Source of the DNA: Burkholderiales bacterium
GTDB lineage: Bacteria > Pseudomonadota > Gammaproteobacteria > Burkholderiales > SG8-39
Assembly (NCBI GenBank): GCA_035280965.1
Contig: DATEEW010000327.1
Location: 1-32,053 of the forward strand
Direction: 5' to 3'
DNA: 32,053 nucleotides
The notes under the pieces are model-generated. The model had not been told where the DNA came from. It did not search any database and saw only the letters and a program-made list of their open reading frames with translations. The translations under genes and the position numbers were made by a program. This document shows, in pieces, positions 1-32,053 of this stretch (within the stretch, counting starts at the first letter, position 1; each line of letters starts with the position of its first letter).

Positions 1-2
1 CT

Positions 3-1262
3 TTGGCCACCGCCAAGGACTATATGGAGTTGCTTTTCGGCGAACGCGTAAACGAAAAGCTGGTGGGGGACTTGAATCCTCTCGATGTAGTGGAGGTGAA
101 TTTCCCCAATGCGTCGGGCGGCTTCGATACCAAATTTTTGGAATTCCGTTTCTCCCGCGTGTATGAACAAGGGGTGCTATCGCATCTTCTGGTGACGGTG
201 AACGACATCAGCGAGCGGATCAAACTGCAACGCGAACTTTATGCTTCACAGGAGCGTGCGGAAGCGCAGATGGACTTGCTGATGGAGGTGCTGCATATGG
301 AACCCCAGGTGTTGCGCAACTTCCTCGTGGGGACGCGCGATGCGCTGGAGGGGGTGAATGATGTGCTGAAGCAGCCGGTGCGGCACCAGGAAGACTATGG
401 TCAAAAAGTGGCTTCGATTTTCCGCCTGGTTCATCGCGTAAAAGGTGACGCTGCTGCGGCCGGTCTCCGCAGCATCGAATCTGCAGCGCACGAAATCGAA
501 AATTCATTGGATGGACTGCGCAAGCTGCCCCGCATCGGCGGTAACGATTTTCTGGCCCTGGCGGTACGCTTGGACCTGCTGTTCGCGCGCGTCGAAGCTT
601 TGGACGCGTTGCTGCAAAAGTTCGGCAGTTTGCAGAGCGTGGCGGCCGAGACCCGCGTGGAAGCGTCACCGTGGACTGTCTACGAACAATTGGCAAAACG
701 TGTCGCCGAGCGGCAGGGCAAGCGAGTGAGCTTTGCTTACCGGGGCGTCGATTACGAGGCCATACCCGAGCGTTATCGCAATGCCATTGGCGACATGCTC
801 ACGCAGTTCGTTCGCAATGCCTGCGTACACGGCATCGAAACTCCTGAGGTTCGCAGCGCGATGGGCAAATCGCCGATAGGTGAGTTGAGCGCAAGTGTCT
901 TACATACCCGGAATAGCGGCCTCGAGTTCTCGCTGCGCGATGACGGCGCCGGGCTGTCCGTGGAAAAAATCCGTGCATCGGTGATCGAGAGCGGCAGGAT
1001 GAGCGCGGCGGAAGCCGCCGCCAGCCCCGCCGCGAAGTTGCTGCACTTCATTTTTGAACCGGCTTTCTCCACGGCGAACAGCATCGATGAGGACGCAGGC
1101 CGTGGCGTCGGACTGGACCTGGTAAAAACCTTGGCTCAAAGCCTCGGTGGGCGGATTCGCTTGAGCAGTGTGCCGGGCAGCTACACCGAGTTTCGAGTCA
1201 GCTTCCCGCCCCTGAGTGCGCCACAGGGCGCAGAACGTCTGCCAGAAGGAGTAGCGGCATGA
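3..1262 (+). CDS. CheA-class sensor histidine kinase (HPt domain + HATPase catalytic domain, no CheW-like P5 domain); 5' end cut by the window edge
   Basis: The ORF is open to the window start. HPt signature 'RLVHRVKGDAAAAGL'. CheA-type N-box 'QFVRNACVHGIE', G1 'LRDDGAGL', G2 'GRGVGLDLV'. No DHp H-box is visible. The protein ends about 40 aa after G2. Its stop overlaps the next start (ATGA at 1259-1262). Confidence 0.8.
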   Translation: MATAKDYMELLFGERVNEKLVGDLNPLDVVEVNFPNASGGFDTKFLEFRFSRVYEQGVLSHLLVTVNDISERIKLQRELYASQERAEAQMDLLMEVLHMEPQVLRNFLVGTRDALEGVNDVLKQPVRHQEDYGQKVASIFRLVHRVKGDAAAAGLRSIESAAHEIENSLDGLRKLPRIGGNDFLALAVRLDLLFARVEALDALLQKFGSLQSVAAETRVEASPWTVYEQLAKRVAERQGKRVSFAYRGVDYEAIPERYRNAIGDMLTQFVRNACVHGIETPEVRSAMGKSPIGELSASVLHTRNSGLEFSLRDDGAGLSVEKIRASVIESGRMSAAEAAASPAAKLLHFIFEPAFSTANSIDEDAGRGVGLDLVKTLAQSLGGRIRLSSVPGSYTEFRVSFPPLSAPQGAERLPEGVAA

Positions 1263-1666
1263 GCGCTGTGCTCGAGCCAGTCGTGGACGCTCGGGTCAAG
1301 ATGATGGTGGTCGACGACTCCAATGTCATCCGCGGAAAAATAAGTCGCGCCATCGATCAAGAAAATATCGACCTCATCGGCACTGCGAAAAACGGTCGTG
1401 AAGCGATAGTGTTATTCGCCAAGGAAAAACCAAAGCTTGTGACCATGGATCTCACCATGCCGGAAATGGACGGCATCGAATGTATCGGTCAAATCGTCAA
1501 GCTTCGCGCGGATGTCTTGATCCTCGTAATTTCAGCGCTGAACGACAAAGCCATCGCCATCGAGGCGTTGAAATTAGGCGCACACGGTTTTCTATGCAAA
1601 CCCTTTTCCGAAGACGAACTCAACGACGCCATCAAAGAATTAATACAAGGAGCGAGAAATGGATGA
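1259..1666 (+). CDS. CheY-like single-domain response regulator (REC)
   Basis: 135 aa. 'MMVVDDS' acidic pocket, phospho-acceptor context 'LVTMDLTMPEMDG', 'VISAL', conserved Lys in 'LCKPF'. The ATG overlaps the kinase stop codon. Confidence 0.9.
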   Translation: MSAVLEPVVDARVKMMVVDDSNVIRGKISRAIDQENIDLIGTAKNGREAIVLFAKEKPKLVTMDLTMPEMDGIECIGQIVKLRADVLILVISALNDKAIAIEALKLGAHGFLCKPFSEDELNDAIKELIQGARNG

Positions 1667-2105
1667 AGAACGCCTGCAAGTATTTATCGATGGCGTGACC
1701 CGCTATTTCAAACAAGTGACGCATCGCGCCGCCGAAGTGGGCACGCCTTATCTAGCTGAAGGCGCCGACAAGGTTGCGTACGATTACACGGGCATTATCG
1801 GCATTTCGGGCATACGCAAAGGTTGTGTGTATTTCACGGCGCCGACGCTGATGCTCAAGAGCCTCTTGCTTGCGCTCGGCGAAACCGATACCAGCGCAGA
1901 AAATCAGGCGGACCTCGTAGGCGAGGTCGCCAATACGATTTCGGGCAATGCGCGCCGCAGTTTCGGGTCGGAATTCGTGATATCCACGCCGACGATTGTG
2001 CCGGGCTCTTTAGGGCAAACGGCTTTGCCGCACGAGACGCGTTCGTTCGTCATCCCGATCACTTGGCAAAAACATCAGTCCGGTTTGGTGATTACGCTGC
2101 AATGA
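1659..2105 (+). CDS. CheX/CheC-family protein (putative CheY~P phosphatase)
   Basis: 148 aa. 'DLVGEVANTISGNARR' resembles the CheX E..N..G.A helix. 8-nt overlap with the REC gene, so the three genes form one translationally coupled unit. Confidence 0.65.
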   Translation: MDEERLQVFIDGVTRYFKQVTHRAAEVGTPYLAEGADKVAYDYTGIIGISGIRKGCVYFTAPTLMLKSLLLALGETDTSAENQADLVGEVANTISGNARRSFGSEFVISTPTIVPGSLGQTALPHETRSFVIPITWQKHQSGLVITLQ

Positions 2106-2219
2106 AGCGCGCTGCGATATGCACCAGCAAAGCGCGAAAAAACATCCTTCGCACCAAGCTGTGGCGCATCGCGCACCGAAAATGCACGCAAACGCATGAT
2201 TTGCGGCTAAGACGGTGCG

Positions 2220-2235
2220 TGGCATAGGCGTTGCT
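2220..2235 (+). promoter_or_regulatory. sigma-54 (RpoN) -24/-12 promoter core upstream of the nitrate reductase gene
   Basis: TGGCATaggcgTTGCT. GG at 2221-2222 and GC at 2233-2234 are separated by exactly 10 nt, matching TGGCAC-N5-TTGCW. It lies 29 nt upstream of ATG 2264. The nitrogen-assimilation context fits RpoN/NtrC-type control. Confidence 0.6.
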
Positions 2236-2263
2236 CTTTATCGGTCCTGATTAAGGGCAGTTC

Positions 2264-4993
2264 ATGCGTGAAACGAAATCCACTTGTTGTTATTGCGGCG
2301 TCGGCTGCGGTGTCATTATCCAATCCGAAGGGGAGCGGATTGTCGGTGTGCGGGGCGATCCGGAGCATCCGGCGAACTTCGGCCGCTTGTGTACCAAAGG
2401 CGCAACCCTGCATTTGAGCGCGATGCGCGACGATACGCGTGCCCTTTTTCCCGAACTGCGCCATGGCCGTGACGAGCCCCGCCAACGGACGAGTTGGGAC
2501 GAGGCCTTGGATCTGGCGGCAGAGAAATTCGCCGCCACCATACGCGAGCACGGTCCGGACAGCGTCGCCTTCTATATATCTGGCCAGTTGCTCACCGAGG
2601 ACTATTACGTCTTCAACAAGCTGGTGAAGGGCTTCATCGGCACCAACAATGTCGACACCAATTCGCGGCTTTGCATGTCGAGCGCGGTGGCCGGCTACAA
2701 AGCGACATTGGGTGCCGATGCGCCGCCCGCCTGCTATGACGATATCAAAGACGCCGGGCTGATTTTTATCGCCGGTTCGAACACCGCCGTTGCTCACCCA
2801 ATTGTCTTCCGCCGCATCGAAGATGAACGCGCCAAGCGACCGAATTTAAAAATGATCGTTGTTGACCCACGCCGCACCGATACGGCGAGCGTTGCCGATT
2901 TGCATTTGCCCATTTTGCCCGGCACCGACATCGCTCTCTACAACGCGATGCTGCATGTGATGTTGTGGGAGGGTATGTGCGATATGAATTACGTCCGTGC
3001 GCATACCGAGGGTTTCGATGCGCTGAAGGAAACCCTGCGCGAATATACGCCTGAAGCAGCGGCCCGGATTTGCGGCGTGCCGGCGGCGGATATCATCCAG
3101 GCGGCCAAGTGGTTTGTCGAAGCCGGTCCTACGCTATCAATGTATTGCCAGGGCTTGAATCAATCCACGCATGGCACCGACAACAATGCGGCGCTGATCA
3201 ATCTGCATTTGGCGACAGCGCAAATCGGCAAACCCGGTGCCGGACCCTTTTCACTCACAGGGCAACCGAATGCAATGGGCGGTCGCGAGGTTGGTGGTCT
3301 GTCGAATCTCTTGTCGGCTCATCGCGATCTCGCTAATCCGGAGCATCGCGCCGAAGTGGCCAAGCTGTGGGGCGTCGAGAGCGTGCCCGCGACGCCGGGA
3401 AAAAGTGCAGTCGAAATATTCGATGCGATTCTTGAAGGCAAGATCAAGGCGCTGTGGATCGCTTGTACCAACCCCGCGCAATCCATGCCGCACCTTTCGC
3501 ATGTGCACAAGGCCTTGAGCCAATGCGAATTCGTCGTTTTGCAGGAAGCGTTCGCGAATACCGACACGGCAGCTTTCGCCGACGTACTCCTACCCGCCAC
3601 CACCTGGGGTGAAAAAACCGGCACCGTCACGAATTCAGAACGTCGTATCACGCGTGTCCTTCCCGCAGTGACCGCGCCAGGAGAAACGAAGCATGACTGG
3701 CAGATCGCGGTCGATTTCGCGCATCACCTCGGCCGCGCCCTGGACGACCCTCGGGCGCCCAAGCTTTTTCCGTATGAAGACGCTGAATCTATTTTCAACG
3801 AGCATCGTGAAACGACACGCGAACGCGATCTGGACATCACCGGGCTGTCCTATGCGATGCTCGAAAGCGTGGGGCCGCAGCAATGGCCCTTGCCCGAAGG
3901 TGCGAGCGCGGGCAAGGTGCGGTTATACGAAGACGGCGTCTATCCCACTCCCAGCGGCCGTGCGCGTTTCGCCAACACTAAACATCGGGCCACGGCCGAA
4001 GACATCGACGCGCGTTTCCCCATTCATTTGAACACCGGACGTCTGCGCGATCAGTGGCACGGCATGAGCCGTACCGGTACCGTGGCTCGGCTCTACAACC
4101 ATGTTGCCGAACCGCTATTGAGCATGAATCCCGCAGACATGCAGCGGCGTCATCTCAGAGACGGCGATCTGGTACGGGTAAAGGGTAAGCGCGGGCAACA
4201 AGTTGTGCGCGTGCAAGCTTCTGCCGATGTACGCGCGGCGCAGGTTTTTATGCCTATGCATTGGGGTGGCCAGTTTATGCACGGCATGGGGGTCAATGCG
4301 TTAATGCCGCGCAACTTCGATCCCGTATCCAAGCAACCGGAACTGAAACATGCGGCCGTGCAAATCGAATACGCTGATTTGCCGGGAACGCTGGTGGCGA
4401 TGCGCCGGTTTGCGGCGGGCGCCGAATCCTCCGCATTGACACTGATGCGCGCGCTGCAAACATATTTGCAGCGTTTCGACTATGCCACCGTCGGTCTGGC
4501 CGGTCGCGACGACGACGTTGTGGTGTTTCGCGGATTCTCCGCCGAGCAGATGGACCTGGATGTGGTGCATGAAATCGATGCTTTGCTCGGTCTCGATGCA
4601 AAAGATGCGGTGATGCGTTTCGCCGACCCGCGCCGCGGGGTGTTTAAAGCTGCTCGCGTACAGGATGGCATTGTGAGTGCGGTGAGTCTCTGCGGCGAAA
4701 CGGCCGCGCAAGAGTGGATCCGCAATATGATGGTGGATGGCGCTTCTGCCGAAGCGGTTCGTCCCTGGATTCTGGCGCCGATATCCTCACCGCCGCGCGG
4801 CTCGATGAGTAGAGGGCGTATCGTGTGCAATTGTCTCGATGTGGCGGAAAGCGAAATCCAGCGCGTAATCGCGCTGGGCGCTGATTTCGAAAGTTTACAA
4901 GTGAAACTAAAATGCGGCACACAATGCGGTTCTTGCGTGCCGGAAGTGCGGCGGATGTGCGCTGGCGCACAAAGCGTAGAGCAGGCGGCTTAA
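2264..4993 (+). CDS. nasA: assimilatory nitrate reductase catalytic subunit (molybdopterin oxidoreductase with C-terminal BFD-like 2Fe-2S domain)
   Basis: 909 aa. N-terminal 4Fe-4S motif 'CCYCGVGCGV...C'. Molybdopterin-oxidoreductase body ('AGSNTAVAHPIVF', 'TTWGEKTGTVTNSERR', 'LNTGRLRDQWH'). C-terminal 'CNCLDV...CGTQCGSC' BFD-like 2Fe-2S motif. Lies in a nirBD/cobA/narK context. Confidence 0.95.
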   Translation: MRETKSTCCYCGVGCGVIIQSEGERIVGVRGDPEHPANFGRLCTKGATLHLSAMRDDTRALFPELRHGRDEPRQRTSWDEALDLAAEKFAATIREHGPDSVAFYISGQLLTEDYYVFNKLVKGFIGTNNVDTNSRLCMSSAVAGYKATLGADAPPACYDDIKDAGLIFIAGSNTAVAHPIVFRRIEDERAKRPNLKMIVVDPRRTDTASVADLHLPILPGTDIALYNAMLHVMLWEGMCDMNYVRAHTEGFDALKETLREYTPEAAARICGVPAADIIQAAKWFVEAGPTLSMYCQGLNQSTHGTDNNAALINLHLATAQIGKPGAGPFSLTGQPNAMGGREVGGLSNLLSAHRDLANPEHRAEVAKLWGVESVPATPGKSAVEIFDAILEGKIKALWIACTNPAQSMPHLSHVHKALSQCEFVVLQEAFANTDTAAFADVLLPATTWGEKTGTVTNSERRITRVLPAVTAPGETKHDWQIAVDFAHHLGRALDDPRAPKLFPYEDAESIFNEHRETTRERDLDITGLSYAMLESVGPQQWPLPEGASAGKVRLYEDGVYPTPSGRARFANTKHRATAEDIDARFPIHLNTGRLRDQWHGMSRTGTVARLYNHVAEPLLSMNPADMQRRHLRDGDLVRVKGKRGQQVVRVQASADVRAAQVFMPMHWGGQFMHGMGVNALMPRNFDPVSKQPELKHAAVQIEYADLPGTLVAMRRFAAGAESSALTLMRALQTYLQRFDYATVGLAGRDDDVVVFRGFSAEQMDLDVVHEIDALLGLDAKDAVMRFADPRRGVFKAARVQDGIVSAVSLCGETAAQEWIRNMMVDGASAEAVRPWILAPISSPPRGSMSRGRIVCNCLDVAESEIQRVIALGADFESLQVKLKCGTQCGSCVPEVRRMCAGAQSVEQAA

Positions 4994-5053
4994 AGAGGCG
5001 CGAATAGTGCTAGGTCTGAAGTCGGCGATGGGTGTCGGAACGGGAATGCAAGC

Positions 5054-6034
5054 ATGAGCTGGGGACATTTGATTCGTGAAATCGGGCGCGGGGCCCATGG
5101 TTCCCGCGATCTGGATATCGAACAAGCATCGCTATTGTTTGGCGCGATGCTGGACGGTGGTGTGCCGGAGTTGGAACTGGGCGCGATCGCACTGGCGATG
5201 CGCATGAAAACGGAGTCGTCCGCCGAACTCACGGGTTTTTACGCGGCGCTCTCCGGTCGCGTTCATCGGCTCACTGCGCCGGACAATGGTGTGAAACCGG
5301 TCGTCTTGCCTTCTTATAATGGCGCGCGCAAGCAACCCAATCTGGTGCCGCTCGTAGCCTTTGCTTTACAACGATTGGGCATCCCGGTGCTGATTCACGG
5401 CTTGTTGGAAGGCAACGGCCGCGTCGCGAGCGCGTATATCTTTCGCGAACTCGGTTTGTTGCCGAGCGCGACGCTCGCGCAAGCGCAACGCAGTATCAAT
5501 TCCAGCAAAATCGCATTTGTACCCACGGCAGTGTTATCGCCGGGATTGGCGCAATTGCTCGCGTTGCGTAGCCGCTTGGGCGTGCGCAATAGCGCGCACA
5601 CCGTCGCGAAAATGATTGATCCCTTCGAAGCGGGCGGCATGCGGCTCGTCGCCGTCACGCATCCCGATTATTTGGATAAACAAAAGGAAGTGCTGCAGGA
5701 CATCGGCGGGACGTCCTTGTTGATGCGTGGCTCAGAAGGCGAACCCTATGCGGCGCCACGCCGGCGTCCGCGTATCGAACTCATACGCGACGGCTATTGC
5801 GAAGTGCTCTTCGAGCAGGAACATATGGTGGTGAAGGAAGGCGATTTCGTCCAGCACGATATCGAAGCCAAAGCGACCGCCGCCTATATTCGCAGCATGC
5901 TCGACGGCGAACTGCCCATGCCGTTGCCTATCGTGAATCAAATCGCCTGCTGCCTCTATGCCTGCGGCTACGCCGAAGACCTCAATCAGGCTAAAGCCAT
6001 CGCAGCAGTCGAAACCCGCAGCTTCGCGGCCTAG
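5054..6034 (+). CDS. ybiB: YbiB-like TrpD2 protein (anthranilate phosphoribosyltransferase paralogue, nucleic-acid-binding family)
   Basis: 326 aa. The N-terminus 'LIREIGRGAHGSRDLD...ELELGAIALAMRMKTES.AEL.GFY' and 'VVLPSYNGARKQPNLVPL' closely parallel E. coli YbiB as I remember it ('IIKEIGRGKNHARDLD...', 'IPSYNGARKQANLTPL'). Confidence 0.8.
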   Translation: MSWGHLIREIGRGAHGSRDLDIEQASLLFGAMLDGGVPELELGAIALAMRMKTESSAELTGFYAALSGRVHRLTAPDNGVKPVVLPSYNGARKQPNLVPLVAFALQRLGIPVLIHGLLEGNGRVASAYIFRELGLLPSATLAQAQRSINSSKIAFVPTAVLSPGLAQLLALRSRLGVRNSAHTVAKMIDPFEAGGMRLVAVTHPDYLDKQKEVLQDIGGTSLLMRGSEGEPYAAPRRRPRIELIRDGYCEVLFEQEHMVVKEGDFVQHDIEAKATAAYIRSMLDGELPMPLPIVNQIACCLYACGYAEDLNQAKAIAAVETRSFAA

Positions 6035-6226
6035 CTCAAGCGCCGCCATTTTCTGGTGTCGCCTCCGATTCCCGGAGTTTCGCGACCCACATTTCTTTAA
6101 CTGAATATTTCAGGCGTGCCCCAGGCTGGGGCGCAAAAACGGGTAATGCACCGTCATTTGGCGGGCGAGCGGATGCGTCTGCACCGAAAGTGCTTTATTT
6201 CGTTCAATACGTTGCATAAATGTGCG

Positions 6227-6242
6227 TGGCATAGGCCTTGCT
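6227..6242 (+). promoter_or_regulatory. second sigma-54-type -24/-12 core, immediately upstream of cobA
   Basis: TGGCATaggccTTGCT. GG at 6228-6229 and GC at 6240-6241 with 10-nt spacing. The 22-nt block 6222-6243 is 21/22 identical to 2215-2236. It is only 14 nt from the -12 C to ATG 6256, which makes function uncertain. Confidence 0.45.
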
Positions 6243-6255
6243 CAAGATCAGCCTC

Positions 6256-7014
6256 ATGGAAACGAAAGGCAAAGTTTTATTGGTGGGCGCAGGGCCGGGC
6301 GATGTGGAATTACTCACGCTGAAAGCGGTACGCGCGCTCGGCGAAGCGGATGTGATTTTGATCGACGATTTGGTCAGCCGCGAAATCCTGCAATACGCGC
6401 GCGCCAATGCGCGCATCATCGAAGTGGGCAAACGCGGGGGATGCAAATCCACACCGCAGGCCTTCATCGAAAAAATGCTGGTGAATTTCGCAAATGAAGG
6501 ATTGATCGTCGCCAGGCTGAAAGGCGGCGATCCGTTTGTGTTTGGTCGTGGCGGCGAAGAAATGCTGGCGCTGCGCGAAGCGGGCGTCGACTACGAAATC
6601 GTGCCCGGCATCACAGCCGGTATTGGCGCCACCAGTGCCATCGAAATTCCCGTCACGCATCGCAGTTTGTCTCATGGCGTGACTTTCGTGACCGGCCATT
6701 TGCGCGACGGGAGCATGCCGAACTGGCAGGCGCTCGCGCAAAGCGGTACGACACTTGTGATTTATATGGGCATCGCCAACCTCGCTTCGATTCTCGAAGG
6801 GCTGAGCGCGGGCGGCATGTCGATGGATACGCCGGCTGCAGCGGTGCAAGCCGGCACATTGCCCACGCAACGGAGCGTGATCGGCACTCTGGGAACTCTG
6901 GAACGAGAAGTAGGGGTCGCGCATATCTCGAGCCCCGCGCTGATCGTGATCGGAAAAGTGGTCAATCTGGCGCGTGTCGTCGCTGAAGCGCAAAGCATGC
7001 GCGACGCCGCTTAG
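6256..7014 (+). CDS. cobA: uroporphyrinogen-III C-methyltransferase (SUMT; siroheme branch)
   Basis: 'GKVLLVGAGPGDVELLTLKA', 'ARLKGGDPFVFGRGGEE', 'VPGITAG' are canonical SUMT motifs. I prefer ATG 6256 (METKGK...). The TTG at 6238 used by the ORF track is the -12 TTGC of the promoter-like core. Confidence 0.92.
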   Translation: METKGKVLLVGAGPGDVELLTLKAVRALGEADVILIDDLVSREILQYARANARIIEVGKRGGCKSTPQAFIEKMLVNFANEGLIVARLKGGDPFVFGRGGEEMLALREAGVDYEIVPGITAGIGATSAIEIPVTHRSLSHGVTFVTGHLRDGSMPNWQALAQSGTTLVIYMGIANLASILEGLSAGGMSMDTPAAAVQAGTLPTQRSVIGTLGTLEREVGVAHISSPALIVIGKVVNLARVVAEAQSMRDAA

Positions 7015-7033
7015 CATCGCAGGAGCATTGGAA

Positions 7034-9466
7034 ATGAAGCGCATGAAATTGGTAATGGTCGGCAACGGCATGGCCGGCGTTCGGACACTCGAAGAAGTGC
7101 TAAAGCTGTCTCCCGATCTCTACGACATCACGGTGTTCGGCGCCGAGCCGCATCCCAATTACAACCGTATTCTGTTGTCGCCGGTCCTTGCGGGGGAAAT
7201 GACCATCAAGGACATCATGCTGAATGACCTTGACTGGTATAGCGACAACAATATCAAGCTGCATCTGAACAAGAAGGTCGTGAAAATCGACCGTCGCGCT
7301 CGCAAAGTCTTCGCCGAAGACGGTACCGAAGAAGAATACGACCGCCTGCTGTTGGCCACCGGGTCGAACCCATTCATGCTGCCGATTCCGGGCAAGGATC
7401 TGCAGGGCGTACTGAGCTACCGGGACATTCAAGACACCGACGCCATGATCGAGGCGTCCAAGCATTATAAGCATGCGGTTGTGATCGGTGGCGGCCTGCT
7501 CGGTCTTGAAGCGGCGAACGGTCTGAAACTCCGCGGCATGAACGTCACGGTCGTGCATCTGATGGACTGGCTGATGGAACGTCAGTTGGACAAGACCGCG
7601 GCGGACATGTTGCAGAAGTCTTTGGAACAGAAAGGCCTGCACTTCCTTCTCAAGACTCAAACCTCCGAAATACTCGGCAACGGAGGCCGCGTCAAAGGGG
7701 TGAAATTCAAGGACGGCAGCGAAATTACGGCCGATCTGGTCGTCATGGCCATCGGTATCCGGCCGAACACTGCGCTCGCGGAGTCGGCAGGCTTGTATTG
7801 CAACCGCGGCATCGTGGTGAATGACACCATGCAAAGTTACGATCCGCGCATTTACGCCGTGGGCGAATGCGTCGCGCATCGCGGGATCAGCTACGGTCTG
7901 GTCGCGCCGCTTTTCGAAATGGGCAAGGTTTGCGCAAACCACCTCGCCATGTTCGGTATTGGCCGTTACACGGGTTCGGTCACATCCACCAAACTAAAGG
8001 TCACCGGCATCGATCTTTTCTCAGCCGGTGATTTCGCGCCTGCAGAAGACCGCGAGGAAATCGTGCTACACGACGCCGTAGGCGGCGTGTACAAGCGCCT
8101 TGTCGTAAAGGACAACAAAATCCTGGGCGGCGTGCTGTATGGCGACACCGCCGACGGCGCCTGGTATTTCCAGATGCTGCGCGACGGGCAGAACATTGCC
8201 GAAATTCGCGACCATCTGCTTTTCGGCCAGACGCATCTGGGCAACACTGGCCACCAGGGGCAGAGCAATGCCGCGCAAATGCCCGACACAATGGAGGTCT
8301 GCGGTTGCAATGGCGTATGCAAGGGGACAATCACCAAGACCATCAAGGAAAAAGGCCTATTCAGTCTGGAAGAAGTACGCAAACACACCAAAGCTTCCTC
8401 CTCCTGCGGTTCCTGCACGGGTTTGGTTGAACAAATTCTCGCCTCGACCGTGGGTGGAGCCTATCAAGCTGCGGATTCAAATACCAAGCCGATGTGCGGC
8501 TGTACCGATCACACGCATGAAGAGGTGCGTAAAGCCATTCGCGAACAGAAGCTGTTGTCCGTTCCGCAGGCGATGCAATCTCTGGCCTGGCATACGCCCA
8601 ACGGCTGCGCGAGCTGTCGCCCGGCGCTCAATTACTATTTGATTTCCACGTGGCCGAAAGAAGCGCAGGACGATCCGCAATCGCGTTTCATCAACGAACG
8701 CGCGCATGCCAACATCCAGAAGGACGGCACCTTCAGTGTGGTGCCGCGCATGTGGGGAGGTATCACCAATTCCTCCGAGTTGCGCCGCATTGCCGACGTG
8801 GCGGACAAATACAACATTCCGATGGTCAAGGTCACGGGCGGTCAACGCATCGATCTGCTCGGTGTGAAGAAAGAAGACTTGCCGGGCGTCTGGAAAGATC
8901 TGGACATGCCCTCAGGCCACGCCTATGGCAAAAGCATTCGCACCGTGAAGACCTGCGTGGGTTCAGAGTTCTGCCGCTTCGGCACGCAGAACTCGACGCA
9001 GATGGGTATCGATCTGGAAAAGATGTTGTTCGATATGTATTCGCCACACAAAGTGAAGCTTGCCGTATCCGGTTGTCCGCGTAACTGTGCGGAGTCTGGC
9101 ATCAAGGACGTCGGCGTGATTGGCGTCGATTCAGGTTGGGAGATCTATGTCGGCGGCAACGGCGGTATCAAAACCGAAGTCGCGCAATTCCTTTGCAAGG
9201 TTGCCACGCACGACGAAGTGCTGGAATATTCCGGCGCCTTCCTGCAGCTGTATCGCGAGGAAGCGCGCTATCTGGATCGTACGGTGCACTGGATCGGTCG
9301 CGTCGGTATGGAATATGTGAAGAAACACGTGGTCGAGGACGCGGCAAATCGCAAGGCCCTGCATGAACGCCTGCTCTTCGCACTTTCCGGTGGAAAGGAT
9401 CCCTGGAAAGAGCGTATCGAGAAGAACGAAAAAACCCGCGAATTCGAATCCATTGAGATCGCGTAA
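7034..9466 (+). CDS. nirB: NAD(P)H-dependent assimilatory nitrite reductase large subunit
   Basis: Rossmann folds 'KLVMVGNGMAGV' and 'AVVIGGGLLGLEAA'. BFD-like 2Fe-2S 'CGCNGVCKG...SSCGSCTG'. Siroheme/4Fe-4S 'TCVGSEFCRFG' and 'SGCPRNCAE'. AGGAG at 7021-7025 lies 8 nt before ATG 7034. The ORF-track start at 6974 would overlap cobA and lacks an RBS. Confidence 0.96.
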   Translation: MKRMKLVMVGNGMAGVRTLEEVLKLSPDLYDITVFGAEPHPNYNRILLSPVLAGEMTIKDIMLNDLDWYSDNNIKLHLNKKVVKIDRRARKVFAEDGTEEEYDRLLLATGSNPFMLPIPGKDLQGVLSYRDIQDTDAMIEASKHYKHAVVIGGGLLGLEAANGLKLRGMNVTVVHLMDWLMERQLDKTAADMLQKSLEQKGLHFLLKTQTSEILGNGGRVKGVKFKDGSEITADLVVMAIGIRPNTALAESAGLYCNRGIVVNDTMQSYDPRIYAVGECVAHRGISYGLVAPLFEMGKVCANHLAMFGIGRYTGSVTSTKLKVTGIDLFSAGDFAPAEDREEIVLHDAVGGVYKRLVVKDNKILGGVLYGDTADGAWYFQMLRDGQNIAEIRDHLLFGQTHLGNTGHQGQSNAAQMPDTMEVCGCNGVCKGTITKTIKEKGLFSLEEVRKHTKASSSCGSCTGLVEQILASTVGGAYQAADSNTKPMCGCTDHTHEEVRKAIREQKLLSVPQAMQSLAWHTPNGCASCRPALNYYLISTWPKEAQDDPQSRFINERAHANIQKDGTFSVVPRMWGGITNSSELRRIADVADKYNIPMVKVTGGQRIDLLGVKKEDLPGVWKDLDMPSGHAYGKSIRTVKTCVGSEFCRFGTQNSTQMGIDLEKMLFDMYSPHKVKLAVSGCPRNCAESGIKDVGVIGVDSGWEIYVGGNGGIKTEVAQFLCKVATHDEVLEYSGAFLQLYREEARYLDRTVHWIGRVGMEYVKKHVVEDAANRKALHERLLFALSGGKDPWKERIEKNEKTREFESIEIA

Positions 9467-9517
9467 ATGTTGGCCAAAACAGAGATGCCCTCAGGGCACG
9501 ACAGCGAGGAAGCAGTG

Positions 9518-9829
9518 ATGGATGGCTGGAAGAAGGTTTGTCGCATCGAGGACATCCCACCTCTAGGTGCGCGCGTTGTAAAGCGGGCGGGCGGAGTCAA
9601 TATCGCCGTGTTCCGCAACGCTGAAGATCATATCTTCGCGCTCGACGACAAGTGTCCGCATAAAGGGGGCCCCTTGTCGCAAGGCATCGTTCACGGCGAC
9701 CAGGTGACTTGCCCACTGCACGCTTGGAAGATCTGTATGAGCGACGGTAACGCTGTTGCGCCTGACGTTGGCTGCACCAAGCGCTATGCGGTGAAGCTCG
9801 ACGGCGCTGACATATTCCTTCAAATCTAA
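9518..9829 (+). CDS. nirD: nitrite reductase small subunit, Rieske-type
   Basis: 'WKKVCRIEDIPPLGARVV...IAVFRN..DHIFALDDKCPHKGGPL...VTCPLHAWK' matches NirD/NasG. The CxH-X16-CxxH Rieske ligand pattern is retained. I prefer ATG 9518 (GAGGA upstream) over the ORF-track start at 9467. Confidence 0.88.
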   Translation: MDGWKKVCRIEDIPPLGARVVKRAGGVNIAVFRNAEDHIFALDDKCPHKGGPLSQGIVHGDQVTCPLHAWKICMSDGNAVAPDVGCTKRYAVKLDGADIFLQI

Positions 9830-9837
9830 AAAGCCGG

Positions 9838-9907
9838 CGTCATGCCCGTGTCAACGGGCGTCCTGTGTATGGATTCCCGCCCTCTTTTCCACTTGGGGGG
9901 AATGACG
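9838..9907 (-). repeat. REP/MITE-like double-hairpin element, copy 1 (inverted relative to copy 2)
   Basis: cgtcatGCCCGTgtcaACGGGCgtcctgtgtatggATTCCCgcc...ggGGGAATgacg. Terminal CGTCAT/ATGACG inverted ends with two internal hairpins. Its reverse complement aligns with 11212-11286. Confidence 0.75.
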
Positions 9908-9929
9908 ATGCGCGAATCGGAGATCCATC

Positions 9930-11141
9930 TTGAAATCATCCTTCTTTAAAGCCGGTCATTTTCCGACCTTGTTCGCGGCCTTTTTCTATTTCGATCTGAG
10001 CTTCATGGTCTGGGTGATGTTGGGCCCGTTGGCCGTGCAAATCGCCAGCGACCTGGGCTTGAATGCCGCGCAAAAAGGCATGATGGTCGCAACGCCGGTC
10101 CTGGCCGGCGCGTTGCTGCGCATCGTGATGGGTGTGCTGGTCGATCATTTGAAACCCAAACGCGCAGGCTTGATCGGCCAATTGATCGTATTGGTCGGAT
10201 TGGGTGCTGCGTATTTATTCGTCATCGATAGCTACGGGCAAATTCTCGCACTCGGACTGGTGCTCGGAGTTGCCGGCGCTTCGTTTGCGGTTGCCTTGCC
10301 TCTGGCGTCCCGCTGGTACCCCCCCGAACATCAGGGTACTGCTCTGGGCATTGCCGGCGCGGGCAATTCCGGTACTGTATTTGCAGCGCTCTTCGGCCCC
10401 ACGCTTGCCTTGTGGTTCGGTTGGAACAACGTCTTCGGGCTGGCGATGATTCCTTTATTCGTCGCCTTGGTCGTGTATGTCCTAATGGCGAAAGATCCAC
10501 CGGATGCGCCAGCGCCAAAATCGCTGGCGAGTTATTTATCGGTCCTGCGTGATCGCGACGCTTGGTGGTTCATGTTTTTCTACAGCGTGACTTTCGGTGG
10601 TTTTGTGGGTCTCGCTTCTTCTTTGACTATCTATTTCAACGATCAATACGGTCTCAGTCCGGTGATCGCCGGTTACTTCACCGCAGCGTGCGTTTTTTCC
10701 GGTTCAATGATTCGCCCGTTCGGCGGTCTGCTTGCTGATCGCATCGGCGGTATTCGTTCCTTGTCTTTGATGTACGTCATCGCTGCTGCTCTGATTTTGA
10801 TCGTGAGTACTGGACCTGCAAATTCGTATGTTGCACTGGGCATATTCATGCTGGCCATGCTCGCGCTTGGAATGGGCAATGGCGCCGTGTTTCAACTGGT
10901 TCCTCAGCGCTTCCGCAAGGAAATCGGCGTGATGACGGGCCTGGTCGGTATGGCAGGCGGCGTAGGCGGCTTCTATTTGGCCTCAAGCCTCGGTTACTCC
11001 AAACAATTCACCGGCAATTACAAGGTAGGGCTGCTTGTCTTCGCGGCACTTGCGATCGTGGCAATGCTAGGTTTGACTTCGGTGAAAACGCGCTGGCGCA
11101 CGACTTGGGGCGCGGCGCATCTTACCTCTGCGAAACTGTGA
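9930..11141 (+). CDS. narK: MFS nitrate/nitrite transporter (NarK/NasA family)
   Basis: 403 aa with about 12 TM segments. The N-terminus 'FFKAGHFPTLFAAFFYFDLSFMVWVMLGPLAVQIA' is typical of NNP-family assimilatory nitrate transporters. TTG start at 9930 with GGAGA at 9919-9923. Confidence 0.92.
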   Translation: MKSSFFKAGHFPTLFAAFFYFDLSFMVWVMLGPLAVQIASDLGLNAAQKGMMVATPVLAGALLRIVMGVLVDHLKPKRAGLIGQLIVLVGLGAAYLFVIDSYGQILALGLVLGVAGASFAVALPLASRWYPPEHQGTALGIAGAGNSGTVFAALFGPTLALWFGWNNVFGLAMIPLFVALVVYVLMAKDPPDAPAPKSLASYLSVLRDRDAWWFMFFYSVTFGGFVGLASSLTIYFNDQYGLSPVIAGYFTAACVFSGSMIRPFGGLLADRIGGIRSLSLMYVIAAALILIVSTGPANSYVALGIFMLAMLALGMGNGAVFQLVPQRFRKEIGVMTGLVGMAGGVGGFYLASSLGYSKQFTGNYKVGLLVFAALAIVAMLGLTSVKTRWRTTWGAAHLTSAKL

Positions 11142-11211
11142 AAAAATCTTGAACCGCAGAGAACATGGAGAAAAGCATTTTGAACCACCAAGACACAGCA
11201 GAAAAACATTA

Positions 11212-11286
11212 GGTCATTCCCGCGAAAGCGGGACTCCAGGGTTGTAGAGACGCCGTTTCTGGATGCCCGTTTGCACGGGCATGACT
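11212..11286 (+). repeat. REP/MITE-like double-hairpin element, copy 2
   Basis: ggtcATTCCCGCgaaaGCGGGActccagg...tggatGCCCGTttgcACGGGCatgact. Translates as the familiar spurious peptides VIPAKAGLQ / WMPVCTGMT. Same family as 9838-9907 in the opposite orientation. Confidence 0.8.
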
Positions 11287-11321
11287 AGACTTAGCTCGAC
11301 TCTCGACTAAACTCTCCCCCC

Positions 11322-12998
11322 ATGTCCCTGCAAATTTCCATCGGCCACCTCAGTGCGGTGGGGCCGCGCGAGCGCAATGAAGATTTTTGCGGCTTCGTGA
11401 CGCCCACTGCGAGCGCGCTTGCAACCAAGGGCGTGCTTCTCGCGCTCGCCGATGGCGTATCGATGAGCCGAGGCGGTCGTGAAGCCGCCGAATTTTCTGT
11501 GCGCGGTGTGCTAAGCGATTATTACGCGACGCCGGAGACTTGGTCGGTACCCCATGCGCTAGACCGCGTCATTCAGTCCATCAATCGCTGGGTCATTGGG
11601 CAAAGTCGCTCCGAGCGCGAAAGCGGAGGTGCAACCACTCTCTCGACCTTAGTCCTCCGCGGCAGGCGTTGGTATGTCGCGCACGTAGGCGACAGCCGCA
11701 TTTATCTGATACGCGACGGCAAGTTGCGGCGACTTACCGTCGATCATGTTTGGGATCGTCCGGAAATGCAGCATGTGCTGACGCGCGCCATCGGACTGGA
11801 CGCGCGTCTGTTGCTTGATCACAGCGATGAAAGCATCAAAGAAGGCGATTGTTTCGTCCTCGCCACCGATGGCGTTTGGGAACCCTTAGGCGATCGCGAA
11901 TTGCATCGCATCGTAGGCGAATCCGATGCGCCGCAAGCGGCCGCCGAGGCGCTGGTGCGAGAAGCGCTCGAACGGGAAGGGCGCGATAACGCGACTGCGA
12001 TGGTGTTGCGCGTGGACCGACTGCCCGAAGAATTGCTGCGCGATGCGCTGGCGGATAGCGATCAATTTGCCGTGCCGCCGCGTTTGAAAGCGGGAGAGGT
12101 GCTTGACGGTTTCAGCATCGTCGAAGTGCTGCATGAATCCCGTGCCACCATCGTTTACAAAGCCAGCGATAGCGATGGCGCTTTTGTTGTGCTCAAAACA
12201 TTACCGCCTGCGCTCGCGCAAGATAAAGAACAACGTTCGGCGCTGATGGCGGAAGAATGGCTGGCGCGGCGCCTGGTCTCGCTTTATTTTCCCGAGGCGC
12301 TGCCCCTGGAAGGGCGACGCACGGCGCTGTATTACGCGATGACCTTCCACGAAGGTGCGAGCCTGCAGCAGCATCTCGATGCGGGCCGCCACTTTCCTAT
12401 CGTGGAAGTGGTGAGCTTGGGCGTGCGTTTGATGAAAGCGTTGGGCGCCTTGCATCGTCGCGATGTTTTGCATCGCGATATCAAACCGGCCAATTTGCAT
12501 TTGGGCGGTGACGGCCGTCTGCGTATTCTCGATTTCGGCGTGGCGCGCAGCGCAGTCGGCGAAGACGAAAGCGCGATTCCGGGCACGCCAAGCTATATGG
12601 CACCAGAGTTGATCGGCGGCGATGCCCCACACGTACAAAGCGATCTCTATGCGGCCGGCGTTACGCTTTATCACTTGCTGACGCGCAAATACCCCTATGG
12701 CGAAATCGAACCCTTTCAGCATCCGCGCTTCGGAGAACCCACGCCGCCCTCCCGCTACCGGCCGGACGTGCCTTATTGGCTCGAAGCGATACTGCTCAAG
12801 GCAGTCGCCCGTGAGCGCAAGCTGCGTTTCGAAACTGCAGAAGAATTTTTGCTGGCGTTGGAGCGCGGAGAAAACCAAACGACTACCGCACCGCCTCGAA
12901 CACCGATTGCGCGCGATCCACTGCGTTTGTGGAAGTCCATCGCTACCGCGGCCATCATCTTGAATCTGCTGTTGCTTTATTTACTGGCAGTTCGTTAG
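11322..12998 (+). CDS. bifunctional PP2C-type Ser/Thr phosphatase / Hanks-type Ser/Thr protein kinase, C-terminally membrane-anchored
   Basis: PP2C motifs 'RERNEDF', 'ALADGVS', 'VAHVGDSRIY', 'LATDGVWE', 'DNATAMVL'. Kinase motifs 'FVVLK', 'HRDIKPANL', 'DFGVAR', 'GTPSYMAPE'. C-terminal TM segment 'IATAAIILNLLLLYLLAV'. Confidence 0.9.
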   Translation: MSLQISIGHLSAVGPRERNEDFCGFVTPTASALATKGVLLALADGVSMSRGGREAAEFSVRGVLSDYYATPETWSVPHALDRVIQSINRWVIGQSRSERESGGATTLSTLVLRGRRWYVAHVGDSRIYLIRDGKLRRLTVDHVWDRPEMQHVLTRAIGLDARLLLDHSDESIKEGDCFVLATDGVWEPLGDRELHRIVGESDAPQAAAEALVREALEREGRDNATAMVLRVDRLPEELLRDALADSDQFAVPPRLKAGEVLDGFSIVEVLHESRATIVYKASDSDGAFVVLKTLPPALAQDKEQRSALMAEEWLARRLVSLYFPEALPLEGRRTALYYAMTFHEGASLQQHLDAGRHFPIVEVVSLGVRLMKALGALHRRDVLHRDIKPANLHLGGDGRLRILDFGVARSAVGEDESAIPGTPSYMAPELIGGDAPHVQSDLYAAGVTLYHLLTRKYPYGEIEPFQHPRFGEPTPPSRYRPDVPYWLEAILLKAVARERKLRFETAEEFLLALERGENQTTTAPPRTPIARDPLRLWKSIATAAIILNLLLLYLLAVR

Positions 12999-13122
12999 TT
13001 AATTGCCGGATTATCTCCGCCCCTCCGGGTGCTTGGCTGCCGATTTTTGCGACCGAATTTCGGCTTCAGCCCTTGAAACGTCCAAAGATGACATAGACTG
13101 AATTTCTCAGGCTGTCTCTTGG

Positions 13123-16100
13123 ATGCCGCCTATGCCACACCGCAACCTCATAGGGAATCCCTTTCGTCGTGTCGATCAGGCTTGGCGCGACGCCAGACGG
13201 CGTGTGGGGTTCAAGTTGTTCGGTCTATGGGAAATCGGCATCGCCCTGTTTTCGCTGTTGCTGGTCGCTTTTCTTTGGGCTTTCGCTGTGGAGCGCGTCC
13301 GGCATGAAGAGCGCCAAGCCACTGATGTCGCGATCCAGCACGTGCATACGCTGACCCGCGTGTTCGAGGCGCAAACCGTCAAAACCTTGAAAGGCGTCGA
13401 AGTTGACCTGGCGCTTATCGCGCACGAATATTTGGTGAAGGGAAGAGTTGACTTCGCCAATTTGCTCGCGAGCAACCTGATCGCAAAAGAAGTGTTCCTG
13501 GGTGTGGGCATTCTGGACGAACGTGGAAAACTCGTTGTAAGCAGCAATGAACGCATACAACTCAAACATCTCGACCTGAGTAGCCGCGAGTATTTTGCGA
13601 TTCTGAAAAACCGTCCCGGAAACGCTGTGTATGTGGGAGCGCCTATATATGGCGGGATAACGGAGAGCTGGGTGATCCCCGTTGCAAGACGCCTCGAGGG
13701 GCCACAGGGAGAATTCAAGGGGGTGGTCGCCTACGGTATCGATCCTTCGTATTTCATCGACTTTTACCGCCGCGAGGACTTGAAAGAAGACGGGGTCGTC
13801 ACTTTGCTCGGCACGGATGGCATCACTAGAGCCCGGCGCGCTGGTGGGGGGGATAGCTTCGGTGAAGATGCCCGCCGCGGCAGGCTGTTGAAAATGTATA
13901 AGCAACAACCCGTCGGGGATTTCATCAGTTCAGGCAGTCTCGATGGCGTGAGCCGCTTCCAGAGTTATCGCAAGTTGGCAGATTACGATTTGATCGTCAG
14001 CGTCGGGCTCTCGGTCAACGAGGTTCTCAAGCAGGCCCGCGAGCGGGAGCACGAATACCTTGGGGGTGCAATGGTTGGAAGCATCCTTGTCTTGTTGTTC
14101 GCGGTGGCGCTTCTAGTTGCAATCTGGCGGCGGCGCTTGGGCGAGGCGCACGCGCGTATGCAGGACCTGCAGCGTCAGGCCATCCTGGACAACATCGAAA
14201 TTGCCTGGTTCAAGGACGCACAGTCGCGTTTCCTGGCGGTCAATAAGGCGTTCGCACAAGTATGTAATCGAACGATAGACCAGATTATCGGAAAGACCGA
14301 TTACGATATTTTTCCAGCGCATACCGCCCAGGCTTACAGGGCGGACGACATCGAAGTCATGCGCACCGGCCAACGCAAGGTTGTGGAAGAAGAAATAGCA
14401 CATGCCGATGGCGCGATCCAAACAATCGAAACCATCAAGTCTTGCGTCCGGGATGCCGAGGGCGCAGTGATCGGCACGGTCGGCACTGCGCGTGACATTA
14501 CCGAGCGCAGGCACGCCGAAGCGGATTCGCGGCTTGCGGCCAAGGCTTTTGAAAGCATCGCGGAGGGCATCATGGTGACGGACGCGAATAAACGCGTCAT
14601 ATCCGTCAACAAGGCTTTCAGCACCATTACTGGATATGCGCCTGAAGAAGTTTTGGGTTTAAGCCCGAAACTCCTGCAGTCGGGCCGGCATGACGCGGCG
14701 TTCTATGCGGAAATGTGGAAGTACATCGATGAGAACGGATTCTGGCACGGCGAGATCTGGGACCGACGCAAGAACGGGGAGATTTTTCCCGAACTTCTGA
14801 GCATCAGCGCAGTGGTCGATCAAGCGGGAAAGGTCAGCAACTATGTAGGCGTCTTTACCGATATTTCCTCGCTCAAGCGATATGAGGAAAAACTGCATTA
14901 TCAGGCACAGCACGATGCGCTGACCGGTCTGCCGAACCGATTCCAGTTCCAAGAGCGTTTCAGCGAAATGCTTAGTCGCGCGAACCGACAAGACAGCCAG
15001 GTTGCAGTGATGGTGATCGACCTGGACCGATTCAAGAATGTAAACGACTCGTTCGGACACGCCGCAGGTGATGAGCTGTTGCAACAGACCGCTGAGCGAT
15101 TGAAGTCCAATATACGACAAAGCGACATTGTCGGCCGCTTTGGCGGCGATGAATTTTCCGTATTGCTGGACAATATCGGCACCGCGCAGAACGCAGCGGT
15201 GATCGCACAGAAATTATTGAATACTTTTACCGCGCCTTTTGTTGTCGCGGGCCATGAAATTTATGTGTCGGGCAGTATCGGCATCAGTTGTTATCCCGCC
15301 GATGCGACCGATGCCGAGAATTTGTTCAAGAATGCCGATGTGGCGATGTACCGCGCGAAAGCGGAAGGGCGCAACAGGTATCAATTCTTCTCCGCCGATA
15401 TGAACGCGCGCGCGCTGGAAAATCTCTTAATGAGCAGTGGCCTGCGCTTGGCGTTGGAGCGTAAAGAGTTGTTTCTGCATTACCAGCCTCGCATCGACTT
15501 GAGCTCGGGCCGAATCAGCGGCGCGGAGGCTTTGATACGCTGGCAGCATCCGGGATCCGGGCTTGTATCACCGGCGTGTTTTATTCCCATCGCGGAAGAA
15601 ATGGGGTTGATCGAACCTATCGATGAATGGGTGCTGAAAGAGGCGTGCCGTCAAATGCGTCAATGGCTGGACGCCGGCGTGCCTTTGAGCAATGTGGCGG
15701 TCAATCTCTCGGCGCGGCAGTTTTCCAATCCTGATCTATCGCGATACGTGGCGGATATTCTTGGTGAAGCAGGGCTCGATGCGCGTCACCTCGAAATCGA
15801 GGTCACTGAGTCGATGGTCATGCAGCATCCGGAGAACGTAGTCGGCATCCTGACGCGTCTCAAGGAAATGGGAGTCGCCGTCGCTATTGATGATTTCGGC
15901 ACGGGTTATTCCTCGCTTAGTTATCTCAAGCGCTTCCCCATCGACTTTCTCAAAATCGATCAGTCCTTCATCAAGGGGATTCCGCAAGACTTGGACGACG
16001 TGGCGATCGCCTCGGCGATCATCGCCTTGGCGAAGAGCCTGAATGTCGAATTGATCGCGGAGGGCGTCGAAACCGAGGCGCAGCTCGATTTTCTGCGCGG

Positions 16101-16191
16101 GCAGGGCTGTCACAACGGACAAGGCTATCTTTTCAGCAAACCCATCCCGCCCGCTGAGTTAGAACGACTACTGAGTGTGGAACAAATATAG
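13123..16191 (+). CDS. membrane sensor diguanylate cyclase/phosphodiesterase (Cache-like periplasmic domain, 2 PAS, GGDEF, EAL)
   Basis: TM1 'IGIALFSLLLVAFLWAFAV'. About 260-aa periplasmic region with a Cache-like core 'SREYFAILK...VYVGAPIYGGITESWVIPVARRL'. TM2 'SILVLLFAVALLVAIW'. PAS ends 'ARDITERR' and 'FTDISSLKR'. 'RFGGDEFSV' (GGDEF intact), 'EALIRW' (EAL intact), 'DDFGTGYSSL', 'QGYLFSKP'. Confidence 0.93.
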   Translation: MPPMPHRNLIGNPFRRVDQAWRDARRRVGFKLFGLWEIGIALFSLLLVAFLWAFAVERVRHEERQATDVAIQHVHTLTRVFEAQTVKTLKGVEVDLALIAHEYLVKGRVDFANLLASNLIAKEVFLGVGILDERGKLVVSSNERIQLKHLDLSSREYFAILKNRPGNAVYVGAPIYGGITESWVIPVARRLEGPQGEFKGVVAYGIDPSYFIDFYRREDLKEDGVVTLLGTDGITRARRAGGGDSFGEDARRGRLLKMYKQQPVGDFISSGSLDGVSRFQSYRKLADYDLIVSVGLSVNEVLKQAREREHEYLGGAMVGSILVLLFAVALLVAIWRRRLGEAHARMQDLQRQAILDNIEIAWFKDAQSRFLAVNKAFAQVCNRTIDQIIGKTDYDIFPAHTAQAYRADDIEVMRTGQRKVVEEEIAHADGAIQTIETIKSCVRDAEGAVIGTVGTARDITERRHAEADSRLAAKAFESIAEGIMVTDANKRVISVNKAFSTITGYAPEEVLGLSPKLLQSGRHDAAFYAEMWKYIDENGFWHGEIWDRRKNGEIFPELLSISAVVDQAGKVSNYVGVFTDISSLKRYEEKLHYQAQHDALTGLPNRFQFQERFSEMLSRANRQDSQVAVMVIDLDRFKNVNDSFGHAAGDELLQQTAERLKSNIRQSDIVGRFGGDEFSVLLDNIGTAQNAAVIAQKLLNTFTAPFVVAGHEIYVSGSIGISCYPADATDAENLFKNADVAMYRAKAEGRNRYQFFSADMNARALENLLMSSGLRLALERKELFLHYQPRIDLSSGRISGAEALIRWQHPGSGLVSPACFIPIAEEMGLIEPIDEWVLKEACRQMRQWLDAGVPLSNVAVNLSARQFSNPDLSRYVADILGEAGLDARHLEIEVTESMVMQHPENVVGILTRLKEMGVAVAIDDFGTGYSSLSYLKRFPIDFLKIDQSFIKGIPQDLDDVAIASAIIALAKSLNVELIAEGVETEAQLDFLRGQGCHNGQGYLFSKPIPPAELERLLSVEQI

Positions 16192-16250
16192 CGCTTGGCG
16201 TGGCATGCTGAGGCCGCTAAAGTGTTCGCTTCCATTTCCAGGAGCCGCAC

Positions 16251-17267
16251 ATGGCGCGCACGCGTGCATGGGCCGCGACCACACGCGGCGGAAAATTGAA
16301 AGCCTTCGAATTCGATCCAGGCCCGTTGGGCGAAGAAGAGGTCGAGATCGCGATCGAATGGTGTGGTATCTGCCATTCCGATATTTCGATGATCGAAAAC
16401 GACTGGGACTCGAGCAGCTATCCGTTGGTGCCTGGGCATGAAGCCGTCGGTCGCATTCTTTCAATAGGCGGCAAAGTCAAAGGGCTGACCAAGGGTCAGC
16501 GCGTCGGCGTGGGCTGGAACGCCGGCAGTTGCATGTATTGCCGCGCGTGCTTGTCCGGTGACCAGCATTTATGTCCGCGCATTCAACCAACCATTGTCGG
16601 TCACCATGGCGGTTTCGCCGAACGCATGCGCGCGCATTGGGCCTGGGCGATTCCCATCCCCGAAGCGCTCGATGCGAGTGCGGTCGGTCCGCTGCTGTGC
16701 GGCGGTATCACCGTGTTTTCGCCCATTCTCAGCTTGGGGATCAAACCGACGCAGCGGGTGGGCGTCGTAGGTATTGGTGGACTCGGCCATCTGGCGCTAA
16801 AATTTCTCAATGCGTGGGGTTGCGAAGTCACCGCGTTCACGTCCAGCGCATCGAAGCGGGACGACGCCCTTGCCATGGGCGCGCATCATGTCATTTCGAG
16901 TAAAGACCCGGCGGCGATGCGGCGCATCGCGGGTTCGCTCGATCTCGTGCTGTACACGTTGAATGTCCCTGTCGATTGGGACGCGCTGTTCGCGACACTC
17001 GCACCGAAAGGGCGTCTTCATGTCGTGGGCGCAGTGCTCGATCCGATTCCCGTTAATGCCGCGGTGTTGATCGGCGGCGATCAAGGAGTTTCCGGTTCGC
17101 CGACCGGTCCGCGCTCGCAAATCGACACCATGCTCGAGTTTGCCGCGCGCCATAACATCCTTCCCACCGTCGAACACTTTCCCATGAGCCGCGTGAACGA
17201 TGCGCTCGAACATTTGCGCGGGGGTCGTGCGCGCTATCGCCTGGTGTTGGACGCGGATTTTGACTAA
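16251..17267 (+). CDS. Zn-dependent NAD(P)-alcohol dehydrogenase (YahK/cinnamyl-ADH-like)
   Basis: 'CGICHSD', 'PGHEAVG', structural-Zn Cys cluster 'CMYCRACLSGDQHLC', dinucleotide fold 'VGVVGIGGLGHLA'. AGGAG lies upstream of ATG 16251. Confidence 0.9.
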   Translation: MARTRAWAATTRGGKLKAFEFDPGPLGEEEVEIAIEWCGICHSDISMIENDWDSSSYPLVPGHEAVGRILSIGGKVKGLTKGQRVGVGWNAGSCMYCRACLSGDQHLCPRIQPTIVGHHGGFAERMRAHWAWAIPIPEALDASAVGPLLCGGITVFSPILSLGIKPTQRVGVVGIGGLGHLALKFLNAWGCEVTAFTSSASKRDDALAMGAHHVISSKDPAAMRRIAGSLDLVLYTLNVPVDWDALFATLAPKGRLHVVGAVLDPIPVNAAVLIGGDQGVSGSPTGPRSQIDTMLEFAARHNILPTVEHFPMSRVNDALEHLRGGRARYRLVLDADFD

Positions 17268-17302
17268 AGGCAATTAGCAGGCACGACGATTGTTTGCATA
17301 AG

Positions 17303-17327
17303 GGCATTCCGAAAACGCGGGAATGCC
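17303..17327. repeat. solo hairpin related to the ATTCCCGCG...CGCGGGAAT arm of the REP-like family
   Basis: GGCATTCCgaaaacgcgGGAATGCC (8-bp stem) in the adh-cupin gap. The 3' arm contains the ORF-track ATG of the cupin gene. Confidence 0.4.
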
Positions 17328-17670
17328 TATGCAGCTGCAAAAATTGCAATTCCAATCCGACTTCAAGGTCGTCGCCGGCAATGCGCGATCGCAAGCGGCG
17401 GTGATGGTTATCGCCCCCGGCAAGACGGAGGGTGGTCCGGGCAATCGTCATCGCGCCGCCGATCAATGGCTCTACATACTCGAAGGTGAAGGCGAAGCTA
17501 TTATCAGCGGCGCTCCGCATCCACTTCACGCGGGTAGTCTATTGCTGGTTGAGCAGGGCGAAGAACATGAAATCCGCAACACGGGCGCGGAGCCGCTGCA
17601 AACGCTGAATTTTTACGTGCCACCCGCGTACGACAAAAAGGGTGAGCCCCTACCGCGCGGCGAAAGCTGA
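17323..17670 (+). CDS. cupin-domain protein
   Basis: 115 aa. 'HRHRAADQWLYILEGEGEAII.G....L.AGSLLLVEQGEEHEIRNTG' fits the two-motif cupin barrel. The start is uncertain (ATG 17323 or 17329). Confidence 0.6.
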   Translation: MPMQLQKLQFQSDFKVVAGNARSQAAVMVIAPGKTEGGPGNRHRAADQWLYILEGEGEAIISGAPHPLHAGSLLLVEQGEEHEIRNTGAEPLQTLNFYVPPAYDKKGEPLPRGES

Positions 17671-17688
17671 ATCCGAGAGGAGAAAATC

Positions 17689-18054
17689 ATGGCGAAGTAC
17701 GGCAAAAAGGCATCGGAAAAAGTCGAGAAGTCGATGCACGAAATGAAAGAAGGCAAGCTTAAGAGCGGCGGCTCCGGCAAGAACGTGACCAGCCGCAAGC
17801 AGGCAATTGCGATCGGTTTATCCGAAGCACGCAAAGAGGGCGGCAAGGTCCCGGCGAAGAAAAAAACCGCGAAGAAGACTGCAGCGAAAAAGAAGACGGC
17901 GAAGAAGGCGCCGAGCAGAAAAACCGCGAGCAAGAAAACAACCGCGAAGAAGGCGCCAAGAAGAAAGGCCGCCGCCAAAAAAAATACTGTCAGAAAAACG
18001 GCTGCTAAGAAATCGACCGCCAAGAAAAGTGTCTCGCGGAAGAAACGCGCATAG
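17689..18054 (+). CDS. Lys/Ala-rich histone-H1-like (AlgP/BpH-type tail) small basic protein
   Basis: 121 aa. N-terminal ~55 aa 'EKSMHEMKEGKLKSGGSGKNVTSRKQAIAIGLSEARKEG' is followed by ~65 aa of (T/A)AKK-type repeats. AGGAG at 17678-17682 lies 6 nt before the ATG. The antisense ORF 17613-18071 is a repeat shadow. Confidence 0.6.
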   Translation: MAKYGKKASEKVEKSMHEMKEGKLKSGGSGKNVTSRKQAIAIGLSEARKEGGKVPAKKKTAKKTAAKKKTAKKAPSRKTASKKTTAKKAPRRKAAAKKNTVRKTAAKKSTAKKSVSRKKRA

Positions 18055-18280
18055 AGTTGTTGCAATCGCACATATTATTTGGGGGCATGGTCGCCGCAAT
18101 ACGCACACGATGGTATTCGTATGCGACACAGCATAGTGATTCGCCTTCATTTCCGACGTCCGGACTTGCGCTGGACAATCGACGATGAAATTCACACAAA
18201 AGGATTAAGCCATCGTCATGCTTCTATGTCTGGAAAGCTTGATCTAAGCTGTATGCGTATTGAATAAGTAGGAGCGCGGC

Positions 18281-19969
18281 ATGCGGCATCATTCCTCGGT
18301 TCAAGGCGGCGCGAAGCAGTCTTCGCGCAACACTCAATACCGTTCCGACGGAAACAGAATGCGCGATTGGCGCGCCCGCAAGGAGGGCGATCCCTTGCCT
18401 GCAGGATTGCGTGCTTCCTTGGAGCAATACTTCAAATCGCCGCTGGACCGAGTGCGCATGCATAGCGATCCGGCCAGTCAGCGTGAGGCGGATCGGCTCA
18501 AGGCCGGAGCTTTCACTCTGGGTCAGAACATTCATCTTGGCAGCGAAGCCTTGCGCGCGGGGAGCAAAGCCAGATCTGCGCTGCTCGCGCATGAAGTCGT
18601 GCATACGATTCAACAAGGTGCCGTTTCAGATCGTATCCATCCCACAGTAGGTCCTCAAGACGATCCATACGAACAACAGGCCGAAGCGCTTGCCAAGGGC
18701 TTCTCGCGATACGAACGGAATCCGCACGACCGCCTCGCGCTAGGCATGCGCGATGTGGCGAACGTGCAGAAAACGCCGGGTGGCCGAGCCACGATCCAAT
18801 GCGGCAAAGTTCCCACTCATTTTGGTGAGTTCGAGGATTTCAAATACAAGGATTTAACCAATGCCGCCGGTAAGAAAGTCGGCGTCGAAATGTATTTGAA
18901 ATTCCATCCGGGTACGAATGTAAGTGCCGACCTTATCGGCTTGACGCAGGTTGCCGAAGGGAAACGGAATGGCGTCCCAATCACACAAGGTTTGTACGGG
19001 TTGCACAGTGCAACGAGCGGCGCGGGCGTAGGATACTTTATCGATCGGTTGGAAGGATTTCCAAACCCGATATACCCAACGACAAAAAAAGTCGTTTCCG
19101 GCGGCAGTGCGAGCAACCTCGCCGATTATGAGACGACAAGCATTACCGCGTTGACCGCGACGGAGCAAGCAACCAGGGCCGCCTCGACTGGTATTACAGG
19201 CGTCGGTTACAAAGGCTGGGGCCAGCACGGCTTCAGTAAAGTCGTCAGCGGGAAAACGGTGACGCAGGATGCCGAACTCTATGACGCGCCGGTGCTAGGT
19301 GGGGCGGGCGCCGACTCGGAACAGGTTTTCGAAACGACCGCGCTCGCACTTTCGGGCTCGCAGAAGGATACCTACTACGGTTCTGTAGAGTGGGGATGGC
19401 GTATCGACTCCAAAGGCGCATTCACGCGCATTCCTCTCAAAGCGGTTTCGCAAGGAGTGCCTAGCGCAACCTTCCTCACTGCAGCGAATATATGGAATCC
19501 ATCGAAAGTCTCTTTAGGTTTTAAAAGCACGATTGCGACCGATTTGCTCGATGGTACCCTCACGAAAATTGGCTCTATTCCAAAAGACGCAGAGCTTGAA
19601 TTCACTGGTCGCAGCGGTACGGTTGGCTCCAAAACGTACGTGGAAGTGAAGCATTCCGGAACTACAGGAGTTGTAGATAATGCTGCCGTACAACAGGCCG
19701 CGATTGGAGCGGCTACCGTCGACTTGCCTGTACCGATGGTTCAGACGATTTCCAATCCATTGGGCAGTACGATGATTTTGAAATACGCATTGGGTTCGAG
19801 CACAGTGCAGCTTCCGTGGGGTACCCGCGTCGTTACGACGGCCTCAATGCTGCCAACGCCGACGCTTCCCAATCACGAGGAAGGCGAAGTGGCGGACGGC
19901 CCCTTGACGGGCACGAAAGGCTATTTCTTCGCGCCCGATCTCAAGCTAGAAGCGCTCGGGAAACGTTGA
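18281..19969 (+). CDS. DUF4157 (zincin-like HExxH) N-terminal domain protein with a ~440-aa uncharacterised C-terminal body
   Basis: Residues ~38-115, 'LPAGLRASLEQYF...DRVRMHSD..S...A..LKAGAFTLGQNIHLGSE...SALLAHEVVHTIQQG', match the DUF4157 signature as I know it. HEVVH is encoded at 18590-18604. AGGAG at 18270-18274 lies 6 nt before the ATG. No signal peptide is visible. I recognise no motif in the remainder. Confidence 0.7.
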   Translation: MRHHSSVQGGAKQSSRNTQYRSDGNRMRDWRARKEGDPLPAGLRASLEQYFKSPLDRVRMHSDPASQREADRLKAGAFTLGQNIHLGSEALRAGSKARSALLAHEVVHTIQQGAVSDRIHPTVGPQDDPYEQQAEALAKGFSRYERNPHDRLALGMRDVANVQKTPGGRATIQCGKVPTHFGEFEDFKYKDLTNAAGKKVGVEMYLKFHPGTNVSADLIGLTQVAEGKRNGVPITQGLYGLHSATSGAGVGYFIDRLEGFPNPIYPTTKKVVSGGSASNLADYETTSITALTATEQATRAASTGITGVGYKGWGQHGFSKVVSGKTVTQDAELYDAPVLGGAGADSEQVFETTALALSGSQKDTYYGSVEWGWRIDSKGAFTRIPLKAVSQGVPSATFLTAANIWNPSKVSLGFKSTIATDLLDGTLTKIGSIPKDAELEFTGRSGTVGSKTYVEVKHSGTTGVVDNAAVQQAAIGAATVDLPVPMVQTISNPLGSTMILKYALGSSTVQLPWGTRVVTTASMLPTPTLPNHEEGEVADGPLTGTKGYFFAPDLKLEALGKR

Positions 19970-19973
19970 ATCG

Positions 19974-20558
19974 ATGAGCAAGGCTGCGGAGCGCGTGAAG
20001 CAGCATTTGCTCGAAGCGGGTTACGCGCGCTTATTTATCGAACGTGTCCAAGCCGCTATCGATCAGGTGCGCGCAGGTGAATCGGATATAGGCTCGCTTT
20101 TGCAAGAAGTGGCGAATGACCGCGAGACGTCCTGGGATGCACGGTTTCTGGCCTCGGAATATTTGTATCGCTACATCGACATGAAGTTGCATGCCGAGCT
20201 GGATCGTGATGAATTGCAGGAAAGCTATTTTGAAGCCCTGCGTCACAATGCAAGCGGAAATGGCGCTGATTGGGCCTTCGCCACGGGTCCCAATGAATTA
20301 GGGCCACTATTGCGCATGGTGCTCGATGGCGATAGCCAGCTCAATGCTTTCCTGGCGGGTTTGGAGGACGACACGGAACTTCCGTTGTATTTCCCGTGGC
20401 GTGCACCGGCGCATTTCGAGCCACCTTACCGGGTGAAGGATTTCGCCGCTCTGGCGATTTCCCGAGTCCGAGGTCTGGGCGTCGATCTTTCGGGCCCTGT
20501 CGATCGTCGCGATGAAGCGATCGAATCGCTTCGGAAGCGTTTGGCGGAGGCGAATTAA
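19974..20558 (+). CDS. hypothetical cytoplasmic protein, helical-looking, coupled to the DUF4157 gene
   Basis: 194 aa. The ATG lies 4 nt after the upstream stop (TGA 19967-19969). No TM segment or signal peptide. Rich in E/D/L/A/R. No family motif recognised. Confidence 0.55.
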   Translation: MSKAAERVKQHLLEAGYARLFIERVQAAIDQVRAGESDIGSLLQEVANDRETSWDARFLASEYLYRYIDMKLHAELDRDELQESYFEALRHNASGNGADWAFATGPNELGPLLRMVLDGDSQLNAFLAGLEDDTELPLYFPWRAPAHFEPPYRVKDFAALAISRVRGLGVDLSGPVDRRDEAIESLRKRLAEAN

Positions 20559-20569
20559 GGAATGTTTCA

Positions 20570-20716
20570 TTAAGGGCTGCCGCCCCTTAAAATTGCCTCC
20601 GGCATAACGCCGCTTACAGCGGCATTAGCCTACGCCGCAATCTTCGGGACAGGCGCAGATTGTCCCCGCAAATTCAGGCAAGCTCTGATTTCAAAAACAA
20701 GTTAATCAGAGCTTTC
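20570..20716 (+). repeat. ~147-nt multi-hairpin intergenic repeat, copy A
   Basis: Fills the convergent gap between the 194-aa gene and msrB. Hairpins: TTAAGGGctgccgcCCCTTAA (20570-20590), GCCGCttacaGCGGC, GGGACAggcgcagatTGTCCC, AGCTCTGATTtcaaaaacaagttAATCAGAGCT (20681-20713). Aligns with the reverse complement of 23016-23160. Confidence 0.85.
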
Positions 20717-21151
20717 TCAAGTGTCCGTTTGGGGAACAAAATTCAATGCGACGCCGTTGTTGCAATAACGTAGTCCTGTAGGCGCCGGCCCGTCTTCGAA
20801 TATATGACCGTGATGCCCGCCACAATGCGTGCAATGGTATTCGGTGCGCGGCATTAGCGTTTTGAAATCGATTTTCGTTTCCAGCGCCCCGGGCAGCGCT
20901 TCGAAAAAACTGGGCCAGCCGGTACCGCTATCGAACTTCATGTCTGATGTGAACAGCGGCGCCCCGCAACCTCCGCAGACAAATATGCCCGGCCGCTTTT
21001 CGGTGTTGAGCGGACTGCTGCCCGGATACTCCGTCCCTTCCTTGCGTAGAACCTGATAAGCCTCCGGCCTCAGGCGTGCATGCCAATCAGCGTCGCTGCG
21101 CGCGGCAGCATCGGGATCGGCGGCCAGTCGCGATAATTTATCTTGTGTCAT
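20717..21151 (-). CDS. msrB: peptide-methionine (R)-S-oxide reductase
   Basis: 'CGGCGAPLF', 'GTGWPSF', 'CTHCGGHHGHIFEDGP', 'RYCNNGVAL'. ATG 21151 is preceded by GGAGA. The ORF-track TTG at 21163 lies inside that RBS. Confidence 0.94.
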   Translation of the reverse strand: MTQDKLSRLAADPDAAARSDADWHARLRPEAYQVLRKEGTEYPGSSPLNTEKRPGIFVCGGCGAPLFTSDMKFDSGTGWPSFFEALPGALETKIDFKTLMPRTEYHCTHCGGHHGHIFEDGPAPTGLRYCNNGVALNFVPQTDT

Positions 21152-21258
21152 CGCGTTCTCCAAATTTTAAAGGTCGGCGCATATTGTCGCGCGTATGTTT
21201 TACGGAATGACCGCCATGCCTTTTCATGCCATGATCGGGCAAAACATACACCCAGACT

Positions 21259-23007
21259 ATGCACGACATCGAATTTATACAAGACCTCGCGATTATCATG
21301 GCCATCGCCGGCTTGGTAACCGTACTGTTCCATCGCTTCAAGCAGCCGGTGGTATTGGGCTACATCTTGGCCGGCGTAATCATCGGCCCGCACACGCCGC
21401 CCTTCGCGTTGATCCAAGACGAGGAGACCGTCCAGATTCTGGCGGAGTTGGGCGTGGTTTTCCTCCTTTTTTCGCTCGGACTCGAATTCAGTTTGCGGAA
21501 GCTTGCCCGGGTAGGGATGACTGCAGTTATCGCGGCGATTGCGGAAATCGTGTTGATGGTGTGGTTGGGTTATGAAATCGGCCGCTTTTTCGGCTGGCGG
21601 CCGATGGATTCGATTTTTCTCGGCGCGATCCTCGCTATTTCGTCCACGACCATTATCGTCAAAGCGCTCGATGACCTGAAACTCAAAAAAGAGCACTTCG
21701 CGCAAGTGATCTTCGGCGTGCTGATTGTTGAAGACATGCTGGCCATCGGCATTATCGCGGTGCTCTCGAGCATGGCGGTGAGCGGAGAAGTAGACGCCGG
21801 TCTAGCGTTCGGAACCTTCGGTATGTTGGCGCTCTTCATGATCGTATCGATGGTGGTGGGCATTCTGGTCGTGCCGCGATTGCTGGCCTATGTCGCGCGC
21901 TTTCACAGCGCGGAAATGTTGCTTATCACGGTGCTCGGTTTGCTGTTCGGATTCTGTCTCCTGGTGGTCAAGCTCGATTACAGCCTTGCGCTGGGCGCGT
22001 TTCTGATCGGCGCAATCATGGCCGAAGCGAAAGAACTCAAAGAAATCGAAAGGCTGATCGAACCGCTTCGCGATATGTTCAGCGCCGTTTTCTTCGTCAC
22101 TATCGGCTTGCTGCTCGATCCGAAGGTGATGCTGGAATACGCTTTGCCAATCGCGATCGTGAGCGTAGCGGTGGTATTGGGAAAATTCGTTTCCTGCGGT
22201 TTTGGCGCATTCATCAGCGGTCAGAGCGGTCGCGATTCGATTCGCATCGGCATGGGATTGTCCCAGATCGGCGAGTTCTCTTTCATCATCGCCTCGCTTG
22301 GGCTGACCCTCGGTGTGACAAGTAAGTTCTTATATCCAATCGCCGTAGCGGTGTCGGCAATCACGACTTTGACCACCCCGTATTTGATTCGTCTGGCCGA
22401 TCCTTTGTCCGCGATGGCCGCACGTTCCGCACCTGCACCGGTGGCGCGGATGGCCGAAGCCTACAGCCGTTGGCTGGGATCGATTCGTCCTCAGGGGGAG
22501 CGCGCGCTGATCGCGAAGATGATTCGCCGGATCATCCTGCATGTGATGGTCAATCTAAGCCTGGTCACGGCGATTTTTCTGGGCGCGGCCTACGCGATGC
22601 GCCATGTGGACTTCTTGATGCACTTGCCCATGGATTTGGATTCTTCCACCACCCTTGTTTGGGCGTGCGCGCTCTTGCTATCGCTACCGTTTTTAATCGC
22701 GGCATATCGCAAGCTCAAGGCTTTGAGCCTGATGCTCGCGGAGATGAGCGCCGGGGTGGATGCGTCTTACAACGAAGGTGCGCGACGCGTCATCGCAGAG
22801 GTAATTCCCGCGCTATCCATTGTGGTTTTGATGGTGATCGTGTCGGCGCTGAGTTCGAGCATTCTGCCACCTACCGGATCGATGATCGTGGTGCTGGTGG
22901 GCATTGCCGTCGTTGCGGCCGCTACCTGGCGCTGGCTCGTGCGCCTTCATGCGCGCTTGCAGGCGGCGCTGATGGACAACCTCGGCGGACCGAACAAACC
23001 GAAGTGA
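21259..23007 (+). CDS. cation:proton antiporter (CPA2/Kef-type Na+/H+ exchanger family), no KTN/RCK domain seen
   Basis: 582 aa, polytopic. The N-terminus 'FIQDLAIIMAIAGLVTVLFHRFKQPVVLGYILAGVIIGP' is typical of the family. The C-terminal third has extra TM segments rather than a Rossmann fold. Confidence 0.88.
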   Translation: MHDIEFIQDLAIIMAIAGLVTVLFHRFKQPVVLGYILAGVIIGPHTPPFALIQDEETVQILAELGVVFLLFSLGLEFSLRKLARVGMTAVIAAIAEIVLMVWLGYEIGRFFGWRPMDSIFLGAILAISSTTIIVKALDDLKLKKEHFAQVIFGVLIVEDMLAIGIIAVLSSMAVSGEVDAGLAFGTFGMLALFMIVSMVVGILVVPRLLAYVARFHSAEMLLITVLGLLFGFCLLVVKLDYSLALGAFLIGAIMAEAKELKEIERLIEPLRDMFSAVFFVTIGLLLDPKVMLEYALPIAIVSVAVVLGKFVSCGFGAFISGQSGRDSIRIGMGLSQIGEFSFIIASLGLTLGVTSKFLYPIAVAVSAITTLTTPYLIRLADPLSAMAARSAPAPVARMAEAYSRWLGSIRPQGERALIAKMIRRIILHVMVNLSLVTAIFLGAAYAMRHVDFLMHLPMDLDSSTTLVWACALLLSLPFLIAAYRKLKALSLMLAEMSAGVDASYNEGARRVIAEVIPALSIVVLMVIVSALSSSILPPTGSMIVVLVGIAVVAAATWRWLVRLHARLQAALMDNLGGPNKPK

Positions 23008-23015
23008 TAGGCTAA

Positions 23016-23160
23016 GGAAGCTTTGATTAAGTTTCTTCAGCAATCAGGGCTTCCCTGAATTTGTGGGGACATTCTGCGCCTGTCGCAGACTGCGGATAGG
23101 CTAACGCCGCTGTAAGCGGCGTTATGCTGGAAGCAATTTTAAACGTGGCGACCCCTTAAT
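23016..23160 (-). repeat. ~147-nt multi-hairpin intergenic repeat, copy B (inverted)
   Basis: Fills the convergent gap between the antiporter and the RRM-like gene. By hand alignment, the reverse complement matches copy A at about 89 of 102 positions in the central block (20589-20690), with three 1-nt gap positions. The terminal hairpins are also conserved. Confidence 0.85.
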
Positions 23161-23170
23161 CGGACATGCT

Positions 23171-23431
23171 CTAAGGGGTAGAGCCACCCATAATCATCAA
23201 GGTTTGCACGTTCAGTTCGCGATTGTGCCAAAACATGCCGTGGAGACGCATTTGCGCGCTGGACACCTTGTCCTCGACTGCTCCCTCGAAATTTAGGATC
23301 GCCGCCGGACGCGTACCATCGCCCGGCACGCGCTGAATTTCCGAAGGATGAGGGCAGCCGTATTTCTCTACAAACTCGCAAAGCTGCTCGTCCGTCACGT
23401 CGGGATGGATGTTGCCGATCCACAGTTTCAT
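23171..23431 (-). CDS. small RRM-like (RNA recognition motif) protein, degenerate RNP1
   Basis: 86 aa. The RNP2-like 'KLWIGNI' at the N-terminus and the overall length and spacing fit a single RRM. The RNP1 position ('RPAAILNF') lacks the usual aromatics. RBS GGAAAGGAA lies upstream of the ATG. Confidence 0.45.
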   Translation of the reverse strand: MKLWIGNIHPDVTDEQLCEFVEKYGCPHPSEIQRVPGDGTRPAAILNFEGAVEDKVSSAQMRLHGMFWHNRELNVQTLMIMGGSTP

Positions 23432-23491
23432 CGTATTTCCTTTCCGTTTTAAACGATCGCCGCGGAATGCCGCGCGATCATAAGTACGTCC

Positions 23492-32053: not shown

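Follow-up and report, generated by a model that had tools for sequence, protein, structure and literature searches.

A DUF4157-headed gene and its coupled partner as a candidate orphan eCIS-type effector-immunity pair in a Burkholderiales genome

We analyze a tightly coupled pair of genes, here called A and B, that sits as an orphan copy amid the housekeeping genes of a 32,053-nt stretch of Burkholderiales DNA (hereafter, the window). Gene A (18281-19969, forward strand, as are all parts of it described below) encodes a basic, DUF4157-headed multidomain protein of 562 aa that belongs to a large unannotated family. Gene B (19974-20558, forward strand) encodes an acidic protein of 194 aa that contains no Cys and belongs to an unannotated partner family, so that the two products contrast in charge (pI 9.0 for A versus pI 4.86 for B). 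With moderate confidence, we read the pair as an orphan effector resembling the cargo of extracellular contractile injection systems (eCIS) and directed at the bacterial envelope, together with a cognate immunity-type partner. For the window's own copy, we infer that A is cargo, that it is toxic, that its target lies in the envelope, and that B neutralizes it through direct binding.

The presence of DUF4157 is the chief sign by which eCIS cargo is recognized. In most such proteins, 983 of 1,130 predicted eCIS-associated toxins (EATs), no second domain has been annotated (PMC11297309), and what this cargo does is therefore largely obscure. The locus described here opens one large, coherent DUF4157 sub-family with an unclassified candidate effector domain, tails of wall-binding type, and dedicated partners. 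It offers a concrete, testable effector-immunity candidate with a possible new antibacterial activity, and A and B might be used as cargo and neutralizer in engineered injection systems. Two features of the family, namely that its partners come in cytoplasmic and lipoprotein versions and that most copies are orphans, also bear on the site at which eCIS cargo acts in a bacterial target and on self-protection by the producer.

Layout and composition of the locus

The stop codon of A is followed by the start of B after a spacer of 4 nt, which suggests translational coupling, and a Shine-Dalgarno sequence, AGGAG (18270-18274), lies 6 nt ahead of A's ATG. The non-coding leader of A (18055-18280, forward strand) measures 226 nt, exactly the gap given in a first-pass annotation made from the letters of this DNA, and contains no sigma-70 consensus promoter. 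On the right, the convergent genes B and msrB are separated by 158 nt (20559-20716). This spacer had been described as a multi-hairpin repeat. It does hold four stable hairpins (dG of the fold -55.1 kcal/mol, z = -4.3), but we reject it as a direct repeat; only its last hairpin (20680-20714) recurs, at 23018-23052. The spacer is probably a terminator or a REP-like element that has no special tie to the module.

The same annotation had called the DNA of the pair visibly AT-richer, counting 26 and 29 G+C at 19501-19560 and 19561-19620 against 37 at 2401-2460. These counts are exact and the dip is real, but the effect is modest: the islet has 54.9% G+C, the window 57.0%, and a value this low occurs in 3.6% of segments of that size. 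Of 24 genes, none has a lower GC3 than A and B (0.59 versus a mean of 0.665, sd 0.036); their whole-gene G+C and codon-usage distance fall inside the range of their neighbors. The composition of the pair is slightly yet measurably shifted and gives a weak signal of horizontal transfer.

No eCIS or T6SS genes are present among the Pfam-scanned genes of the window, in line with the earlier reading, and the pair is >11 kb from any possible eCIS gene. Such an orphan location, the slightly atypical GC3, and a frameshift that splits the partner gene in the closest long-contig relative (L001) are what one might expect if a vanished eCIS locus had left the pair behind as a decaying remnant, functionless now. 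We regard this as extremely improbable. Both ORFs of the window are intact and full-length, and neither has lost a residue that is invariant in its family. The Shine-Dalgarno site is preserved, as is the 4-nt coupling of the genes, and orphan A-B pairs are conserved over several phyla.

Domains of gene A and their family

The AF2 model of full-length A has a mean pLDDT of 90.8 and arranges the protein as a disordered stretch (residues 1-25, pLDDT <50), a zincin module, a beta domain, and two SH3-like barrels. Its N-terminal region (residues 1-37; 18281-18391) is polar, basic, and predicted to be disordered, with 9 K+R and a GRAVY of -2.0. In eCIS cargo, the loading sequence is a disordered N-terminal domain (bioRxiv 10.64898/2026.05.27.728243), and residues 1-37 are, by analogy with Cgo1 and Cgo2, a candidate eCIS loading sequence. 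As had been noted from the letters, there is no signal peptide, nor is there a TM segment: over 19-aa stretches hydropathy peaks at 1.14, and the N-terminus has a polar, basic character. A Sec, Tat, or lipoprotein signal was likewise absent from A in every lineage examined.

Residues 38-113 (18392-18619) form the DUF4157/eCIS_core zincin-like domain, matching Pfam PF13699 over profile positions 1-76 of 79 (E = 7.7e-22; 77.7 bits, cut-off 22). This bears out the head assigned at first pass, including its intact HEVVH motif (residues 104-108, encoded at 18590-18604), and H104, E105, H108, and Q111 are invariant across 72 homologues. A second short motif, DPYEQQAE (residues 128-135; 18662-18685), lies within a helix of residues 129-146. 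Its general form, D-x-[YFL]-E-[QRK]-[QE]-A-[DE], occurs before or after DUF4157 in 102 of 173 family proteins, and it is possible that it supplies a third zinc ligand or serves as a processing or recognition motif.

The body of the protein is a beta-sandwich domain (residues 172-408; 18794-19504) modeled at a pLDDT of 94.8 and a pTM of 0.91, and no Pfam model covers it. Beyond DUF4157, A has no match in Pfam, NCBIfam, PADLOC, PHROGs, or PDB sequences. Structures were compared using Foldseek against the PDB and BFVD; in the PDB, the body has no significant structural neighbor (best E = 0.034, TM <0.3), and neither these libraries nor Foldseek against the PDB reveal a recognizable toxin domain or, in the searches made, a housekeeping family. 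The earlier description of an unrecognizable body holds as far as library matches go, but the domain is no orphan: it belongs to a large conserved family of at least 1,217 protein clusters, and F208, Q223, D255, P263, D335, E351, G359, W371, and G372 are invariant in 137 representatives. Being unlike any known toxin or enzyme, the body could be a binding domain. DUF4157 accompanies it in 68 of the 94 representatives scanned. Fusions to Rhs, PAAR, VgrG, LXG, or other trafficking domains occur in none of the 94, so the body is not a freely swapped toxin tip.

The tail (residues 409-562; 19505-19966) consists of two SH3-like beta-barrels at about residues 408-478 and 487-556; two such repeats had been guessed from the sequence, and both the AF2 model and tandem SH3/SH3b matches in Foldseek support them. 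It resembles the SH3b cell-wall-binding modules of endolysins, NlpC/P60 proteins, and LytB, and the teichoic-acid-binding domain of SlpA, with Foldseek probabilities of 0.96-1.00 for tandem SH3b modules and 0.89-1.00 for 8alu, 4krt, 3h41, 7qfg, and 4q2w, at modest E-values of 1e-2 to 1e-3. Single SH3 domains are matched at a TM of 0.65-0.73 (normalized to the target), and phage SH3 and endolysin models are matched as well. Pfam SH3_3 and SH3_4 do not match the window's A, whose tail falls below their detection; among the 94 representatives, SH3_3 is found in four and SH3_4 in one, and LysM and CBM_20 tails also occur. Judging from the model, the barrels of A most likely bind cell-wall polymers.

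An enzymatic head, an SH3b-type wall-binding tail, and the absence of a signal peptide also make an endolysin-like layout, and phage endolysins are among the Foldseek matches of the tail. As cell lysis frees eCIS particles (PMC8213781), A might be a release factor that opens the producer's wall for particle escape, with B as its brake (an anti-lysin). We consider this very unlikely, given that A has no PHROG or lysin-family match and no adjoining holin-like gene, that most copies are distant from any eCIS, and that a four-pair array and lipoprotein partners (see below) would be unexpected for a lysis brake. The characterized DUF4157 proteins Cgo1 and Cgo2, moreover, are cargo that sits in the lumen of the eCIS tube, not lysis factors (PMC8894135).

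eCIS neighborhoods and the partner family

The link between DUF4157 and eCIS, which the first-pass annotation had drawn for the domain in general, is now seen for A's own family, with members inside eCIS operons or at their 3' end in eight loci. Two of these (L088 and L161) contain Pvc16_N, a WHD-AAA ATPase, spike, and gp25, with sheath and tube additionally in L088; L127 has sheath and tube, L134 has Pvc16_N and WHD-AAA, L087 has a WHD-AAA ATPase and a DUF4157-Ntox4 gene, and L108, L110, and L089 have one or two eCIS markers each. An eCIS operon within about 10 genes, the criterion used for EATs, is thus found in these eight relatives, whereas the window has no eCIS gene among those scanned with Pfam. 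About a quarter of the long loci have the pair within or adjoining eCIS operons. Of the 37 family loci that span 8 kb or more, 28 (76%) have no eCIS marker within 10 kb, so eCIS delivery is only putative for most members. In the tree, eCIS-linked and orphan members are interspersed, and the eCIS-linked L087 falls in the window's own clade, with 52% identity in the body domain.

The scarcity of eCIS genes near the long loci, and their absence from the window, also suit a pair that works independently of eCIS. Here A would be a regulated wall metallopeptidase with a catalytic DUF4157 and an SH3b anchor, and B its inhibitor or regulator, acting in remodeling of the cell's own envelope or in release by lysis. 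The wall-binding modules among the family's tails (SH3b-like, LysM, CBM_20) are in keeping with this, as is the position of mycobacterial DUF4157 genes beside the peptidoglycan endopeptidase gene ripC (PMC12067865) and the occurrence of VgrG2b C-ter-like metallopeptidases also among bacteria in which a T6SS is rare (PMC6899460). We nevertheless think it unlikely. With no Sec, Tat, or lipoprotein signal, A could reach its own cell's wall only if the cell lysed or had an exporter dedicated to it; eCIS operons have members of the same clades in the cargo position; genomic neighborhoods differ between lineages, with no conservation across them; and tandem arrays of paralogues are unusual among housekeeping enzymes.

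Gene B, which the first-pass annotation had correctly placed as an acidic ORF directly behind A, has no match in any family library searched and carries no signal peptide. Of 87 testable loci, 68 (78%) have a B homologue directly 3' of A and on its strand, and the two proteins diverge together (Mantel r = 0.585, a value reached by 0 of 2,000 permutations). Two distant pairs, L003 and L005, have partners 30-33% identical to B, and one MAG (L009) carries four tandem A-B pairs whose variability peaks in the body domain. About 20% of A-family genes have no partner; L002, which has the same neighborhood as L005, cleanly lacks B with A intact. A is therefore not obligately self-toxic.

Canonical lipoprotein signals are found in 29 of 86 partner clusters and in 16 of 59 partners in the locus set, including that of the eCIS-linked L127; 5 of the 86 have other hydrophobic N-terminal extensions and 50 have no export signal. 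The A proteins that accompany lipoprotein partners have polar N-termini and no signals. In these lineages, A and B would thus occupy different compartments of the producer, which favors immunity over a loading chaperone. As the window's B has no export signal and the tail of its A points to the envelope, this compartment logic is not directly transferable here. The partner family has no conserved Cys column. Taken on its sequence and that of its relatives, B is a candidate cognate immunity-type protein.

Instead of conferring immunity, B could act in the cytoplasm as a chaperone or adaptor, holding A in an unfolded or stable state and passing it on to the AAA+ ATPase of the eCIS for loading, a reading we find quite unlikely. 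The window's B and the 50 clusters without export signals would share the cytoplasm with A, A persists without B in about a fifth of loci, chaperone-like roles around DUF4157 cargo have been speculated upon (PMC11297309), and immunity genes are absent for many eCIS toxins (PMC8213781). However, the lipoproteins and the five clusters with hydrophobic extensions count against it, as an exported B would be unable to chaperone a cytoplasmic, signal-less A. B also lies downstream of A, unlike typical T6SS adaptors, which are usually encoded upstream. Tandem A-B arrays that diversify in parallel are a typical trait of toxin-immunity cassettes, and the literature consulted names no eCIS cargo chaperone besides the Pvc15-type ATPase (bioRxiv 10.64898/2026.05.27.728243; PMC11297309).

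Under the effector-immunity reading that we favor, A, which has no Sec signal, would be synthesized in the cytoplasm, with its disordered basic N-terminus as the presumed loading signal, and would be exported by an eCIS encoded elsewhere in the genome or kept as a spare. Once exported, it would act on the envelope of a target bacterium, with the SH3b-like barrels binding wall polymers. B would bind and neutralize A; roughly one lineage in three would employ it in the periplasm as a lipoprotein, and the window's lineage in the cytoplasm. We put forward more tentatively, as a possible but doubtful extension, that the body (~235 residues) is an envelope-acting antibacterial toxin domain of new fold and that B is the founder of an immunity family deployed in both cytoplasmic and lipoprotein forms. 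If so, the target would be accessible from both sides of the inner membrane, e.g., a lipid-linked wall precursor, or B would have two protective roles, self-protection before loading and defense against incoming cargo. Most copies would then be orphan modules that depend in trans on a distant eCIS or on another route.

Comparison with known systems

The Tpe-Tpi pairs (VgrG2b C-ter/PA0261 of P. aeruginosa; Tpe1-Tpi1 of A. baylyi) resemble A-B in that a DUF4157-annotated HExxH protein is followed immediately by a small downstream gene, and in that lipoprotein signals, present also in part of the B family, are among the varied routes by which the immunity homologues reach the envelope. Their toxins are HExxH metallopeptidase effectors that act in the periplasm; VgrG2b C-ter and Tpe1 have envelope-targeted immunity proteins (PMC6899460). 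In a further precedent, BDI_2459 was active only as a fusion to a periplasmic translocation tag (PMC12210884). The Tpe toxins are delivered by the T6SS, with the domain C-terminal on VgrG/PAAR or as free cargo, whereas A has an N-terminal DUF4157 and eCIS contexts, with neither T6SS genes in the window nor VgrG/PAAR fusions in the 94 representatives. When PDB sequences were searched at E up to 10, both with a profile and with the single sequence, A did not match VgrG2b C-ter; the only hits were weak ones to BepA (M48) and unrelated proteins at E of 0.1 or above. In PA0261, partly conserved Cys residues form needed disulfides, whereas the window's B has no Cys and most B homologues are cytoplasmic.

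Polymorphic toxin cassettes (Rhs, CDI, LXG, and T6SS pairs) share with A-B the downstream same-strand gene, the co-divergence, and the tandem paralogous arrays, and share with A the conserved N-terminal delivery part ahead of a more variable region. Unlike them, A has a body with neither trafficking-domain fusions among the representatives nor a recognizable toxin fold. The tail is alike in fold to the SH3b modules of phage endolysins, NlpC/P60 hydrolases, LytB, and SlpA, although it falls below detection by Pfam SH3_3.

Among eCIS cargo and EATs (Cgo1 and Cgo2 of AlgoCIS; EATs of Geller 2021 and Danov 2024), A finds the same order of parts, from a disordered N-terminus through a DUF4157 with HExxH to a C-terminal functional part. 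Its relatives likewise occupy the cargo position beside the Pvc15-type WHD-AAA ATPase and DUF4157 toxins, e.g., DUF4157-Ntox4. The C-terminal domain of Cgo1 differs in being a predicted metalloprotease (PMC8894135), and the beta-sandwich with SH3b-like tail sets A apart from described EATs, as no library or literature description examined matches it. Unlike many EATs, which have no immunity gene (PMC8213781), the A family has a dedicated partner family.

Layout and composition of the locus

The window carries two plus-strand genes, A (18281-19969), which encodes the 562-aa DUF4157-headed protein, and B (19974-20558), which encodes its 194-aa partner and starts 4 nt past the A stop codon, the arrangement that the first-pass annotation had described. 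The boundaries it drew also hold. On the left is a 226-nt gap that ends in AGGAG, 6 nt ahead of the ATG, with no consensus promoter found in this leader; on the right, a 158-nt spacer between B and the convergent msrB contains four hairpins (dG -55.1 kcal/mol, z = -4.3). The hairpin at 20680-20714 (11-bp stem, AAGCTCTGATT...AATCAGAGCTT) recurs with 2 mismatches at 23018-23052, directly 3' of the Na/H-exchanger gene (0 matches in shuffled sequence), and probably represents a terminator or REP-like element spread across the genome. Minus-strand ORFs over A and B (e.g., 18224-18616 and 20307-20570) were taken as non-coding shadows, given the deep conserved families to which the plus-strand genes belong.

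All other scanned genes of the window are housekeeping: chemotaxis proteins, assimilatory nitrate and nitrite reductase plus a transporter, a PP2C-kinase, a GGDEF-EAL protein, an alcohol dehydrogenase, a cupin, a DUF6496/H1-like protein, MsrB, the Na/H exchanger, an AI-2E transporter, PPK2, phosphoketolase, LOG and glycogen phosphorylase. As noted at first pass, secretion genes are missing, with no extracellular contractile injection system (eCIS), T6SS or phage gene among the scanned genes. Around the islet holding the pair (18055-20716) there is no tRNA, Rfam family or flanking direct repeat that would mark a mobile element.

The claim that this islet is AT-richer was borne out in part. Its base counts were exact, and GC3 is lowest in A (0.590) and B (0.595) among 24 genes (mean of the others 0.665, sd 0.036), but the signal is small: islet G+C is 54.9% versus 57.0% for the window, a value equally low in 3.6% of same-size windows, and whole-gene G+C and codon-usage distance of both genes lie inside the neighbours' range. 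With GC3 about 2 sd low and codon usage no outlier, horizontal transfer is a weak possibility. The lowest G+C near the islet (0.508 at 17701-18300) comes from the DUF6496 gene at 17689-18054 (+; E = 1.6e-21) and the leader after it. Its product joins the DUF6496 domain to a histone-H1/HC2-like tail rich in Lys and Ala, for which imperfect 45-nt tandem repeats code, with AT skew up to 0.46; no DUF6496/H1-like gene lies beside the pair in Pfam-annotated homologous loci, and it therefore appears to stand outside the module.

Elsewhere in the window, a 22-nt direct repeat, GTGCGTGGCATAGGC(G/C)TTGCTC, occurs at 2215-2236 and 6222-6243 (copies 95% identical), just ahead of the nitrate reductase gene and the tetrapyrrole methylase/nitrite reductase genes, and may serve the nitrate-assimilation cluster as a shared regulatory site. 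A 558-aa ORF at 11322-12998 (+) joins an N-terminal PP2C phosphatase to a C-terminal Ser/Thr protein kinase domain.

Architecture of A and the family defined by its body domain

Pfam places DUF4157/eCIS_core at residues 38-113 of A (E = 7.7e-22), so the head was correctly recognised from the start. Outside it, neither single sequences nor profiles matched anything in Pfam, NCBIfam, PADLOC, PHROGs or PDB sequences. An AlphaFold2 model built from a 72-sequence alignment (mean pLDDT 90.8) predicts a disordered segment (residues 1-25), a helical zincin module (~35-160), a beta-rich domain (177-407) and two small beta-barrels (~408-478 and 487-556). The protein is basic (pI 9.0), is strongly polar and basic over residues 1-37, and has no hydrophobic segment. 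Searched with Foldseek, the full model matched solely SH3 and SH3b-type modules, which bears out the two small C-terminal SH3-like repeats proposed earlier; the tail matches include the SlpA teichoic-acid-binding domain, a Clostridium phage endolysin, NlpC/P60 proteins and LytB, as well as eukaryotic tandem SH3 domains. We regard a role of A as a lysis or release factor as improbable.

As the SH3 tail dominated the whole-protein search, the body was re-modelled alone (residues 172-408; pLDDT 94.8, pTM 0.91); it had no significant PDB neighbour in Foldseek, the best match reaching E 0.034 with TM < 0.3, and the matches being generic sandwiches. By these models, the protein is composed of DUF4157, a new beta-sandwich and an SH3b-like tail. 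The body was thus rightly called unrecognisable with respect to domain libraries and known structures, but it is no orphan: an exhaustive body-only profile search returned 1,217 cluster representatives at E <= 1e-3 and 475 at E <= 1e-30. A word-indexed search found ~85 full-length relatives with 27-62% identity, the named sources being MAGs of Pyrinomonadaceae, Thermoanaerobaculia, Rokuibacteriota and Piscinibacter. In scanning for loci, the generic DUF4157 motif swamped the genome-contig scan, which gave only four loci with the body domain; a metagenome scan with a body-specific pattern succeeded, and a viral scan yielded one locus.

DUF4157 is present in 68 of 94 scanned body-family representatives. 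Apart from it, the 94 contain just LysM, SH3_3, SH3_4, CBM_20, a single TPR and a single KOW; known toxin domains are missing from all of them, as are modules of the Rhs, PAAR, VgrG and LXG types. Across 137 sequences the body keeps F208, Q223, D255, P263, D335, E351, G359, W371 and G372 invariant, and by conservation its three carboxylates would be compatible with catalysis or metal binding. Short motifs lie around it. D-x-[YFL]-E-[QRK]-[QE]-A-[DE], at residues 128-135 of A (18662-18685), is found in 102/173 family proteins; in 59 it falls in the stretch that separates DUF4157 from the body, whereas in 43 it precedes DUF4157. A conserved [IV]-Q-R opens the body domain, with Q173 kept in >=90% of sequences. 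Zinc coordination, processing and recognition are possible roles for these motifs.

Synteny and compartment of the partner

The B family has no Pfam match (43 diverse members scanned), and B itself has none in NCBIfam, PADLOC or PHROGs and no significant match among PDB sequences (best E = 0.26). A profile search gave 89 partner clusters, every named one a "hypothetical protein" and none with a Pfam domain. We gathered 171 loci in all and ran iterated local profiles over the ORFs of all six frames. For 87 family genes the sequence continues for 500 nt or more on the downstream side; in these, a B homologue lies directly downstream on the same strand in 68 (78%), elsewhere in the locus in 1, and is absent in 18, so adjacency is retained in most homologues. 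It extends to distant pairs, in which partner identity to B falls to 30% (locus L003) and 33% (L005). In a set of 46 distinct pairs, distances among the A proteins correlate with those among the B proteins (Mantel r = 0.585, reached in 0/2,000 permutations), and B evolves somewhat faster than A. For the window pair, a decaying relic is the reading to which we give the least weight.

Four tandem A-B pairs occupy one strand of a Bacteroidetes MAG (L009 3-10365, PMXD01000020.1); the A copies are 72-82% identical and least alike over the body domain's first half, the B copies are 58-87% identical, and all four partners carry lipoprotein-type signals. In the fourth pair, a partner-like fragment (L009 9190-9528) separates A from B. 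In L001, the closest long-contig relative, a frameshift splits the partner into two overlapping ORFs (11936-12518), reflecting either a pseudogene or an assembly error; the C-terminus of P0122 diverges in line with it.

L002 10001-11960 (6.39-Mb genome) and L005 10001-12582 share the order GlnRS, arginase, 313-aa gene, A, phosphodiesterase-family gene, yet the partner is cleanly absent from L002 though L005 has one; the L002 A is intact, 63 nt from the next gene. Since ~20% of family genes, including this one, have no partner, A is not always self-toxic, as would be expected if an envelope-acting protein stays trapped in the cytoplasm.

We sorted 86 partner clusters by N-terminus, with gene starts as called by public sources. 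A canonical lipoprotein signal (basic n-region, hydrophobic core, L-[AV]-G-C lipobox) is present in 29, another hydrophobic extension in 5, and another, non-hydrophobic extension in 2, while in 50, the window's B among them, the protein begins with the conserved domain itself. In the ORF-based locus set, 16/59 partners have the lipoprotein signal. Where the partner is a lipoprotein, its A protein has a polar N-terminus and no signal, and one such pair lies in an eCIS locus (L127). In those lineages the two proteins therefore do not meet in the producer cytoplasm, which excludes there the idea that B is a loading chaperone, a role that we consider doubtful overall. Judged from its signal, a lipoprotein partner is what would be expected of an immunity protein guarding the periplasm, and in these lineages B would protect the producer's periplasm against A. 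As the window's B is cytoplasmic, this topological argument holds for the family and not directly for the window copy.

eCIS context and relation to known effectors

In L088, a Pfam-annotated neighbourhood, a family gene has a WHD-AAA ATPase gene on one side and a second DUF4157 gene on the other, surrounded by sheath, tube, Pvc16_N, spike and gp25 genes. Other members stand at the 3' end of eCIS operons, after a WHD-AAA ATPase and a DUF4157-Ntox4 gene in L087 and after Baseplate_J in L089, which agrees with the link between DUF4157 and eCIS drawn at first pass. The L087 operon contains another, distinct DUF4157 toxin that is followed by a small gene: at 7514-9948, directly upstream of the family gene, the DUF4157-Ntox4 fusion is followed by a 70-aa ORF.

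With marker profiles made locally from L088 genes, we counted eCIS markers within 10 kb in the 37 family loci that span 8 kb or more. Two or more structural markers were found in 3 loci; one structural marker, or an AAA ATPase with at most one, in 6; and none in 28. A Pfam re-check upheld the calls in L127, L161, L134 and L108, and only the AAA domain in L110. By the same two-marker test, 30/76 loci with DUF4157 but without the body domain are eCIS-linked. This census indicates that the sub-family is genuinely eCIS-associated, yet mostly orphan, that is, with no eCIS genes nearby. In the body-domain tree, eCIS-linked and orphan members are interspersed, and the window's clade includes the eCIS-linked L087. 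Calidithermus chliarophilus DSM 9957 is one of the genomes with an orphan pair. An eCIS-independent wall enzyme with a regulator has to be weighed against these operons on one side and the marker-free loci and wall-type tail matches on the other, and we think it unlikely, if the least so of the alternatives. A defence-system reading was set aside, there being no PADLOC match and the contexts being eCIS. In 4/7 distinct Pfam-annotated loci (L001 16055-19759, L002 19887-21896, L003 1-696, L089 15125-19390), large caspase-like proteins with CHAT domains, and in some cases TPR domains, are encoded no more than 10 kb from the pair, a candidate association only.

On balance, we lean toward reading A as an eCIS-type effector of a widespread but unannotated kind, present here as an orphan copy, and B as its cognate immunity-type partner; the four rival readings are less well supported. 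The original observation is confirmed, and its interpretation is supported and sharpened. In the libraries and literature searched, we found no earlier description of the effector domain, the partner family, the partner's two-compartment distribution or the mainly orphan deployment.

DUF4157-headed cargo with an adjacent neutraliser is an established class. VgrG2b C-ter and Tpe1 are DUF4157-annotated, periplasm-acting toxins whose immunity proteins are encoded downstream and reach the envelope variously, including by lipoprotein signals (PMC6899460). The DUF4157 protein BDI_2459 showed activity solely as a fusion with a periplasmic translocation tag (PMC12210884). Cgo1 and Cgo2 are DUF4157 cargo inside the tube lumen (PMC8894135), and their loading needs a disordered N-terminus, not DUF4157 (bioRxiv 10.64898/2026.05.27.728243). 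All these precedents fit an immunity reading of B.
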